NCBI RefSeq assembly: GCF_028890115.1
Contig: NZ_JARCJD010000005.1
Location: 145,880 to 209,879, forward strand
DNA: 64,000 nt
Direction of reading: 5' to 3'
Origin: Phaeobacter sp. QD34_24
Lineage (GTDB): Bacteria > Pseudomonadota > Alphaproteobacteria > Rhodobacterales > Rhodobacteraceae
Shown here in pieces: positions 1-64,000 of this stretch; within the stretch, counting starts at the first letter, position 1, and every line of letters starts with the position of its first letter. Under the pieces are notes generated by a model. That model saw only the letters and a program-made list of their open reading frames with translations. It was not told the DNA's origin and ran no database searches. The position numbers and the translations under genes are program-made.

Positions 1-388
1 CATCGGCGGCATGGCTGGGCAGCGCAAAAAGAGTCACCCCCCGGCGTACCGCTTCCTTGTCCTCGACCGCCTCCAGGCGGAATCGGACGGCGGCGGCAAT
101 CTTGTCGCGAAACCGAAGGCCCGTCAGATCCTCTGTCGCCAGCCGCTGCAGCATCACCTGATCCCCGCGCCGGTGATAGGCCAGCGCCAGATCCACGGCC
201 CCGCGTGGGCACAAGGCCCGCGCCAGGGTCGGATCAATACCGGTGTCTGCCACGGCTGCGGCAAATGTCGCCTCGGTCCAGCCATCAAAGGCCACATGCA
301 TGAGTGCCGCATCCAATAGCGCATCCATGTTCAGCGCCTCTGTGCCTTCCGTCCTGTCGGATGTCATGCCGGTTGCCTGCTCTGTCAT
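1..388 (-). CDS. COQ9-family protein (rpsU-divergently transcribed protein), 5' portion; the C-terminus lies beyond the window start
   Basis: Minus-strand ATG at 386-388 preceded by GGAGAAG. Translation MTEQATGMTSDRTEGTEALNMDALLDAALMHVAFDGWTEATFAAAVADTGIDPTLARALCPRGAVDLALAYHRRGDQ... has the conserved order of the COQ9/TIGR02396 family. It is divergent from rpsU, as in many alphaproteobacteria. The track ORF 11..319(+) is antisense to it. Confidence 0.6.
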   Translation of the reverse strand, partial: MTEQATGMTSDRTEGTEALNMDALLDAALMHVAFDGWTEATFAAAVADTGIDPTLARALCPRGAVDLALAYHRRGDQVMLQRLATEDLTGLRFRDKIAAAVRFRLEAVEDKEAVRRGVTLFALPSHAAD

Positions 389-544
389 GCTGCTTCTCCG
401 TAACGATTGAATGCAGGGGCTGCGCACCTCTGCCGGGCCAGAATGAGCCATCCAGCCCAGTACTAGACATGTTAGATCGGTTTTGCTATACGGCCACCTC
501 CTGCAAATCCTTGCAACTCAACTTAGAAAGGTGGTGAAAACCAC

Positions 545-751
545 ATGCAGGTTAGTGTTCGTGACAACAATGTCGATCAGGCGCTTCGTGCCCTGAAGAA
601 AAAGCTGCAGCGCGAAGGTGTGTTCCGCGAGATGAAGCTCAAGCAACATTTCGAGAAACCCTCCGAGAAGAAAGCGCGCGAGAAGGCTGAAGCGATTCGT
701 CGTGCCCGTAAACTGGCGCGTAAGAAAGCACAGCGCGAAGGTCTCCTCTAA
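545..751 (+). CDS. rpsU: 30S ribosomal protein S21
   Basis: 68 aa: [68 protein letters not shown], a canonical S21. Confidence 0.95.
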
Positions 752-786
752 GATCTTCCTCCGGTTTTTTCTGGATGCTTTTGACG

Positions 787-820
787 ACCCCCGCGGCCCT
801 GCCCGGGGGTTTGTCGTTTC
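787..820 (+). terminator. Candidate rho-independent terminator after rpsU
   Basis: Stem ACCCCCG/CGGGGGT (787-793 / 804-810) followed by TTTGTCGTTT. Stem boundaries are approximate. Confidence 0.35.
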
Positions 821-1218
821 TAGAGCCTACAATTTACGACTCCATAACGATATTCACTAGGCAATCACTAAACTTATGCGTGTATCGTGCGCGGCAAGTT
901 GCTATAGTCGGCTCAAGGGCCACTGAAACCTCGGATCGTCTTGGCTCATGGTCCTTTTGCCGAAGCTGGAACAATCGGCATATCCCCGGAGGTGGTACCG
1001 CCCTCCCCCAAACTGGCGTCGGCCTTGCTTCCTGCACCCAAGGCCCGTGACCCCTCCGGGGAAATCAACACAGATGGCCTTGGCGCCGAATGGTATCGGA
1101 GCCTATGGGTCTTCAGGTATTGCCCCTGCAGATTCTCCTCTGCATCTCTGCCCCGCTTGCACCGCACAGATGAGACCCAAACCGTCATCAAATGTCATAG
1201 TCTGCGATCACCCGGCCC

Positions 1219-2385
1219 CTAGTTCACCAGCCCCCATTTCACCGGCACCTCCAGCGGCCCGCGGAACGCCCAGCCGCCAAAACGGGCCGGACCCTCCAAC
1301 GACAGGTCTGGCATTCGCTCAAACAACATCGGCAGCGCCGCTTCGGCGATCAAGGCCCGAGAGATCCAGGCCCCCGCGCAGAAATGCGGGCCTGCGCCAA
1401 ATGAAATAGCTGCGCTGATATCCTGATGCAGATCATAGCGATCCGGCCGGGCAAATACCCGCTCGTCCCGATTGCCAGAGCCGAACATTAGGAAGACGCG
1501 GTCCTCTGGCTGCAGCGCCACACCGTTGAGCACATAGGGCTGTGCCACCCGGCGCGGCGACATGCCGATAGGTGACATCCAGCGCGCGTATTCCTCGAAG
1601 GCCCGCATCCATGTGGCCCGTCCGGACCTCACATCCTGCAGTTGCTCGGGATGTTGCAGCAAGGCCCAGACCGTTCCGGCGATCGCATCGCGCGGCTCGT
1701 TCTGCCCGCCAGAGATCGCCAGCTTGATATTGGCCCTGATCTGGCTTTCCGGCAGCCCCGCCTTCTGCTGCTCCCGCAGAAGGGAAAACGCACCGGCACC
1801 GGATCCCGCCTCCCACATGGTGCTGATATGGTCGTCGATCAGGCGGGTACTGTCGTGGCAGCGCGCCTCCACCGCCGCATCGCCCGCGTAATTTGCACAG
1901 CCATCGATCATGCCCTGGCTGACCGCGTCCATCTCGTCGGCGCGCATCCGGGTCAGCCCGGTCACTGCCTTCAGCGCCTCGGCCGAAACCGGCATGGCAA
2001 AGTCGCGCACCAGATCGCAGCGCCCCCGTGGCGCCAGATCCTGCAGCACCTGCGTGGTTGCCGCGCGAAACTGCGCCAGCCAGTGCTGTTTCACCGTCTT
2101 GGGCGACACCGCCGGAAAGATCGCCTTGCGCTCGGCCATATGGTCCGCGCCGTCTTTGCGCATCATGTTCTGCCCCATCAACCGGGTCATCAGCCCCTCC
2201 GGCTGATCCGAAGAGAAGACATCAGTGCGCTTTTCCTCCCGGAAGATGTCATCACGCCGGGAGATCAACACCGCGTCAAGCTGCGGCACATAGGCCACGG
2301 GCGCCTCTACCCGCAGACGGGCCAGGTCGGGATATGGGTCCTCCCAAAACGCCTGTAGATCGATTTCATAGACCGGTCGTGCCAT
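1219..2385 (-). CDS. Cytochrome P450
   Basis: 388 aa. Heme-thiolate signature FGAGPHFCAGAWISR near the C-terminus. EXXR-like context. Divergent from a MarR gene. Confidence 0.85.
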   Translation of the reverse strand: MARPVYEIDLQAFWEDPYPDLARLRVEAPVAYVPQLDAVLISRRDDIFREEKRTDVFSSDQPEGLMTRLMGQNMMRKDGADHMAERKAIFPAVSPKTVKQHWLAQFRAATTQVLQDLAPRGRCDLVRDFAMPVSAEALKAVTGLTRMRADEMDAVSQGMIDGCANYAGDAAVEARCHDSTRLIDDHISTMWEAGSGAGAFSLLREQQKAGLPESQIRANIKLAISGGQNEPRDAIAGTVWALLQHPEQLQDVRSGRATWMRAFEEYARWMSPIGMSPRRVAQPYVLNGVALQPEDRVFLMFGSGNRDERVFARPDRYDLHQDISAAISFGAGPHFCAGAWISRALIAEAALPMLFERMPDLSLEGPARFGGWAFRGPLEVPVKWGLVN

Positions 2386-2469
2386 TGCTGCCCTCCCCCG
2401 CTGACCTCTCTGAAAGAAGACTGCGCGGCACCTGTTGTCTTGTCAACTCATCTGACATAGCCTGCGGGC

Positions 2470-2997
2470 ATGAGTGATCTGACCGACGAGATGTTCCTGT
2501 CGCTGCCCGACGGCAGCAAGGATAGCCCCGCAGCCCCGACGCTGGACTATGATCGCAGCCCGGTCGTTACCGTGACATTCGCGGGCAACCGGCTGACCCG
2601 CAATGCCACCCGCGCCTACCAGCAGGAATTCGGCATCGGGGTGATGGATTGGCGCATGCTGGTGATGCTGACCCGCGATCCCGGCTGCTCGGTCGGCCAT
2701 GCCGCGCGCGTGACGGGCATCGACAAGGCCGCCGTCAGCCGGGCGCTTCACCGCATGTCACAGGCTGGGCTGGCACGAGCCGAGGTTCTGGGCGGCGATG
2801 AACGCCGCAAGTCCTGGTTTCTGACAGAGGCTGGTCATGCGCTCCATGCCCGCATATTGCCGCGCGCGCTGGAACGGCAACGCGACCTGCTCAAAGGGTT
2901 TTCCACCGAGGATCTCAAAGCCTTCACCGGCTACCTGCAGCGGTTCCTTGAGAACATGGCGGACGAAGACACCCCTCCCCCGGATGAAAATAGCTGA
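2470..2997 (+). CDS. MarR-family transcriptional regulator
   Basis: 175 aa. The winged-helix region (WRMLVMLTRDPGCSVGHAARVTGIDKAAVSRALHRMSQAGLA) is typical of MarR. Divergent to the P450 gene. Confidence 0.8.
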   Translation: MSDLTDEMFLSLPDGSKDSPAAPTLDYDRSPVVTVTFAGNRLTRNATRAYQQEFGIGVMDWRMLVMLTRDPGCSVGHAARVTGIDKAAVSRALHRMSQAGLARAEVLGGDERRKSWFLTEAGHALHARILPRALERQRDLLKGFSTEDLKAFTGYLQRFLENMADEDTPPPDENS

Positions 2998-3007
2998 CAT
3001 CGGCGAA

Positions 3008-3098
3008 ACGCGCCCGCCGCGCGCCCGCGCGGCGCCGGGCCCAACGGAGGCGACACAGCCCATGGGCTGTGCCAGATCGGGCGGGAGCCGCCCCCTGC
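3008..3098 (+). repeat. REP-like structured intergenic repeat, copy R1
   Basis: GC hairpin ending GCGCGGCGCC, then GGGCCCAACGGAGG, then variable palindrome CACAGCCCATGGGCTGTG, then CAGATCGGGCGGGAGCCGCC. Lies between the convergent MarR and PPK2 genes. See finding 1. Confidence 0.6.
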
Positions 3099-3112
3099 CG
3101 CGTCCCAGCCGT

Positions 3113-4030
3113 TCAGTAGATCTTTGGCACGTATAGCTCGTCCGGCAGGAACCGGCGCTCATAGTCGGGATTATACTCCCGATCCGGCAGGGTCACCTTC
3201 TCCTGGGGCACATCCTCATAGGGGACCTTGGTCAAGAGGTGCTCGATACAGTTGAGCCGCTCGCGCTTCTTGTCGTTGCCCTCGACGATATACCAGGGCG
3301 CCTCGGGGATATTGGTGCGTTCCAGCATATCCTCCTTGGCCTTGGTGTACTGTTCCCAGCGGATGCGGCTTTCCAGGTCCATGGGCGACAGTTTCCACTG
3401 TTTCATCGGATCGTGGATGCGCATCATGAATCGCAGCTGCTGCTCTTCGTCGGTGATCGAGAACCAGTATTTCAGCAGGATGATCCCCGACCGCACCAGC
3501 ATACGCTCGAATTCCGGAACGTCCTGGAAGAATTGTTCGACCTGATCGTCGCTGGCAAAGCCCATGACCCGCTCCACCCCGGCGCGGTTGTACCAGGAGC
3601 GGTCAAACAGCACGATTTCACCGGCCGCGGGCAGGTGCGGCACGTAACGCTGGAAATACCACTGGCTTTGTTCACGCCGCGACGGAGCCGGCAGCGCCAC
3701 GACGCGGGCCACCCGCGGGTTCAGGCGCTGAGTGATCCGCTTGATCACGCCCCCCTTGCCGGCACTGTCACGCCCCTCGAACAGGATGCAGACCTTGGCG
3801 CCGCTGTGCTGCACCCAGTCCTGCAGCTTGATCAGCTCTGCCTGCAGGCGCAGCAGGTTGCGGAAATAGACTTTGCGGTCCAGCATCTCGGGGTGTTGCG
3901 ACCGGTAGATCTTGCGCAGCTCCATCGACAGCATGGGCTCGGCAAATTCGATCTCGAAATCCTCGTCCAGCGTGTCCTGAAGCTCGGCATCCAGCCAATC
4001 GAATGAATCAGGGGTGGTATCGCTGGTCAC
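3113..4030 (-). CDS. ppk2: Polyphosphate kinase 2 (polyphosphate:nucleotide phosphotransferase)
   Basis: 305 aa. Walker-A-like GRDSAGKGG plus the PPK2 family blocks (FDRSWYNR..., lid region). Confidence 0.9.
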   Translation of the reverse strand: MTSDTTPDSFDWLDAELQDTLDEDFEIEFAEPMLSMELRKIYRSQHPEMLDRKVYFRNLLRLQAELIKLQDWVQHSGAKVCILFEGRDSAGKGGVIKRITQRLNPRVARVVALPAPSRREQSQWYFQRYVPHLPAAGEIVLFDRSWYNRAGVERVMGFASDDQVEQFFQDVPEFERMLVRSGIILLKYWFSITDEEQQLRFMMRIHDPMKQWKLSPMDLESRIRWEQYTKAKEDMLERTNIPEAPWYIVEGNDKKRERLNCIEHLLTKVPYEDVPQEKVTLPDREYNPDYERRFLPDELYVPKIY

Positions 4031-4249
4031 GGTGGAGCTCCTTCACTCAAAATATCTCTGTTCTGGCCGCTTTAGAGCAGGGATGTGATTGTTTGATGTC
4101 AGATCTGCATCTGTTGCCGGACCGCAGGGATTTTGCCGCCACGCGGTCACGGTCCTCTCTACAAGCGGCAAATCGCCTGACCAGAAGGGAATCGAAAATC
4201 AGGACCGCCTGCAAGGGCAAAACAGCCCTTCGGCGGCCATATGCCTGTC

Positions 4250-5839
4250 TCAGCCGCGCGCCGCTGCCAAAATCATGTCTGATGCCTTTTCCGCGATCAT
4301 GATCGTCGGCGCATTGGTGTTGCCGCTGGTGATCGTCGGCATGACGCTGGCATCCACGACACGCAGGCCAGCGATGCCACGTAGACGCAGCTCGGGATCC
4401 AGAGGCGCGCTCTCCTCCGCCCCCATATGCACCGTGCAGGTGGGGTGGAAGATCGTCGTGCCGATATCCCCCGCCGCACGCACCAGATCCTGTTCATCGT
4501 CGGACACAAGGCCCGGCTTCATCTCTTCCGGCGCGTATCCCTGCATCGGCGCCTGCGCCATGATCGCCCGTGCCTGACGGATCGCGGCTACGGCCACCTG
4601 CCGGTCTCCTTCGGTCGACAGGTAGTTCGGCTGAATGCTCGGCGCCGCCAATGGGTCGGCAGAGGTGATCTCCACCCGCCCCCGACTTTCGGGACGCAGG
4701 TTGCAGACGCTGGCCGTCAGCCCCGGAAAATCATGCAGGGGCTGACCAAAGGCCTCCAGCGTCAGGGGCTGCACGTGGTATTCCAGATCCGGGGTCTCCA
4801 GATCGGGCCGCGAGCGGGAAAAGGCGCCCAGCTGGCTTGGCGCCATGGACATCGGGCCAGACCGTTTCAGCGCATATTCAAGGCCGATCTTCGCCTTGCC
4901 GACCAGGGAATTGGCCAGCGTGTTGAGAGTATGGGCCCCGCTCAGGCGCCAGGCACAGCGCAGTTGCAGGTGATCCTGCAGATTGGCGCCGACCTGCGGC
5001 ATATCCCGCAGCACCTCGATCCCGTGCGCCTGCAACAGCGCGCCGGGACCCAGGCCCGACAGTTGCAGGATCTGCGGGCTGTTGACAGCGCCTGCCGACA
5101 GGATGACCTCACCGCGGGCACGGGCAGTGCGGATCTCTTCCCCTTTTTGATACTCGACCCCGACGGCGCGCCCCTCCTCGATCAGGATGCGGCGGGTATG
5201 CGCCTGAGTTTCGACCTTCAGCCCCTGCCCGGTCGCCGTGCGCAGGAAGGCCTTGGCCGTATTCATCCGCCAGCCAGAGCGTTGATTGACCCGGAAATAG
5301 CCGACGCCCTCGTTATTGCCAGTGTTGAAATCCGTGACCTTGGGCAGCCCCCAGGCAGAGGCCGCCTCCATCCAGTCATCCAGCACGTCCCAGTGCAGAC
5401 GCTGGTTCTCGACGCGCCATTCGCCACCTGCCCCGTGCAGATCAGAGGGGCCTTCGACATAGTCCTCGGACTTCTTGAAATAGGGCAGAACATCGTCCCA
5501 GCCCCAGCCTGCAAGGCCGCGCTGCCGCCAACCGTCATAATCGGCGGCTTGCCCACGCAGGTACAGCATTCCGTTGATCGAGGAACAGCCGCCCAGCACC
5601 TTGCCCCGCGGATAGATCAAGGCGCGCCCATTCAGGCCCGGATCGGCCTCGGTGCGATACATCCAGTCGGTGCGCGGGTTGTTGATGCAGTAGAGATAGC
5701 CCATCGGGATATGGACCCAATGGTAATTGTCACGTCCCCCGGCCTCCAACAGCAGTACGCGCTGCCCGCCCTCGCTGAGCCGCTTGGCCAGGACACAGCC
5801 CGCACTCCCGGCGCCCACGATGATGTAATCAAATTCCAT
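4250..5839 (-). CDS. GMC-family FAD oxidoreductase (choline-dehydrogenase-like)
   Basis: N-terminal MEFDYIIVGAGSAGCVLAKRLSE (ADP-binding beta-alpha-beta fold), the GMC signature blocks and a C-terminal HxxGTxxMG-like region. The track ORF starts 7 codons earlier at a TTG; the ATG at MEFDY is preferred. Confidence 0.85.
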   Translation of the reverse strand: MEFDYIIVGAGSAGCVLAKRLSEGGQRVLLLEAGGRDNYHWVHIPMGYLYCINNPRTDWMYRTEADPGLNGRALIYPRGKVLGGCSSINGMLYLRGQAADYDGWRQRGLAGWGWDDVLPYFKKSEDYVEGPSDLHGAGGEWRVENQRLHWDVLDDWMEAASAWGLPKVTDFNTGNNEGVGYFRVNQRSGWRMNTAKAFLRTATGQGLKVETQAHTRRILIEEGRAVGVEYQKGEEIRTARARGEVILSAGAVNSPQILQLSGLGPGALLQAHGIEVLRDMPQVGANLQDHLQLRCAWRLSGAHTLNTLANSLVGKAKIGLEYALKRSGPMSMAPSQLGAFSRSRPDLETPDLEYHVQPLTLEAFGQPLHDFPGLTASVCNLRPESRGRVEITSADPLAAPSIQPNYLSTEGDRQVAVAAIRQARAIMAQAPMQGYAPEEMKPGLVSDDEQDLVRAAGDIGTTIFHPTCTVHMGAEESAPLDPELRLRGIAGLRVVDASVMPTITSGNTNAPTIMIAEKASDMILAAARG

Positions 5840-5987
5840 GGTCCAGCCCCCGTCGTTCAATATCCCTTCTCTTGAAGCAGATACGACTCGGAATTGTAAG
5901 ACAAATAAAAGTCTGCCGCACCCGACCAGATCACCAAGCCCTCCCGCGCCCGCAGATGCGCCGACTGCGTCGCCACCTCTTGGCGGC

Positions 5988-6076
5988 CTTGGGCGTGGCA
6001 GCGCGCAGCGCGCGCTGCCACGCCCAACGGGAGGTGGTCTTTACAAAAAAAAAGGCCGCCGACGGGCGGGAGTACC
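5988..6076 (+). repeat. REP-like structured intergenic repeat, copy R2
   Basis: Perfect 15-bp hairpin GGCGTGGCAGCGCGC-agc-GCGCGCTGCCACGCC, then CAACGGGAGG, then an A9 tract, then GGCCGCCGACGGGCGGGAGTACC. Lies between the GMC start and the lrp stop. Confidence 0.55.
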
Positions 6077-6099
6077 ACCGGGCAAGCGCGAACAGCGAT

Positions 6100-6558
6100 T
6101 CAGACAGGCAGAGCCGTGGTCTTGAACACCGTGCGCAGGGCAAAGCTGGATTGCATCTGGGCAACGCCGGGCAATCGCGTCAGATGCTGGCGATGAATGC
6201 GCGCGAAGTCATCGGTGTTCTCTGCCACCACCTTCAGAATGTAATCCGCCGTTCCCGCCATCAGGTGACATTCCAGAACATCCGGGATCCGCGCGACGGC
6301 CTTTTCAAAAGCGTCCAGCAGTTCATCCGCCTGCCCCTGCAGGGTGATCTCCACAAAGACCGTGGTCGGCACGCTCAGCTTGCGCGCATCCAGCAGGGCG
6401 ACATAATCCTTGATGTAGCCCTCTGCCTCCAGCCTCTGCACCCGGCGATGGCAGGCGGAGGCCGACAGGTTTACCCTCTCGCTGAGGTCCGCGTTCGAGA
6501 TCCGGCCCTGCCGTTGCAAGACCTGCAGAATACGACGATCCGTCGAATCAAGTGACAT
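6100..6558 (-). CDS. lrp: Lrp/AsnC-family transcriptional regulator (alanine dehydrogenase regulator type)
   Basis: 152 aa from MSLDSTDRRILQVLQRQGRISNADLSERVNLSASACHRRVQRLEAEGYI: an HTH_AsnC domain plus a RAM domain. Divergent to ald. The track ORF extends 29 codons upstream; it was trimmed to the ATG at 6558. Confidence 0.85.
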   Translation of the reverse strand: MSLDSTDRRILQVLQRQGRISNADLSERVNLSASACHRRVQRLEAEGYIKDYVALLDARKLSVPTTVFVEITLQGQADELLDAFEKAVARIPDVLECHLMAGTADYILKVVAENTDDFARIHRQHLTRLPGVAQMQSSFALRTVFKTTALPV

Positions 6559-6692
6559 ATTTGCGAAGCCCTTTGCGTTTGCTGTGCTATTAGTCGAATA
6601 TTCTTCGAACTGCATCTTTTTATTCTGCCCAATAAAGAAGCACATTGTCCCGGTATCGACATAGGCTCTTTCTGCATCAGGGAGGAAACAGC

Positions 6693-7811
6693 ATGAAAAT
6701 CGGATGCCCGACTGAAATCAAACCCCAGGAATTTCGCGTCGGCATGACACCCGATGCCGCCCATGAAGCCATTGCCCACGGTCACGAGGTGCTGATCCAG
6801 ACCGGCGCCGGTGCGGGCGCGGGCTTTAGCGACGCCGATTACGCCGCCGCCGGAGCCCAGCTGGTCGATACGGCCGAAGAGATTTTCGCCACCGCCGAGA
6901 TGATCGTGAAGGTCAAGGAACCCCAGGCGGGTGAGCGCAAGATGCTGCGCGAGGGCCAGCTTCTGTTCACCTACCTGCACCTTGCTCCCGACCCGGAGCA
7001 GACCCGCGATCTTCTGGCTTCGGGCTGCACCGCAATCGCCTATGAAACCGTCACCGACAGCCGCGGCGGCCTGCCGCTCCTGGCCCCCATGTCCGAGGTT
7101 GCGGGCCGTCTTGCGCCGCAGGTCGGCGCCTGGACCCTGCAAAAGGCCAACGGCGGGCGCGGCGTTCTGATGGGCGGCGTTCCCGGTGTTGCTCCCGCCA
7201 AGGTCGTCGTGATCGGTGGCGGCGTGGTTGGCACCCATGCAGCCCGCATTGCGGCAGGCATGGGCGGCGACGTCACGGTTCTGGACCGCTCCCTGCATCG
7301 CCTGAAATACCTGGATGACGTTTTCGGCAGCACCTTCCGCACCCAGTATTCGACAGCCGCCGCCACCGCAGAACTGGTGCGCGAGGCCGATCTGGTGGTC
7401 GGCGCGGTTCTGGTGCCGGGTGCTGCGGCACCCAAGCTGATCTCGCGGGCGCAGCTGAACGAAATGAAACCCGGCGCGGCGCTGGTTGATGTGGCGATCG
7501 ACCAGGGGGGATGTTTTGAAACCTCCAAAGCCACCACCCATGCCGATCCGATCTACGAGGTCGATGGCGTCATGCATTACTGCGTCGCCAATATGCCCGG
7601 CGCCGTCGCCCGCACTTCGACCCAGGCCCTAGGCAATGCCACGCTCCCCTTCCTGCTGGCGCTTGCCGACAAGGGCTGGAAACAGGCCTGCCAGGATGAC
7701 CCGCATCTTCTGGATGGGTTGAACGTCCACGCGGGCCAGTTGACCTACTATGCCGTCGGCAAGGCGCTGGGGATCGATGTCGTCTCTCCCGCTCTGGCGC
7801 TGAGGTCCTGA
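6693..7811 (+). CDS. ald: Alanine dehydrogenase
   Basis: [45 protein letters not shown]... with the NAD-binding motif [19 protein letters not shown] at 6681-6686. Start trimmed from the track ORF. Confidence 0.9.
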
Positions 7812-7842
7812 TCTCCGCGACCCCGCCAACCCGCCATGATTT

Positions 7843-7880
7843 GCGCCGCCTCCCTCCCCTTGGGGCGGCGCTTTTCATTT
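7843..7880 (+). terminator. Rho-independent terminator of ald
   Basis: GCGCCGCC-(tccctCCCCttGGGG)-GGCGGCGC followed by TTTTCATTT. Confidence 0.6.
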
Positions 7881-8055
7881 CGGGTCCAGGCCCCAATCCG
7901 CCACATGCCCATTCGGCGTTGCGTCAGGGAGTACAGAATTCCCCCTGACTTTTATGAAAATCAAATACAAGACGCGACATCTCGGAGTAGAATACAACTC
8001 CAGACCTCAATGAAATATCTTCATGGGGCAACGCGCGAAACAAGGGGCATTCGAC

Positions 8056-8493
8056 ATGCTGAAAGAATTCAAGGACTTCATTGCCAAGGGCAATGTCATG
8101 GACATGGCCGTCGGGATCATCGTTGGCGCCGCCTTCACCGCCATCGTCAAGAGCATGGTCGGGGATCTGATCAACCCGATCATCGGCCTGTTCCTGGGCG
8201 GTGTCGATTTTACCAACAGCTATCTTGTCCTTTCGGGCGAGGTGCCAACCGGTGCCAGCCTTGAGGCCGCCCGGGAGGCTGGCGCAGCCGTCTTTGCCCA
8301 TGGCGCCTTCATCATGGCCGTCATCAACTTCCTGATCATCGCTTTCGTCGTCTTCATGCTGGTGCGCTTTGTGAACAAGGCGAAAGAGGCTGCAATCCGG
8401 GCAGAGGAAGCCGCGCCTGCGGAAGAGGCCCCCGCCGGTCCGAGCGAGCTGGATGTTCTTCTGGAAATCCGCGACGCACTGAAGAAACAGTAA
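8056..8493 (+). CDS. mscL: Large-conductance mechanosensitive channel
   Basis: [46 protein letters not shown]... is canonical MscL. The ATG at 8056 is preferred over the upstream track start. Confidence 0.9.
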
Positions 8494-8621
8494 CCGCAGG
8501 TCCGGGATCGGCTTCCGGTACCGGACAACATTTTTGCCCATGGGCCGTCAGCCTCCTGCTGGCCGCCCATGGCATAGGCACGGCTCCCTTGGCCCTGCCC
8601 TACACAGAAAGACAATGTGAC

Positions 8622-9428
8622 ATGGAAGACTTGATCGAACAGGCGGGTGCCTATTGGCCATTGGTGATCAGCTCGGCAAAGGCGCTGGTTGTTCTGGTGC
8701 TTGGCTGGATCGCCACCGGCATGATCAGCACCGCTGTGCGAAGCCGCATCAACAAGACGCCTCAGATCGATCCCACCTTGGGGAATTTCGTGGCCAGCAT
8801 CGTCCGTTGGGCGCTGCTCGCGGTGGTTCTGGTCGCCGTTCTGGGGATCTTCGGCATCGAGGCGACCAGCCTTGTCGCCATGCTGGGTGCGGCGACCCTC
8901 GCCATCGGCCTGGCGCTGCAGGGCACGCTCAGCGATCTGGCGGCAGGCTTCATGCTGATCCTGTTTCGCCCCTACAAGCTTGGCCAGTTTGTCGATATCG
9001 GCGGCACCTCGGGCACGGTGAAGGATCTGAACCTCTTCGTGACCGAACTGGCGACGGCGGACAACGTGCAGATCATCATCCCGAACGGCAAAGCCTGGGG
9101 GTCGATCATCACCAACTATTCGGCGCATGACACCCGCCGCGTGGATCTGGTGTTTGGGATCGACTACAGCGACAGTGCGGACAAGGCCAAGGGGATCATC
9201 CTGCAACAGGCGGCAGCCGATGCACGCGTGATGACAGATCCCGAACCCTGGGTGCGGGTCACCAATCTTGGCGACAGTTCGGTGGACCTGACAGCACGGA
9301 TCTGGTGCAAAGCCTCGGACTATTGGGAGCTGAAATTCGCCATGACTCAAGCGGTAAAGGAAGCCTTTGACGCCGAAGGCATCTCCATCCCCTATCCCCA
9401 CAGCGTCGAGATCAAGAAGGACGAGTAG
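8622..9428 (+). CDS. MscS-family small-conductance mechanosensitive channel
   Basis: Three TM helices, then the MscS beta-domain (VDIGGTSGTVKDLNLFVTELATADNVQIIIPNGKAWGSIITNYSAHDTRRVDLVFGIDYSD). The start could be 8589 (track) or 8622 (MEDLIEQ). Confidence 0.85.
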   Translation: MEDLIEQAGAYWPLVISSAKALVVLVLGWIATGMISTAVRSRINKTPQIDPTLGNFVASIVRWALLAVVLVAVLGIFGIEATSLVAMLGAATLAIGLALQGTLSDLAAGFMLILFRPYKLGQFVDIGGTSGTVKDLNLFVTELATADNVQIIIPNGKAWGSIITNYSAHDTRRVDLVFGIDYSDSADKAKGIILQQAAADARVMTDPEPWVRVTNLGDSSVDLTARIWCKASDYWELKFAMTQAVKEAFDAEGISIPYPHSVEIKKDE

Positions 9429-9429
9429 C

Positions 9430-9505
9430 GCTCCCGCCCGTCTTCGGGGCTGATACCCCTCATCCCGTTGGGCCCAGCGCCCCGCCATTGGCGGGGCGCT
9501 GTCGC
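9430..9505 (-). repeat. REP-like repeat, inverted copy R3'
   Basis: On the + strand it reads GCTCCCGCCCGTCTTCGGGGC...CCCGTTGGGCC + CAGCGCCCCGCCattgGCGGGGCGCTG. This is the reverse complement of the family blocks CGGGCGGGAGC / GGCCCAACGGG plus a 12-bp hairpin. It starts immediately after the mscS stop. Confidence 0.55.
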
Positions 9506-9554
9506 ATTCCACTGCATCCTTGTGGACATGGCAACCGTTCAGAAATGGCGCAAC

Positions 9555-9625
9555 CGCGCCGAGCGCCCGCGCGGCGCCCGGCCCAAGGCTGTAATCTGTC
9601 GCCAAAGGCGCAGGTTCAGGGGCGG
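9555..9625 (+). repeat. REP-like repeat, copy R3
   Basis: GCGCGGCGCCCGGCCCAAGG ... GGTTCAGGGGCGGGAGCACTCC. Forms an inverted pair with R3'. Confidence 0.5.
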
Positions 9626-10155
9626 GAGCACTCCGTGACCCGGCTCATCACAAGCGTCTGCTTTCCCTGATAGATGGCAGCCTGTTCCCGCACCCTGTAA
9701 CCCAATTTCAAGGCCACCTTTTGCGACACGGCATGCGCCGGATCAAACAGGCAGACAGTTTCAGCCCAATCCTTGGCTGCATCGGCCCAGTCATGCATTG
9801 CGGTCACCGCCTCGCCCGCGATGCCGCGGCCATGGGCATGAGTCGCAAGGACCCAGCCCGCCTCGGGGATCACCGCAAGCGGCGGGTCTATTTCACGTTT
9901 GAAATCGGAAAACCCAACTTCGCCGAGAAAATCGCCGGTCGAACGCTCTGTTACCGCCCAATACCCATAGCCCATGGCCTGCCAATGACCCATGTTGCGC
10001 AGAAGACGCGACCAGGAGGCCTCGGGCGTGGACGGCACGCCACTGATGTGCCTGACCACCACCGGATCTGCCCAGAGCGCGGCAACATCGGGGAAATCCT
10101 CCACCCGGTGCGGGCGCAGGATCAGCCGCTCGGTCTCGAGGATCACATCGCTCAC
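9616..10155 (-). CDS. GNAT-family N-acetyltransferase (RimJ/RimL-like)
   Basis: 179 aa: MSDVILETERLILRPHRVEDFPDVAALWADPVVVRHI..., a GNAT fold. Its start overlaps the stop of the upstream YtoQ gene (ATGA), so the two are co-transcribed. Confidence 0.75.
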   Translation of the reverse strand: MSDVILETERLILRPHRVEDFPDVAALWADPVVVRHISGVPSTPEASWSRLLRNMGHWQAMGYGYWAVTERSTGDFLGEVGFSDFKREIDPPLAVIPEAGWVLATHAHGRGIAGEAVTAMHDWADAAKDWAETVCLFDPAHAVSQKVALKLGYRVREQAAIYQGKQTLVMSRVTECSRP

Positions 10156-10601
10156 GCGGGCAGCTTGCCCGTCAGCACATAGGTCAGGATTTCAACCACC
10201 TGGCGCGGCTCCTCGGCCACGGCAAGGGCTGCGGCATGAACCTCTTTCAGGGCGTGTTGATGCTCCGGCAGGCTCAGCACCACGATGGATTTCCCCAAGG
10301 CCGCCGCATAGCCAGCATCAAAGGCTGCATTCCACTGGCGGTATTTCTCGCCAAAGCGCACGACCACCAGATCGGCATCCTCGATCCCCTTGCGGGTGCG
10401 GATCGCATTGACCATGGCCCCCTTGTGATCGTGCCAGTATTTGTTCTCTTCCGCCCCCAGGATCGCCACGCCGCAGTCGTCGCTGGCCGCGTGATCGGTG
10501 ACCGGGCTGTCGAAGGCCACATCCAGATCCGCCGCTCCGGCCACAATCTGTTCGCGCCAATCGGTGTGGATTTCCCCTGAGAGATAGACCTTGAGTGTCA
10601 T
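10152..10601 (-). CDS. YtoQ-family protein (nucleoside 2-deoxyribosyltransferase-like fold)
   Basis: MTLKVYLSGEIHTDWREQIVAGAADLDVAFDSPVTDHAASDDCGVAILGAEENKYWHDHKGA... Start trimmed to the ATG at 10601. Confidence 0.55.
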   Translation of the reverse strand: MTLKVYLSGEIHTDWREQIVAGAADLDVAFDSPVTDHAASDDCGVAILGAEENKYWHDHKGAMVNAIRTRKGIEDADLVVVRFGEKYRQWNAAFDAGYAAALGKSIVVLSLPEHQHALKEVHAAALAVAEEPRQVVEILTYVLTGKLPA

Positions 10602-10681
10602 TGCGTCCTCCGTTCGCTGGTTTCCCTTGCTTAGACCGGATCGCGGCCATGGGCCAGAGCAGCCACCTGCCCCGGTTCGAA

Positions 10682-11317
10682 TCACCTGCGACGGGCCACC
10701 AGAAACCGGCTCGGAGGATCGGCGGGGTAGTTGCCCGTCTCGATAATCTCAAAACCCGCTGCCTCGACCCGCGCCTGCCACTCCGCAATCGACAGGAAGC
10801 GCACCACCTTTGGCGCCTTTCCAATCAGCTGCATCACCGGGATCATGCCCCGCATCATCAGGCGCTGGAAGCCGCTCTTGCTGTCCTTCAGGCAGGGCGT
10901 CTTGGAGATGAACAGCCCGCCGGGGCGGATGCTGTCATGAATGCGGGCAAGTGCCCCATCCAGACCGCCGACCAGATGAAACAGGTTGAAGGCCATGACA
11001 ACGTCATACGGTCCCGCGGGCGCCCCGGCGATATCACAGACGCTAACGCGCAGGTTGCTGGCGCCCGCCTGCTCTTTCTTCTGCCGCGCGATGGCGATCA
11101 TCGAAGGCGCCAGATCCGTGGCCGTGTAGCAGGACACCGCATCGCGCAGATGCAGCGCCGTCGTGCCGGTACCGCAGCCCAGTTCAAGAACCCTCTGATC
11201 AGGTCGCAGATAGCTGCGCACCCGTTCCAGGGTGTAGTCATAGGCCGCCTGGTCCCCGACCGGCCTGCGTGCGTATCTGTCCGCGATCCCGTCCCAGAAC
11301 TGTGCTGATGACTGCAT
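10682..11317 (-). CDS. Class I SAM-dependent methyltransferase
   Basis: SAM-binding motif VLELGCGTGTTALHL, then acidic loop TDLAPSMI. AAGGAG RBS. Divergent from the LysR gene. Start trimmed to the ATG at 11317. Confidence 0.8.
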   Translation of the reverse strand: MQSSAQFWDGIADRYARRPVGDQAAYDYTLERVRSYLRPDQRVLELGCGTGTTALHLRDAVSCYTATDLAPSMIAIARQKKEQAGASNLRVSVCDIAGAPAGPYDVVMAFNLFHLVGGLDGALARIHDSIRPGGLFISKTPCLKDSKSGFQRLMMRGMIPVMQLIGKAPKVVRFLSIAEWQARVEAAGFEIIETGNYPADPPSRFLVARRR

Positions 11318-11403
11318 GATACCTGTCTCCTTTGCCGATAAGATAGGAGCGCCGCTTGCATACGGGAATTGCCCAATTACGTAGGCAATATATACATAAA
11401 TGC

Positions 11404-12294
11404 ATGACACGCTCACCCGACAGCTTTGACTGGAACCATATCCGTGCCTTTCTGGCCACCGCAGAAGAGGGCTCGCTCTCGGCCGCGGCCCGCCGTTTGC
11501 GTCTCACGCAGCCGACACTCAGCCGTCAGGTTGCCGCATTGGAGCAGGACCTGGGACTGATGCTGTTTGAACGTATCGGGAAGTCCCTGCAGCTGACCCA
11601 AGCCGGGGTCGAGTTGCTGGAACATACCCGCCCCATGGGGTTTGCAGCTGACAGGATTGCCCTGGCGGCCATCGGCCAGTCGCAATCCATCACGGGCACG
11701 GTGCGGATCACCGCCAGCGATCTCTATTCTGCCCATGTCATGCCGCAGGTGCTGCGCCGTCTCTCAGAAATGGCGCCGGAGCTGACGGTGGAGATCATCG
11801 CCGCCAACGACATTCGCGATCTGATGCGGCGTGAGGCGGATATCGCCATTCGCCATGTCCGCCCCCAGCAACCCGAGCTGATCACCCGACTGCTGCGGGA
11901 AGACACCGCGCATTTCTATGCCGCTCCGCGCTATCTCGATCATGCGGGTGAACCGGCGCACCTCAATGATCTGGGCAACCACGATTTTGTCAGCTTCGGC
12001 AGCGCCCGGGACATGATCGATCATCTCGCCCCGCTGGGGATCACGCTGACCGAGCGCAACTTCCGCTACGGATCGCAAAGCGGCCTGGTGGCCTGGGAGT
12101 TGGTGAAACAGGGGTTCGGGATTGCGCCGATGGCCGACCGGGTCGGGGGAAAGACGCCCGAGGTCACGCGTCTCTTCCCTGAGATGGCACCGATCCGATT
12201 TCCGGTCTGGCTCACCACCCACCGAGAGCTGCACAGCAGCCGCAAGATCCGGCTGGTCTTCGATCTCCTGGCAGAGGTGTTTTCCGCAAAATGA
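11404..12294 (+). CDS. LysR-family transcriptional regulator
   Basis: N-terminal HTH (WNHIRAFLATAEEGSLSAAARRLRLTQPTLSRQVAALEQDLGLMLFER) plus a LysR substrate-binding domain. Confidence 0.85.
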   Translation: MTRSPDSFDWNHIRAFLATAEEGSLSAAARRLRLTQPTLSRQVAALEQDLGLMLFERIGKSLQLTQAGVELLEHTRPMGFAADRIALAAIGQSQSITGTVRITASDLYSAHVMPQVLRRLSEMAPELTVEIIAANDIRDLMRREADIAIRHVRPQQPELITRLLREDTAHFYAAPRYLDHAGEPAHLNDLGNHDFVSFGSARDMIDHLAPLGITLTERNFRYGSQSGLVAWELVKQGFGIAPMADRVGGKTPEVTRLFPEMAPIRFPVWLTTHRELHSSRKIRLVFDLLAEVFSAK

Positions 12295-12347
12295 AACCGC
12301 GCCCCGAAGGGGACGCGGTTGAATTGCATCATAGGGTAGCTTTGGCC

Positions 12348-14744
12348 TCAGCCGCGCAGGCTGCCGCCAGTGGCCTTGGTCACCTTGGCAATGATCTTCT
12401 CGCTCACCGCCTCGATGTCCTTTTCCTTCAGCGTCTTGTCCACGGGCTGCAGGCGCACTGTGATGGCCAGGGATTTCTTGCCCTCGCCCAGGCTGCCACC
12501 GATGAATTCGTCAAAGACGCGCACATCCTCGATCAGGGCCTTGTCGGCACCGGCTGCGGCATTGACCAGGGTCAGCGCCTCGACGCCCTCATCCACCACA
12601 AAGGCAAAGTCACGCTCGACCGCCTGCAGGTCGCTGATCGCCAATGCGGCGCGGGTGGCCCCCGCATTGCGCGGCAGCGGCACCTCGTCGGGCCAGATGG
12701 TGAAGCCCACCGCCGGACCCTTGACGCCCATTTCGCTCAGCACCTTGGGATGCAGCTCGCCAAAGACGCCCAGCACCTTTTTCGGCCCCAGGCAGATCTT
12801 GCCGTGGCGGCCCGGATGCCACCACCCCTGCGCGCCGCGCAGGATCTGAACCTTGGCCGGGGCAGCGATGGCGGCCAGAACCGCCTCGATATCGGCCTTG
12901 GCATCGAATGTGTCCACGGGACGCGAGGCGCCATGCACATCCTTGGCACCGGTGCGTCCGACCAAGAGACCAGAGATCAGGTTGTGCTGCTCCCCCGGCT
13001 CCCCGCCATGAAAGGCCGGGCCGACTTCGAACAGAGCCAGGTCCATATAGCCGCGCGCCTGGTTGCGGGCGGCGGCCTGCAACAATCCCGGCAGCAGGGC
13101 GGGACGCATATGGGACATCTCGGAGGAGATCGGATTGGCCAGCATGGTTGCATCGTCACCGCCACCGAACAGCGTGGCCGAGGCCTTGTCGATGAAGGTG
13201 TAGCTGACGATTTCATTGTAGCCGAGGCTGGCCGCGGTGCGCCGGGCCATCTGTTGGCGGCGCTGCTGCGGGGTCATAACCGGTTTCGGAATGCCCGGCG
13301 TCAGACGCTTGAGCGGCTTGCCTTCCAGTTTCGTCAGCGAGGCGATACGGGCGACCTCTTCCACCAGATCGGCCTCGCCCTGAACATCGGGGCGCCAGCT
13401 GGGCACATGGGCCATGTTGCCCTCAAGCCGGAAGCCAAGGCGGGTCAGGGTCTGGCGCTGATCGCTTTCGGGGATATCCATGCCGACCAGCGACTGCACT
13501 CGGCTTGCGTCCAGCTTGTAGGCGCGCGAATGATCCGGCACGTCGCCTGCGATCACCACTTCAGACGGCTCACCGCCACAGAGGTCGAGGATCATCTGGG
13601 TGGCGCGATGCAGCCCTTCCAGGGTGAATTCCGGATCCACGCCGCGTTCGAACCGATAGCGCGCATCCGAGTTGATCTTGAGCGCGCGGCCGGTGGTCGC
13701 GATCTGCACGTGATCCCAGAAGGCGCTTTCGAGGAAGACATCGACGGTCTCCTCGGTGCAGCCGGTTTCCTCGCCGCCCATGATGCCGGCGATGCTTTCG
13801 GGGCCATTGGCGTCCGAAATCACCATCTGGCCCGCGCCAAGGGTGTATTCCTTCTCATCCAGCGCCAGCAGGGTCTCGCCGCCCTTGGCGCGATGAACCC
13901 GCAGATCGCCCGTCACCTTGGCTGCGTCAAAGACGTGCAGCGGGCGGTTCTGGTCGAAGGTGAAGAAGTTGGTGATATCCACCAGCGCCGAAATCGGGCG
14001 CAAGCCGATGGCGGTCAGCCGATCCTGCAGCCACTGCGGGCTGGGGCCATTCTTGACGCCCTTGATCAGGCGGCCGGTGAACAGCGGGCAGCCGTCCAGC
14101 GTGTCTTCGTCGATGGTGACCTTGATCGGGCTTTCGAAATCGCCGGGGATCGCCTCGTATTCGCGGGTTTTCAGCGTGCCCAGACCACGGGCCGCCAGAT
14201 CGCGGGCAATGCCGTAGACGCCCAGCGCATCGGGGCGGTTCGGGGTGATGGCAATCTCGATCATCGGATCGACCTTGGAGGGGTCGTTTTCCGCCAGCCA
14301 GTCGATCAGCCGGTCGCCCACCTCGCCCGAAGGCAGTTCCACGATGCCGTCGTGATCCTCGCCCAGCTCCAGCTCGCGCCAGGAGGCCATCATGCCGTGG
14401 CTTTCGACGCCGCGGATCTTGCCCACCGACAGGGTGATATCAAGGCCGGGCACATAGTCGCCGGGTTTGCACAGAACCACGGTGATGCCTTCGCGCGCAT
14501 TGGGGGCGCCGCAGACGATCTGCTTTTCGCCCTCGTTGGTCATCACGCGGCAGACACGCAGGCGGTCGGCATCGGGGTGCTGCTCGGCGCCCACGACCTT
14601 GGCCAGGGTAAAGCCTTTCAGCGCATCGGCCGGGTTCACGATCTCTTCGACCTCGAGGCCGAGATCGGTGAGGGTTTCGGCGATCTCCGCGACAGAGGCA
14701 TCGATGTCGAGGTGGTCTTTCAGCCAGGAGAGGGTGAATTTCAT
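12348..14744 (-). CDS. pheT: Phenylalanine--tRNA ligase beta subunit
   Basis: 798 aa: MKFTLSWLKDHLDIDASVAEIAETLTDLGLEVEEI... with tRNA-binding, B3/B4, B5 and FDX-ACB domain order. Confidence 0.95.
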   Translation of the reverse strand: MKFTLSWLKDHLDIDASVAEIAETLTDLGLEVEEIVNPADALKGFTLAKVVGAEQHPDADRLRVCRVMTNEGEKQIVCGAPNAREGITVVLCKPGDYVPGLDITLSVGKIRGVESHGMMASWRELELGEDHDGIVELPSGEVGDRLIDWLAENDPSKVDPMIEIAITPNRPDALGVYGIARDLAARGLGTLKTREYEAIPGDFESPIKVTIDEDTLDGCPLFTGRLIKGVKNGPSPQWLQDRLTAIGLRPISALVDITNFFTFDQNRPLHVFDAAKVTGDLRVHRAKGGETLLALDEKEYTLGAGQMVISDANGPESIAGIMGGEETGCTEETVDVFLESAFWDHVQIATTGRALKINSDARYRFERGVDPEFTLEGLHRATQMILDLCGGEPSEVVIAGDVPDHSRAYKLDASRVQSLVGMDIPESDQRQTLTRLGFRLEGNMAHVPSWRPDVQGEADLVEEVARIASLTKLEGKPLKRLTPGIPKPVMTPQQRRQQMARRTAASLGYNEIVSYTFIDKASATLFGGGDDATMLANPISSEMSHMRPALLPGLLQAAARNQARGYMDLALFEVGPAFHGGEPGEQHNLISGLLVGRTGAKDVHGASRPVDTFDAKADIEAVLAAIAAPAKVQILRGAQGWWHPGRHGKICLGPKKVLGVFGELHPKVLSEMGVKGPAVGFTIWPDEVPLPRNAGATRAALAISDLQAVERDFAFVVDEGVEALTLVNAAAGADKALIEDVRVFDEFIGGSLGEGKKSLAITVRLQPVDKTLKEKDIEAVSEKIIAKVTKATGGSLRG

Positions 14745-14894
14745 GTCTCAGCGCCCTTTTGGCAGATGAATGCGGTTCGAACAGGCAATGGCAAAGATTG
14801 CCCGGTGTTTCAAGGGCCGGAACGCGTTCCAATAAACAGTGCCTGCCTACAGGAGAAGTATTACAACGGTTGTGGTCTGCCGGACAAAAGGCAC

Positions 14895-14975
14895 GAGGCC
14901 GCCCGGGTGGGCGCAACGCGCCCGCCATGGGGGCGGGCGGGCGCGTGCCGAGCCGCAAGCGGCCCGGTCGAACTA
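14895..14975 (+). repeat. Degenerate REP-like repeat, copy R4
   Basis: GGGCGCAACGCGCCCGCC-atgg-GGGCGGGCGGGCGCG hairpin region, loosely related to the family. Lies between the pheT start and the orphan gene stop. Confidence 0.3.
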
Positions 14976-15395
14976 TTCGAACCGAAGGAACCTCAAATCA
15001 ACGTCATGTGTTTCGAGACCAAGCTCGTTCCGAAGCTCATTACGTAGTGCAATCAGCACCGGCTTAATATCGGCATGACCAGCATTCGCCACAAAGCCAC
15101 CAATGCTCTCATGCGCCGCCCGGCAAACATCTTCTGAACCAAACAGCTGAATATCTGCCAATGCCCCTTCCATGTTTTCGCGTAGTTGCTTCGCTTGCTC
15201 GTCGTCTGACGGTTTTCGTTCAACACACGCCTCCAATCGACGATAGGCATCAATCAAGAAATCCACATTGCGTGCACGCTTCTCGGAAATCAGTTCTTTG
15301 CGGATTGAAGTTTTGAAAACAATCAAAGATCCAATAATGGCAAAAAGCGGGGGAACAAAGAGGTTAAGCAGCGTAATGAGTGTATCAGAATCCAT
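14973..15395 (-). CDS. Orphan hypothetical membrane-anchored protein with atypical low GC, inserted between pheS and pheT
   Basis: 140 aa from MDSDTLITLLNLFVPPLFAIIGSLIVFKTSIRKE...: one N-terminal TM helix plus a helical soluble domain. GGGGAAGGTG RBS. Visibly AT-richer (~47% GC) than the flanking pheS/pheT (>62%). No recognised family. Confidence 0.5.
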   Translation of the reverse strand: MDSDTLITLLNLFVPPLFAIIGSLIVFKTSIRKELISEKRARNVDFLIDAYRRLEACVERKPSDDEQAKQLRENMEGALADIQLFGSEDVCRAAHESIGGFVANAGHADIKPVLIALRNELRNELGLETHDVDLRFLRFE

Positions 15396-15469
15396 AGCAC
15401 CTTCCCCAAAAAGCAAAAAGGGCACTCTTAGCGAGCACCCCCTTATCAATTCCGCGTGTTATGTGTGTG

Positions 15470-16543
15470 TCAACGGCTGAGGCCGCCATGCAGGGCCGGC
15501 ACGTCAAGGCAGCTGAAGCCATAGTGGCGCAGCCAGCGCAGGTCGCTGTCAAAGAAGGCGCGCAGATCGGGGATGCCGTATTTCAGCATCGCCAGACGGT
15601 CGATCCCGATGCCGAAGGCAAAGCCCTGGTATACGTCGGGGTCGATCCCGCCGGCGGCGATCACCTTGGGATGCACCATGCCGGAGCCGAGGATCTCCAT
15701 CCAGTCGTCACCCTCGCCGATCTTCAGCTGGCCATTGTCCCAGGAACAGCGGATATCCACCTCGGCCGAAGGTTCGGTGAAGGGGAAGTGCGAGGCGCGG
15801 AAGCGCAGCTCCACGTCGTCCACCTCGAAGAAAGATTTGACGAATTCCTCCAGCACCCACTTGAGGTTCGCCATCGAGATGTCTTTGTCCAGCGCCAGGC
15901 CTTCGACCTGGTGGAACATCGGCGTATGGGTCTGGTCGTAGTCGGCACGGTAGACACCGCCGGGGCAGATCACCCGCAGGGGCGCGCCCATCTTTTCCAT
16001 CGACTGGATCTGCACAGGAGAGGTGTGGGTGCGCAGCACATGCGGCGGGCGATCATCGCCTTCCGCGCGGTGCATATAAAACGTGTCCATCTCGGCGCGG
16101 GCCGGGTGGTGGCCGGGGATATTCAGCGCGTCGAAGTTGTACCAGTCGGTCTCGATGCGCGATCCTTCGGCGACCGAAAAGCCGAGTTCGGCAAAGATCG
16201 CGGTCAGCTCTTCGCTGGCCTGGCTGATCGGATGCAGGCTGCCCTGGCGCTGGGGCCGGGTCGGCAGGGTCACATCCAGCCACTCGGTGCGCAGGCGCTC
16301 ATCCAGCGCGGCATCGGCGAGTGCCGCCTTCTTCGCGACAAGGGCCGAGTTGATCTCATCCTTCAGCGCATTGAGCGCCGGCCCCACGGTCTGGCGTTCC
16401 TCGGGCGTCATCTTGCCCAATTCGCGCATCTTCAGGGCCACCTCGCCCTTCTTGCCGACGGCGGCGAGGCGGATCGCCTCCAGCGCGTCCTCGTCCTGGG
16501 CATCGGCAATCTGCCCCAGATATTTTGCCTTAAGATCGTCCAT
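15470..16543 (-). CDS. pheS: Phenylalanine--tRNA ligase alpha subunit
   Basis: 357 aa; class II aaRS motifs ([17 protein letters not shown]..., GSGMVHP). Confidence 0.95.
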
Positions 16544-16742
16544 GACGGTCCCCTGAATTTTGCTTGCCTTCTGCTACCACACGCGCCGCCAAACGCAAGG
16601 GCGGCTGAGCCCCCTGCCCCATAGCAGGGCTGCATCCGTTGCGACAAAACCTGCCGTCCCGCCCCTCGATAGCTTGCAAGCGTGAGCCAGACGCCCCATC
16701 TTGGCGCCAAGATCCCAGATCATTTTTTCAGAGATTGATAGT

Positions 16743-17789
16743 ATGAGTAATCCCGTCACCCGCAAGCTGACCACGATCCTGGCCGCCGACGCCGAGCGCT
16801 ACAGCGCAGCGATGGAGGCCGATGAGGTAGCAACCTATGCCGCGCTCAAGGCGGCGCGAGCGGTATTCTTCAAACTGATCGACCGTCACGGTGGACGGGT
16901 TGCCAATACAGCGGGCGACGGGCTGATCGCCGATTTCCCTTCGGTTGTCGAAGCCACCCATTGCGCCATCGAGGTGCAGCAGGAACTGGCCGCCGAGCAT
17001 AGCCTGCTCAGGTTCCGCATCGGCATCCACCTAGGCGATGTGATCTGCGACGGGGATGACCTGCTGGGCGATGGCGTCAACCTGGCGTCGCGGCTGCAGA
17101 CCATGGCCGAACCCGGCGGCATCCTGATCTCGCGCCAGGTCTACGACCAGGTTCACAACAAGCTGACCATCGGGTTCGAGTACTTAGGCGAAAAATCCGC
17201 CAAGAACCTCCCCGAAGAGGTCTCGGTCTATCGGATCACCACGGCAGCTGCCACTGCGGACCGGTTTGAGAAGGTGAAACCCCAGGTCAGACCGGCCCAA
17301 GCCAACAAACCAGACCGCCCGGCACGACCCGAGAAGGTCGCGCATGTCTGGGATGGCGACCGGACAGACCAAGGGGCCCAGCCTGCCCCGACAGCCCCAT
17401 CTGAAGGGCGCTCTGCCGCGCAGTCGGCCCTGCAGGCCGCAAAAGAGGCTTTTGGCGGGCTGAAGACACCGACCCAGCGCCTATACCTCTTTGGCGTTGG
17501 CGGCGCCGTGCTGCTGAACCTGGTCACCGGAGGCCGTTTCTGGCCCGCCTGGCCGGTCCTCGCCCTTGCCCTGGTTTACGGGCAGATCAACGGCAACGGG
17601 GCATTGGGGTTCAAACCCTTCCTGTCCATTCCCGTTCGGATCTGGATCCTGGCTTTGTTCCTGATCTGCATCAACTTGATGACCACAGCCTTCCCCTGGG
17701 CGATCTTCCCTGTTGCGGCACTGGTGTTGGGCGGTCGGGTCATGGGCGGGCGAGGTGAGCCTGGTGCAGAACCCGAAGAACAGGCCTGA
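16743..17789 (+). CDS. Class III adenylate/guanylate cyclase domain protein with C-terminal transmembrane segment
   Basis: N-terminal CYC domain (ILAADAERYSAAMEADEVATYAALKAARAVFFKLIDRHGGRVANTAGDGLIADF...RIGIHLGDVI...GDGVNLASRLQ). A proline/alanine-rich linker follows. Two to three hydrophobic helices at the C-terminus. Start trimmed to MSNPVTRKL. Confidence 0.75.
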   Translation: MSNPVTRKLTTILAADAERYSAAMEADEVATYAALKAARAVFFKLIDRHGGRVANTAGDGLIADFPSVVEATHCAIEVQQELAAEHSLLRFRIGIHLGDVICDGDDLLGDGVNLASRLQTMAEPGGILISRQVYDQVHNKLTIGFEYLGEKSAKNLPEEVSVYRITTAAATADRFEKVKPQVRPAQANKPDRPARPEKVAHVWDGDRTDQGAQPAPTAPSEGRSAAQSALQAAKEAFGGLKTPTQRLYLFGVGGAVLLNLVTGGRFWPAWPVLALALVYGQINGNGALGFKPFLSIPVRIWILALFLICINLMTTAFPWAIFPVAALVLGGRVMGGRGEPGAEPEEQA

Positions 17790-17813
17790 TCCCCGGACAT
17801 CACCAGAAACGAA

Positions 17814-17860
17814 AGAACCCGCCGGATCACTCCGACGGGTTCGGCTGTCTTTCGACAGAA
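17814..17860. terminator. Bidirectional terminator region between the cyclase gene and rplT
   Basis: GAACCCG-(ccggatcactccga)-CGGGTTC then CTGTC-tttc-GACAG followed by a T-rich tract. The genes are convergent. Confidence 0.45.
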
Positions 17861-17890
17861 TGTCTTTGACGCCTGACTTAGGCGGCCAGC

Positions 17891-18256
17891 TTAGGCAGCC
17901 AGAGCGGACTGGGCCTGCTTAACGATCGCACCGAAGGCTTCGGGCTCGTGCACGGCGAGATCCGCCAGGACCTTACGGTCGACTTCGATACCGGCCAGGT
18001 TAAGGCCGTTGATGAAGCGCGAGTATGTCAGCGATTCGTCGTGGCTGCGGACAGCGGCGTTGATGCGCTGGATCCACAGGGCGCGGAAGTTACGCTTGCG
18101 CGCCTTACGGTCGCGGGTTGCGTACTGGTTGGCCTTGTCGACGGCCTGACGGGCAACCTTGAAGGTATTCTTGCGGCGGCCGTAGTAACCTTTGGCTGCC
18201 TTGATGACCTTCTTGTGACGGGCGTGAGTTGTGGTACCACCTTTAACGCGGGACAT
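17891..18256 (-). CDS. rplT: 50S ribosomal protein L20
   Basis: 121 aa: [42 protein letters not shown]... Confidence 0.95.
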
Positions 18257-18271
18257 GTGTCAAATCTCCTC

Positions 18272-18472
18272 TTAGCGGTCGTAGGGCATGAAGCCCTTGA
18301 CGATCTTGGCGTCGGGGGCGGACAGGGTCGTGGTGCCGCGGGCATCACGGATGAATTTCTTGTGACGTTTGATCATGCCGTGGCGCTTGCCGGCCTGACC
18401 TGCCATCACCTTACCGGTGGCGGTCACCTTGAAGCGCTTTTTGGCGCTCGATTTCGTCTTCATTTTGGGCAT
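18272..18472 (-). CDS. rpmI: 50S ribosomal protein L35
   Basis: 66 aa: [66 protein letters not shown]. The track ORF 18272..18802 is an upstream-extended artifact. Confidence 0.9.
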
Positions 18473-18587
18473 TTCCGTCTCCTTCAATGCAGGTTCGGTA
18501 GATACGCGACTCGGCATGCCACTCCGGCCGGCCGCGTGAACAGGGTCGCCGTTTACGAAAACAGGGTGACAAGGGCAAGCGGTTTCT

Positions 18588-18809
18588 TCAGGAAAAGCGC
18601 CCCAGAACGTTGAAAAACACCTCGGGCAGTTCCTCCAGCCGGTATCCGCCCGGCCGCATCCGCGCCGCATAGAGGATGAAACCGGCGCTGATGACCAGCA
18701 ACAAAGCCCCAAGGCGCGGCCATCTTCCATCGCTATAGGCCGAAACGAGCGAGAGAACTGCAAGACACCCCAGGAAAAACCCCAGAACGATCGCCAGATC
18801 ACTGTCCAT
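18588..18809 (-). CDS. Small hypothetical membrane protein (two predicted TM helices)
   Basis: 73 aa: [55 protein letters not shown]... Strong purine-rich RBS (GGGAAGGGGGA) 34 nt after the pyk stop. Lies between pyk and rpmI. Confidence 0.4.
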
Positions 18810-18843
18810 GTGTCCCCCTTCCCGCCATGGGTCGGGGAACAGC

Positions 18844-20289
18844 CTATTCCGGGTCGGTGCTGTAAATCAAACGCTCATCACAAGGCGCCACGCGCAGGAT
18901 ATTGGTGGTGCCGGGCACGTTGAAGGGCACACCGGCGGTGACCACGATCTGATCGGTCTCTGTTGCAAAACCGCCCGCACGGGCCGCACGGGCCGCATTG
19001 ACGACCGCGCCCTTGAAGCGTTCCTGGCCGCCGGTCACCACGCAGTGGCAGCCCCAGCTAAGCGCCAGGCGCCGCGCGGTTCCCTCCAACGGGGTGAGCG
19101 CGATGATCGGCACGCCGGGGCGTTCGCGCGCGGTCAACAGCGCGGTGGTGCCGCTTTGGGTGAAACAGCAGATCGCCTTGATATCGGTCTTCTCGGCAAT
19201 CTCACGCGCGGCCGAAACGATGGCATCGGCAATGGTGCTGCCCTTGGAAGACCGCGACGAGGCGATGATCTGCGCGTAGGTCGGGTCCATCTCCACCTCG
19301 GTGGCGACATTATCCATGGTGCGCACCGCCTCTACCGGATAGTGGCCGGCAGCGGATTCCGCGCTCAGCATGATGGCATCTGTCCCCTCGTAGATCGCGG
19401 TGGCCACGTCCGAGACCTCGGCGCGCGTCGGCATCGGGCTTTCGATCATGCTTTCCAGCATCTGCGTGGCGACGATCACCGGCTTGGCGGCTGCACGGCA
19501 TTTGCGCACCAGCCGCTTCTGGATCGGCGGCACCGCTGAAACGGGCAGCTCCACCCCCAGATCACCCCGCGCCACCATGATCCCATCCGAGGCATCCAGG
19601 ATATCCTCGAATTGCTCCACGGCAGAGGGTTTTTCGATCTTCGACAGAACCGCAGCACGGCCATCGACCAGCCCCTTGGCTTCGAACACGTCCCTGGCCC
19701 GCTGCACAAAGGAGAGAGCAATCCAGTCCACCCCCAGGGTGCAGGCGAATTCCAGATCCTCGCGATCCTTTTCCGACAGCGCCGCCAGCGGCAGGACCAC
19801 ATCTGGCACGTTCACCCCCTTGCGATTGGAGATGGTCCCTCCGGTCACGACGACGCAATCGGCAAAATCGCTGCCGCAGCGTTCCACCCGCAGGCGGATC
19901 TTGCCGTCATTGACCAACAGATGCGCGCCGGGTTCCAACGCCTGGAAAATCTCCGGGTGCGGCAGGCAGACCCGCGCCGCATCGCCATCGGTGGGGTCCA
20001 GATCCAGGCGGAAGGCGGCCCCTTCTGCCAGATCCTCGGCGCCATTTGCAAAGACGCCAACCCGCAGTTTCGGTCCCTGCAGGTCGGCCAGAATGCCGAT
20101 GGAGCTGTCCAGGTCCTTCTCGACCTGACGGATGATCTGGTGCTTCTCCGCGATCTCTGCATGGGTGCCGTGGGACATGTTCAGCCGGAACACATCGGCG
20201 CCGGCCTCATGCAGGGCGCGGATCATGTCATAGGTTTCGGAGGCGGGTCCCAGGGTGGCAACAATCTTCACGCTGCGTGAACGTTTCAT
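18844..20289 (-). CDS. pyk: Pyruvate kinase
   Basis: [57 protein letters not shown]... Start trimmed from the track ORF to the ATG at 20289. Confidence 0.9.
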
Positions 20290-20421
20290 GGGCTGTGTCC
20301 TTCCGACATCTGGTCTGTGACAGGCGGGTGTTACCGCAAACACTGTTGAGGGTGCTTATGACCCAATTCCTATTTTGCCGCAACTGCCCTAAAGGTATCG
20401 TCAACAAAAGATGACGGACTT

Positions 20422-21159
20422 ATGACATACACTCCCTTCTTCGTGCATGGGGCCGATCGCCCGGCCCGCTGGCTGATCACCTGCGATCATGCGACCAATC
20501 ACATCCCCCCCTTCGTGAACGGCGGCGACCTTGGTCTGCCGCATGAGGATATGGAGCGTCACATCGCCTACGACGTGGGCGCCTATGCTGTCGCGCGCCA
20601 CCTGGGCGAGATGCTGAATGCGCCGGTGGTGGCCTCCAATTTCTCGCGCCTGGTGATCGATCCCAACCGCGGCGAGGATGACCCGACCCTGTTGATGAAG
20701 CTATACGATGGCACCATCATCCCGGCCAACCGCCATGCCGATGCGGCCGAACGCGAGGCACGGCTTGACGCCTGCCACCGCCCCTATCACAGGCAGGTGG
20801 CCGGGCTGGCGGCGCGGCCGGGCACCGTGATCCTATCCATGCACTCCTTCACCCGGCAGCTGCGCGGGCGTCCGCCGCGCCCCTGGGAGATCGGCATTCT
20901 CTATCCTGAAGGAGAACGGTTCTCTCCGGCGCTGATCGAGACACTTCAGGCCGAGGGTGACCTTTGTGTCGGGATCAACGAACCCTACACCGGCTACCTG
21001 CCCGGCGATGCGATCGACACCCATGGCACTGCCCATGGCCGCCCCAACACGCTGATCGAGCTGCGCAACGACCTGATTGCCGATGCCGCCGGGCAGCGGC
21101 AGTGGGCAGAGCGGCTGGCGCAGGTGCTACCTCGAGCCCTGGCTGCCTCCGGGCTCTAG
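20422..21159 (+). CDS. N-formylglutamate amidohydrolase-family protein
   Basis: 245 aa. The FGase-family layout (LITCDHATNHIP ... SMHSFTRQL ... EIGILYPEGE) matches predicted N-formylglutamate deformylases of alphaproteobacteria. Confidence 0.6.
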   Translation: MTYTPFFVHGADRPARWLITCDHATNHIPPFVNGGDLGLPHEDMERHIAYDVGAYAVARHLGEMLNAPVVASNFSRLVIDPNRGEDDPTLLMKLYDGTIIPANRHADAAEREARLDACHRPYHRQVAGLAARPGTVILSMHSFTRQLRGRPPRPWEIGILYPEGERFSPALIETLQAEGDLCVGINEPYTGYLPGDAIDTHGTAHGRPNTLIELRNDLIADAAGQRQWAERLAQVLPRALAASGL

Positions 21160-21223
21160 CCTGCGCTTGCCTCCGGGCGGCCGCACCCACATAGTATCGA
21201 CAGCAAGACACCGGGAGACCCCT

Positions 21224-21538
21224 ATGGACCAGCAGACAGAGATCGAACTTCAGGCCGCCGCATTCCGCCGCCTGCAGAAACACCTGATGGAAGATCGCAC
21301 CGATGTGCAGAACATCGACCTGATGAACATGGCCGGGTTCTGCCGCAACTGTCTCAGCCGCTGGTACCAGGAAGCCGCCAATGAACGCGGCATCGAGATG
21401 GGCAAGACCGAAGCGCGCGAGATCTTCTACGGCATGACCATGGATGAGTGGAAATCCAACTACCAGACCGAGGCCAGCCCGGAAAAGCAGGCCGAGTTCG
21501 AAGTCGCCTTCAAGGAAAACGTCACCGACAAGGCCTGA
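21224..21538 (+). CDS. DUF1244-family small protein
   Basis: 104 aa from MDQQTEIELQAAAFRRLQKHLMEDRTDVQNIDLMNMAGFCRNCLSRWY...; GGGAGA RBS. The track ORF has a 49-codon upstream extension. Confidence 0.5.
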   Translation: MDQQTEIELQAAAFRRLQKHLMEDRTDVQNIDLMNMAGFCRNCLSRWYQEAANERGIEMGKTEAREIFYGMTMDEWKSNYQTEASPEKQAEFEVAFKENVTDKA

Positions 21539-21678
21539 GCGCTATCCCCAAGCCTTCTCTGCACCGCTGGCGACCGATGCGCACAGCGGCGCACAGGATC
21601 TGTTCGCTGCTGGGGATACCTCCGGCGGCGGGCAGTTATTAACATCTGAACCAACAACATGTGGTCAAGGAGGTTCGG

Positions 21679-22476
21679 ATGCGTTCACGGATGCCCAGCT
21701 ATTTCATTTCCCACGGCGGCGGTCCCTGGCCGTGGATTCCCAATATGAGCGCCGCGCTCGCGCCGCTGGCAGAGGCGCTTGCCCGGATGCCCTATGAGAT
21801 CGGTGAGCGGCCAAAGGCCGTCCTGATGATCTCGGGCCATTGGGAGGCGGAGAGCTTTACCGTCATGACATCGCCCCGCCCGCCGATGGTCTATGACTAT
21901 TACAACTTCCCGCCGGAAACCTACGAGATCCAATATCCCGCTCCGGGCGCGCCAGAGCTGGCACAGCGCACCGCGGATCTGATCGCAGCGGCGGGGTTGC
22001 CGGTCTCGATGGACGCTGAACAAGGATACGATCACGGCACCTTCGTTCCGATGGCGGTGATGTACCCAGATGCGGATGTGCCGCTGTTCCAGGTCTCCAT
22101 GCGCCACGGGTACAGCCCGGCTGAGCATTTCGCCCTTGGCCGCGCCCTTGCGCCCTTACGCGAGGAAGGGGTGCTGATCGTGGGCTCCGGCCTCAGCTAT
22201 CACAACCTGCGCGAATTCGGTCCACGCGCGAAAACCCCGTCAGAGGCCTTTGACACCTGGCTGACAGAGGTGATGGCCCTGCCAAGCGCAGAACGGACAG
22301 AAGCGCTGCTCAACTGGGAGAGCGCGCCTTACGCCCGCGCCTGCCACGCGCAGGAAGATCACCTGGTGCCGCTCTTTGCCGCACTCGGCGCCGCCGAAGA
22401 AGAACCGGCAACACGGGTCTATCACCAGACGGACATCTTTGGCGGCGTCACGGCGTCAAGTTTCCGGTTCGGCTGA
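21679..22476 (+). CDS. Extradiol ring-cleavage dioxygenase class III subunit B family (LigB/YgiD, DODA-like)
   Basis: MPSYFISHGGGPWPW..., catalytic His residues (GHWEAES, DHGTFVPM) and a C-terminal HxE region (CHAQEDHLVP). AAGGAGG RBS. Alternative TTG start at 21661. Confidence 0.75.
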   Translation: MRSRMPSYFISHGGGPWPWIPNMSAALAPLAEALARMPYEIGERPKAVLMISGHWEAESFTVMTSPRPPMVYDYYNFPPETYEIQYPAPGAPELAQRTADLIAAAGLPVSMDAEQGYDHGTFVPMAVMYPDADVPLFQVSMRHGYSPAEHFALGRALAPLREEGVLIVGSGLSYHNLREFGPRAKTPSEAFDTWLTEVMALPSAERTEALLNWESAPYARACHAQEDHLVPLFAALGAAEEEPATRVYHQTDIFGGVTASSFRFG

Positions 22477-22554
22477 CGCAGCCCTTGATGGAAGGCCGAG
22501 ATCCCCAACAGCCATGGCCCTGGCAAAGGCTTCACCTCTTCCAGAGCCGGCCGC

Positions 22555-23556
22555 CTACGGTTCCGCGTCCCGGAACACCTGCACAAGCGCATCACCGCGC
22601 CGGGCGGGACCGGGAACGCGCTTGGCAAGGATCAGGCCTGAATAGGGCGTTGTGACCTCCTTGGGGGGCGCCCAAGGCGTATCGGGGCGATGGATGTAAC
22701 CGATCGCTTCTCCCTCCTGGACCGTGTCTCCGATGTCGCGCAGGGGCACATAGATCCCCGCCTCATAGGCATAAACCGACCCCTGCGCATGCAAGGCGCG
22801 GGTGCCCCGCTGCACATCAGGCTCATACCCCGGCAACACCCCAAGACCATGCAGAATCCGCCGCAGCCCGCGTTCCGTCACCTTCAGGATCTCAGGATCC
22901 AGCGCGCCGCCGCCGCCAAGCTCCGCCATGACCGAAACAACCCCCTTGCGGTTGGCCCCGCCCATCGCCGTGCGCGCGGTGGAGTTCGGCCCGCCACCGC
23001 CGGTGAAGACCCAGGCGTAGGGCAGGTCGAAGGCCGCCTCTAGCCGCTTTAGCAGCGCGGCCTCTTCCTGGGTCCAGCCCTGTCCCCGCAGCAGCGTCGG
23101 CGGGTAATAAAGCGATGATCCGCCGGAATGCAGGTCCACCATCACATCGCAGAGCGGCAGCAACTCCTCTTCGATGTAGTGGGCAATCACCTGACTGGGC
23201 GTGCCACTGGGGTCGCCCGGAAACAACCGGTTGAGGTTACCGTCATCGATTGGGGAAGTGCGCAGGCCCGCCTCTGCCGCCGGTGCATTGGCCATGGGCA
23301 GGAAGATCACCCGGCCACGAATCTCCTCCGCCGCCAGGCTGCGCGCCAGGTTCGAGATGGCGATCTGACCCTCATATTCGTCGCCATGGACACCGCCCAT
23401 CAATAGAACGGTTGGCCCCTCCCCGTTACAAAGGCACACCACGGGAACCGGGATCCAGCCATAGGCACTGCGATGCACCGAATGAGGCACCCGTAAAAAG
23501 CCCTGCTGCCGCCCCTCGGCCCCGAAATCCACCTCCGATGTGACGGGGGAGACCAT
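22555..23556 (-). CDS. Succinylglutamate desuccinylase/aspartoacylase-family zinc deacylase
   Basis: 333 aa; zinc-binding block LLMGGVHGDEYEGQ and the AstE/AspA family C-terminal domain. May act as the N-acyl-L-glutamate deacylase of the adjacent cluster. Confidence 0.7.
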   Translation of the reverse strand: MVSPVTSEVDFGAEGRQQGFLRVPHSVHRSAYGWIPVPVVCLCNGEGPTVLLMGGVHGDEYEGQIAISNLARSLAAEEIRGRVIFLPMANAPAAEAGLRTSPIDDGNLNRLFPGDPSGTPSQVIAHYIEEELLPLCDVMVDLHSGGSSLYYPPTLLRGQGWTQEEAALLKRLEAAFDLPYAWVFTGGGGPNSTARTAMGGANRKGVVSVMAELGGGGALDPEILKVTERGLRRILHGLGVLPGYEPDVQRGTRALHAQGSVYAYEAGIYVPLRDIGDTVQEGEAIGYIHRPDTPWAPPKEVTTPYSGLILAKRVPGPARRGDALVQVFRDAEP

Positions 23557-23561
23557 GCCTA

Positions 23562-24422
23562 TCAGATTGCGGCCTTCACGGATTCTTCCAGGTAGATCTC
23601 GCGCAGGCGTTTTGCGATCGGGCCGGGCGTGCCATCGCCCAAGGCAACGCCGTCGATCTCGACAACCGGCATCACAAAAGCAGAGGCAGAAGTGGTGAAG
23701 GCTTCGTCCGCCTCTTTCGCCTCGTCGATGGTGAACAGACGCTCTTCGATCTTCAGCTGTGCCTCTGCCGCCATGCGCAGAACCGCCTTGCGGGTGATGC
23801 CGTGCAGGATGTCATTGGACAGCGGGCGGGTCACGATCACGCCATCCTTGACGAAATAGGCGTTGTTCGAGGTGCCCTCGGTCACATAGCCGTCTTCCAC
23901 CATCCAGGCGTCATCGGCACCGGCCTTCTTGGCCATCATCTTGCCCATCGACGGGTACAGCAGCTGTACCGTCTTGATGTCGCGGCGGCCCCAGCGAATG
24001 TCCTCGATCGAGATGATCTTGGCGCCCTTCTTGGCGGCGGGGCTGTCGGCCAGACCGGGTTTGTTCTGGGTGAACAGCACGATGGTCGGCTTGGTATCCG
24101 CGCTCGGGAAGACGAAATCACGGTCGCCATCGGAACCACGGGTCACCTGCAGGTACACAAGCCCTTCGTCGATACCGTTCAGTTCCACCAGCTTGCGGTG
24201 GATTTCCAGGAGTTCTTCCTTGCTGCAGGGCTCAGCCATGTCGAGTTCGTCCAGCGAGCGTTTCAGACGCACGGCATGGCCTTCGAAATCGATGAGCTTG
24301 CCGCCCAGGACCGAGGTCACCTCATAGACCGCGTCCGCCATAAGGAACCCGCGATCAAAGATAGAAACGGTGGCTTCGGTTTCCGGCAGATAGCTGCCAT
24401 TCACATAAACGGTGCGGGTCAT
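23562..24422 (-). CDS. dat: D-amino-acid aminotransferase (class IV aminotransferase)
   Basis: 286 aa; PLP fold type IV (FDRGFLMADAVYEVTSV..., LVYLQVTRG, ITRKAVL). Confidence 0.8.
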   Translation of the reverse strand: MTRTVYVNGSYLPETEATVSIFDRGFLMADAVYEVTSVLGGKLIDFEGHAVRLKRSLDELDMAEPCSKEELLEIHRKLVELNGIDEGLVYLQVTRGSDGDRDFVFPSADTKPTIVLFTQNKPGLADSPAAKKGAKIISIEDIRWGRRDIKTVQLLYPSMGKMMAKKAGADDAWMVEDGYVTEGTSNNAYFVKDGVIVTRPLSNDILHGITRKAVLRMAAEAQLKIEERLFTIDEAKEADEAFTTSASAFVMPVVEIDGVALGDGTPGPIAKRLREIYLEESVKAAI

Positions 24423-24530
24423 AGTGTGTCTCCTGCTCTGGACGCGACGATATGGGTTGACGGATCAAGACCGCGTCGCGATCACTGTCGCAACTGGCCT
24501 AGCGAGAATTTTCAAAAAGGGGAAGCCACA

Positions 24531-24977
24531 ATGCCCGCAACGCAATCCGCAATGATCATGTTGGTTGCGGGGATCGGAATTCCCGTGCTGGCTGCCTTGA
24601 ATGCCGCCCTGGGTCAGCGCATGGGCTCGCCCGTGGCGGCAGGTGTGATTTTATTCCTCGTGGCCCTCCTCACGACGGGCATCGTGTTCCTGATGGCGGG
24701 CGGCTCCCTGAAAGCAGCGGTCGGCGCCCCACCCCATCTGTTCCTTGCGGGCTGCCTCGTGGCCTTTTACGTGCTGACCATCACCTGGGTCGCCCCAACC
24801 TTTGGCGTTGGCAATGCGGTCTTCTTCGTGCTGATCGGCCAGTTGATCTCGGCTGCCATCATCGACCATTTCGGCCTGTTCGGTGCCGCGCAGCACCCGC
24901 TGACATTGGCCCGCGCCGCTGGCATCGCCGTGATGGGCGCGGGTGTCTTCCTGACCCAGATCGCAGGCCGCGCCTGA
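24531..24977 (+). CDS. DMT-superfamily small transporter (YdcZ/DUF606-like)
   Basis: 148 aa; four TM helices (MPATQSAMIMLVAGIGIPVLAALNAALGQRMGSPVAAGVILFL...). This is only the C-terminal part of the track ORF 23802..24977; the rest of that ORF is antisense to dat. Confidence 0.6.
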   Translation: MPATQSAMIMLVAGIGIPVLAALNAALGQRMGSPVAAGVILFLVALLTTGIVFLMAGGSLKAAVGAPPHLFLAGCLVAFYVLTITWVAPTFGVGNAVFFVLIGQLISAAIIDHFGLFGAAQHPLTLARAAGIAVMGAGVFLTQIAGRA

Positions 24978-24996
24978 GCGCTGCCCCAACCAGGCC

Positions 24997-25962
24997 TCAG
25001 CCCCAAAGCGCCGCGCTTGGCGGATGCACACCGGCAGCGTCATATTCCATTGTTACCTCGCGATCTTCGGACAGAAGCAGCGGCCCATCCAGATCGGTGA
25101 CCATCGCCCCCTGCGCCAAGAGCGCCGCAGGCGCCATCGCCAGCGACGAGCCCATCATGCAGCCGACCATCACCTTGTAGCCTTCGGCCAGCGCCGCCTC
25201 GCGCAATTTCAGCGCCTCGGTCAACCCGCCGGTTTTGTCCAGCTTGATGTTGACCACATCGTATTTGCCCTTGAGTTTCGGCAGGCTGGCACGGTCATGG
25301 CAGCTTTCATCGGCACAGACGGGCACCGGGCGTTCCATGCCGATCAGCGCGTCGTCCTCACCGGCAGGCAGGGGCTGCTCCACCAGCGACACGCCCAGGC
25401 GCACCAGGTGCGGCGCAAGCTCTGCGTAAACCTCGGCGCTCCAGCCCTCGTTGGCGTCGATGATGATCTTGGCATCCGGGGCGCCTGCGCGCACGGCCTC
25501 AAGGCGGGGCATGTCATCGGCGGTGCCCAGCTTGATCTTCAACAGCGGGCGATGAGCGTTCTCAGCAGCCTGCTCCCGCATCACCTCGGGCGTGTCCAGC
25601 GACAGGGTATAGGCGGTGATCTCCGGTCCCGGCTCCGGCAGGCCCGCCAGTTCCCAGACCCGTTTGCCCGCCTGTTTCGCCTCCAGATCCCACATCGCGC
25701 AATCCACCGCATTGCGAGCCGCCCCTGCGGGCAGCAGGGATTGCAGCTCTTGCCGGGTGAAATGCGCAGGCAGGCCGGTGATCTGGGCGGTCACGCTCTC
25801 GTTCGTTTCATCATAGCGCGCATAGGGCACGCATTCGCCCCATCCGGTCACCCCGTCCTGTTCAATCCGAACGGTCAGCACCTTTGCCTCGGTCCGCGAG
25901 CCGCGGGAGATGGTAAAGGCCCGTGCCAGTTTGAATTGATCCGGCGTCACGGTGACTTTCAT
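24997..25962 (-). CDS. dgcA: Enolase-superfamily dipeptide epimerase / N-acyl amino acid racemase (DgcA-like N-acetyl-D-glutamate racemase)
   Basis: 321 aa. MR/MLE family with a catalytic K-x-K (LLKIKLG), Asp ligands (IIDANEGW; VEQPL) and a C-terminal KLDKTGG. Adjacent to the DUF1611 gene, as in the described D-glutamate pathway. Confidence 0.7.
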   Translation of the reverse strand: MKVTVTPDQFKLARAFTISRGSRTEAKVLTVRIEQDGVTGWGECVPYARYDETNESVTAQITGLPAHFTRQELQSLLPAGAARNAVDCAMWDLEAKQAGKRVWELAGLPEPGPEITAYTLSLDTPEVMREQAAENAHRPLLKIKLGTADDMPRLEAVRAGAPDAKIIIDANEGWSAEVYAELAPHLVRLGVSLVEQPLPAGEDDALIGMERPVPVCADESCHDRASLPKLKGKYDVVNIKLDKTGGLTEALKLREAALAEGYKVMVGCMMGSSLAMAPAALLAQGAMVTDLDGPLLLSEDREVTMEYDAAGVHPPSAALWG

Positions 25963-26009
25963 GGGTGATCCTTTCGAGGAATGGATTGGGACTTTGGTTG
26001 AATGGACGT

Positions 26010-26036
26010 AAAAAGGGCGCCTGTTGCCAGACGCCC
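26010..26036 (-). terminator. Candidate terminator downstream of dgcN (minus strand)
   Basis: GGGCG-(cctgttgccaga)-CGCCC preceded on the + strand by an A5 tract, which is a T-run on the minus strand. Confidence 0.45.
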
Positions 26037-26046
26037 CCCTTAGAAA

Positions 26047-27048
26047 TCAGATTGCGGCGAGCGCGTCCACCAGGCGGCCCGCGCCGTGACGGTAGGGGTC
26101 CACGGCAGGCAGACCCATGCGGTCTTCCACTTCTTTCAGATAGGCCACGGCCTCTTCTTCGCCCAGGTGCTGGGTGTTCACCGAAATGCCGACAACCTGG
26201 CACTCCGGGTTGGCCTTGCGCGCCAGCGGCAGCGCGGTGTCACGCAGCTCTTCCAGGGTCGGCAGGCTGTAGCCCGGCAGGCCGCGCATGTGTTCGCGGG
26301 TGGGTTCGTGGCACAGGATCAGCGCATCGGGCTGACCGCCATGCACCAGCGCCATGGTGACACCGGAATAGGAGATGTGGAACAGCGATCCCTGGCCCTC
26401 GATCAGGTCCCAGTGATCTGCGTCGTTGTCCGGGGTCAGGTACTCGATGGAGCCCGCCATGAAATCGGCAATCACCGCATCCAGCGGCACGCCATGGCCG
26501 GTGATCAGGATGCCGGTCTGGCCGGTGGCGCGGAAGGTGGATTTCATGCCGCGCTTCTGCATCTCGGCATCCATCGCCAGCGCGGTGTACATCTTACCGA
26601 CCGAACAATCGGTACCAACGGCCAGGCAACGCTTGCCGGTCCGCTTGACGCCATTGGCGATCGGGTATCCGACGGTGGGCACCCGGACGTCATGCAGGGT
26701 GCCGCCATGGGTCTGGGCCGCAGCAACCAGATCGCCTTCGTCGCGCAACAGGTTGTGCAGGCCAGAGGCAATGTCATAGCCCATCTCAAGCGCCTTGATC
26801 AGCACTTCCTTCCACGCGGGAGAGATGATGCCGCCCCGGTTGGCAACCCCGATCACCAGGGTTTTGGCGCCGGCCGCCTTGGCCTCTTCCAGGGTCATCT
26901 CGGTCAGGCCCAGATCCGCACCGCAGCCCGGCAGGGAGATCTGGCCGACCGCATGATCCGGGCGCCAGTCGCGGATGCCGATGGCAACCTTGGCCGCAAG
27001 CATGTCAGGCGCATCGCCCAGGAACAGCAGATAGGGTGTCTCGATCAT
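26047..27048 (-). CDS. dgcN: DUF1611-family protein (DgcN-like D-glutamate N-acetyltransferase)
   Basis: 333 aa from MIETPYLLFLGDAPDMLAAKVAIGIRDWRPDHAVGQISL...; CoA-binding-like N-domain plus the DUF1611 C-domain. GGAGG RBS. The 69-codon N-terminal extension in the track ORF was trimmed. Confidence 0.7.
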   Translation of the reverse strand: MIETPYLLFLGDAPDMLAAKVAIGIRDWRPDHAVGQISLPGCGADLGLTEMTLEEAKAAGAKTLVIGVANRGGIISPAWKEVLIKALEMGYDIASGLHNLLRDEGDLVAAAQTHGGTLHDVRVPTVGYPIANGVKRTGKRCLAVGTDCSVGKMYTALAMDAEMQKRGMKSTFRATGQTGILITGHGVPLDAVIADFMAGSIEYLTPDNDADHWDLIEGQGSLFHISYSGVTMALVHGGQPDALILCHEPTREHMRGLPGYSLPTLEELRDTALPLARKANPECQVVGISVNTQHLGEEEAVAYLKEVEDRMGLPAVDPYRHGAGRLVDALAAI

Positions 27049-27353
27049 CTCGGGGCCTCCGTGGTTCAGTGATTCATCGCGAATGTTAAGTGCGCCACCC
27101 CGCGAAACGGTCCCGATTTTGCATTTGCACAGCCCCCCTATTCGAAGATTCTTCGACCATATCGATATCTGATCGAAGATTTCCCCGCAGAAGCCCTGTC
27201 GCTTGCGGGGATCTACGTCCAAACAGAAGAAACCCATGCAATCGCAGCAACTCAATGCTGCAATTGCAAACTACGCCTTGCAAGCAGAGACGCAATTTCA
27301 TACCACAATGGCAGTCAAATTCGTAATTTCCTTACCCAGCAAGGAGAGCCACC

Positions 27354-28313
27354 ATGAGCTTTCGCATCCAGCCCGCCGCCCCGGCACGCCCCAACCGCTG
27401 CCAGCTGTTCGGCCCCGGCTCCAACACCAAACTCTTTGCCAAGATGGCCGCCTCGGCTGCGGATGTGATCAACCTTGACCTGGAAGATTCGGTTGCGCCC
27501 ACCGACAAGGACGTGGCCCGCGCCAATGTGATCGAGGCGCTGAACACCGTGGACTGGGGCAAGAAATACATGTCGGTCCGCATCAACGGTCTGGACACGC
27601 CCTATTGGTACCGCGACGTGGTGGACCTGCTGGAGCAGGCAGGCGACCGGCTGGACCAGATCATGATCCCCAAGGTCGGCTGCGCGGCGGATGTCTACGC
27701 CGTGGATGCGCTGGTCACCGCGATTGAACGCGCCAAGGGCCGCACGAAACCGATTTCCTTCGAGGTGATCATCGAATCGGCAGCCGGCATCGCCCATGTG
27801 GAAGAGATCGCAGCCTCCTCTCCCCGTCTGCAGGCGATGAGCCTGGGGGCTGCCGACTTTGCCGCCTCCATGGGCATGCAGACCACCGGCATCGGCGGCA
27901 CGCAGGAAAACTACTACATGCTGCGCGAAGGTGAAAAGCACTGGTCCGACCCCTGGCACTGGGCCCAGGCCGCCATCGTCGCCGCCTGCCGCACCCATGG
28001 CGTTCTGCCGGTGGACGGCCCCTTCGGCGACTTCTCCGATGACGAAGGCTATATCGCGCAGGCAAAACGCTCGGCCACGCTGGGCATGGTTGGCAAATGG
28101 GCCATCCACCCCAAGCAGATCGCCCTGGCCAACAAGGTATTCACCCCTTCGGAAGAAGCTGTTGCCGAGGCCCGCGAGATCCTCGCCGCGATGGAGCAAG
28201 CCAAGGCCAATGGCGAAGGCGCCACGGTTTACAAGGGGCGCCTGGTGGATATCGCCTCAATCAAACAGGCCGAGGTGATCGTCGCCCAGGCCGAGCTGAT
28301 CGCCGCAAGCTGA
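27354..28313 (+). CDS. mcl1: L-malyl-CoA/beta-methylmalyl-CoA lyase (HpcH/HpaI-CitE family)
   Basis: 319 aa: MSFRIQPAAPARPNRCQLFGPGSNTKLFAKMAASAADVINLDLEDSVAP...; near-identical block structure to Rhodobacter Mcl1 of the ethylmalonyl-CoA pathway. AAGGAGAG RBS. Confidence 0.85.
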   Translation: MSFRIQPAAPARPNRCQLFGPGSNTKLFAKMAASAADVINLDLEDSVAPTDKDVARANVIEALNTVDWGKKYMSVRINGLDTPYWYRDVVDLLEQAGDRLDQIMIPKVGCAADVYAVDALVTAIERAKGRTKPISFEVIIESAAGIAHVEEIAASSPRLQAMSLGAADFAASMGMQTTGIGGTQENYYMLREGEKHWSDPWHWAQAAIVAACRTHGVLPVDGPFGDFSDDEGYIAQAKRSATLGMVGKWAIHPKQIALANKVFTPSEEAVAEAREILAAMEQAKANGEGATVYKGRLVDIASIKQAEVIVAQAELIAAS

Positions 28314-28350
28314 CCCTATCGACCGAGGCCGAATTACGATTAAACTGGAA

Positions 28351-28375
28351 GGGGCGCCGATCAGGTGCCCCTTTT
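28351..28375 (+). terminator. Candidate terminator after mcl1
   Basis: GGGGCGCC-gatcag-GGTGCCCC (one G.U pair) followed by TTTT. Confidence 0.5.
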
Positions 28376-28393
28376 GCCGTCCGGAGGTGTCCC

Positions 28394-28999
28394 TTGGCCG
28401 ATCTCACCCTGTTTCACACCGCCAAGGCGCATGTGGAGACCTTCGACCGCCTCGCCCCGGATGCGGATCTAACCCATGTGGTGCGCCCCGACTGGCTGGA
28501 ACGCGCCCAGGGCGGCATAGATGCAGCGCTGCGCCAAGACATCACCCAGGCCATTCAGGCCGTTCAGGGTCCGGTTTTGTGCAGTTGCACCACCATCGGT
28601 GATGTGGCTGAAAAGGCAGGCGCCACCCGCATTGACTGGCCAATGATGCAAAAGGCCGCCGAAATCGGCGGGCCGGTGATGCTGGCCTATTGTCTCGATA
28701 GCACCCGCGCGCCCTCCACCGCTCTGTTGGAACGTGCCTTTCGGGAGCGGGGCAAGAGCGCAGAGATACGCGCCCTGCCGCTGACCGGCCTGTGGCATCA
28801 CTTCACGGATGGCAACAACGATGCGTTTCACAGGCAGATCGCCACTTGGGTGAACACCTCCCTCACCCTGGTCGCAGACACCTCCTGCGTGGTGCTGGCG
28901 CAGGCCTCGATGGCGGGGGCCGCCCCATTGATCGACAGCACCGTACCGGTGCTGACCTCGCCCGACACCGCGGTCCGCGCGCTATTGAAGGACGCCTAG
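28394..28999 (+). CDS. Asp/Glu/hydantoin racemase-superfamily-like protein (tentative)
   Basis: ~201 aa from a TTG start (GGAGG RBS 6 nt upstream): MADLTLFHTAKAHVETFDRLAPDADLTHVVRPDWLER... with VLCSCTTIG and VVLAQASMAG blocks reminiscent of the two half-site motifs of this superfamily. Family assignment is uncertain. Confidence 0.4.
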   Translation: MADLTLFHTAKAHVETFDRLAPDADLTHVVRPDWLERAQGGIDAALRQDITQAIQAVQGPVLCSCTTIGDVAEKAGATRIDWPMMQKAAEIGGPVMLAYCLDSTRAPSTALLERAFRERGKSAEIRALPLTGLWHHFTDGNNDAFHRQIATWVNTSLTLVADTSCVVLAQASMAGAAPLIDSTVPVLTSPDTAVRALLKDA

Positions 29000-29448
29000 G
29001 CGCGCATGTCCTTGGGCGAGCCCATTACGACATAGGTGGTGATCGCCGTCACATAGGGGGAGGTGCCCAGAATATCCGTGTGAAACCGCTTGTAGCTGGG
29101 CAGATCGGCGCATTCGACGCGCAGAAGATACTCGATGGTACCGGTGATATTGTGGCACTCCACCACCTCGGGCGCGGCCTGCATGGCGCGTTCGAAGGCC
29201 TCCTGCGCCTCCTTGGTGTGCTCGCCGAGGCCCACGCCGATATAAGTGACAAACCCCACCCCCATCGCCTCGCGGTCCAGAACAGCCTTGTAGCCGGTGA
29301 TGACGCCTGTTCGCTCCAGCTCCTGCACCCGGCGCAGACAGGCCGAAGGCGACAGGCCCACACGTTCGGCCAATTCAAGATTGCTGATCCGCCCATCGCG
29401 GGACAGCTCTTGCAATATCTGCTGATTTATTCGGTCCGTTTTCGCCAT
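28996..29448 (-). CDS. Lrp/AsnC-family transcriptional regulator
   Basis: 150 aa from MAKTDRINQQILQELSRDGRISNLELAERVGLSPSACLRRVQELERTGVITGY... Divergent from the LysE transporter gene. Confidence 0.85.
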   Translation of the reverse strand: MAKTDRINQQILQELSRDGRISNLELAERVGLSPSACLRRVQELERTGVITGYKAVLDREAMGVGFVTYIGVGLGEHTKEAQEAFERAMQAAPEVVECHNITGTIEYLLRVECADLPSYKRFHTDILGTSPYVTAITTYVVMGSPKDMRA

Positions 29449-29512
29449 TGATTGCAAAAATAGAAGGCAGACGCACAAGAACGCAATTTCATTTTGCGTT
29501 TCGCGCGTCAAA

Positions 29513-30118
29513 TTGACGGTCATGACCTATGATCTGATCCTCGCGCTTGCGCTTTTTGCCTTCGTCTCCTCGATCACGCCGGGGCCCAACAACCTGATGC
29601 TGATGGCCTCGGGTGCGAATTTCGGGTTCCGCCGCACCATCCCGCATATGCTGGGGGTGGCGCTGGGATTTGTCTTCATGGTGATTCTGGTGGGCGCCGG
29701 GCTGATCCAGATCTTCGACGCCTTCCCGATCAGCTATACCGTTCTCAAGGTGGTCTCGGTTCTCTACCTGCTGTACCTGGCGTGGAAGATCGCCAATGCG
29801 GGACCGGCAGAGACCGGCGACACCAAAGGGCGCCCGATGACATTCGTGCAGGCCGCCGCCTTTCAATGGGTCAATCCAAAGGCCTGGGCGATGGCGCTGA
29901 CCTCGATCAGTGCCTATGCGCCGGATCAGACCATCTGGGCGATCCTCCTGGTGGCCGCGCTTTTTGGCGCGATCAACCTGCCCTCGGTCAGCTCCTGGAC
30001 CGTGCTGGGGCAACAGATGGCCCGTATTCTGACCAATCCGCGCCGCCTGACCCTGTTCAACTGGGTGATGGCCGGCTTGCTGGTTGCCTCGCTCTACCCG
30101 GTGATCTGGCCGACCTGA
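29513..30118 (+). CDS. LysE/RhtB-family amino-acid exporter
   Basis: 201 aa; signature N-terminus ...FVSSITPGPNNLMLMASG... and six TM helices. Confidence 0.8.
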   Translation: MTVMTYDLILALALFAFVSSITPGPNNLMLMASGANFGFRRTIPHMLGVALGFVFMVILVGAGLIQIFDAFPISYTVLKVVSVLYLLYLAWKIANAGPAETGDTKGRPMTFVQAAAFQWVNPKAWAMALTSISAYAPDQTIWAILLVAALFGAINLPSVSSWTVLGQQMARILTNPRRLTLFNWVMAGLLVASLYPVIWPT

Positions 30119-30230
30119 GGCTATGTGCGCCCCGTAATCCGCAGCCCAAATTGCAGGCCTGCCGCATCTGCCGAGTTGCATCTGCGCCCACACAAGGCCA
30201 TATACGGCGAAACCGCGTGAGCGAGGCGAC

Positions 30231-31193
30231 ATGACCCAATATCTGGAATTCGAAAAACCGCTGGCCGAAATCGAGGGCAAGGCAGAAGAGCTGCGCGCTC
30301 TGGCCCGCACCAACGAAGAGATGGATGTGGCCGACGAGGCCGCGGCCCTGGATGCCAAGGCCGCCCAGTTGTTGAAGGACCTCTACAAGGACCTGACGCC
30401 CTGGCGGAAATGCCAGGTGGCCCGTCACCCCGAGCGCCCTCATTGCAAGGATTACATCGAGGCGCTGTTCACCGAATACACCCCCCTGGCGGGCGACCGG
30501 AACTTCGCCGATGACCTCGCCGTGATGGGCGGTCTTGCACGTTTCAACGATCAGCCGGTGATGGTGATCGGCCATGAGAAGGGCGCCGACACCAAGTCGC
30601 GCATCGCCCATAACTTTGGCATGGCCCGCCCCGAAGGCTACCGCAAGGCGGTGCGCCTGATGGAGATGGCGGGCCGTTTTGGTCTGCCGGTCATTACCCT
30701 GGTCGATACCACTGGCGCCTACCCCGGCAAGGGGGCCGAGGAACGCGGCCAGTCCGAGGCGATCGCCCGCTCCACCGAGATGAGCCTAAAGATCGGCGTG
30801 CCTGTCGTATCCGTCATCATCGGTGAAGGCGGATCGGGTGGTGCCGTTGCCTTTGCCACGGCGAACCGCGTCGCCATGCTGGAACATGCGGTCTACTCGG
30901 TGATCAGCCCCGAAGGCTGCGCCTCGATCCTGTGGAAGGACGCCGAGAAGATGCGCGAAGCCGCCGAGGCGCTGCGCCTGACCGCGCAGAACCTTCTGGA
31001 ACTGGCCGTCATCGACCGCATCATTGCCGAACCGATGGGTGGCGCCCATCGCGATGCCAAATCCACCATCGATTCTGTCGGCGCCGCGATCACCGCGATG
31101 CTGGACGAGTTGAAAGGCAAGGACGGTGCCGCGCTGATCAAGGACCGCCGCCAGAAGTTCCTTGATATCGGCTCTAAAGGGCTGGCGGCTTGA
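30231..31193 (+). CDS. accA: Acetyl-CoA carboxylase carboxyltransferase subunit alpha
   Basis: 320 aa: [25 protein letters not shown]... with the carboxyltransferase domain ([27 protein letters not shown]). Confidence 0.95.
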
Positions 31194-31220
31194 TCACGTC
31201 ACAACAGTCCTGAAACCAGA

Positions 31221-31258
31221 AACACTCCCGCCCAGGTTCAGGCGGGAGTGTTTTCGTT
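31221..31258. terminator. Bidirectional rho-independent terminator between accA and the SPFH gene
   Basis: AACACTCCCGCC-(caggttca)-GGCGGGAGTGTT flanked by an A-run on one side and TTTTCGTTT on the other. Confidence 0.65.
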
Positions 31259-31277
31259 TAGGGTGTTTCACAGCCCG

Positions 31278-32723
31278 CTATTTCTGCGGGTCCTGCGAGA
31301 TGTTGCGGTCGTAGTCCAGGCGCTCGGCGGCCTGCAGGGTCAGGATCTGGAACAGGCGCGACGCCTCGTCATCCGATCCGACGGGGGCACCCCCCTCTGC
31401 GGCGCCACCACCCCCGAAGACATAGGTCGGCACATTGCGGCGGGCAAAGGCTTCGGCCCACAGGCGCTGGATCTCCACCTCGGCGTCGAGTTTCTGCGCC
31501 AGGGCATTGTCCGCCTCCAGGATCTGTTGCTTGGCATAGGCTTCCGCCTCGGCGGCGACTCTTACGGCCTCGGCATCGATGCGGGCCTTCTCCAGCAGGA
31601 TTTCGGACTGTTCGCGCGCGATCCGCGCGGCTTCGCGTTCGCGTTCCGCCGCGGTGATGGCCAGTTGTTTTTCGGTCTCAGCGTCGGTGGTGCGTTCGAT
31701 CTGGATCACCTTGGCGGCGGCCTGACGTTCCGCCACTTCCCGTTCACCCCGCGCCACTGCCAGGAGCTTTTGTTCTTCTTCCTGAATGCGCTGTTCGCGG
31801 GCGATGGCCCGATCCGCCGCCGCCTGCTGGCGCAGTGCCATCCGGTCCTTGAACTTCTGGTTGGGGTTCACATCCGTGACCCGTGCCGAGGTCACCGAGA
31901 TACCGAACTTCGTAAAGCTCTGTTCCTTGCGGCGCGGCTGGCCCGTCTCATCCAGCAGCTTTTGCACCACAAAGATCGTCTTGGAGTCATCTCCATATTG
32001 CTCCTGGTTTTCCCCCAAGGCGGCATTGGCGCTACCGCGGCGGTCGGCCTCGGCCGAAACCCGCTGTTCGATCCGGCGCACCAGGTAGATGCCGTTTTCC
32101 ATCTGTCGCTGGAATTCATTGTTGAATTCGGTCTTGCCGCCCTGGAAGTAGTCTTCCGCCGACATCAGGGCGGCCGTCGCCCCGAGGGTTTCCTCAAATG
32201 CGGGAACCAGTTCGGTGCGCAGAAGGTTTTCCGGGGTGCGGTACTGGCGGGCCAGGCGCAGGAAGGCCTCCTGATCGCTTGGCAGCTCAAAACGCGCGGT
32301 GGCCGAGACGAAGGCATCCACCTGGTCGAGGAAGACAAGCGACTTCGGAGACAGGTTCGCGCTCATCTGGCTGCTGTCGGTTTCCGCCGTGACCTCGCCC
32401 CGCCCCGTGGCCGATGCCTGCACCGACATGGCGTTCTTCCAGGCATTGTAACGCCCGAACAGATAGAGGTTATAGCCGGTGTCCGAGACCATCTTCTCTT
32501 CGCCGAGGATGGTGCGCACGTGGTATTTGAAGCCGGGTTCGGCATAGAAGAACATACCCTGGAAGGTGGAGAGGACAAAAAGGAGAATACCGCCCACCTT
32601 GACCGCCCAACCGGCCATGTTGACGGCACCGTCCAGATTGGGGTTGTCGGGGAAATCAAGGCTGCGGCGAATGACAAACCCTGCGGCAATGATGAAAAGA
32701 CCGAGTATTGGCATAAAGAGCAT
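31278..32723 (-). CDS. SPFH/band-7 (flotillin-like) domain membrane protein with long coiled-coil
   Basis: 481 aa from MLFMPILGLFIIAAGFVIRR: two N-terminal TM helices, an SPFH domain, then a ~150-aa E/R/A-rich coiled coil (REQRIQEEEQKLLAVARGEREVAERQAAAK...). Confidence 0.75.
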   Translation of the reverse strand: MLFMPILGLFIIAAGFVIRRSLDFPDNPNLDGAVNMAGWAVKVGGILLFVLSTFQGMFFYAEPGFKYHVRTILGEEKMVSDTGYNLYLFGRYNAWKNAMSVQASATGRGEVTAETDSSQMSANLSPKSLVFLDQVDAFVSATARFELPSDQEAFLRLARQYRTPENLLRTELVPAFEETLGATAALMSAEDYFQGGKTEFNNEFQRQMENGIYLVRRIEQRVSAEADRRGSANAALGENQEQYGDDSKTIFVVQKLLDETGQPRRKEQSFTKFGISVTSARVTDVNPNQKFKDRMALRQQAAADRAIAREQRIQEEEQKLLAVARGEREVAERQAAAKVIQIERTTDAETEKQLAITAAEREREAARIAREQSEILLEKARIDAEAVRVAAEAEAYAKQQILEADNALAQKLDAEVEIQRLWAEAFARRNVPTYVFGGGGAAEGGAPVGSDDEASRLFQILTLQAAERLDYDRNISQDPQK

Positions 32724-32912
32724 TCGAAAAATCCATCCAAGATAAAGGCAAACTGTCGAGCACGGCCCCGCGTGGTGCCGCGATGTCGTCAAGCATACGG
32801 CGCAGACGCCCTATCTGCCCATGGGAATTTCCGGCGGCCTTTGTCCACTGGTGCCAGGGATGCGCCCGGATTTGGCCGGATGTGATCTGATTTGGCGGGA
32901 TCTAGCCGGGAC

Positions 32913-33566
32913 CTAGCCTGCCAGCAGACGCAATCCTTGCGTCACATCGGATCGAACCGCCAGCCGCAACCCCGGCTCATCCCCCGCCTTCAGCGCGGCG
33001 ATGATCAGCTTGTGATTGTGCGGCGGCTCGGTGCGGCGCAGACGGCCATAGAGCGCGCGCATGGTGGGACCCAGTTGCAGCCAGACGGTTTCCGCCATCG
33101 CCAGCATGGCCGGGGCCTGCGCGCGCAGGTAAAGCGTGCGATGGAATTCCAGATTGGCCCGGATATAGCCCACCGCATCCCGTTTGGAGACCATCTCGGC
33201 CACGGTGACATTGATCGCCTGCAACCGGTCGATCAGCGCCATATGGGCGCGCGGCAACGCCCGGCTGGAGAGTTCCACCTCCAACAGCGATCTGAGGGCA
33301 GCCAGTTCCTCGATCCGCTCGTTGCTCAGCTCCGGCGTCGACACCCGGCCGGAGGAGGACAGGAACAGCGCGCCTTCGGCCACCAGGCGACGCACCGCTT
33401 CGCGCGCGGGCGTCATCGAGACATCGAATTCGCGACCGATCCCGCGCAGGGTTAAAGCTTCCCCCGGTGCGATCTCCCCATGCATGATACGGGTGCGCAA
33501 CGTCCGGTAGACCCGGTCATGGGCCGAAGACAGCCCTTCAGAGGTTGAACGTGAGGGTAAAGACAT
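32913..33566 (-). CDS. GntR-family (FadR/FCD subfamily) transcriptional regulator
   Basis: 217 aa; N-terminal winged HTH (VYRTLRTRIMHGEIAPGEALTLRGIGREFDVSMTPAREAVRRLVAEG) and a C-terminal FCD domain. Confidence 0.8.
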   Translation of the reverse strand: MSLPSRSTSEGLSSAHDRVYRTLRTRIMHGEIAPGEALTLRGIGREFDVSMTPAREAVRRLVAEGALFLSSSGRVSTPELSNERIEELAALRSLLEVELSSRALPRAHMALIDRLQAINVTVAEMVSKRDAVGYIRANLEFHRTLYLRAQAPAMLAMAETVWLQLGPTMRALYGRLRRTEPPHNHKLIIAALKAGDEPGLRLAVRSDVTQGLRLLAG

Positions 33567-33640
33567 AGCCTGTTGTGATCACAAATGGATCAGAGGTCAA
33601 TCCCGGAACCGCAAGGGGCTTTCAGCCCCCCGCGCCAGTC

Positions 33641-34327
33641 TCAAGACCCGAACCGGTAGCGGTGCAGCGCACTGCCATTCTCCCGCAGCCAGGCGCGCGG
33701 TGCCGCGTAGTCTCCGTAAAGATCCTCCACCAGCGACCAGAAGGCGGCAGAGTGGTTCATTTCCTGCAGATGCGCCACCTCATGGGCCGCAACATAGCGC
33801 AGCACCTCCGCCGGGGCGAGGATCAGGCGCCATGAATACATCAAGGCCCCGGCAGAAGAGCACGAGCCCCAGCGCGACCGCGTGTCGCGCAGCACGATCC
33901 GCGAAAACCCGCGCCCCAGCCGCGCGGCATATTCGTCCGAAGCCCCGGCCAGACGGTCCCGCGCCAGTTCCCGCAAGTATCGCTCCAACGGCTTTGCAGG
34001 ACGCGCCCCGGGCACGGCAATCTCGCCCCCGGTGATGCGCACGCCGCGCCCCTGCCCCGGCACAACCTGCAATTCTTGCCCCGCAACGGGCAGCAGGGTT
34101 CCGAATGTCACATCCACATTATCGGGACGCCGCGCCAGATGGCCCCGGATCCAGCCTTCCTTCTCGACCGCAAACTCCAGCGCCTCGCGTTCCGGCAGGG
34201 TCCTGGGCAGGGTGATCGTGACACGCCCGTCCAAGGATGAGACCCTGAGACTGATCCGCCGCGCACGGGCAGAGCGGCGTAGAATCAGCGGCACCGGCGG
34301 GTCTCCTGGCAGGTGATGGGCGCTCAT
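33641..34327 (-). CDS. YgjP-like (DUF45) metal-dependent hydrolase
   Basis: 229 aa; RRISLRV... and the HExxH-like block YVAAHEVAHLQEMNHSAAFWSLVE. Confidence 0.7.
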   Translation of the reverse strand: MSAHHLPGDPPVPLILRRSARARRISLRVSSLDGRVTITLPRTLPEREALEFAVEKEGWIRGHLARRPDNVDVTFGTLLPVAGQELQVVPGQGRGVRITGGEIAVPGARPAKPLERYLRELARDRLAGASDEYAARLGRGFSRIVLRDTRSRWGSCSSAGALMYSWRLILAPAEVLRYVAAHEVAHLQEMNHSAAFWSLVEDLYGDYAAPRAWLRENGSALHRYRFGS

Positions 34328-34423
34328 CGGCTCTCCTTTGCGGCAAAGGCTTTGACAGTGCATCCCTCATATGGCAAGGCACCTGAATCGTCTACGACTC
34401 ACCAGTAAATCAAGGGGATCCAC

Positions 34424-34747
34424 ATGCCCAAGGAAGAATGGGGTGTAAAGCGCGTTTGCCCGACCACCGGAAAACGCTTTTATGACCTGAACAAGGACCC
34501 GATCGTCAGCCCCTACACGGGCGAGGTCGTCGCGCTCGACACCGGCAAGAGCCGCATGATCGAAGCCGACTCGGAAGATGCGGCAACGCTGAAAGCCAAG
34601 GAAAACATCGAAGGCGATGACGTGGTTCTGGAGGATGACGAGGACGTCGATCTGGATCTGGGCGATGATGTTCTGGACGATGACGATGATGACAACGTCT
34701 CGCTGGACGACATCGCGGATGTAGCCTCCGAAGACGACGAGTCCTGA
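34424..34747 (+). CDS. FYDLN_acid family protein (TIGR02300), zinc-ribbon plus acidic tail
   Basis: 107 aa: MPKEEWGVKRVCPTTGKRFYDLNKDPIVSPYTGEVV...DDDDDDNVSLDDIADVASEDDES. Confidence 0.75.
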   Translation: MPKEEWGVKRVCPTTGKRFYDLNKDPIVSPYTGEVVALDTGKSRMIEADSEDAATLKAKENIEGDDVVLEDDEDVDLDLGDDVLDDDDDDNVSLDDIADVASEDDES

Positions 34748-34947
34748 TCCGATCCGGCGGTATGGAGGGCAGAACCACCTGCCCTCCCGGCACCGCGTCC
34801 AAAGGCATTTTGAGGCCCTGCTTCAAGCCAGAGGACAGCGACCGAAAAAATCTCTGAACGATGATGCATTTTGCGCTTGCAGCCTGCGCCATCGTCCCTT
34901 AAACGACCTCTCACACCGATAAGGCAGCCGCCAAATCGGATGGAAAT

Positions 34948-35023
34948 GGGGCCTTAGCTCAGCTGGGAGAGCGCCTGCATGGCATGCAGGAGGTCAGCGG
35001 TTCGATCCCGCTAGGCTCCACCA
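34948..35023 (+). tRNA. tRNA-Ala (anticodon GGC)
   Basis: GGGGCCTTAGCTCAGCTGGGAGAGCGCCTGCATGGCATGCAGGAGGTCAGCGGTTCGATCCCGCTAGGCTCCACCA. Cloverleaf with 7-bp acceptor stem, anticodon loop AT-GGC-AT, T-loop GGTTCGATCC and an encoded CCA. Confidence 0.9.
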
Positions 35024-35130
35024 TTTCTCCAAATTTCACCAGCACATATCCCGCCTCTGGGCCGGGTCATTGATGTGCGCTTTCTCGGTCGACGCGTGAT
35101 TGGCACGGCCGCTCAGGCACGCGCCCTGCG

Positions 35131-35478
35131 TCAGCCCTCGCTTTTCTGCCAGGGCGGCGAAATGGGGGCGCCGTTGACGCGCACCTCACCCTGTTCATTG
35201 TCCAGCACCACGGGGTTGTCGAAGATCTCCAGCGTCGGACGCACGCCGAACCGGCCCTCCATCCAGTCCGCCCAGCCATCATGGAACCAGGCCTCTGCAT
35301 CGGCGCGGGTGGCGAATTCGTAGATACCACCGCCGCCTGCCGCGCAGTTGAGGAAGTACTTGCGGCGCAGCCCCTTGACCTCATGAAAGATCTTCGTGGC
35401 CTCGACGGATTGCCCTGTGACCAGGTCGGTGTCCCGTTTCGGTCCCTCCAAAGGGATTCTGACGATAGCGATTATCAT
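35131..35478 (-). CDS. YdhR-family putative monooxygenase (dimeric alpha+beta barrel)
   Basis: 115 aa; the GGGIYEFATRADAEAWF block matches the YdhR family pattern. Confidence 0.5.
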   Translation of the reverse strand: MIIAIVRIPLEGPKRDTDLVTGQSVEATKIFHEVKGLRRKYFLNCAAGGGGIYEFATRADAEAWFHDGWADWMEGRFGVRPTLEIFDNPVVLDNEQGEVRVNGAPISPPWQKSEG

Positions 35479-35544
35479 GGCGATGGCCCTCCCCTGCCCG
35501 CGGCAAGTCTAAGGCCATCGCCCCGTGCGATACAATCGCACCTG

Positions 35545-36873
35545 TCAGCCTTGCGGCAAGGATGCCGTGATTGCCAGCTCAAGCTTGTCGACCACTTCGG
35601 TGATTTGCTCGTCACTGATGATGAAGGGCGGCGCCAGGAGGATGTGATCGCCCATGCGGCCATCACGGGTGCCGGACATCGGATAGCAGATAAGACCCGC
35701 CTCAAACGCGGCCTTCTTGATCTTTGCCGCCAGCCCCAGCGCGGGGTCAAACGGCGTTTTGCCGACACGGTCCTGAACCAGTTCGATCCCGCGGAACAGC
35801 CCGCGACCGCGAATATCCCCCACTTGGGCATGCTGGCCGAAGCGATCCTCCAGCGCCGCCTGCAGACGCGCGCCCTTCGTGGCGCAGCGGGAAATCAGAT
35901 CGCGCTCCAGCATCTGGCGCACCACCGCCAGACCGGCGGCCGTGGCCACCGGATGGCCGATATAGGTGTGCCCGTGCTGGAAGAAGCCGCTGCCGCCCTC
36001 GATTGCCTCGTACATCTGCCGGGAACAGAGCATCGCGCCGATCGGCTGATAGCCGGCGCCAAGCCCCTTGGCGATGCAGAGGATATCGGGGGAAACCCCG
36101 TCTGCCTCGCAGGCGAACAGATGCCCGGTTCGGCCCATGCCGCACATGACCTCATCCAGGATTAACAGCACGCCGTATTGGTCACAGATCTCGCGGATGC
36201 GCTTGAAATAGCCTTCAACCGCAGGCACCGCTCCCGAGGTCGCACCCACCACCGGCTCCGCCATGAAGGCCATGACCGTTTCCGGCCCCAGGCGCAGGAT
36301 CTCGGCCTCCAACTCGTTCGCGACACGCTGACCGTAATCGAAACTGCTCTCGCCCTCGGCCCGGTCCACATATTCATAGCAGGGCGCGATATGGGAGACC
36401 CCGATCAGAAGCGGGTCGAACTGCTGGCGCCGCCAGGCATTGCCGCCCGCCGCAAGGGCACCCAGGGTGTTGCCGTGATAGCTTTGCCGCCGCGCGATCA
36501 GATGGCGGCGCTCCGGCTCGCCCTTTTCAAGGAAATACTGTCGCGCCAGCTTGATCGCAGATTCGGTCGCTTCCGAACCGCCGGAAACAAAATAGACCCG
36601 GTCCAGATCCCCCGGCGCATTGGCGATCAACAGATCCGCCAGCGCCTCGGCCGGTTCAGAGGTCATGAAGCCGGTATGGGCAAAGGCCAGCTTGCCGACC
36701 TGCTCCTGCACCGCCGCGATCACGGCGGCGTCGGAATGCCCAAGGCACGACACCGCAGCCCCGCCCGAACCATCGAAGTAGCGCTTGCCGGTGGAATCGA
36801 TCAGGTAACAGCCCTCGCCGCCCACGGCGGTTGGCAGCTTCGCCTTGGTGTGACGGGGAAATACATGCGACAT
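35545..36873 (-). CDS. Class III (omega) aminotransferase family protein
   Basis: 442 aa; PLP-lysine region LLILDEVMCGMGRTGHLFACEADGVSPDILCIAKGLGAGY. Confidence 0.85.
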   Translation of the reverse strand: MSHVFPRHTKAKLPTAVGGEGCYLIDSTGKRYFDGSGGAAVSCLGHSDAAVIAAVQEQVGKLAFAHTGFMTSEPAEALADLLIANAPGDLDRVYFVSGGSEATESAIKLARQYFLEKGEPERRHLIARRQSYHGNTLGALAAGGNAWRRQQFDPLLIGVSHIAPCYEYVDRAEGESSFDYGQRVANELEAEILRLGPETVMAFMAEPVVGATSGAVPAVEGYFKRIREICDQYGVLLILDEVMCGMGRTGHLFACEADGVSPDILCIAKGLGAGYQPIGAMLCSRQMYEAIEGGSGFFQHGHTYIGHPVATAAGLAVVRQMLERDLISRCATKGARLQAALEDRFGQHAQVGDIRGRGLFRGIELVQDRVGKTPFDPALGLAAKIKKAAFEAGLICYPMSGTRDGRMGDHILLAPPFIISDEQITEVVDKLELAITASLPQG

Positions 36874-36875
36874 GT

Positions 36876-37634
36876 TCAGCCCTCCTTCAGGCAGTGACCC
36901 GCGGTTTGCGCGGCGTTGACAAGGGCCGCGACCGAGGCTGCATTGTCCTGCAGCAGCGCACCGTCCGGCGTTTCCAGGTTATTCTCAAATCCTATGCGCG
37001 CATCCCCTCCGGCAGCAATCGCCGCGAGTAGGCAGGCGCGTTCATTGCGGCCAAAGGCGCAGGCGGTCCAGGCGAGGTCCAGGTCGGCAGTTGCACTCAG
37101 GAAGCCCGCAAGGTGATCCGGTTCCGCCAGGACGGGCGGCGCGTATTGCCCCAGGACAAAGATCGCCTCCCTCATGCCCGACGGCACGGTCCCGTCCTTG
37201 TACCACGCCCGCAACTGCTGGATGCAGGACGGCCCATATAGAATATGCTGCACCCGGGTGCCCGCCTCGGCGCTGATCGCATAGGCCCGCGCCGCAACAC
37301 CCGGATCCCGCGCCATTTCCCGCACCGAGACCGAGGCCCACGGAGGGCGCAGCTCTTCCAGGCAGTGCAGCTGATCCTGCGGGCCATATACACCCGCGCT
37401 TTCCGTGGTGATCTGCACCGCCATGCCGGGCACGGCCTGCGCAAGCACCGCCAGCGCCTCGCGATAGCGCCCCGCATCCAGCGAGTGCCGCCCGGCGTCG
37501 TCGCGCACATGAAGATGCAAGGCCCCGGCCCCAGCCGCATGGCAGCGGGCGGCGGTCTCAACCACCTCCTCCACCGTGATCGGCAAGGCGGCATGATGCT
37601 GTTTGTCCCGCCGCGCCCCGTTTGGCGCCACCAT
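36876..37634 (-). CDS. BKACE-family (DUF849, 3-keto-5-aminohexanoate-cleavage-enzyme-like) protein
   Basis: ~252 aa from MVAPNGARRDKQHHAALPITVEEVVETAARCHAAGAGALHLHVRDDAGRHSLD..., a TIM-barrel beta-keto acid cleavage enzyme signature. Its stop abuts the aminotransferase start, so they form an operon. Confidence 0.65.
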   Translation of the reverse strand: MVAPNGARRDKQHHAALPITVEEVVETAARCHAAGAGALHLHVRDDAGRHSLDAGRYREALAVLAQAVPGMAVQITTESAGVYGPQDQLHCLEELRPPWASVSVREMARDPGVAARAYAISAEAGTRVQHILYGPSCIQQLRAWYKDGTVPSGMREAIFVLGQYAPPVLAEPDHLAGFLSATADLDLAWTACAFGRNERACLLAAIAAGGDARIGFENNLETPDGALLQDNAASVAALVNAAQTAGHCLKEG

Positions 37635-37950
37635 CACCCTGAAATCCGCCACAAGAAGGCCTCCGTGCAATTGCCTGGCCCCGTCTTGACCGAAATAAAG
37701 AGCGCTCTCAATCACACCAATAAAGATCAAATGATCTTCCTATTCGGTGAGCCTGCTGATACCCGCCTCTGCAGGAGGACCCGTGCTATAAAGGCCACCA
37801 AACGCCGGTTTTCCTGGCAGTCTCCAAGCGGGCATTCATCACAAAAGCAAGAGTCCCCAGCCCGCACCGCCAGCTGCAAAACAAAGGTTCTATGAACAAT
37901 TGCAAGGGGTTAGTCTGTTTACCCCGAAATCTGCTCAACACACGGCTGCT

Positions 37951-37984
37951 CTGGCCACACGGCCCGCCTTCATCTGGACCTATC
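37951..37984 (+). promoter_or_regulatory. Candidate TauR (MocR-type) operator upstream of tpa: direct repeat CTGGCCACAC-n14-CTGGACCTAT
   Basis: Two CTGGnC-containing decamers about 24 nt apart, ~110 nt upstream of the tpa start. Resembles the better pair upstream of xsc. Confidence 0.3.
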
Positions 37985-38090
37985 AGAAATGATCAAATTG
38001 GCGTTTCGTCAGATCTGAGAGAGTCCCACTGCGCCAGGGCAGCCCGGACCGCAACCCGAACAAGAACATAAACCATGGGAAGGACATGTC

Positions 38091-39488
38091 ATGGACGGCA
38101 CGTTCAACGAAAACGATCTCAGCCGCGTCGTGGACGCCGACAAGGCCCACGTCTGGCACCACCTGATCCAGCACAAGCCCTTTGAAACCACCGATCCGCG
38201 CATCATCGTCGAAGGCAAGGGCATGCGGGTCTGGGACCAGAACGGCAAGGAATGGCTGGATGCCGTCTCTGGCGGCGTCTGGACGGTGAACGTCGGTTAT
38301 GGCCGCGAGGAGATCTGCAAGGCGGTCTATGACCAGTTGATGAAGCTCTGCTATTTCGCGCAGTCCGCGGGTTCGATCCCCGGCTCGCTTTTCGCAGAGA
38401 AACTGATCGACAAGATGCCCGGCATGAGCCGCGTCTACTACACCAACTCCGGCTCCGAGGCGAACGAGAAGGCCTTCAAGATGGTGCGCCAGATCGCGCA
38501 CAAGAAATACGGCGGCAAGAAGAACAAGATCCTTTATCGCGACCGCGACTATCACGGTGGCACCTTGGCGGCCATGTCCGCAGGCGGCCAGGAAGAGCGC
38601 AACGCGCAATACGGCCCCTTCGCCCCCGGTTTCGTGAAGGTCCCGCACTGCATGGAGTACCGCAAGCACGAACTGGGGCTTGAGCATCTGTCGGGCGAAG
38701 AGTTCGGCATCGCCGCCGCCAACCTGATCGAAGAGGTGATCCTGCGCGAAGGCCCCGAAACCGTCGGCGCGCTCTGCCTGGAACCCGTCACCGCCGGTGG
38801 CGGCGTGATCGAGGCGCCCGAAGGCTACTGGCCGCGCGTTCAGGAAATCTGCAAGAAATACGATATCCTCTTGCACATCGACGAGGTCGTCTGCGGCATC
38901 GGGCGTACCGGCACCTGGTTCGGCTACCAGCACTACGGCATCCAGCCCGACTTCGTGACCATGGCCAAGGGTGTCGCCTCGGGCTATGCGGCGATTGCCT
39001 GCATGGTGACGACCGAGGAAGTCTTTGATCTGTTCAAGGACGATGCCAGCGATCCCATGAACTACTTCCGCGACATCTCCACCTTTGGCGGCTGCACCGC
39101 CGGTCCTGCGGCGGCACTGGTCAACATGCAGATCATCGAGGACGAGGGCCTGCTTGAGAACTGTACGGCCATGGGCGAGCGGATGCTGGCCAACCTCAAG
39201 GCGCTGCAGGAAAAGCACCCCGTGATCGGCGATGTGCGCGGCAAGGGTCTGTTCCTTGGCGCCGAACTGGTCAGCGACCGCGAAACCAAGGAACCTGTGG
39301 ACGAGAAGCAGGCCCAGGCGGTGGTCGCCGAAGTGGGGGCCCAGGGCGTCATCATCGGCGTCACCAACCGCTCGATTCCAGGCAAGAACAACACCCTGTG
39401 CTTCAGCCCCGCGCTGATCGCCACGGCGGCGGATATCGATGCCATCACCGATGCGGTGGACGTGGCCCTGACCAAGGTCTTTGGCTGA
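38091..39488 (+). CDS. tpa: Class III aminotransferase, taurine--pyruvate aminotransferase type
   Basis: 465 aa; PLP site LLHIDEVVCGIGRTGTWFGYQHYGIQPDFVTMAKGVASGY. It heads a cluster with tauR, xsc, pta and soeABC, as in Roseobacter taurine islands. Confidence 0.7.
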   Translation: MDGTFNENDLSRVVDADKAHVWHHLIQHKPFETTDPRIIVEGKGMRVWDQNGKEWLDAVSGGVWTVNVGYGREEICKAVYDQLMKLCYFAQSAGSIPGSLFAEKLIDKMPGMSRVYYTNSGSEANEKAFKMVRQIAHKKYGGKKNKILYRDRDYHGGTLAAMSAGGQEERNAQYGPFAPGFVKVPHCMEYRKHELGLEHLSGEEFGIAAANLIEEVILREGPETVGALCLEPVTAGGGVIEAPEGYWPRVQEICKKYDILLHIDEVVCGIGRTGTWFGYQHYGIQPDFVTMAKGVASGYAAIACMVTTEEVFDLFKDDASDPMNYFRDISTFGGCTAGPAAALVNMQIIEDEGLLENCTAMGERMLANLKALQEKHPVIGDVRGKGLFLGAELVSDRETKEPVDEKQAQAVVAEVGAQGVIIGVTNRSIPGKNNTLCFSPALIATAADIDAITDAVDVALTKVFG

Positions 39489-39569
39489 CCCCGCCAAAGC
39501 GGACGGACAAGATCAGCGAAAGGCGGCCCTTCTAAACGGGCCGCCTTTCGTCCTGTCCGGCACCGCGAC

Positions 39570-40181
39570 ATGAAAAGGAACAAAGACATGTCCCCCCTCC
39601 CCTGGATGACGCCCACCGAATTGCGATCCGCGCAGGTGGCACTGGTCCCCCTGTCCCAGGATCACGCCGCCGATCTGGCAGAGGCTACCGCAGACGGGGC
39701 GCTGCATCGGCTCTGGTACACCTCCGTCCCCACTCCGGAAGCCGTTCCCGCCGAGATCGACCGCCGCCTGGCGCTGCTCGAGGCCGGCTCCATGGTGCCC
39801 TTTGCCATCCTCGATCCCGAAGGGCGCGCCGTGGGCATGACCACCTATATGAACATCGACCATGGCAACCGGCGGGTCGAGATCGGCTCCACCTGGTACC
39901 GCAAATCCGTACAGCGCAGCGGGCTCAACACCGCCTGCAAGCTTTTGATGCTGCGCCACGCCTTTGAGGATCGCGATGCCATCGCCGTGGAATTCCGCAC
40001 CCACCGCCTGAACCGGCAAAGCCGCGCAGCCATCGAACGGCTCGGCGCGCAACTCGACGGCATCCTGCGTGCCCATATGATCCTGCCGAACGGCACCCAG
40101 CGCGACACCGCCGTCTATTCCATTACCGCTGCCGACTGGCCCGCGATCAGGGCCAACCTGGAGTTCATGACAAGCCGCTGA
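39570..40181 (+). CDS. GNAT-family N-acetyltransferase
   Basis: 203 aa; GNAT motif region (VGMTTYMNIDHGNRRVEIGSTWYRKSVQRSGLNTACKLLMLRHAFE). Confidence 0.7.
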   Translation: MKRNKDMSPLPWMTPTELRSAQVALVPLSQDHAADLAEATADGALHRLWYTSVPTPEAVPAEIDRRLALLEAGSMVPFAILDPEGRAVGMTTYMNIDHGNRRVEIGSTWYRKSVQRSGLNTACKLLMLRHAFEDRDAIAVEFRTHRLNRQSRAAIERLGAQLDGILRAHMILPNGTQRDTAVYSITAADWPAIRANLEFMTSR

Positions 40182-40235
40182 CACTTTCCCTGTGGGTCAA
40201 GGAGGCCGCAAGGCCCCGCCGTCAGGCGGCGTGTC

Positions 40236-40405
40236 CTTGACGCACGCATTAAAACAGACTCGCACAGGGCCCTTGAGGGGCAAAGCTGCCCCTTAAGGGC
40301 CATCTCGGCAAAAGGAAACGCCGCGCGTCAGCGCGGCGCCAGGCCCAACGGGAGAGGGGTAATCTGCAGATTGCCCCGATCCGGGCGGGAGCACCCCGCC
40401 CACGG
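40236..40405 (+). repeat. REP-like repeat, extended copy R5
   Basis: CCTTGACGC...TTGAGGGGCAAAGCTGCCCCTTAA (hairpin) ... CGCCGCGCgtcaGCGCGGCGCCAGGCCCAACGGGAG + palindrome GGGGTAATCTGCAGATTGCCCC + GATCCGGGCGGGAGCACCCCGCCC. Lies between the convergent GNAT and arsP genes. Confidence 0.6.
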
Positions 40406-40411
40406 GATAGC

Positions 40412-41443
40412 TCACAGCATCTGAAACAGGATGCCAGACAGGATCGCGCCACTCACGCCCAATATCAGATAGGTGGCAAAGACCTGCGGCTTGACCAGCG
40501 ACCAGACCGCCGCCATCGCCGGGATCGAACTCACCGCCCCTGCAATCATGAAGGCCATGGCCGCACCGGCACTCATCCCCTGCTCCACCAACCCCGCCAA
40601 CAGGGGCGGCGCCACATAGGAGTTGAGATAGGCAGGCATCCCCACCAGGGCTGCCACGGCAATCGGGCCGACCCCCTCGCCGCCGACGAGACCGGCGATC
40701 ATATCCGCAGGCACGTAAGACACCAAGAGCGCCTCCAGCACATAGGCCAGCGCCAGCCATTTCAACAGGAACAGACCGTTTGACACAAACTCTCTGCGGA
40801 ATGTCTCACGGCGGGCAGCTTCCCCCCAAAAGGCCCAGACCGGCTTGGCATCCAATTTCGGAGCGCCGCAGCCGCAGCAGCTGGATTTCTGCACCTGCTT
40901 CAGCGGATTTGCGAATACCCCATAGCCCATCAGCGCCTTGATCGCAAAACCGCCGAACAGGCCCAGCCCCACGGCAGCTACCGCCTTGCCAATGGCAAAG
41001 GGCCAGCCCAGCGCCCCGGCGGTGATCAACAGGGTCGGCGGATCGATCAGCGGCGAGGACAGCCAGAAGGCCATCACCGCCGACAGGGGGGCGCCCAGCG
41101 CCAGGAGACCGGCAATGAAGGGGATCACCTCGCAGGAACAGAAGGGCGCCAATCCCCCGAACATCGCCGCCAGGACAATCATCCGCACCTCGCGCCCCTC
41201 AAAGGCGCGCGCCACCATGGTCTCGGCGCCGGTTGCTTTTAGATAGGACAAAAGCAGCACGGCAAAGAGGATATAGCGCCCCGTGTGTGCAAGGGCCTTC
41301 AGCGCAAATGTGACCACGGTCTGAAAATTCCCCGGATCCAGCAGGGCCACCGCAACAAGCAGCAGCGCGCTCAGCGTCCAGGGCGTCTTCAGCCAGCGCA
41401 TCGCCTGTTGCGAGGCACTCGGGTTTTGAGTGAGATCAGCCAT
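40412..41443 (-). CDS. arsP: ArsP-type permease (PF03773/DUF318, putative organoarsenical efflux)
   Basis: 343 aa; 8-10 TM helices with the ArsP-type FCSC motif (GGLAPFCSCEVIPF) and a second Cys cluster (SSCCGCGAP). Its start overlaps the arsR stop by 8 nt. Confidence 0.7.
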   Translation of the reverse strand: MADLTQNPSASQQAMRWLKTPWTLSALLLVAVALLDPGNFQTVVTFALKALAHTGRYILFAVLLLSYLKATGAETMVARAFEGREVRMIVLAAMFGGLAPFCSCEVIPFIAGLLALGAPLSAVMAFWLSSPLIDPPTLLITAGALGWPFAIGKAVAAVGLGLFGGFAIKALMGYGVFANPLKQVQKSSCCGCGAPKLDAKPVWAFWGEAARRETFRREFVSNGLFLLKWLALAYVLEALLVSYVPADMIAGLVGGEGVGPIAVAALVGMPAYLNSYVAPPLLAGLVEQGMSAGAAMAFMIAGAVSSIPAMAAVWSLVKPQVFATYLILGVSGAILSGILFQML

Positions 41444-41747
41444 CGTTCGCGGCCTCCCGTTGTTGATCCGAACAGCATTCGCTGAGGATGAAATCTGCCA
41501 GCTGTCTGAGGCGGGTGAAATCGGCCCGGTTCAGTGTCGCACGACCCATCTTTTCCTGAATCACGACCCCCGCCCCTGCCAGAAACTTCAGATGATGCGC
41601 CAGGGTCGAGGGCGGCAAACCGGTCCGCTCCTGCACCTCCTGCACCATCAGGCCCGACTGGCCTGCCCGAATAAGACAGCGCAGAACCTTGAGCCGCGCC
41701 TCGGATCCCATGGCCGCAAAACCGCTGGCCGCTTCTTCCCATTCCAT
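41436..41747 (-). CDS. arsR: ArsR/SmtB-family metalloregulator
   Basis: 103 aa; HTH (ARLKVLRCLIRAGQSGLMVQEVQERTGLPPSTLAHHLKFL) and a C-terminal CC pair (ECCSD). Confidence 0.8.
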   Translation of the reverse strand: MEWEEAASGFAAMGSEARLKVLRCLIRAGQSGLMVQEVQERTGLPPSTLAHHLKFLAGAGVVIQEKMGRATLNRADFTRLRQLADFILSECCSDQQREAANDG

Positions 41748-41871
41748 CTTGGCACCTCAATTAAACTACAAATCTAGTTATATAGATTCGAAGTAGGAGG
41801 CAAGGTGGAAATCGCATGGGCGTCGGTAAGTCCAGATTGCACTCCACCTAAGGCCAGCCTACTGTCGCGGC

Positions 41872-43329
41872 ATGGCCATTTCCGTCGATACCTTCTTCCT
41901 CAATCCAGATGCCCAAGGCACCCTGCAGGCGCAGATCCAGGAGATGATCGCCGAAGGTGTTCTGTCGGGGCGTTTCCGGATCGGAGAGAAACTGCCCTCG
42001 TCGCGCAAACTTGCCAGCCACCTGGGGATCAGCCGCATAACGGTGACGCTGGCCTATACGGAACTGCTGGCCAATGACTACCTGACCTCGCGCGGACGGT
42101 CCGGGTATTATGTCTCGGAAAGCGCTCCCATCCCCCCCAGCTACACGCCACCACAAAGCTCGAATGATGCGGTGGATTGGTCCAAGGCGATCGCGCAGAG
42201 CTTTACCGGCGGCGACACCCCGCACAAACCGCAGGATTGGCGCAGCTACCGCTACCCCTTCATCTACGGACAGGCCGATCCGGCCCTGTTTGATCATGCC
42301 AACTGGCGGCTCTGCGCCTTGCGCGCCCTGGGCCAGAAGGATTTCTCCGCGCTTACCAATGACTATTTCGATCAGGACGACCCCTTGCTGATCGAATATA
42401 TCGCCCGCCACACCCTACCCCGCCGCGGTGTCATCGCCAGGCCGGAGCAGATCCTGATCACCCTCGGCGCCCAGAACGCGCTTTGGCTTACGATCCAGCT
42501 GCTGCTCAACCGGGGGCGCAAGGCCGCGATCGAGGATCCGACCTATTACACGCTGCGCGACCAGCTTGCCCATATGCGCTGCCAGATGGACTGCATCCCG
42601 GTGGACGGTGACGGCCTGCCGCCTGACGAGATCGCAGAGGACACCGACGTGATCTTCTGCACCCCCAGCCACCAAAGCCCCACCACGGCAACCATGCCCA
42701 TGGCCCGGCGCAAGGCACTGTTGCAAAAGGCCCATGACATTGACGCCGTGATTGTCGAGGACGACTACGAATTCGAGATGTCCTTTCTCGGCGCCCCTTC
42801 GCCCGCGCTGAAATCCCTCGATACGGAGGGGCGGGTTGTCTATATCGGCAGCTTCTCCAAATCGCTGTTTCCCGGGCTGCGGCTGGGCTATCTGGTCGGC
42901 TCGGAGGCCTTCATTCGCCAGGCCCGCGCCCTGCGCGCCAGCGTCCTGCGCCACCCGCCCGGGCATATCCAGCGCACCGTCGCCTATTTTCTGTCACTGG
43001 GACATTACGACTCACAAATCCGCCGGATGGCGAAAGAGTTGCACAACCGGCGCCTGGTGATCGAGGAGGCCGTCGCCACCCACGGGCTGGAGATCTCGGG
43101 AGTCGGGGTCTATGGCGGCTCTTCCCTGTGGATGCGCGCACCCGACGGGGTCGATACCGTGACCGCTGCAAAGCACCTGAAGGAAAAGAGCGTCATCATA
43201 GAGCCGGGCGCCCCCTTCTTCTCGGCTGATCACCGTCGCAACAATTATTACCGCCTCGGCTATTCGTCCATTCCCGCAAACCGCATCGAACCCGGCCTGG
43301 CCTTGCTGGGCGAGGCCCTGCGGGCATAG
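41872..43329 (+). CDS. tauR: MocR-subfamily GntR regulator with aminotransferase-like domain (TauR-type)
   Basis: 485 aa; N-terminal winged HTH (LPSSRKLASHLGISRITVTLAYTELLANDYLTSRGRSGYYV) and a fold-type-I PLP domain. Sits immediately upstream of xsc. Confidence 0.8.
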   Translation: MAISVDTFFLNPDAQGTLQAQIQEMIAEGVLSGRFRIGEKLPSSRKLASHLGISRITVTLAYTELLANDYLTSRGRSGYYVSESAPIPPSYTPPQSSNDAVDWSKAIAQSFTGGDTPHKPQDWRSYRYPFIYGQADPALFDHANWRLCALRALGQKDFSALTNDYFDQDDPLLIEYIARHTLPRRGVIARPEQILITLGAQNALWLTIQLLLNRGRKAAIEDPTYYTLRDQLAHMRCQMDCIPVDGDGLPPDEIAEDTDVIFCTPSHQSPTTATMPMARRKALLQKAHDIDAVIVEDDYEFEMSFLGAPSPALKSLDTEGRVVYIGSFSKSLFPGLRLGYLVGSEAFIRQARALRASVLRHPPGHIQRTVAYFLSLGHYDSQIRRMAKELHNRRLVIEEAVATHGLEISGVGVYGGSSLWMRAPDGVDTVTAAKHLKEKSVIIEPGAPFFSADHRRNNYYRLGYSSIPANRIEPGLALLGEALRA

Positions 43330-43380
43330 CACCGCCCTTATTCGGCAGCCCTCCCGCGCCTTTGCCCCGCATTCAAGATG

Positions 43381-43470
43381 CGCGGCAAAGCCTTGGGCGT
43401 GGCGCCGCGCAGGGCGCGGCGCCACGCCCAACGGGAGCAATGCATCTTGGATGCAGAGGCGACGGGCGGG
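43381..43470 (+). repeat. REP-like repeat, copy R6
   Basis: GGCGTGGCGCCGCGC-agg-GCGCGGCGCCACGCC (15-bp stem) + CAACGGGAGC + palindrome AATGCATCTTGGATGCAG + AGGCGACGGGCGGGAGCGCACC. Starts just after the tauR stop. Confidence 0.6.
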
Positions 43471-43514
43471 AGCGCACCGACACCGGTTTCACGCGTTTTC
43501 GGCACCCGGAAATT

Positions 43515-43546
43515 CTGGCCCTACTCGCATAATAAACTGGCCCTAA
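43515..43546 (+). promoter_or_regulatory. Candidate TauR operator upstream of xsc: direct repeat CTGGCCCTAC-n12-CTGGCCCTAA (22-nt register)
   Basis: Two near-identical decamers exactly two helical turns apart, ~80 nt upstream of the xsc start in an AT-richer promoter-like stretch. Confidence 0.45.
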
Positions 43547-43627
43547 CCCACCCTCGCGCGACAGCCTAAACCGGAGATAATGTCCGGCGTCTGTCGGCTC
43601 TGTCTGCGTTGCATCAGGAGCACCCAC

Positions 43628-45406
43628 ATGAAAATGACCACCGAGGAAGCCTTTGTTAAGACCCTGCAAATGCACGGGATTGAACATGCTTTCGGGATTA
43701 TCGGATCCGCCATGATGCCGATTTCGGATCTCTTCCCCAAGGCAGGCATTACCTTCTGGGACTGTGCGCATGAAGGCAGCGCCGGCATGATGGCCGATGG
43801 CTACACCCGCGCCACCGGCAAGATGTCGATGATGATCGCCCAGAACGGCCCCGGCATCACCAACTTCGTCACCGCCGTAAAGACCGCCTATTGGAACCAC
43901 ACGCCGCTGCTGCTGGTCACCCCCCAGGCCGCGAACAAGACCATCGGCCAGGGCGGCTTCCAGGAAGTCGAACAGATGAAACTGTTCGAGGACATGGTCG
44001 CCTACCAGGAAGAGGTCCGCGATCCCTCCCGCGTGGCCGAAGTGCTGAACAGGGTGATCATGCAGGCCAAACGTGCCTCGGCCCCGGCACAGCTGAACAT
44101 TCCGCGCGATATGTGGACGCAGGTGATCGACATCGAACTGCCCGCCATCGTCGAATTTGAACGCCCCGCCGGTGGCGAAAGCGCTCTGGCCCAGGCCGCG
44201 GACCTACTGTCCAACGCCAAGGCCCCGGTGATCCTGAATGGTGCTGGCGTGGTGCTGTCCAAGGGCGGTATCGCTGCCTCGGGCGCATTGGCCGAACGCC
44301 TGGATGCGCCGGTTTGCGTCGGCTACCAGCACAATGACGCCTTCCCCGGCTCGCACCCCTTGTTTGCAGGCCCGCTGGGCTACAACGGCTCCAAGGCGGC
44401 GATGGATCTGATCAAGGAGGCTGATGTCGTTCTGTGCCTTGGCACCCGGCTCAACCCCTTCTCGACCCTGCCGGGCTACGGGATGGAATACTGGCCGACC
44501 GAGGCCAAGATCATCCAGGTCGACATCAATCCCGACCGTATCGGCCTAACCAAACCCGTCACCGTGGGCATTGTCGGCGATGCGGCCAAGGTCGCAACCG
44601 CCATCCTGAACCAGCTGAGCGACAGCGCCGGAGATGAAGGTCGCGATGCGCGCAAGGCCAAGATCGCCGAGACCAAGTCCCGCTGGGCGCAGCAGCTCAG
44701 CTCGATGGACCACGAGGATGACGATCCCGGCACCACCTGGAACCAGCGCGCCCGCGCCGACAAGCCGGACTGGATGAGCCCCCGCATGGCCTGGCGCGCG
44801 ATCCAGTCGGCGCTGCCACGCGAGGCGATCATCTCCTCCGACATCGGCAACAACTGCGCCATCGGCAACGCCTACCCGTCCTTCGACGAAGGCCGCAAAT
44901 ACCTGGCGCCCGGCCTGTTCGGCCCCTGCGGCTATGGCCTGCCTGCCGTGGTCGGCGCCAAGATCGGCTGCCCGGACGTGCCGGTCGTCGGCTTCTCAGG
45001 TGACGGCGCCTTCGGCATCGCAGTGAACGAGCTGACGGCGATTGGCCGCGATGAATGGCCTGCCGTCACCCAGGTGGTCTTCCGCAACTACCAATGGGGT
45101 GCGGAAAAGCGCAACTCGACCCTGTGGTTCGATGACAATTTCGTCGGCACCGAGCTGGATCAGCAGGTTTCTTACGCCGGGATCGCCAGCGCCTGCGGGT
45201 TGAAGGGCGTCGTCGCCCGCACCATGGACGAGCTGACCGCCGCCCTTACCCAGGCGGTCGAGGATCAGAAGAACGGCATCACCACCCTGATCGAGGCAAT
45301 GATCAACCAGGAGCTGGGCGAACCCTTCCGCCGCGACGCGATGAAAAAGCCGGTTGAAGTCGCGGGCATCTCCGCCGACGACATGCGCCCGCAGCAGGTC
45401 GGCTGA
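43628..45406 (+). CDS. xsc: Sulfoacetaldehyde acetyltransferase (ThDP-dependent)
   Basis: ~592 aa from MKMTTEEAFVKTLQMHGIEHAFGIIGSAMMPISDLF...; ThDP-binding motif GDGAFGIAVNEL...N. AGGAG RBS 7 nt upstream. Start trimmed from the track ORF. Confidence 0.85.
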   Translation: MKMTTEEAFVKTLQMHGIEHAFGIIGSAMMPISDLFPKAGITFWDCAHEGSAGMMADGYTRATGKMSMMIAQNGPGITNFVTAVKTAYWNHTPLLLVTPQAANKTIGQGGFQEVEQMKLFEDMVAYQEEVRDPSRVAEVLNRVIMQAKRASAPAQLNIPRDMWTQVIDIELPAIVEFERPAGGESALAQAADLLSNAKAPVILNGAGVVLSKGGIAASGALAERLDAPVCVGYQHNDAFPGSHPLFAGPLGYNGSKAAMDLIKEADVVLCLGTRLNPFSTLPGYGMEYWPTEAKIIQVDINPDRIGLTKPVTVGIVGDAAKVATAILNQLSDSAGDEGRDARKAKIAETKSRWAQQLSSMDHEDDDPGTTWNQRARADKPDWMSPRMAWRAIQSALPREAIISSDIGNNCAIGNAYPSFDEGRKYLAPGLFGPCGYGLPAVVGAKIGCPDVPVVGFSGDGAFGIAVNELTAIGRDEWPAVTQVVFRNYQWGAEKRNSTLWFDDNFVGTELDQQVSYAGIASACGLKGVVARTMDELTAALTQAVEDQKNGITTLIEAMINQELGEPFRRDAMKKPVEVAGISADDMRPQQVG

Positions 45407-45411
45407 ACGCA

Positions 45412-46167
45412 ATGATGCTCCCTCTCGATCTGCCATTTGATCTGAATGCAGGTCAGGGGGGCTTTCTGGCCGCCGCATTATTCGTGGCGGCCTTCATTCG
45501 CGGCTATTCGGGATTTGGATTTTCCGCGATCTTCATCATCCTGGCCGCCCTTGTGACCAATCCGCTGCCGCTGATCCCGGTGGTTTTCGCCTGCGAGATC
45601 GCCATGACCGCCTTTCAGGCGCGCGGCATCCGCCCCCATGTGGACTGGCGCCGCACGCTGATGCTGCTGGGTGGGGCAGCCATTGCCACGGTGCCTGCCG
45701 TGACCGTCATGGCGCGCCTCGGAGAGGAACAGGCACGGCTCGTGATTTCCGCGCTGGTGCTGCTGCTGAGCCTGATCCTGCTCAGCGGCTGGCAGCTGCG
45801 CCGCCCGATTGGCGGGCTCGGCAATCTCGGCGTCGGCGTGATCTCCGGCATGGCCAATAGCGCGGGCGTCGGAGGCTTGCCGACCGCTGCCTTCCTGACC
45901 GCACAGCCCATCCCGCCCGCCGTGTTCCGCGCCACCATGATCGTGTTCCTGACCGGAATCGACATGATGGCCCTGCCAGTGATGGCGGCCAACGGGCTGA
46001 CGGGTACCGATACGCTGATCGGCGTCGTCCTTGCCTTCCCCATCCTTGGCGCCGGGATCTGGGTCGGCAGCCGCCGTTTTGCAACTGCCGATCAGGCCAG
46101 CTTCCGCCGTGGAGTTGTCATCCTGCTGACCGCACTCGCCGCGCTCAATATCGCGCGGGTGCTGTGA
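45412..46167 (+). CDS. tauE: TauE/SafE-family (DUF81) sulfite exporter
   Basis: 251 aa; eight TM helices with the family motif FIRGYSGFGFSAIFI. Lies 5 nt after the xsc stop. Confidence 0.75.
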   Translation: MMLPLDLPFDLNAGQGGFLAAALFVAAFIRGYSGFGFSAIFIILAALVTNPLPLIPVVFACEIAMTAFQARGIRPHVDWRRTLMLLGGAAIATVPAVTVMARLGEEQARLVISALVLLLSLILLSGWQLRRPIGGLGNLGVGVISGMANSAGVGGLPTAAFLTAQPIPPAVFRATMIVFLTGIDMMALPVMAANGLTGTDTLIGVVLAFPILGAGIWVGSRRFATADQASFRRGVVILLTALAALNIARVL

Positions 46168-46201
46168 TGAAACCCCGAATGCGTGCCGGTCGAACCGATC
46201 C

Positions 46202-47053
46202 TCAGGCCTGCGCTGCGGTCAGCACCGTGGCGGCGACGATGTCCTCGACACTGGCGCCGCGGCTGAGATCGCAGACCGGTCGCGCAAAGCCCTGCAGGAA
46301 CGGACCCAGCGCCTGGGCTCCCGCCAACTCCTGGCAGAGCTTGTATCCGATATTGCCCGCATCAAGGTTCGGGAACACCAGCACATTGGCCTCCAGCGGT
46401 TCGATCCCCTTCTTGGCGGCAATCGTAGCGTTGAGGGCCGCATCCGCCTGCACCGGCCCGGCAAAGCCCGCACGCTCGGCCGCCTCGCGCACCCGCGCAA
46501 CGCTGTCTCCGTCGCCCGAGGTTCCGGTGGAAAAGGACAGCATCGCCACCCGCGCCGCGCCCAAGAGCGCCTTTGCCGAAGCGGCAGAGGCACGTGCGAT
46601 ATCGGCAAGCTGGTCCGCATCGGGCGCCACGTTCACCGCGCAGTCGGCAAAGACCAGCTCGCGCCCATCCGGGAAGAGCATCAGGAAGAAGGACGAGGGC
46701 ACAGACACCCCTTCGGCCAAGCCGATCCCGATGCTGGCGGCCTCGATCACCCGGCGAGTGGGCACATCAGCGCCCGCCACCATGGCATCTGCCTCTCCCA
46801 CGGCGACCATCGCGGCAGCGCGGTACAAGGGCTTGGAAATCATACGTTTTGCGATTCCCTCTTTCAGACCGCGCGCGGCGACCAGGGCCTCCACATGGGC
46901 CTCGGACGGTTCTGCCAGCGGCAAGGCTTCGCACAGGCCATCGCGGCGCAGCTGCGCAACCGCCGCTGCAACGCGGGCATCCTCCATTTCGGGAAAGACC
47001 ACCCGCGCCTGCCGCGCCTTGGCGGCCTCAACCGCATTTTCCAATACCGACAT
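46202..47053 (-). CDS. pta: Phosphate acetyltransferase (short, PTA_PTB-only form)
   Basis: 283 aa from MSVLENAVEAAKARQARVVFPEMEDARVAAAVAQLRRDGL... to ...DIVAATVLTAAQA. GGGAG RBS. The track ORF 46202..48058 is a fused artifact whose upstream 2/3 is antisense to the citrate synthase gene. Confidence 0.8.
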   Translation of the reverse strand: MSVLENAVEAAKARQARVVFPEMEDARVAAAVAQLRRDGLCEALPLAEPSEAHVEALVAARGLKEGIAKRMISKPLYRAAAMVAVGEADAMVAGADVPTRRVIEAASIGIGLAEGVSVPSSFFLMLFPDGRELVFADCAVNVAPDADQLADIARASAASAKALLGAARVAMLSFSTGTSGDGDSVARVREAAERAGFAGPVQADAALNATIAAKKGIEPLEANVLVFPNLDAGNIGYKLCQELAGAQALGPFLQGFARPVCDLSRGASVEDIVAATVLTAAQA

Positions 47054-47086
47054 ATCATTCTCCCTTGCCATAGGAAGGAGCCAGCT

Positions 47087-48220
47087 ATGAGCGAAAACGT
47101 CAAGATCAACCGGGGCCTCAAAGGCGTCTATTTCGAGCGCTCGGGCGTTTCCGACATCGATGGCGCCAAGGGCGAGCTGAGCTATCGCGGCTATTCGATC
47201 CACGATCTGGCCACCCATTCCACCTTTGAGGAGGTCTGCTACCTGCTGATCCACGGCGAGCTGCCGACTGCGCAAGAGCTGGCCTATTTCGATGCGCAAC
47301 TGAAGGCGGCGCGGGTCCTGCCGCAGGAGGTCCACGCCATCATCCGCGCCTGCAAGGACGGCCATCCGATGGATGTTCTGCGCACCGCCGTTTCCGCCCT
47401 GGCCGCGCTGGACCCCGCCAGCCAGGCGGTGGGTGAAGAGGCCTTTGTCGCCAATGGCATCCGCCTTACCAGCCAGGTGCCGATGATCATCGCCGCCCAT
47501 GAGGCGATCCGCAACGGGCGCGATCTGGTTGCGCCGGATATGTCCCTGGGCCATGCCGCCAACTGGCTGTGGATGCTGAAGGGCGAAAAACCCAGCGCGG
47601 ATGCGGCGCGTCTGGCGGATGTGGATTTCATCCTGCATGCCGAGCACGGCTCGAACGCCTCCAGTTTTGCGGCCCGCGTCACCATCGGCACCGAGGCCAA
47701 TCTTCATGGCGCCATCGTCACGGCGCTGTCGACCCTGGCCGGTCCCGCCCATGGTGGTGCGGCAGAGGACGTGATGAAGATGGTCCACGAGATCGGCACC
47801 CCGGACAAGGCCGCCACCTATGTGAAGGCCAAGCGCGCGGCCAAGGAGGCCGTTACCGGATTTGGTCACCGGGTCTACCGCAAGGAGGATCCCCGCGCCC
47901 GCCACATGCGCGAGGGCGTGCGCAAGCTGGGCGAGGAAATGGGCGCCCCCGAGTGGTACGAGATCCTGCAGGCGGTGGTCGAGGCGATGTCTCCCTACGC
48001 GCGCCACGGGCTGAACGTGAACGTCGATTTTTATTCCGGCGTGATCTACCAGCTGCACGGCATCCCGATGGACCTTTATGTGCCGATCTTTGCCATCGGT
48101 CGCATGCCGGGCTGGGTGATCCAGTGCATCGAACAGCAGCGCGGCAATATCCTGATCCGCCCGCTGACGCTTTACAACGGACCGGAACCGCGCAGCTACA
48201 CGCCCCTTTCACAGCGATAA
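47087..48220 (+). CDS. Citrate synthase-family protein (type II CS / 2-methylcitrate synthase-like paralog)
   Basis: 377 aa from MSENVKINRGLKGVYFERSGVSDIDGAKGELSYRGYSIHDLA...; active-site blocks HAEHGSNASSF and GFGHRVYRKEDPRA...D. AGGAAGGAG RBS. Divergent from pta. Confidence 0.8.
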   Translation: MSENVKINRGLKGVYFERSGVSDIDGAKGELSYRGYSIHDLATHSTFEEVCYLLIHGELPTAQELAYFDAQLKAARVLPQEVHAIIRACKDGHPMDVLRTAVSALAALDPASQAVGEEAFVANGIRLTSQVPMIIAAHEAIRNGRDLVAPDMSLGHAANWLWMLKGEKPSADAARLADVDFILHAEHGSNASSFAARVTIGTEANLHGAIVTALSTLAGPAHGGAAEDVMKMVHEIGTPDKAATYVKAKRAAKEAVTGFGHRVYRKEDPRARHMREGVRKLGEEMGAPEWYEILQAVVEAMSPYARHGLNVNVDFYSGVIYQLHGIPMDLYVPIFAIGRMPGWVIQCIEQQRGNILIRPLTLYNGPEPRSYTPLSQR

Positions 48221-48335
48221 AGGCAGCCTCTCGGATCGGGAAATCGTCCCAAACTCTCGCCTCCAGGGCGGAAATTGTCTCGCAGAGACGCAAAAACCAC
48301 CCTAGCCTGACCACAGATTTGGATCTCGCAACAGA

Positions 48336-49382
48336 ATGACCCAGACGCGCATGAATACCGTCGCACAGCCCTCAGGCAACCGGATTGCACTGCTGAAATC
48401 ACGCGCTCAGGAGCTGTTTCCCGGCGTCGCCATCTCGGTGATCGTCGCGATGACGGCGCAGTTCCTCGCCGAGCAATACGCAACCCCGGCCATGCTCCTG
48501 GCGCTGTTGCTGGGCATCGCGGTCAGTTTTCTGGGCGAAGAGGGCAAGACCGTGCCGGGGGTCGCCTTTTCGGCGCGCGCCCTTCTGCGGTTGGGGGTGG
48601 CGCTGCTGGGGGTACGGGTGTCCATGACCATCATGATGGGACTGGGGGTGGAGCTGATCCTGCTGACCATCGCCGGTGTCGTTGCCACCATCGGATTTGG
48701 CATGCTGGTGGCGCGGTTCTTTGGCCATCAGTGGCGCTTTGCCCTGCTGACCGCCGGGTCGGTGGCCATCTGCGGCGCCTCGGCGGCAATGGCGATCAGT
48801 GCCATCCTGCCCCGCGATGACCGCTCCGAGGAACGGCTGGTCTTCACCGTCATGGGGGTCACCGTGCTGTCGACCTTTGCCATGATCGCCTATCCGATCC
48901 TGGCGAATTATCTTGCGTTCAACCATCTTGCGGCGGGCGTCTTCATCGGCGGCACCATCCATGATGTGGCGCAGGTGGTTGGCGCCGGTTTCTCGATCTC
49001 GGAACAGACCGGCGACACCGCCACGCTGGTGAAACTGATCCGTGTCTCGATGCTGGCGCCAGTGGTTCTGGTCGCATCGCTGGTGATCCGCGCCCGCGTC
49101 TCGGTACAGAGCGAAGGACAGCAGCCGCCGCTGCTTCCGGGCTTTGTCGTCGCCTTCATTATCCTGGCCGTGCTCAGCTCGTTTGAGCTGATCCCGGTGC
49201 AGCTATCGGCGGTTCTGAGCGATACATCGCGCTGGCTGTTGCTGATCGCAATTGCCGCCGTGGGCATGAAAAGCAATCTGAAACAGGTGCTGTCGGTTGG
49301 AGGAGCCGCCATCGCCTTGATCATCGTTGAGACCCTGTTCATCGCAGGGTTCGTTCTGACAGGTATCAAGCTACTGACCTGA
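48336..49382 (+). CDS. tauZ: YeiH/UPF0324-family putative sulfate exporter (TauZ-type)
   Basis: 348 aa; ~10 TM helices, family motif region (LTAGSVAICGASAAMAI...GGTIHDVAQVVGAG). Confidence 0.7.
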   Translation: MTQTRMNTVAQPSGNRIALLKSRAQELFPGVAISVIVAMTAQFLAEQYATPAMLLALLLGIAVSFLGEEGKTVPGVAFSARALLRLGVALLGVRVSMTIMMGLGVELILLTIAGVVATIGFGMLVARFFGHQWRFALLTAGSVAICGASAAMAISAILPRDDRSEERLVFTVMGVTVLSTFAMIAYPILANYLAFNHLAAGVFIGGTIHDVAQVVGAGFSISEQTGDTATLVKLIRVSMLAPVVLVASLVIRARVSVQSEGQQPPLLPGFVVAFIILAVLSSFELIPVQLSAVLSDTSRWLLLIAIAAVGMKSNLKQVLSVGGAAIALIIVETLFIAGFVLTGIKLLT

Positions 49383-49406
49383 CGGAGCAAAGCACAGGGA
49401 GGCCAG

Positions 49407-52241
49407 ATGACAGTCCAGCAACCCCGGGTGAACACCTCACCCGACGTCTCGGAAGAGGTGCGTCAGACCACCTGCTATATGTGTGCCTGCCGCTGCGGCA
49501 TCAATGTGCACATGAAGACCGGCAGCGACGGCAGGAAACAGGTCGCCTATATCGAAGGCAACCGCGATCACCCTGTGAACAAGGGCGTTCTCTGCGCCAA
49601 GGGCAGCGCCGGCATCATGCAGCACAATGCGCCCTCGCGGCTGCGCGCGCCACTGCGCCGGGTCGGTCCGCGCGGGTCGGGGCAGTTTCAGGAAATCACC
49701 TGGGACGAGGCGCTGGATCTGGCGGTGTCCTGGCTGGAACCCTTGCGCAAAACTGCACCGGAAAAGCTGGCTTTCTTCACCGGACGGGATCAGTCGCAAA
49801 GCTTCACCAGTTTCTGGGCGCAGAACTTCGGCACGCCCAACTATGCGGCGCATGGGGGCTTTTGCTCGGTCAATATGGCAACGGCCGGGATCTACACCAT
49901 GGGCGGCGCCTTCTGGGAATTCGGCCAACCCGACTGGGACCATACCAAGCTGTTCCTGCTCTTTGGCGTCGCGGAGGATCACGACAGCAACCCGATCAAG
50001 ATGGGCATTGGACGGATCAAGGCACGCGGCGCGCGGGTGATTGGCGTCAACCCGATCCGCACTGGCTATAACGCGGTGGCCGATGACTGGGTCGGCATCA
50101 CGCCGGGCACCGACGGGCTATTCATCCTGTCGCTGGTGCATGTGCTGCTGAAAGCCGGGAAAATCGATCTCGACTACCTCAGCCGCTACACCAACGCCCC
50201 GGTTCTGGTGAACGCCAGCGAGGGGCCGGAACAGGGCCTGTTCCTGCGCGATGAGGCAGGCAAGGAGCTGGTGATCGACCGCAAGACCGGCAAGCCCGCG
50301 CCCTTTGACCAGCCCGGCGTGCGCCCCGATCTGCATGCCACCTACCGCCATGCGGGCGTCACGCACCGGCCTGTGTTCCACCTCATGGCGGAACGCTACC
50401 TGTCAGATGACTACGCGCCCGAAACGGTGGCCGATCACTGCGGCATTCCGGCAAGCCGCATTCGCGCCATCGCCGCCGAGATCGCCCGCGTCGCCTTTGA
50501 CGAGGCCTTCGAGATCCAGCAGGAATGGACCGATTTTCGTGGCGAGACGCATCAGACCATGGTGGGGCGGCCCGTGTCATTCCATTCGATGCGCGGGGTG
50601 TCCGCCCATGCCAACGGCTTCCAGACCTGCCGGGCGCTGCATGTGCTGCAGATCCTTCTCGGCACGGTGGAGGTTCCGGGCGGCTTTCGCTTCAAACCGC
50701 CCTACCCCAAGCCCGCGACCGCGCATCCCAAACCCCACTGTGGCGTGAAACCCGACTGCGCGCTGGATGGCCCGCATCTGGGGTTCGTGCACGGCCCCGA
50801 TGATCTGGCCCTCAAGGAAGACGGCAGCCCGGCGCGTATCGACAAGGCCTTTACCTGGGAAAACCCGATGAGCGCCCATGGGTTGATGCATATGGTGATC
50901 TCCAACGCCCATGCAGGGGACCCTTACAAGATCGACACGCTATTCATGTATATGGCGAATATGTCGTGGAACTCCTCGATGAACACCCGCGGCGTGATCG
51001 AGATGCTGACCGATACCGATGCGGACGGCGAATATGTCATCCCGCGCATCATCTATTCGGACGCCTATAGTTCCGAAATGGTCGCCTATGCCGACCTGAT
51101 CCTGCCAGACACCACCTATCTGGAGCGGCACGACTGCATTTCCCTGCTCGACCGCCCGATCTGCGAAGCGGATGCCGCCGCCGATGCGATCCGCTGGCCG
51201 GTGGTGGAGCCGGACCGGGACGTGCGCGGTTTCCAGACCGCTCTGGTGCAACTGGCAAACCGGCTAAAACTGCCTGGCTTCACCGCCGAGGACGGCAGCG
51301 CCAAGTATCAGGATTACGCCGATTATATCGTCAATCACGAACGCAAGCCCGGCATCGGCCCGCTTTCGGGATGGCGCGGGGATGGCAGCGAGTCCGGGCG
51401 CGGGGCAGCAAACCCCGCGCAACTGGACCGCTACATTGAAAACGGCGGTTTCCACGTCAGCCACATCCCCGATGCGGCGCTCTACTACAAACCCTGGAAC
51501 AGGGCCTATCAGGACTGGGCGGTGGGCATGGGCCTATATGACAAGCCCGAACCCTACCTGTTCCAGCTTTATGTCGAGCCGCTCCGCCGCTTTCAACTGG
51601 CAGCCGAAGGATACGGGGAGCGCCAGCCGCCCGACCATCTGCGCGCGCGGATCACGGCCACCATGGATCCGCTGCCGATCTGGTATGAGAGTGATCAGCA
51701 GGGCAACGCGGGTTTCACTGTCAACGCTCTGACCCAGCGCCCCATGGCGATGTATCACTCCTGGGGCAGCCAGAACGCCTGGCTGCGGCAGCTGCATGGG
51801 CGCAATCCCTTGTATGTGCCGACAAAACTGATGCGCGAAAACGGCTTGTCTGATGGCGATTGGGCGCGGGTCTCTTCTCCGCACGGGGAGATCACCGTGC
51901 CAGTGATGGAGATGGCCGCGCTCAATGAAAACACGGTCTGGACCTGGAATGCCATCGGCAAGCGCAAGGGGGCCTGGGCGCTGGACGAAAACGCGCCCGA
52001 GGCCACCAAGGGCTTCCTGCTCAACCACCTGATCCACGAGCTGCTGCCCCCCAAGGGCGACGGGTTAAGATGGGCGAACTCGGATCCGATCACCGGCCAG
52101 GCCGCCTGGTTCGACCTCAAGGTGAAGATCGAAAAGGCCGCGCCGCCGGACGGCATGAGCGAAAGCCAGCCTGCCTTCGCGCCGATCACCTCGCCGGTGG
52201 GAACGGGGCCAAAGGATCTGAAATGGAAGGTGGGCAAATGA
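49407..52241 (+). CDS. soeA: Sulfite dehydrogenase (quinone) molybdopterin subunit SoeA (Mo-bisPGD oxidoreductase)
   Basis: 944 aa; N-terminal 4Fe-4S Cys motif (CYMCACRCGINVHMK...C), molybdopterin oxidoreductase domains, no Tat signal (cytoplasmic). Followed by an Fe-S and an NrfD-like subunit with ATGA/TGATG overlaps. Confidence 0.8.
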   Translation: MTVQQPRVNTSPDVSEEVRQTTCYMCACRCGINVHMKTGSDGRKQVAYIEGNRDHPVNKGVLCAKGSAGIMQHNAPSRLRAPLRRVGPRGSGQFQEITWDEALDLAVSWLEPLRKTAPEKLAFFTGRDQSQSFTSFWAQNFGTPNYAAHGGFCSVNMATAGIYTMGGAFWEFGQPDWDHTKLFLLFGVAEDHDSNPIKMGIGRIKARGARVIGVNPIRTGYNAVADDWVGITPGTDGLFILSLVHVLLKAGKIDLDYLSRYTNAPVLVNASEGPEQGLFLRDEAGKELVIDRKTGKPAPFDQPGVRPDLHATYRHAGVTHRPVFHLMAERYLSDDYAPETVADHCGIPASRIRAIAAEIARVAFDEAFEIQQEWTDFRGETHQTMVGRPVSFHSMRGVSAHANGFQTCRALHVLQILLGTVEVPGGFRFKPPYPKPATAHPKPHCGVKPDCALDGPHLGFVHGPDDLALKEDGSPARIDKAFTWENPMSAHGLMHMVISNAHAGDPYKIDTLFMYMANMSWNSSMNTRGVIEMLTDTDADGEYVIPRIIYSDAYSSEMVAYADLILPDTTYLERHDCISLLDRPICEADAAADAIRWPVVEPDRDVRGFQTALVQLANRLKLPGFTAEDGSAKYQDYADYIVNHERKPGIGPLSGWRGDGSESGRGAANPAQLDRYIENGGFHVSHIPDAALYYKPWNRAYQDWAVGMGLYDKPEPYLFQLYVEPLRRFQLAAEGYGERQPPDHLRARITATMDPLPIWYESDQQGNAGFTVNALTQRPMAMYHSWGSQNAWLRQLHGRNPLYVPTKLMRENGLSDGDWARVSSPHGEITVPVMEMAALNENTVWTWNAIGKRKGAWALDENAPEATKGFLLNHLIHELLPPKGDGLRWANSDPITGQAAWFDLKVKIEKAAPPDGMSESQPAFAPITSPVGTGPKDLKWKVGK

Positions 52242-53020
52242 CCGAATTACCTGCACAGACAGACCGCAAGATGGGTCTGGTCATCGATCTGGATACCTGC
52301 GTCGGCTGCCATGCCTGCGTGATTTCCTGCAAGGGTTGGAACACCGAAAACTACGGCGCGCCGCTGTCGGATCAGGATCCCTATGGCGCCGATCCCTCCG
52401 GCACCTTCCTCAACCGGGTGCATTCCTATGAGGTGCAACCACAGGCCACAGGCGCCCAGCCCGCCCCCGCTGCCCAGCTGGTGCATTTCCCCAAATCCTG
52501 CCTGCACTGCGAGGATGCCCCCTGCGTCACCGTCTGCCCCACCGGCGCCAGCTACAAGCGGGTCGAGGATGGCATCGTTCTGGTCAATGAAAGCGACTGT
52601 ATCGGCTGCGGGCTTTGTGCCTGGTCCTGCCCTTATGGCGCGCGCGAGCTGGACCTGGCCGAAGGCGTGATGAAGAAATGCACCCTCTGCGTGGACCGGA
52701 TCTATAACGACAACCTGCCCGAAGTGGACCGCATCCCCGCTTGCGTGCGCACCTGTCCCGCAGGGGCGCGGCATTTCGGCGATCTCGGAGATCCGGACAG
52801 TGATGTCTCGCAACTGGTCGCAGCGCGCGGCGGCATGGACCTGATGCCCGAGATGGGCACCAAACCCGTCAACAAATACCTGCCACCCCGCCCCAAGGAC
52901 CGGATCGAGGATCAGATCGACGTGCTGGCTCCGCTACTGGCGCCTGTCGCGGAAGAACCTACCGGCTTCCTTGGCTGGCTGGACAAGGCGCTTGATAAAC
53001 TGCCCGGAGGAAATTCCTGA
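52238..53020 (+). CDS. soeB: Sulfite dehydrogenase iron-sulfur subunit SoeB (4x[4Fe-4S] ferredoxin-like)
   Basis: ~260 aa from MTELPAQTDRKMGLVIDLDTCVGCHACVISCK...; four Cys clusters (CxxCxxCxxxC). The start overlaps the soeA stop (ATGA). An alternative start lies 5 codons upstream. Confidence 0.8.
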   Translation: MTELPAQTDRKMGLVIDLDTCVGCHACVISCKGWNTENYGAPLSDQDPYGADPSGTFLNRVHSYEVQPQATGAQPAPAAQLVHFPKSCLHCEDAPCVTVCPTGASYKRVEDGIVLVNESDCIGCGLCAWSCPYGARELDLAEGVMKKCTLCVDRIYNDNLPEVDRIPACVRTCPAGARHFGDLGDPDSDVSQLVAARGGMDLMPEMGTKPVNKYLPPRPKDRIEDQIDVLAPLLAPVAEEPTGFLGWLDKALDKLPGGNS

Positions 53021-53907
53021 TGCATCCGGCCCCTTCCGTCATCATTTTCACCACCCTGTCAGGGCTTGGCTTTGGACTGCTCGCCTTCCTCGGGCTTGGC
53101 ATGCCTTCGGTCACCGGCTGGGTCGCCTTCGTCTTTTACGCCATCGCCTATGCGCTGGCCGTGGGCGGACTGCTGGCCTCGACCTTTCATCTGGGTCACC
53201 CCGAACGCGCCTGGAAGGCCTTCAGCCAGTGGCGTACAAGTTGGCTCAGCCGCGAGGGATGCGCTGCCGTCGCCGCGCTGGTTATCATGGCAATCTACGC
53301 TGCCGGTGCCGTTTTCCTTGAGACCGACTGGCGTTTCTTAGGTGCCCTTGGCGCGGTACTCAGCATCGGCACGGTCTTCACCACGGCGATGATCTACACC
53401 CAGCTGAAGACGATCCCACGCTGGCATAGCCCGCTGACACCCATGGTGTTTCTCAGTTTCGCAATCGCGGGCGGAGCCCTGTTGGCCGGACGCGAAAGCC
53501 TTGCGCCCTGGCTCTTGGCCTTGGCCGGGGCGATTCAGCTCATCTATTGGGCCAAGACGGGTAAGCCGCTGGCGCAATCCGGCACAGACATCGGCACAGC
53601 CACGGGACTGGGGGATCGCGGCGCCGTGCGTGCATTCGAGCCGCCGCACACGGGCAGCAACTACCTGCTGCGCGAATTCACCTATGTGCTGGGCCGCAAA
53701 CACGCGCTGAAACTGCGGGTGATCGGCTTTGCCCTCGCCTTTGCCCTGCCGATTGCGCTGATGGTCATCCCCTTCTCGGGGCTGATGCTGAAGCACCTGA
53801 TGGCGGGCCTTGCGGTGCTGCTGCATATCGCCGGGGTCGCCTGCCTGCGCTGGCTGTTCTTTGCCGAGGCCGAACATGTGGTCGGCCTCTACTACGGTAA
53901 GCGCTGA
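53020..53907 (+). CDS. soeC: Sulfite dehydrogenase membrane anchor SoeC (NrfD/DmsC-like)
   Basis: 295 aa; eight TM helices. The start overlaps the soeB stop. Confidence 0.75.
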   Translation: MHPAPSVIIFTTLSGLGFGLLAFLGLGMPSVTGWVAFVFYAIAYALAVGGLLASTFHLGHPERAWKAFSQWRTSWLSREGCAAVAALVIMAIYAAGAVFLETDWRFLGALGAVLSIGTVFTTAMIYTQLKTIPRWHSPLTPMVFLSFAIAGGALLAGRESLAPWLLALAGAIQLIYWAKTGKPLAQSGTDIGTATGLGDRGAVRAFEPPHTGSNYLLREFTYVLGRKHALKLRVIGFALAFALPIALMVIPFSGLMLKHLMAGLAVLLHIAGVACLRWLFFAEAEHVVGLYYGKR

Positions 53908-53925
53908 ACCTGACTTGAACACAAA

Positions 53926-53958
53926 GAAAAAGGCGGCCCACCCGGAGCCGCCTTTTTT
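53926..53958. terminator. Bidirectional terminator between soeC and dapA
   Basis: AAAAA-GGCGGC-(ccacccggag)-GCCGCC-TTTTTT. Confidence 0.65.
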
Positions 53959-53978
53959 GACAACTGTTCAGATGTGCC

Positions 53979-54851
53979 TTACAGCAAGCCTGCGTGTTTC
54001 ATGGCCGCGTCGATCGCCGCCTTGGTGCTGTCTTCCAGCGTGGTCAGCGGGCAGCGGACCTCTTCGCTGCACAGGCCCAGTTTCGACAGGCCGTATTTCG
54101 CGCCCACCAGACCCGGCTCGATAAAGATCGCCTCGTGCAGGGGCATCAGGCGGTCCTGATACTCCAGCGCGGTCTTGTAATCGCCCGCCAGGGTCGCCGC
54201 CTGGAATTCGGCGCAGAGCTTCGGTGCCACGTTCGCGGTGACCGAGATGCAGCCGACGCCGCCATGGGCGTTGAAGCCCAGCGCGGTGGCGTCCTCACCC
54301 GACAGCTGGATGAAATCCGCACCGCAGGAGGCGCGCTGCTGGCTCACACGCTCCAGCTTGCCGGTGGCGTCCTTGACGCCCACGATCCGCGGCAGCTTGG
54401 CCAGCTCACCCATGGTCGCCGGGCTCATGTCGACCACCGAACGGCCCGGGATGTTGTAGATCACGATCGGGATATCGGCGCAGTCGTGCAGCGCGGTGAA
54501 ATGCGCCGCCATGCCGCGCTGGGTCGGCTTGTTGTAATAGGGCGTCACCACCAGGGCCGCATCGGCGCCGATGCGTGCGGCGAATTCGACAAAGCGAATC
54601 GCCTCGACCGTGTTGTTGGAGCCAGCGCCTGCGATGACCGGCACCCGGCCCGCGGCGGCCTTCACCACCTCGGCGATCACGGTTTCGTGCTCTTCGTGGC
54701 TCAGCGTCGGGCTTTCGCCGGTGGTGCCCACGGGGACCAGACCGGTCGAGCCTTGCTCTATCTGCCATTCTACCAGGTGTTTGAGCGTATCCAGATCCAA
54801 CTCGCCGTTGCGAAACGGAGTGACGAGGGCTGGCATAGAGCCTTTGAACAT
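53979..54851 (-). CDS. dapA: 4-hydroxy-tetrahydrodipicolinate synthase
   Basis: 290 aa from [51 protein letters not shown]...; Schiff-base Lys region (GVKDATG). The track start is a GTG two codons upstream. Confidence 0.9.
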
Positions 54852-54982
54852 GGGCACGCTCCCTTAGTTGCGAGTGATCGGCAGGCAAAGCCCCGCCGGA
54901 ATGGTGGACATGACCGGGATTTGAGTTGATACCGGCCCGTCACGGCTTATCGTCAAAGCCTCTATCCCCTGTTCACAAGAAA

Positions 54983-56950
54983 ATGCAAGAGATGACACGC
55001 ATTCTGACCTTCATTCTACTGGTCCTCCCGCTTCTTGGCGCCGATCCCGCCCGCGCGGACCGCCTGTCAGAGGCGCTGGACCTGGTGCGGGACAAGGACT
55101 GGAACGCGGCAGGGGAACGGGCCGGGCCGGAAACCACGGTTGCCCGCGATATCGTCGAATGGCATCGCTTGCGCGCGGGCGAAGGGACATCGCGGGATGT
55201 GATGTCCTTCCTGGCGCGGCGCCCGGACTGGCCCGGCCTGCCCTACCTGCGACAGCAGCAGGAGGAAAACCTGGCCAAGGCGCCGCATCCCGTCACGATT
55301 TCCTTCTACTCGAACCACAGCCCCAAGACCGCCGAAGGCGCGCTGAGCCTGGGCCGCGCATTGATCCGGGCCGGGCGGCGCAGCGAGGCTGAGGCCGAGA
55401 TCATCCGCGCCTGGCAAACCATGCCGATGACCGAAGAGCTGCAGTCTGCCTTTCTTGCGGATTTTGGCTCCCAGCTCAGACCGCATCACGTGGCCCGCCT
55501 GGATCGGCTGTTGTGGGATCACCACTTGGTCAGCGCCCGGCGCATGCTCGACCTGGTGCCGGATGGCCCCCGCAAACTGGCCGAGGCGCGCATCGCCCTG
55601 CAGGAACGCACCGCGGGCGTTGATGCCAAGATCGCCGCAGTGCCCGGCGATCTGAAAGATGATGCGGGCCTTGCCTATGACCGTTTCGACTGGCGCGATC
55701 AGAAGGGGCGACGCGAGGGCGCCATCGAGATGCTGATGGAGCGCAGCACCAGCGCCGACAGGCTTGGCCGCCCCGAAGACTGGCTGCGCCGCCGCCGCGA
55801 TCTTGCCCGTCAGGACATGCGTGATGGCAATAACGAACGGGCCTACCAACTGGCCGCGCATCATTTCTCGACCCCGGACGCGGGCTATGGCTATTCCGAT
55901 TGCGAATGGCTGGCCGGCTATATCGCCCTGCGCAAGCTCAATGATCCAGCGCTCGCTGCGCAGCATTTCGAACGCTTCCTTTCCTCCGTCGAGACGCCCA
56001 TTTCCATCGGGCGCGGCGGCTACTGGCTGGGCCGCGCCTATGCAGCGCTTGGCCAGGTGGAACAGGCCCATGCCGCCTATGCCAAGGGTGCCGCCTATCA
56101 GACCTCCTTCTACGGGATCCTCGCCGCCGAGGCACTGGGACGTCCATTCGATCCAGAGCTGGCAACCCCGCCTGCCCTGCCGGGCTGGCGCAGCGCGCGT
56201 TTTCTGAACTCTTCGGTGACCGAGGCCGGGCTGCAGCTCTTGCGTGCCGGGGAGCTGTCCCTGGGAGAGCGTTTCCTGACCCATCTGACTGAAAGCCTGC
56301 CCCCCCAAGAGGCCTTGCAGCTGGGCCAGATGGCCGTCGAGATGGGTCAACCCCACCTCGCCGTGATGATCGGCAAACGGGCCGCGCAAGACGGGGTCGA
56401 GCTGAAAGGCGCATACTACCCGCTGCATCCGGTCGCCGAGCAGAAACTGCCCATGGCACCTGAGATGACCCTCGCCATCGCCCGGCGCGAAAGCGAATTC
56501 GACGCGGGCGTGATCAGCCATGCGGGCGCGCGCGGGCTGATGCAGGTGATGCCCGCCACCGCAAAACTGGTGGCCGGGGAGCTGGGCATTTTGGACGATC
56601 ACAAGACCGCCCGCCTGACCGCCGAATGGGATTACAACGCCACCCTTGGCGCGCAGTATCTCGCGCGCCTGGCCGAGGAATTCGGCGGCAACGTGGTGAT
56701 GATGGCGGCCGGCTACAATGCCGGCCCAAGGCGCCCCCTCGCCTGGATGGAGCGCTACGGCGATCCCCGCGACGGCACCCCCGACATCATCGACTGGATC
56801 GAGCACATCCCCTTCAACGAGACCCGCAACTACGTGATGCGCGTGACCGAAAGCCTGCCGGTCTACCGCGCGCGGCTGGGCAAGGCGCCCCTGCCGATCC
56901 CGTTCTCGCGCGAGCTGAAAGGCTCAACCCTTGCGGCGTTCACGCCATAG
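54983..56950 (+). CDS. Soluble lytic murein transglycosylase (Slt70-like)
   Basis: ~655 aa from MQEMTRILTFILLVLPLLGADPARA (signal peptide); superhelical TPR-like N-domain and a C-terminal SLT domain (AIARRESEFDAGVISHAGARGLMQVMPATA...YNAGPRR). Confidence 0.85.
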   Translation: MQEMTRILTFILLVLPLLGADPARADRLSEALDLVRDKDWNAAGERAGPETTVARDIVEWHRLRAGEGTSRDVMSFLARRPDWPGLPYLRQQQEENLAKAPHPVTISFYSNHSPKTAEGALSLGRALIRAGRRSEAEAEIIRAWQTMPMTEELQSAFLADFGSQLRPHHVARLDRLLWDHHLVSARRMLDLVPDGPRKLAEARIALQERTAGVDAKIAAVPGDLKDDAGLAYDRFDWRDQKGRREGAIEMLMERSTSADRLGRPEDWLRRRRDLARQDMRDGNNERAYQLAAHHFSTPDAGYGYSDCEWLAGYIALRKLNDPALAAQHFERFLSSVETPISIGRGGYWLGRAYAALGQVEQAHAAYAKGAAYQTSFYGILAAEALGRPFDPELATPPALPGWRSARFLNSSVTEAGLQLLRAGELSLGERFLTHLTESLPPQEALQLGQMAVEMGQPHLAVMIGKRAAQDGVELKGAYYPLHPVAEQKLPMAPEMTLAIARRESEFDAGVISHAGARGLMQVMPATAKLVAGELGILDDHKTARLTAEWDYNATLGAQYLARLAEEFGGNVVMMAAGYNAGPRRPLAWMERYGDPRDGTPDIIDWIEHIPFNETRNYVMRVTESLPVYRARLGKAPLPIPFSRELKGSTLAAFTP

Positions 56951-57811
56951 GGTGAAGAGCCCCGCCGCCACAACGATACCGGCGCCGAGCGCCACGTTGA
57001 AGCGGATCGTCTCGGCAAAGACCACAAGCCCCAGCATAGCCGCCCAGGGCAACTGCAGATAGGCAAAGGGCTGCACCGCGCTGGCCTCGGCAGCCTCGTA
57101 GCAGCGGATCAGAAGGTAGTGCCCAAGTGCCCCGGTCAGGCACAACAGCCCCATCCAGCCCCAATCCGGCGCGCTCATCGCCTCCCAGTTCCAGAGGCCG
57201 ATCGGCGTCATGAAGACAACGCCGACAACGCCCACGTAAAAGAAACTGGTCGCCGAATTGTCCTTTCGCGCCGCATAGCGCGTCAGCAGCCCGTATAGGG
57301 CAAACATCAAGGCCGCCAGAAGCGGCACAAGGGCCGCGGGTTGGAAGACGCCAACGCCGGGTTCCAGGATGATCAGCACCCCCAGGAAACCGACCAGAAT
57401 CGCACTCCAGCGCCAGATCCCGACCTTCTCGCCCAGGATGGGTCCCGACAGCGCCGCGATCAACAAGGGGTAGGAGACGAACACAGCATGGCTTTCCACC
57501 AGCCCCAAAAGGGTAAAGGCCAGCACCATGACGCAGATTTCGGCCGCGCAGATGAAACCGCGAAAGATCTGCAGCCAGATCTGCCGGGTGCGGGCGACCT
57601 TTTTCAGCCCGCCGGGCTGGCGCAACGCGATGGACACCACGAAGAGCGACAGGAACCAGTAGCGGATCATCACCACCATATAGACGTTGTATTCCCCCGC
57701 CAGATGGCGCGAGATCCCGTCCTGCAGAGCAAAGACGATGGTGGCGCCGATCATCAGCAGCACGCCAAGGCGCGTGTTATCTCCTGCCGCGTGGGTCTCT
57801 GTGCTGCTCAT
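56924..57811 (-). CDS. DMT-superfamily (EamA-type) transporter
   Basis: 295 aa from MSSTETHAAGDNTRLGVLLMIGATIVFALQDGISRHLAGEYN...; 10 TM helices, two EamA repeats. The 78-codon N-terminal extension in the track ORF was trimmed. Its 3' end overlaps the slt 3' end (convergent). Confidence 0.75.
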   Translation of the reverse strand: MSSTETHAAGDNTRLGVLLMIGATIVFALQDGISRHLAGEYNVYMVVMIRYWFLSLFVVSIALRQPGGLKKVARTRQIWLQIFRGFICAAEICVMVLAFTLLGLVESHAVFVSYPLLIAALSGPILGEKVGIWRWSAILVGFLGVLIILEPGVGVFQPAALVPLLAALMFALYGLLTRYAARKDNSATSFFYVGVVGVVFMTPIGLWNWEAMSAPDWGWMGLLCLTGALGHYLLIRCYEAAEASAVQPFAYLQLPWAAMLGLVVFAETIRFNVALGAGIVVAAGLFTLWRERRKG

Positions 57812-58506
57812 GCCAGTTCTGCCTTTGTCATATGTCTCTTGCGCCCATAGCCCGGGATGCGGGTAACGGTGAAACCCGCCGCCTCCAGCCCCCGACGCAC
57901 GAAGCCCGCCGCCGTATAGGTTGCTGCCGTGCCGCCGGGCGCCGTGTGCCGGGCCACTTCCGCCATCAGATCCTCGCCCCACAACTCGGGGTTCTTGGCC
58001 GGGGAAAACCCGTCCAGAAACCAGGCATCGGCCTGCCCTGTCCACTCCGGCAGCGACAGGCGCGCGTCGCCCCTGACCATCTGAAACTGCAGGGTGTCAA
58101 AGGTGCAGCTGCCCTCCCCGCTCCATTTTGCCAGAAATCGTTCGGCCCAGGGGGTGACGGCGGGAAAGGCCGTTTGCGCCTTTGCCATATCGGCGGGCAC
58201 CATTGGGAAGGCCTCGAAGCTGGTGAACCGTAGCGCGCCGCTCTGCCCGCTTTCCTCCCACAGTTTCCAGGCAGCAAGCAGGTTCAGCCCGGTGCCAAAA
58301 CCCAGCTCCGCAATGTGAAAACCGGGGGCAAAGCGCGTCGGCAGATCGTTCCCGGCCAGAAACACATGCTCTGTCTCCGCCAGCCCGTCCTGGATCGAGA
58401 AATAGGGATCGTCGAACTGGTCTGACACCGGAACGCTGCCGTCGCGCCAGCTGAGGCTGGCCTGCTGATCACGGGCTTGCCGATCACGGGCCTGCTGGTC
58501 TGCCAT
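57808..58506 (-). CDS. tRNA (mnm5s2U34) methyltransferase, stand-alone MnmC N-terminal-domain homolog (DUF752)
   Basis: 232 aa from MADQQARDRQARDQQASLSWRDGSVPVSDQFDDPYFSIQDGLAETEHVFLAGNDL...HIAELGFGTGLNLL...DAWFLDGFSPAKNPELW...; blockwise identity to the E. coli MnmC N-domain. The 199-codon upstream extension of the track ORF was trimmed. Confidence 0.7.
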   Translation of the reverse strand: MADQQARDRQARDQQASLSWRDGSVPVSDQFDDPYFSIQDGLAETEHVFLAGNDLPTRFAPGFHIAELGFGTGLNLLAAWKLWEESGQSGALRFTSFEAFPMVPADMAKAQTAFPAVTPWAERFLAKWSGEGSCTFDTLQFQMVRGDARLSLPEWTGQADAWFLDGFSPAKNPELWGEDLMAEVARHTAPGGTAATYTAAGFVRRGLEAAGFTVTRIPGYGRKRHMTKAELA

Positions 58507-58564
58507 GCTGTTTTCCCCTAAGTGATATGGCGAAGTGGCGCGACACTGGCGAAAGGGCGGGCGA

Positions 58565-59629
58565 ATGGCAATGGCAGATATCACGGCTGATATCACTGTG
58601 CGCGGGGCAGGCATCTTCGGCCTCTCCATCGCCTGGGCCTGCGCCCGGCGCGGCGCAAAGGTGCAGGTGATCGATCCCTTCGGCCCGGGCGCCGGCTCCA
58701 GCGGCGGCCTTGTGGGCGCGCTGGCGCCACATGTGCCGGAGAACTGGAACCCCAAGAAGCAGTTCCAATTCGAAAGCCTGTTGAGGGCCGAAGGCTTCTG
58801 GGCCGAGGTGGAACAGGCAGGCGGCGTTTCACCCGGATATGGGCGCACAGGACGGCTGCAACCGATCAATGACGCCCGCACGCTGGAGCTGGCCCGCCAG
58901 CGCGAAGCCACGGCAGCAGAGCTCTGGCGGACAGAAGCAGGACCACAGGCCGAATGGAAGGTCCGCCCGGCCGAGGCATTCGGAGACTGGGCACCGCCCA
59001 GCGCCACCGGCCTCGTGATCCACGATACGCTCAGCGCCCGCATGCACCCGCGCCGCGCCTGCGCTGCCCTCGTGGCGGCCCTGAAGGCGCAAGGTGTTCC
59101 CATCCTTTCAGACGGGGACGATCAAGGACAGGTTGTCCACGCCAGCGGATACGCGGGGCTACAAGACCTGAACCGACTGCTCGGCAAACCCATCGGTAGC
59201 GGCGTCAAGGGACAGGCCGCCCTGCTGCGTCACGACGCCGGAGAAGTGCCCCAGCTCTATGCCGACAGCCTGCACATCATCCCGCATGCGGACGGTACCG
59301 TAGCCATCGGCTCCACCAGCGAGCGGGAGTTTGATGACGCGGGAAGCACAGACGAACAGCTGGACGATATCCTCACCCGCGCCCGCGCTGCTCTCCCTCT
59401 ACTGCAGCAGGCCCAGGTGATCGAGCGCTGGGCCGGGGTCCGCCCCCGCGCCAAGTCCCGCGCGCCCATGCTGGGCGCCTGGCCGGATCGCCCCGGTCAC
59501 TTCATCGCCAACGGCGGCTTCAAGATCGGCTTTGGCATGGCCCCCAAGGTGGCCGAGGTCATGACCGACCTGCTTCTGGAGCAGACCGACAGCATTCCCC
59601 ATGGGTTCCGCATCGAAGACAACCTCTGA
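58565..59629 (+). CDS. FAD-dependent oxidoreductase (DAO family; MnmC C-terminal oxidase-domain-like)
   Basis: ~354 aa from MAMADITADITVRGAGIFGLSIAWACARRGAKVQVIDP (GxGxxG FAD fold). Divergent from the DUF752 methyltransferase gene. Confidence 0.65.
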   Translation: MAMADITADITVRGAGIFGLSIAWACARRGAKVQVIDPFGPGAGSSGGLVGALAPHVPENWNPKKQFQFESLLRAEGFWAEVEQAGGVSPGYGRTGRLQPINDARTLELARQREATAAELWRTEAGPQAEWKVRPAEAFGDWAPPSATGLVIHDTLSARMHPRRACAALVAALKAQGVPILSDGDDQGQVVHASGYAGLQDLNRLLGKPIGSGVKGQAALLRHDAGEVPQLYADSLHIIPHADGTVAIGSTSEREFDDAGSTDEQLDDILTRARAALPLLQQAQVIERWAGVRPRAKSRAPMLGAWPDRPGHFIANGGFKIGFGMAPKVAEVMTDLLLEQTDSIPHGFRIEDNL

Positions 59630-59682
59630 GGCGCGCGTTTCTGCTGTGCTCCGGGTCAAGGGAGGCGCAGCCTGCGCGCATC

Positions 59683-59850
59683 GCGCGCCTTGCCCTTGAC
59701 GCGAAGCGCAACCCCCACAATCGGGATCGCGCTTTTGAGGGGCAGACCTGCCCCTCAAAACGCTTCTCAGCCCCTTTTGCGCCGCGCAGCGGCGCCGGGC
59801 CCAACTGGCAGCGTCATATTCGCAGAATATGGCCCGGCAGGCGGGAGCCC
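59683..59850 (+). repeat. REP-like repeat, extended copy R7
   Basis: CCTTGACGC...TTGAGGGGCAGACCTGCCCCTCAAA (hairpin) ... CGCCGCgcaGCGGCGCCGGGCCCAACTGGCAG + palindrome CATATTCGCAGAATATG + GCCCGGCAGGCGGGAGCCC. Lies between convergent genes. Confidence 0.6.
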
Positions 59851-59855
59851 TTCCG

Positions 59856-60677
59856 TCAGGCCCCTTCAGCCGTGGCACTCATGCATTGCCGCCCATCGGG
59901 GCCGCGCACCCATAGATCATTCCCGTTGCGGCAGAAGGTAGCTGTTTCAAAATGCATCAAGGGGGAAGAGGCCCGGAAGGAAAACCGCTTCAAGGGGCCG
60001 ATCACCTCTTCCGCCAAAAGCATCAGTTTCTGCGCCAGCAGGGGGCCATGCACCACCAGCCCCTCATAGCCCTCCACATCGCGCGCATAATCGAGATCAT
60101 AGTGGATCCGGTGCCCGTTGAAGGTCAGCGCCGAGTAGCGAAACAGCAGGGTCGAGGAAAACATCTCCTCCCGTGCATCAGTCTCATCCTGACGCGCCTC
60201 AGGCGCAATCGGCTGTTGCGCCGCCGGATCAGGATCCTCCCGATAGACCAGATCCTGCCATTCCGTCAGACACAGCCGCCCCTCCTGCCAAACCTCGTGC
60301 CGCAGGGTCACAAAGGCCAGCGGTCCGCTGCGCCCCTCTTTGTGTTCCGCGCGCTCCAACACCGAGTGTTTCTCGGCCCGGATCCCGGCGCACAAAGGCG
60401 CATCGAACTGCAAACGACCACCCGCCCACATGCGGCGCGGCAAGCCCAGGTCGGGGATCAACCCGCCAGCCGCACCCACGCGCGGATGGCCATCCCGCCC
60501 CAGACATTCAGGCGGCTGGGGCGCCCAGAAGTAGAGCTGATGGAAAAACGGCGGCAAGGGGCTGCCTGCGCTGATCGTCGCCTGCCGCCCCAGCGCCACC
60601 TCAAAGGCAGCGGCGCGGGCGGGATCCATTACGTCGCTCTGACGCTCTTCGGTCGGGGTATCTGGCTGCTCTGTCAT
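59856..60677 (-). CDS. MaoC-like/hotdog-fold dehydratase family protein (double-hotdog, HTD2/mesaconyl-CoA-hydratase-like)
   Basis: 273 aa; N-terminal MaoC_dehydrat_N-like half and a C-terminal hotdog half (GYEGLVVHGPLLAQKLML). Confidence 0.55.
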   Translation of the reverse strand: MTEQPDTPTEERQSDVMDPARAAAFEVALGRQATISAGSPLPPFFHQLYFWAPQPPECLGRDGHPRVGAAGGLIPDLGLPRRMWAGGRLQFDAPLCAGIRAEKHSVLERAEHKEGRSGPLAFVTLRHEVWQEGRLCLTEWQDLVYREDPDPAAQQPIAPEARQDETDAREEMFSSTLLFRYSALTFNGHRIHYDLDYARDVEGYEGLVVHGPLLAQKLMLLAEEVIGPLKRFSFRASSPLMHFETATFCRNGNDLWVRGPDGRQCMSATAEGA

Positions 60678-60748
60678 GGCGCGACTTTACTCCGCCCCGC
60701 CAAAAGGACAAGCGGCGGGAGACCTCCGCCCCGCCCGGCACCATCGGA

Positions 60749-61291
60749 TCAACGGCCGATTTCTGCGCGCAGCTTTTGCATCAGCGTCTCAAGGGTGTTG
60801 CGATAGAGATCGCTTTTCAACTGCCCCTGGTCGTCAAACTCATTGGACGAATTCGCCAGGTGCAGCTCAGGCCCCGAAATGAGGCGCGGCTGGAACGGCA
60901 CCATGAAGCCGCGCAGCACCATCTGCGCCCGCTCGCCGCCTGCGCGCCCCGCCGCTGCCGACATCACCGCCACGGGTTTATCTGCCCAGGGGGCGCCATC
61001 GGTCCGGCTCACCCAGTCCAGCGCGTTCTTCAAGGCCCCCGACGGTCCCTTGTTGTATTCCGGCGTGGAAATCGCCACCGCATCGGCTGCGGCAATCTGA
61101 TCCGCCAGCGCCTGCACCGCAGCAGGCACGCCGACCCGCTCCTCGTCATCGCCATTGTAAAGCGGCAGGTTCAGATCACCTTCGACATGGGTGGAGGGGC
61201 CAAAAAAGCGCGCGGCCTCCTTCAGCAGCAGGCGATTGCTCGCCCCCGCACGCAGAGATCCCGACAGAGTGAGAAGCACCGGATTGCTCAT
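60749..61291 (-). CDS. NAD(P)H-dependent FMN reductase
   Basis: 180 aa from MSNPVLLTLSGSLRAGASNRLLLKEAARFF...; flavodoxin-like fold with LSGSLR and PEYNKGPSGALKNALDW blocks. Confidence 0.75.
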   Translation of the reverse strand: MSNPVLLTLSGSLRAGASNRLLLKEAARFFGPSTHVEGDLNLPLYNGDDEERVGVPAAVQALADQIAAADAVAISTPEYNKGPSGALKNALDWVSRTDGAPWADKPVAVMSAAAGRAGGERAQMVLRGFMVPFQPRLISGPELHLANSSNEFDDQGQLKSDLYRNTLETLMQKLRAEIGR

Positions 61292-61420
61292 ATCAATGTC
61301 CTTTGAGTTCAAAGCCGCAATGGCGCAGACCTTAGATCGGCCCGTTTCAAAGGCAAAGACCTGTCGCTGCGGAGCCTATGTGCATCAGTTCACAGCCGCG
61401 TGCCCAAAAGAGCGCGCCCG

Positions 61421-62080
61421 CTACTGCGGGATGATCACGATCTCCACCCGCCGGTTCTGCGCCTTGCCCTCTTCGGTGAGGTTGCTGGCAACCGGCTCCG
61501 CCTCTCCGCGACCGATGGTGCGGATCCGATTGTAGGGCACGCCGCCCGCCTGGATCTGATCGGCCACCACAGATGCGCGACGCTCGGACAGGCCCTGATT
61601 GTAGGCCGCATCGCCATCGCTGTCGGTATGGCCGATCACCTGCACTGTGCTATTGGGATAGCGCACCAGACTGTCCGCGACCTTCAGCAGGTCCGCGCGG
61701 ATCGACGGCGTAAGATCCGAGCTGTCGGTGGCAAAGGTCAGATCATCCGGCAACAGCAGGATCAGCCGGTCTCCGGTATTGACGATGGCAATGCGATCAT
61801 TAGCGATCGACTGTCGCAGCTCGGCTTCCTGCTTGTCCAGTTGGCTGCCGATCAAACCGCCCGCAAGGGCACCAGCGGCGGCGCCACCGATCACGGCTGC
61901 GGTCTTATTGCTTGCTCCCGAAAGGGCACCGATGCCGGCCCCCAGAATACCGCCTGCGATCAAACCCTGGCGCTCCTTGCTGGGGCTGCCATCCCTGTTC
62001 AGCATGGCCGGGTCGGTACAGGCGCCAAGGCCAAGAACCAGACTCACCGCCGCCACGGTCGAGATTTTCAAAATCGTCAT
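61421..62080 (-). CDS. OmpA-family outer-membrane lipoprotein with glycine-zipper region
   Basis: 219 aa from MTILKISTVAAVSLVLGLGAC (lipobox LGAC); a G-rich zipper (GGILGAGIGALSG...AAAGALAGGLIG) and a C-terminal OmpA_C peptidoglycan-binding domain (VIGHTDSDGDAAYNQGLSERRA...RRVEIVI). Confidence 0.7.
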   Translation of the reverse strand: MTILKISTVAAVSLVLGLGACTDPAMLNRDGSPSKERQGLIAGGILGAGIGALSGASNKTAAVIGGAAAGALAGGLIGSQLDKQEAELRQSIANDRIAIVNTGDRLILLLPDDLTFATDSSDLTPSIRADLLKVADSLVRYPNSTVQVIGHTDSDGDAAYNQGLSERRASVVADQIQAGGVPYNRIRTIGRGEAEPVASNLTEEGKAQNRRVEIVIIPQ

Positions 62081-62213
62081 TTCCTTCAGCCTTTTGCCTG
62101 CTCCGCGTGGCGTGCAGCCTGGCCCGAGCCAGCTGCAGTCATGCCTGTTTTGCGGGCAGTATTGCGGCTGTCCCATCCCCGTTCAAGACCCGTTCACGAA
62201 AAGACCGAGGCCC

Positions 62214-63089
62214 TTAGGCGGATTGCCGCCCCTCCACGCTGGCCGCGATCTTGCTGTCGTCCTGTGCCGACTCGAAGGCCAGCATGGCCCGTTTGACCCC
62301 CGTGCCCCAATGATATCCGCCCAGGGCGCCGGATTTGCGCAGGGCGCGGTGACAGGGAATGAGCCAGCTGACCGGGTTCTTGCCCACCGCCGTCCCCACC
62401 GCCCGCACCGCACGGGGGGAGCCTATGGCGCGCGCCAGCTCGGAATAGGTGGTGACATGGCCCGAGGGGATGCGCAGCAGCGCCTCCCAGACCTTGATCT
62501 GAAGCGGCGCCCCGATCATATGCAGCGCCGCCTCCCCGCGTTGGGAAAAGATGGCCTCTGCCAGCGGACGCAGCCCCATGGGATCCTCGACGAACGTCGC
62601 ACTGGGCCAGCGGGCGCGCATGTCGGCCATGGTTGGTTCAGCCCCGACCTCTGCCGCGAAGGCCAGCCCGCAGATGCCTTTTTCGGTGCCCATGACCAGA
62701 GCCAGGCCAAAGGGGCTGTCAAACCAGCCCCAGCGGATCTGCAGCCCCGCGCCTTTGCGGGCATATTCGCCGGGGCTCATCGCCTCCCAGCGCAGGAAGA
62801 GATCATGCAGGCGTCCCGATCCCGACAGCCCCACCGCATGGGCGGTCTCTAGCGTGGAAAACCGCTCCTGCAGCAGCGTCTTTGCGTGACCCAGCCGCAG
62901 ATATTGCTGATAGCGCTTGGGAGAGACGCCCACCCAGGCCGAAAACACCCGCTGAAAATGGGCCGGACTCATCTGCATACGCGCGGCCAGCATCTCAAGG
63001 CTCAGATCTTCCCCGCCCGCGTCGATCACCTCGATCGCACGCCGGATGACGCCGTAGTGATAGCTGTCTTCTTGCGCCTGACCGGTCAT
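62214..63089 (-). CDS. ada: Bifunctional AraC-type regulator / methylated-DNA--protein-cysteine methyltransferase (Ada)
   Basis: 291 aa from MTGQAQEDSYHYGVIRRAIEV...; an AraC HTH (LSLEMLAARMQMSPAHFQRVF) plus an MGMT domain with active site IPCHRA. Confidence 0.8.
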   Translation of the reverse strand: MTGQAQEDSYHYGVIRRAIEVIDAGGEDLSLEMLAARMQMSPAHFQRVFSAWVGVSPKRYQQYLRLGHAKTLLQERFSTLETAHAVGLSGSGRLHDLFLRWEAMSPGEYARKGAGLQIRWGWFDSPFGLALVMGTEKGICGLAFAAEVGAEPTMADMRARWPSATFVEDPMGLRPLAEAIFSQRGEAALHMIGAPLQIKVWEALLRIPSGHVTTYSELARAIGSPRAVRAVGTAVGKNPVSWLIPCHRALRKSGALGGYHWGTGVKRAMLAFESAQDDSKIAASVEGRQSA

Positions 63090-63270
63090 TGCCTGCTCTC
63101 CTGCGTTTTGCACTCCGGAGAGAGTAACCAAGAGCTGCGCGCCAAACGACCCGGATTTTGCGCTTTGCTGCCGATGCCCCTGTTCCAGAGGCAACAGGTC
63201 GCAAGCCCTGCGAAACCAAGGAGACGTTTTTCGTTTGCGTGGTCGGACACGGATCGGCAAAAGGGGCGGC

Positions 63271-63915
63271 ATGGCAAAGCAACTCGATTACCACACCCTG
63301 CGAGAGATCTTTTCGCGGTTTCAGGCAGCCGAGCCGGAACCCAAGGGCGAACTGGACCATGTGAATGTCTACACATTGGTGGTGGCCGTCGCCCTGTCGG
63401 CACAGGCCACGGACGCAGGCGTCAACAAGGCCACGCGCGAACTGTTCAAGATCGCGGACACCCCGCAAAAGATGCTGGACCTCGGCGAAGAGGGGCTGAT
63501 CGAACATATCAAGACGATCGGCCTGTTCCGCAACAAGGCCAAGAACGTCATCAAGATGGCCCGCATTCTGGTCGATGATTACGGCGGCGAAGTGCCAAAC
63601 TCCCGCGCCGCGCTGCAATCGCTGCCGGGGGTGGGTCGCAAGACCGCCAATGTGGTTCTGAACATGTGGTGGCACTACCCGGCGCAGGCGGTGGATACCC
63701 ATATCTTCCGGGTCGGCAACCGTTCCGGCATCTGCCCCGGCAAGGATGTGGACGCGGTCGAGCGCGCCATCGAAGACAATATCCCGGTCGATTTCCAGCA
63801 GCACGCCCATCACTGGATGATCCTGCACGGCCGTTATCACTGCAAGGCACGCAAGCCGATGTGCGGCACCTGCCTCATCCGCGACCTGTGCCAATACGAG
63901 GACAAGAACTTATGA
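63271..63915 (+). CDS. nth: Endonuclease III
   Basis: 214 aa: MAKQLDYHTLREIFSRF...; HhH-GPD motif (LPGVGRKTANVVL) and a C-terminal 4Fe-4S Cys cluster (CKARKPMCGTCLIRDLC). Confidence 0.9.
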   Translation: MAKQLDYHTLREIFSRFQAAEPEPKGELDHVNVYTLVVAVALSAQATDAGVNKATRELFKIADTPQKMLDLGEEGLIEHIKTIGLFRNKAKNVIKMARILVDDYGGEVPNSRAALQSLPGVGRKTANVVLNMWWHYPAQAVDTHIFRVGNRSGICPGKDVDAVERAIEDNIPVDFQQHAHHWMILHGRYHCKARKPMCGTCLIRDLCQYEDKNL

Positions 63916-64000
63916 AAACCTACCAGATTGTCGGCATCGGCAACGCCGTCGTCGATGTGATCAGCCAATGCGACGACAGCTTTCTTGACCATATGGGGAT
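63912..64000 (+). CDS. PfkB-family carbohydrate/adenosine kinase, 5' fragment; continues beyond the window
   Basis: MKTYQIVGIGNAVVDVISQCDDSFLDHMG, the typical PfkB N-terminus. Its start overlaps the nth stop (ATGA). Confidence 0.5.
   Translation, partial: MKTYQIVGIGNAVVDVISQCDDSFLDHMG

Follow-up and report, generated by a model that had tools for sequence, protein, structure and literature searches.

A family of small hairpin-rich repeats with conserved blocks and covarying stems at gene ends in Rhodobacteraceae

The described repeats closest to the sequences studied here are the REPs, in which the stem is conserved together with a 5' GTAG-type tetranucleotide, the BIMEs (bacterial interspersed mosaic elements) of E. 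coli, whose classes are defined functionally by the binding of IHF, gyrase or Pol I, and the RIMEs (Rhizobium-specific intergenic mosaic elements) of the Rhizobiaceae. The sequences flagged in a 64,000-nt stretch of DNA from Phaeobacter sp. QD34_24 (the window) are members of a real family of small hairpin-rich repeats at gene ends of Rhodobacteraceae (Roseobacter group), and this family is apparently undescribed. Each unit consists of a GC-rich hairpin (HP1), the sequence GCCCAACGGGAG (block A), a variable hairpin (HP2), the sequence CGACGGGCGGGAG (block B) and a pyrimidine-rich tail, the conserved parts lying between the hairpins and the stems themselves being variable.

As in the REP/REPIN systems of Enterobacteriaceae and Pseudomonas, these are short extragenic palindromic units present in many copies at gene 3' ends and in convergent spacers, occurring as singlets and as inverted doublets of fixed orientation (the doublet being a duplicated unit), with strand-specific stem mismatches and a long vertical persistence. 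However, in this family the stems vary at nearly every position with compensation, and conservation resides in blocks A and B, outside the stems. Moreover, divergence among the copies of one genome is much greater, and a pair combines two distinct arm types. REP/REPIN systems also include a cognate RAYT gene, which encodes a Y1 HUH transposase and usually has the repeats on its flanks; no RAYT was found in the DNA searched (element-bearing loci and PLSDB replicons). With BIMEs and RIMEs the family shares a mosaic of palindromic unit types in alternating orientation, conserved linker motifs, a restriction to one bacterial family and optional modules, represented here by the 5' extension of a long variant and by recombined HP1 and HP2 subtypes. 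In contrast to BIMEs and RIMEs, it is the linker motifs and not the palindromes that are invariant, and we know of no sequence similarity between them and the present family. The likeness to MITEs (Correia of Neisseria, ERIC/IRU) concerns the length of 120-210 bp, the imperfect terminal inverted repeats of ~19-25 nt (CTCCCGC... plus tail) and the ability to fold as a single long hairpin, to supply terminators and to overlap gene ends, here the final codons of a GNAT gene; the differences are that no target-site duplication was seen and that the copies are deeply diverged, with compensatory stem evolution. To our knowledge, no parent insertion sequence has the ends of this family. We lean, with little more than even confidence, towards a lineage-specific, non-coding, non-autonomous and mosaic repeat family of the REP/BIME/REPIN kind.

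Two covariance models, R1 and R2, were used. R2 retrieved nine units, distributed over six intergenic regions of the window, with E values of 2e-13 to 4.5e-6, the following match having an E value of 0.68. Either short block by itself is not beyond chance in this 63% GC window (8 matches vs 4.1 expected), but the combined architecture of both blocks and the hairpins is. The sequence-only reading had listed eight loci with a common architecture, which holds for seven of them, and both models detect these seven far above the background; the eighth, 14895-14975, regarded as a degenerate member, reached only 5.9 bits with R1 (E=6) and is missing from the R2 matches. Its count of seven plus-strand copies and one inverted copy has to be revised, since the copies at 5988 and 43381 also hold a minus-strand arm (5919-6028 and 43328-43432) and those at 9430 and 9555 likewise form an inverted pair. 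All six regions are intergenic and located at gene 3' ends, as proposed (Pfam-checked genes). Further copies do exist outside the window: the exact two-block pattern was found at no fewer than 120 loci, and the organism-named records are all Rhodobacteraceae genera or MAGs, a few MAGs being labelled merely Pseudomonadota or Alphaproteobacteria. In a search of the window with Rfam 15 at gathering thresholds, tRNA alone passed and the repeat family had no match, the SorY, SorX, ar7, twister and HDV-like families included, and a literature search by sequence string and keywords gave no description of it.

Two types of arm can be distinguished, GCCCAACGGGAG-HP2-CGACGGGCGGGAG (type 1) and GCCCAAGGCCG...-HP2'-GCGGGYGCGGGAG (type 2), and HP1 and HP2 subtypes have been recombined between copies. 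The two conserved blocks, and stems that differ from copy to copy yet stay paired, are present as first described. The idea that the blocks are single-stranded can be kept only in part, since GCCC(AA) of block A is the partner of an upstream (TT)GGGC in many copies, and GGGCGGG of block B forms a stem (HP3) with the pyrimidine tail. Similarly, the 3' half-stem GCGCGGCGCC, thought to be common to HP1, characterizes one HP1 subtype, and several others exist. The tail 3' of block B is made of C/T, with A at ~1-8%; T is mildly enriched after HP3, with T-runs there in some units.

A single type 1 unit is found on the plus strand at 3014-3100 (R2 40.5 bits, E 4.5e-6), between a MarR gene (+, end 2997) and a PPK2 gene (-, stop 3113). 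It comprises HP1 (~3015-3034), block A GCCCAACGGAGG (3039-3050), HP2 (3054-3071) and block B CGGGCGGGAG (3078-3087), which pairs with a CCGCCC tail in the fold. The region 5919-6094, next to an Lrp/AsnC gene (stop 6100), is an inverted pair with one common palindromic HP1 at ~5989-6027 (R2 76.9 bits on the plus strand and 43.6 bits on the minus strand). Its right arm is of type 1 (+), with block A at 6022-6033, HP2 at 6033-6060 and block B at 6063-6072, and its left arm is of type 2 (-, 5919-6028) with the terminal sequence GCGGGCGCGGGAG. An A9 run was believed to replace HP2 in this copy; folding shows that it belongs to HP2, GGUGGUCUUU/AAAGGCCGCC with two U.G pairs. On the minus strand, CCGCCCGTCGGCGG followed by T9 forms a canonical terminator for the Lrp/AsnC gene (terminator scan; site 6069-6056). 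The inverted pair at 9409-9650 has separate HP1s (R2 67.7 and 47.4 bits): block B of the type 1 arm (-, 9409-9509) begins 1 nt past the MscS stop codon (9426-9428), and the terminal GGGGCGGGAGC (9619-9629) of the type 2 arm (+, 9546-9650) overlaps the final codons of the GNAT gene 9616-10155 (-). In the pair at 43328-43494 (R2 79.3 and 50.5 bits; common HP1 at ~43393-43431), the left, type 2 arm (-, 43328-43432) abuts the stop of a GntR/aminotransferase gene at 43329, the right arm is of type 1 (+, 43392-43494), and the HP2s of both arms are mutual inverted copies (GCATTCAAGATGC / GCATCTTGGATGC). Folding also confirmed the perfect stems of 15 bp or more reported at ~5991-6023 and 43396-43428.

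The flagged locus, 40190-40413 on the plus strand (an R2 match), is a long variant that occupies the entire spacer between a GNAT (+) and an ArsP (-) gene. Its 5' extension (40196-40307) contains the small hairpins GGCCGCAAGGCC and GCCGTCAGGCGGC, the motif CCTTGACGC and the hairpin GAGGGGCAaagcTGCCCCTT (40275-40293), and is followed by a type 1 unit (40308-40413) with HP1 at 40319-40338, block A at 40343-40354, HP2 at 40356-40377, block B at 40382-40391 and HP3 up to 40401, the ArsP stop being at 40412. HP1 together with TTTCCTTTT on the minus strand is scored as a terminator of ArsP (site 40340-40317). Orthologues of this locus were found in L060, L026, L123, L124, L125 and L130. The second long variant, at 59650-59869 (+, R2 53.8 bits), lies between a DAO oxidoreductase gene (+, end 59629) and a dehydratase-like gene (-, stop 59856). 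It has the same 5' extension (GGGTCAAGGGAGG..., CCCTTGACGC and the hairpin GAGGGGCAgaccTGCCCCTC at 59737-59755), in agreement with the upstream module said to be common to the 40236 and 59683 copies, and, at 59769-59869, a type 1 unit that has diverged (block A GCCCAACTGGCAG, block B CAGGCGGGAG). The motif CTTGAC-N12-CNCACAAT of the long variant is conserved in the orthologues and in one paralogue, and this promoter-like module is present only in the rare long variant (~5 of ~150 units).

Covariation was analysed in 143 units from 100 sources (the window plus 99 exact-pattern loci), representing more than 40 Rhodobacteraceae genomes. In this set, 95% of the stem cells pair, compared with 68.5% in shuffles; 522 stem cells were changed on both sides vs 127 in shuffles, and compensatory changes were found in 16 of the 17 pairs, far above the shuffled and slid controls. 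The mismatches in the stems are strongly asymmetric, with 92 G.T vs 15 A.C and 49 G.A vs 9 C.T, and the large excess of G.T over A.C indicates that one specific strand folds. An independent scoring based on Watson-Crick pairs only gave the same direction (27 vs 8), and G(N)NA loops are found on the folding strand. For the 40300 unit, the fold has an energy of -55.5 kcal/mol (z -5.3) vs -49.2 kcal/mol (z -2.1) for the complement. The wobble asymmetry is seen whatever the arrangement of the flanking genes, even in units that are antisense to the genes on both sides (13 vs 4), and it is therefore a property of the element and not of local transcription; a transcription-coupled mutation bias behind the G.T excess was rejected because the asymmetry is equal in all gene contexts. 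At the orthologous sites L049 and L058, the blocks are invariant and the stems completely different. Covariation and strand-specific wobble pairs strongly support the structure.

Units form 29 head-to-head pairs and no tail-to-tail pair, a pair usually consisting of one arm of each type, and 16 of the 29 have a single common HP1. The ends of the pairs are terminal inverted repeats, CTCCCGC...GCGGGAG, with inverted tails (GGGGKG/CMCCCC or GATCTCG.../...CGAGATC). A whole pair of ~210 nt is duplicated with 92% identity on two contigs of one genome (L015/L019), the similarity ending at the CTCCCGC/GCGGGAG termini plus a short tail, and in another pair of paralogues (95% identity) the stem differences are compensated. 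The ends of 28 pairs and three boundaries of paralogues were free of direct repeats that could represent a target-site duplication, although old copies could have lost such repeats. The replicating element would then be an imperfect palindrome of ~120-210 bp, in which two inverted arms flank one or two central HP1, with CTCCCGC...GCGGGAG as its putative termini and a short tail after each; single units would be halves that have lost the partner arm by decay or never had one.

The family is patchy. Among 80 unselected orthologous metagenome loci (530 kb), 3 carry units, 5 in total, and the remaining loci have compact spacers, ordinary terminators or decayed remnants. At 43381, some lineages have a filled site, others a collapsed copy or a remnant, and in others the site is empty, with an operator directly after the stop codon. 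The spacer at 40300 contains the long variant in some lineages, the bare unit in others, and elsewhere a bidirectional terminator of the ordinary kind. Several units have been retained at the orthologous position in different genera, where the flanks are only 74-79% identical, both members of each comparison having been ascertained through the exact-block pattern. The element has become widespread and has been maintained in high-GC Rhodobacteraceae, and units are also carried by PLSDB replicons of Tritonibacter, Ruegeria and Leisingera (mostly ~0.8-1.3 Mb). As for gene context, 58 units are convergent, 19 + 19 tandem and 10 divergent, and these counts fit an independent avoidance of gene 5' ends on both sides. 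The tandem contexts show no orientation bias (19 co-oriented vs 19 anti-oriented). Of 132 units, 92 have their terminal block directed towards the stop codon of a convergent gene (median distance 27 nt), and the other 40 have it directed towards a gene start. The element lodges in short spacers at gene 3' ends, and this is why the terminal block lies within ~30 nt of a stop codon.

Several readings of these data have to be weighed. That no family exists, the hairpins being generic GC-rich terminators and their short common motifs an effect of composition, would explain why each block alone is barely over chance in the window. It is refuted by R2 scores down to E 2e-13 with a clean gap to the background, by the at least 120 exact two-block matches, in which every organism-named record is Rhodobacteraceae, and by covariation well in excess of both kinds of control, and its probability is negligible. 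A less extreme view, which we regard as rather unlikely, is that the units are structured RNA motifs kept in place by selection. Transcription of the GCCCAACGGGAG strand would result from read-through that enters at the far side of the spacer or, in the long variant, from a promoter of its own, and the transcript would fold into HP1, HP2 and HP3; a conserved RNA-binding protein or nuclease would bind the conserved blocks, and the RNA could be a 3'-end stabiliser, a terminator/insulator against antisense entry into the convergent gene, or a cis-antisense RNA to its 3' UTR. The strong covariation, the G.U tolerance of one strand, tandem G.A pairs, GCA/GAA/GCAA loops and the invariant blocks with wholly different stems at L049 vs L058 point in this direction, and indeed G.U tolerance, GNRA-type loops and tandem GA are equally expected of RNA under selection. 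Moreover, in pairs the well-folding arm is on the 3' side of each strand, as convergent read-through transcripts would contain, CTTGAC-N12-CNCACAAT is conserved in the long variant, and T-runs follow HP3 in some units. However, the tandem contexts are balanced, the asymmetry remains where neither neighbour transcribes the folding strand, most related genomes manage with ordinary terminators and do not have the family, arms are decayed or deleted in some lineages, whole pairs have been duplicated to new sites, there is no Rfam family match, and the promoter-like module is confined to a handful of units.

The reverse strand has also been considered. Specialised terminators arisen in place, intrinsic or Rho-dependent, would serve the abutting gene through the minus-strand reading, in the order stop codon, C-rich blocks CUCCCGCCCG and CUCCCGUUGGGC, GC-rich HP1; we judge this improbable. 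The short distance between the terminal block and the stop codon, the canonical minus-strand terminators of two window copies (40340-40317 and 6069-6056) and the bidirectional terminators at empty orthologous sites fit with it, but the wobble and G.A asymmetry places the folding on the opposite strand and 40 of 132 units face a gene start and not a stop. The family does not conform to an intrinsic terminator (a GC-rich hairpin and then a U-tract): only 9 of 137 units have four or more A among the 8 nt that precede HP1, which would correspond to a minus-strand U-tract, although two window copies qualify. This reading is also favoured by the resemblance of the 40300 minus strand to the 3' half of the SorY sRNA of Rhodobacter (Cereibacter) sphaeroides (RF02651, PMC4615379), with a hairpin, CCUCCC-GUUGG, a terminator hairpin and a U-run. 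This match is weak (25.1 bits vs a threshold of 111), concerns the strand that does not fold according to the wobble evidence, and did not recur for other copies in three permissive local Rfam searches, which gave SorY at best. Of the original proposal of a functional RNA or a REP/MITE element, the second branch is well supported, by the many Rhodobacteraceae copies, the inverted pairs with terminal repeats, the duplication of pairs, the presence, absence or decay at orthologous sites and the 3'-end preference, whereas a discrete sRNA or terminator family is not supported by orientation or U-tracts.

The mobile-repeat reading itself meets objections. The persistence of several units at corresponding sites in different genera is closer to what selection in situ would leave, although the exact-block ascertainment of both members qualifies this. 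The stems of copies that share a genome have diverged far beyond those of classical REPIN or MITE populations, target-site duplications could not be seen, and no RAYT match was obtained: tblastn with E. coli RayT and IS200 TnpA as queries gave 0 matches in 121 element-bearing sequences (0.98 Mb) and no Rhodobacteraceae match in PLSDB. RAYTs have been reported to be rare in Alphaproteobacteria (PMC5581495). The genes located between two units, GcvH-like in L022 and hydroxyisourate-hydrolase-like in L098, do not appear to be transposases, as judged by inspection of their translations alone. Single units show no replication-strand (GC skew) bias (41 vs 45), which would contrast with an IS200/IS605-type single-strand transposition. 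Within the mobile-repeat reading, the conserved blocks at the feet of the variable hairpins may be recognition sequences for a trans-acting factor, and the element would pass through, or act as, a single-stranded form (RNA or ssDNA) of the GCCCAACGGGAG-reading strand. Copies would provide the host with 3'-end hairpins, some of which may have been turned into the terminator of the neighbouring gene, and the rare long variant may be an independent small transcript.

Other candidates were discarded. A helix between GCCC of block A and GGGC of block B, proposed by RNAalifold, is invariant, and the variants in L123 and L130 lack compensation. For a small ORF, GGGAGGAG is followed by ATG in one subfamily only and the ATG is not conserved; for a G-quadruplex, the conserved G-tracts number only three. 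HDV-like, twister and ZTP ribozymes or riboswitches gave no Rfam signal, and HP1 is a long perfect hairpin, unlike HDV P3/L3. HP1 is not the target's own terminator hairpin, with A-HP2-B alone being mobile, because HP1 subtypes are common to several loci and whole pairs are duplicated. Integron attC sites are imperfect hairpins with 5'-RYYYAAC ... GTTRRRY-3' ends in promoterless cassette arrays; the family has a RYYYAAC match in GCCCAAC, but its boxes come in the opposite order (GTTGGGC...GCCCAAC), and there are no cassettes, the neighbours being housekeeping genes in mixed orientation.

More speculatively, and with low probability, the units could be a novel class of structured nucleic-acid motif, abundant at tens to hundreds per genome, that is not selfish DNA and whose invariant blocks (GCCCAAC-GGGAG, GGGCGGGAG) dock a dedicated Rhodobacteraceae factor. 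This factor might be an RNA-binding protein or nuclease that determines where mRNAs end and protects convergent genes against read-through in antisense. It might also be a non-RAYT enzyme that copies the element via a single-stranded RNA or DNA intermediate, in which case the family would be comparable to SINEs or REPINs, as a bacterial system with a new partner.

For the evolution of such repeats, the family is exceptionally clear: covariation, wobble asymmetry and the bias in the loops reveal a single-strand constraint of defined polarity together with free evolution of the stems, the reverse of classical REPs. This raises a sharp and testable question, namely what factor recognizes the conserved blocks and whether it does so on RNA or on ssDNA. 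The Roseobacter group (Phaeobacter, Leisingera, Ruegeria, Tritonibacter, Tropicibacter, Dinoroseobacter) includes major marine model organisms, and a REP-like family seems to be new for it according to Rfam and the searched literature. The family offers natural markers for strain typing. It also explains a good share of otherwise unannotated spacers in these genomes and affects the calling of gene ends, as with the final codons of the GNAT gene and the terminators.

Each unit of the family consists, from 5' to 3', of a GC-rich hairpin (HP1), block A (GCCCAACGGGAG), a copy-specific hairpin (HP2) and block B (CGACGGGCGGGAG), followed by a pyrimidine tail. Either block by itself is within chance in a window of 63% GC: block A, allowing ≤2 mismatches, gave 8 matches against 4.1 expected. 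Since the short blocks alone did not exceed chance, we built two covariance models, R1 from an alignment of five diverse copies of other genomes (A5) and R2 from 143 matches. Run on the window with all filters off, R2 detected nine units in six spacers (E-values 2e-13 to 4.5e-6; next match 0.68). Single units lie at 3014-3088, 40308-40413 (the 40300 unit, within the flagged locus) and 59769-59869, all on the plus strand, and paired units at 5919-6028 (-) with 5988-6094 (+), 9409-9509 (-) with 9546-9650 (+) and 43328-43432 (-) with 43392-43494 (+). Seven of the eight loci grouped by the sequence-only reading align over ~90 nt in this order, with an HP2 differing copy by copy as it had described. 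The eighth, 14895-14975, taken for a degenerate copy, was rejected as a member (E=6 with R1, no R2 match), and the tally of seven plus-strand copies and one inverted copy overlooked the minus-strand arms at 5919 and 43328. The A9 run thought to replace HP2 in the 5988 copy in fact belongs to HP2, GGUGGUCUUU/AAAGGCCGCC, which contains two U.G pairs. The 14895-14975 spacer, located upstream of pheT (12348-14744, -) with an uncharacterised ORF (14973-15449, -) on its other side, carries GC-rich nested hairpins (GGGCGCAACGCGCCC, GCCCGCCATGGGGGCGGGC and GCCGCAAGCGGC) that look like an ordinary terminator or attenuator.

Further copies were found well beyond the window. Searching GTDB, with each species represented by a single genome, for the exact pattern GCCCAACGGGAG-N15-40-CGGGCGGGAG yielded at least 120 loci. 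Among the matches listed, all organism-named records are Rhodobacteraceae, of the genera Leisingera, Phaeobacter, Pseudophaeobacter, Ruegeria, Falsiruegeria, Tropicibacter, Tritonibacter, Epibacterium, Dinoroseobacter, Tropicimonas, Gemmobacter, Pararhodobacter and Rhabdonatronobacter, together with a few MAGs labelled only Pseudomonadota or Alphaproteobacteria. Units also occur on plasmids or chromids of Tritonibacter, Ruegeria sp. TM1040 and Leisingera, replicons mostly of ~0.8-1.3 Mb. The distribution is patchy: in 80 unselected metagenome loci (530 kb) coding for orthologues of the 41872-43329 regulator (66-89% identical in amino acids), we found five units, confined to L123-L125 (83% identity).

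Orthologous sites were compared in related loci, designated by L-numbers, including the Pseudophaeobacter MAG locus L060, which is 83% identical to the window over 6.7 kb. The 40300 unit occupies the same site in the window, L060, L026, L123, L124, L125 and L130; changes in HP2 are wobbles or are compensated, while block A shows some drift (GGGAG, GGAAG, GGGTG, GGGCG). At this site L131, L132 and L134 have an ordinary bidirectional terminator (A-run, hairpin, T-run) in a spacer of ~60 nt. The 43381 pair differs between lineages: the window and L060 have it intact, L123 an expanded form, L130 a collapsed one and L124 just a terminal remnant; unrelated sequence takes its place in L026, L121 and L122, and L127, L128 and L131-L135 lack it, the stop codon there being followed immediately by the putative downstream operator. 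Several other units are common to different genera, with flanks 74-79% identical and entirely different stems, a comparison that overstates conservation because both members were picked by the exact-block pattern.

Stems that vary while remaining paired had been proposed, and covariation is indeed observed. In a 143-unit alignment, 95% of stem cells hold standard pairs (shuffles, 68.5%; slid partners, 24-49%); compensatory changes affect 16 of the 17 pairs, and 522 cells are altered on both sides versus 127 in shuffles. Mismatches are asymmetric in this alignment (G.T 92 vs A.C 15; G.A 49 vs C.T 9), the G.A cells appearing mostly traceable to a tandem G.A that recurs in one HP1 subtype, CCGAGC/GCGAGG. 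As the alignment was fitted to the model, we repeated the mismatch count on the 123 exact-pattern copies with a separate hairpin finder that accepts Watson-Crick pairs only, which gave G.T 27 vs A.C 8, the loops on the G.T-rich strand being mainly G(N)NA (GCA, GAA, GCAA, GYCA). The 5-7 nt 3' of block B are C or T, with A almost absent; pairing of this stretch with GGGCGGG can create a third hairpin (HP3), whose register varies. Folding energies are -55.5 kcal/mol (z -5.3) for the 40300 unit and -49.2 (z -2.1) for its complement. Together, these asymmetries of mismatch, loop, tail and fold indicate that the constraint to fold, whether as RNA or ssDNA, acts on the strand reading GCCCAACGGGAG. 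The mismatch asymmetry is equal under every orientation of the neighbouring genes (13 vs 4 in units antisense to both), which rules out local transcription-coupled mutation as its source. In L123 (~1859-1963, orthologue of 40308-40413), GGAAG replaces GGGAG in block A and block B alike; this single case could reflect a concerted change, with one partner reading both blocks.

Among 100 sources searched, 29 head-to-head pairs and no tail-to-tail pair were found. In 16 of the 29, one common palindromic HP1 runs through GTTGGGCC...GGCCCAAC, and the other arm of a pair generally belongs to a second type, GCCCAAGGCCGYYRRSG...GCGGGYGCGGGAG; the full element is thus an imperfect palindrome of ~120-210 bp with termini CTCCCGC...GCGGGAG. 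One subfamily (L051, L084, L018, L022, L090) has a longer terminal inverted repeat, ...CGAGATC / GATCTCG..., and no CACCCC tail. HP1 and HP2 subtypes are combined differently from copy to copy, so the family is a mosaic. In Tropicibacter sp. R16_0 a whole ~210-nt pair is present on two contigs (92% identity), the similarity stopping at the termini and a short inverted tail, and Falsiruegeria mediterranea has two copies 95% identical whose stem differences are compensated. No target-site duplication was seen at the pair ends or paralogue boundaries examined. The additional upstream module noticed in the 40236 and 59683 copies is present, and this different left part recurs in their orthologues and in one L030 copy; it comprises two small hairpins, CTTGAC-N12-CNCACAAT and a hairpin GAGGGGCA-nnn-TGCCCCTC. 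Its motif CTTGAC-N12-(C/A)C(C/A)CA(A/C)AAT, conserved in the window (40240-40270, 59700-59730), L060, L123, L124, L130 and L030, has a sequence and spacing that we take to resemble a putative sigma-32 (RpoH)-type promoter directed into the unit.

The suggested placement at gene 3' ends agrees with the window, whose flanking genes were checked with Pfam: all nine units are in spacers, and in seven the terminal block is at most ~26 nt from the stop codon of a gene reading towards the unit. The abutting genes encode PPK2, Lrp, MscS, GNAT, ArsP, a GntR-type regulator and a dehydratase-like protein. In the 9546 arm (9546-9650), the terminal block GGGGCGGGAGC, within 9616-9629, coincides with the final four codons of the minus-strand GNAT acetyltransferase gene (9616-10155), whose product ends in ..ECSRP; the repeat appears to supply the C-terminus and stop codon of this gene. 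A small ArsR/HTH_20-type regulator gene (41436-41747; 697-1008 in L201) extends over the beginning of the ArsP-family permease gene, which hints that the two form an operon with the flagged unit at its 3' end. Between the GntR/MocR-type regulator gene (41872-43329) and a TPP-enzyme gene (43580-45406), a direct repeat, TCTGGCCCTA...ACTGGCCCTAAC (43520-43565), is kept in most of ~15 orthologous metagenome loci inspected and is probably the regulator's operator.

Across genomes, a crude GC3 gene caller placed 58 units between convergent genes, 19 in tandem antisense, 19 in tandem sense and 10 in divergent contexts, as expected if both sides avoid gene 5' ends independently, with no preferred orientation relative to transcription. 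Of 132 units, 92 have their terminal block turned towards a convergent stop codon (median 27 nt), with no conserved junction motif; spacing on the other side is loose. Singlets show no GC-skew bias (41 vs 45). This placement is most simply explained by palindromic pairs lodging in short 3' spacers, singlets being pairs whose other arm decayed or was replaced. The family as a whole does not represent canonical intrinsic terminators. Of 137 units, only 9 have an A-run ahead of HP1, and the enrichment of T behind HP3 is mild. In two copies of the window, however, segments of the unit do form a canonical terminator for the gene they abut when read on the opposite strand. For ArsP this is HP1 followed by UUUCCUUUU, an arrangement conserved in three genera; for Lrp (5988 copy) it is CCGCCCGUCGGCGG followed by U9.

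No Rfam 15 family matches the units, and no description of the family was found in the literature searched by sequence string and keywords. A SorY match (25 bits, minus strand of one copy) was far under threshold and did not recur in others; the sole Rfam family above threshold in the window is a tRNA gene at 34948-35020 (+; 61 bits). The units come closest to REP/REPIN, BIME/RIME and MITEs, which taken together share with them a position outside genes at 3' ends, a mosaic organisation, terminal inverted repeats, fixed-polarity inverted doublets as the duplicating unit and occasional use as terminators. However, the units differ in having conserved parts outside the stems, two arm types per pair, deeply diverged copies with compensatory evolution and no target duplication seen. 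They also differ in that no RAYT or IS200-type gene was found in 0.98 Mb of element-bearing DNA or in Rhodobacteraceae plasmids, using tblastn with IS200 TnpA and a RayT query 100% identical to E. coli rayT; RAYTs are reported to be rare in Alphaproteobacteria (PMC5581495).

The main rival is that the units are a truly functional RNA motif whose structure a conserved factor would read. It draws support from the invariance of the blocks and from wobbles and loops of RNA-like character, but we consider it rather unlikely: units lack an orientation bias, are patchily distributed, decay and are duplicated as whole pairs, all of which favours a repeat element. The best-supported reading, to which we give somewhat better than even chances, is that the units are a Rhodobacteraceae-specific, non-autonomous, REP/BIME/REPIN-like mosaic repeat whose single-stranded form is recognised at blocks A and B. 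Such a repeat would propagate and persist via this form, through recognition at the two blocks, would settle at gene 3' ends and may now and then be co-opted as a terminator, possibly as a small transcript.
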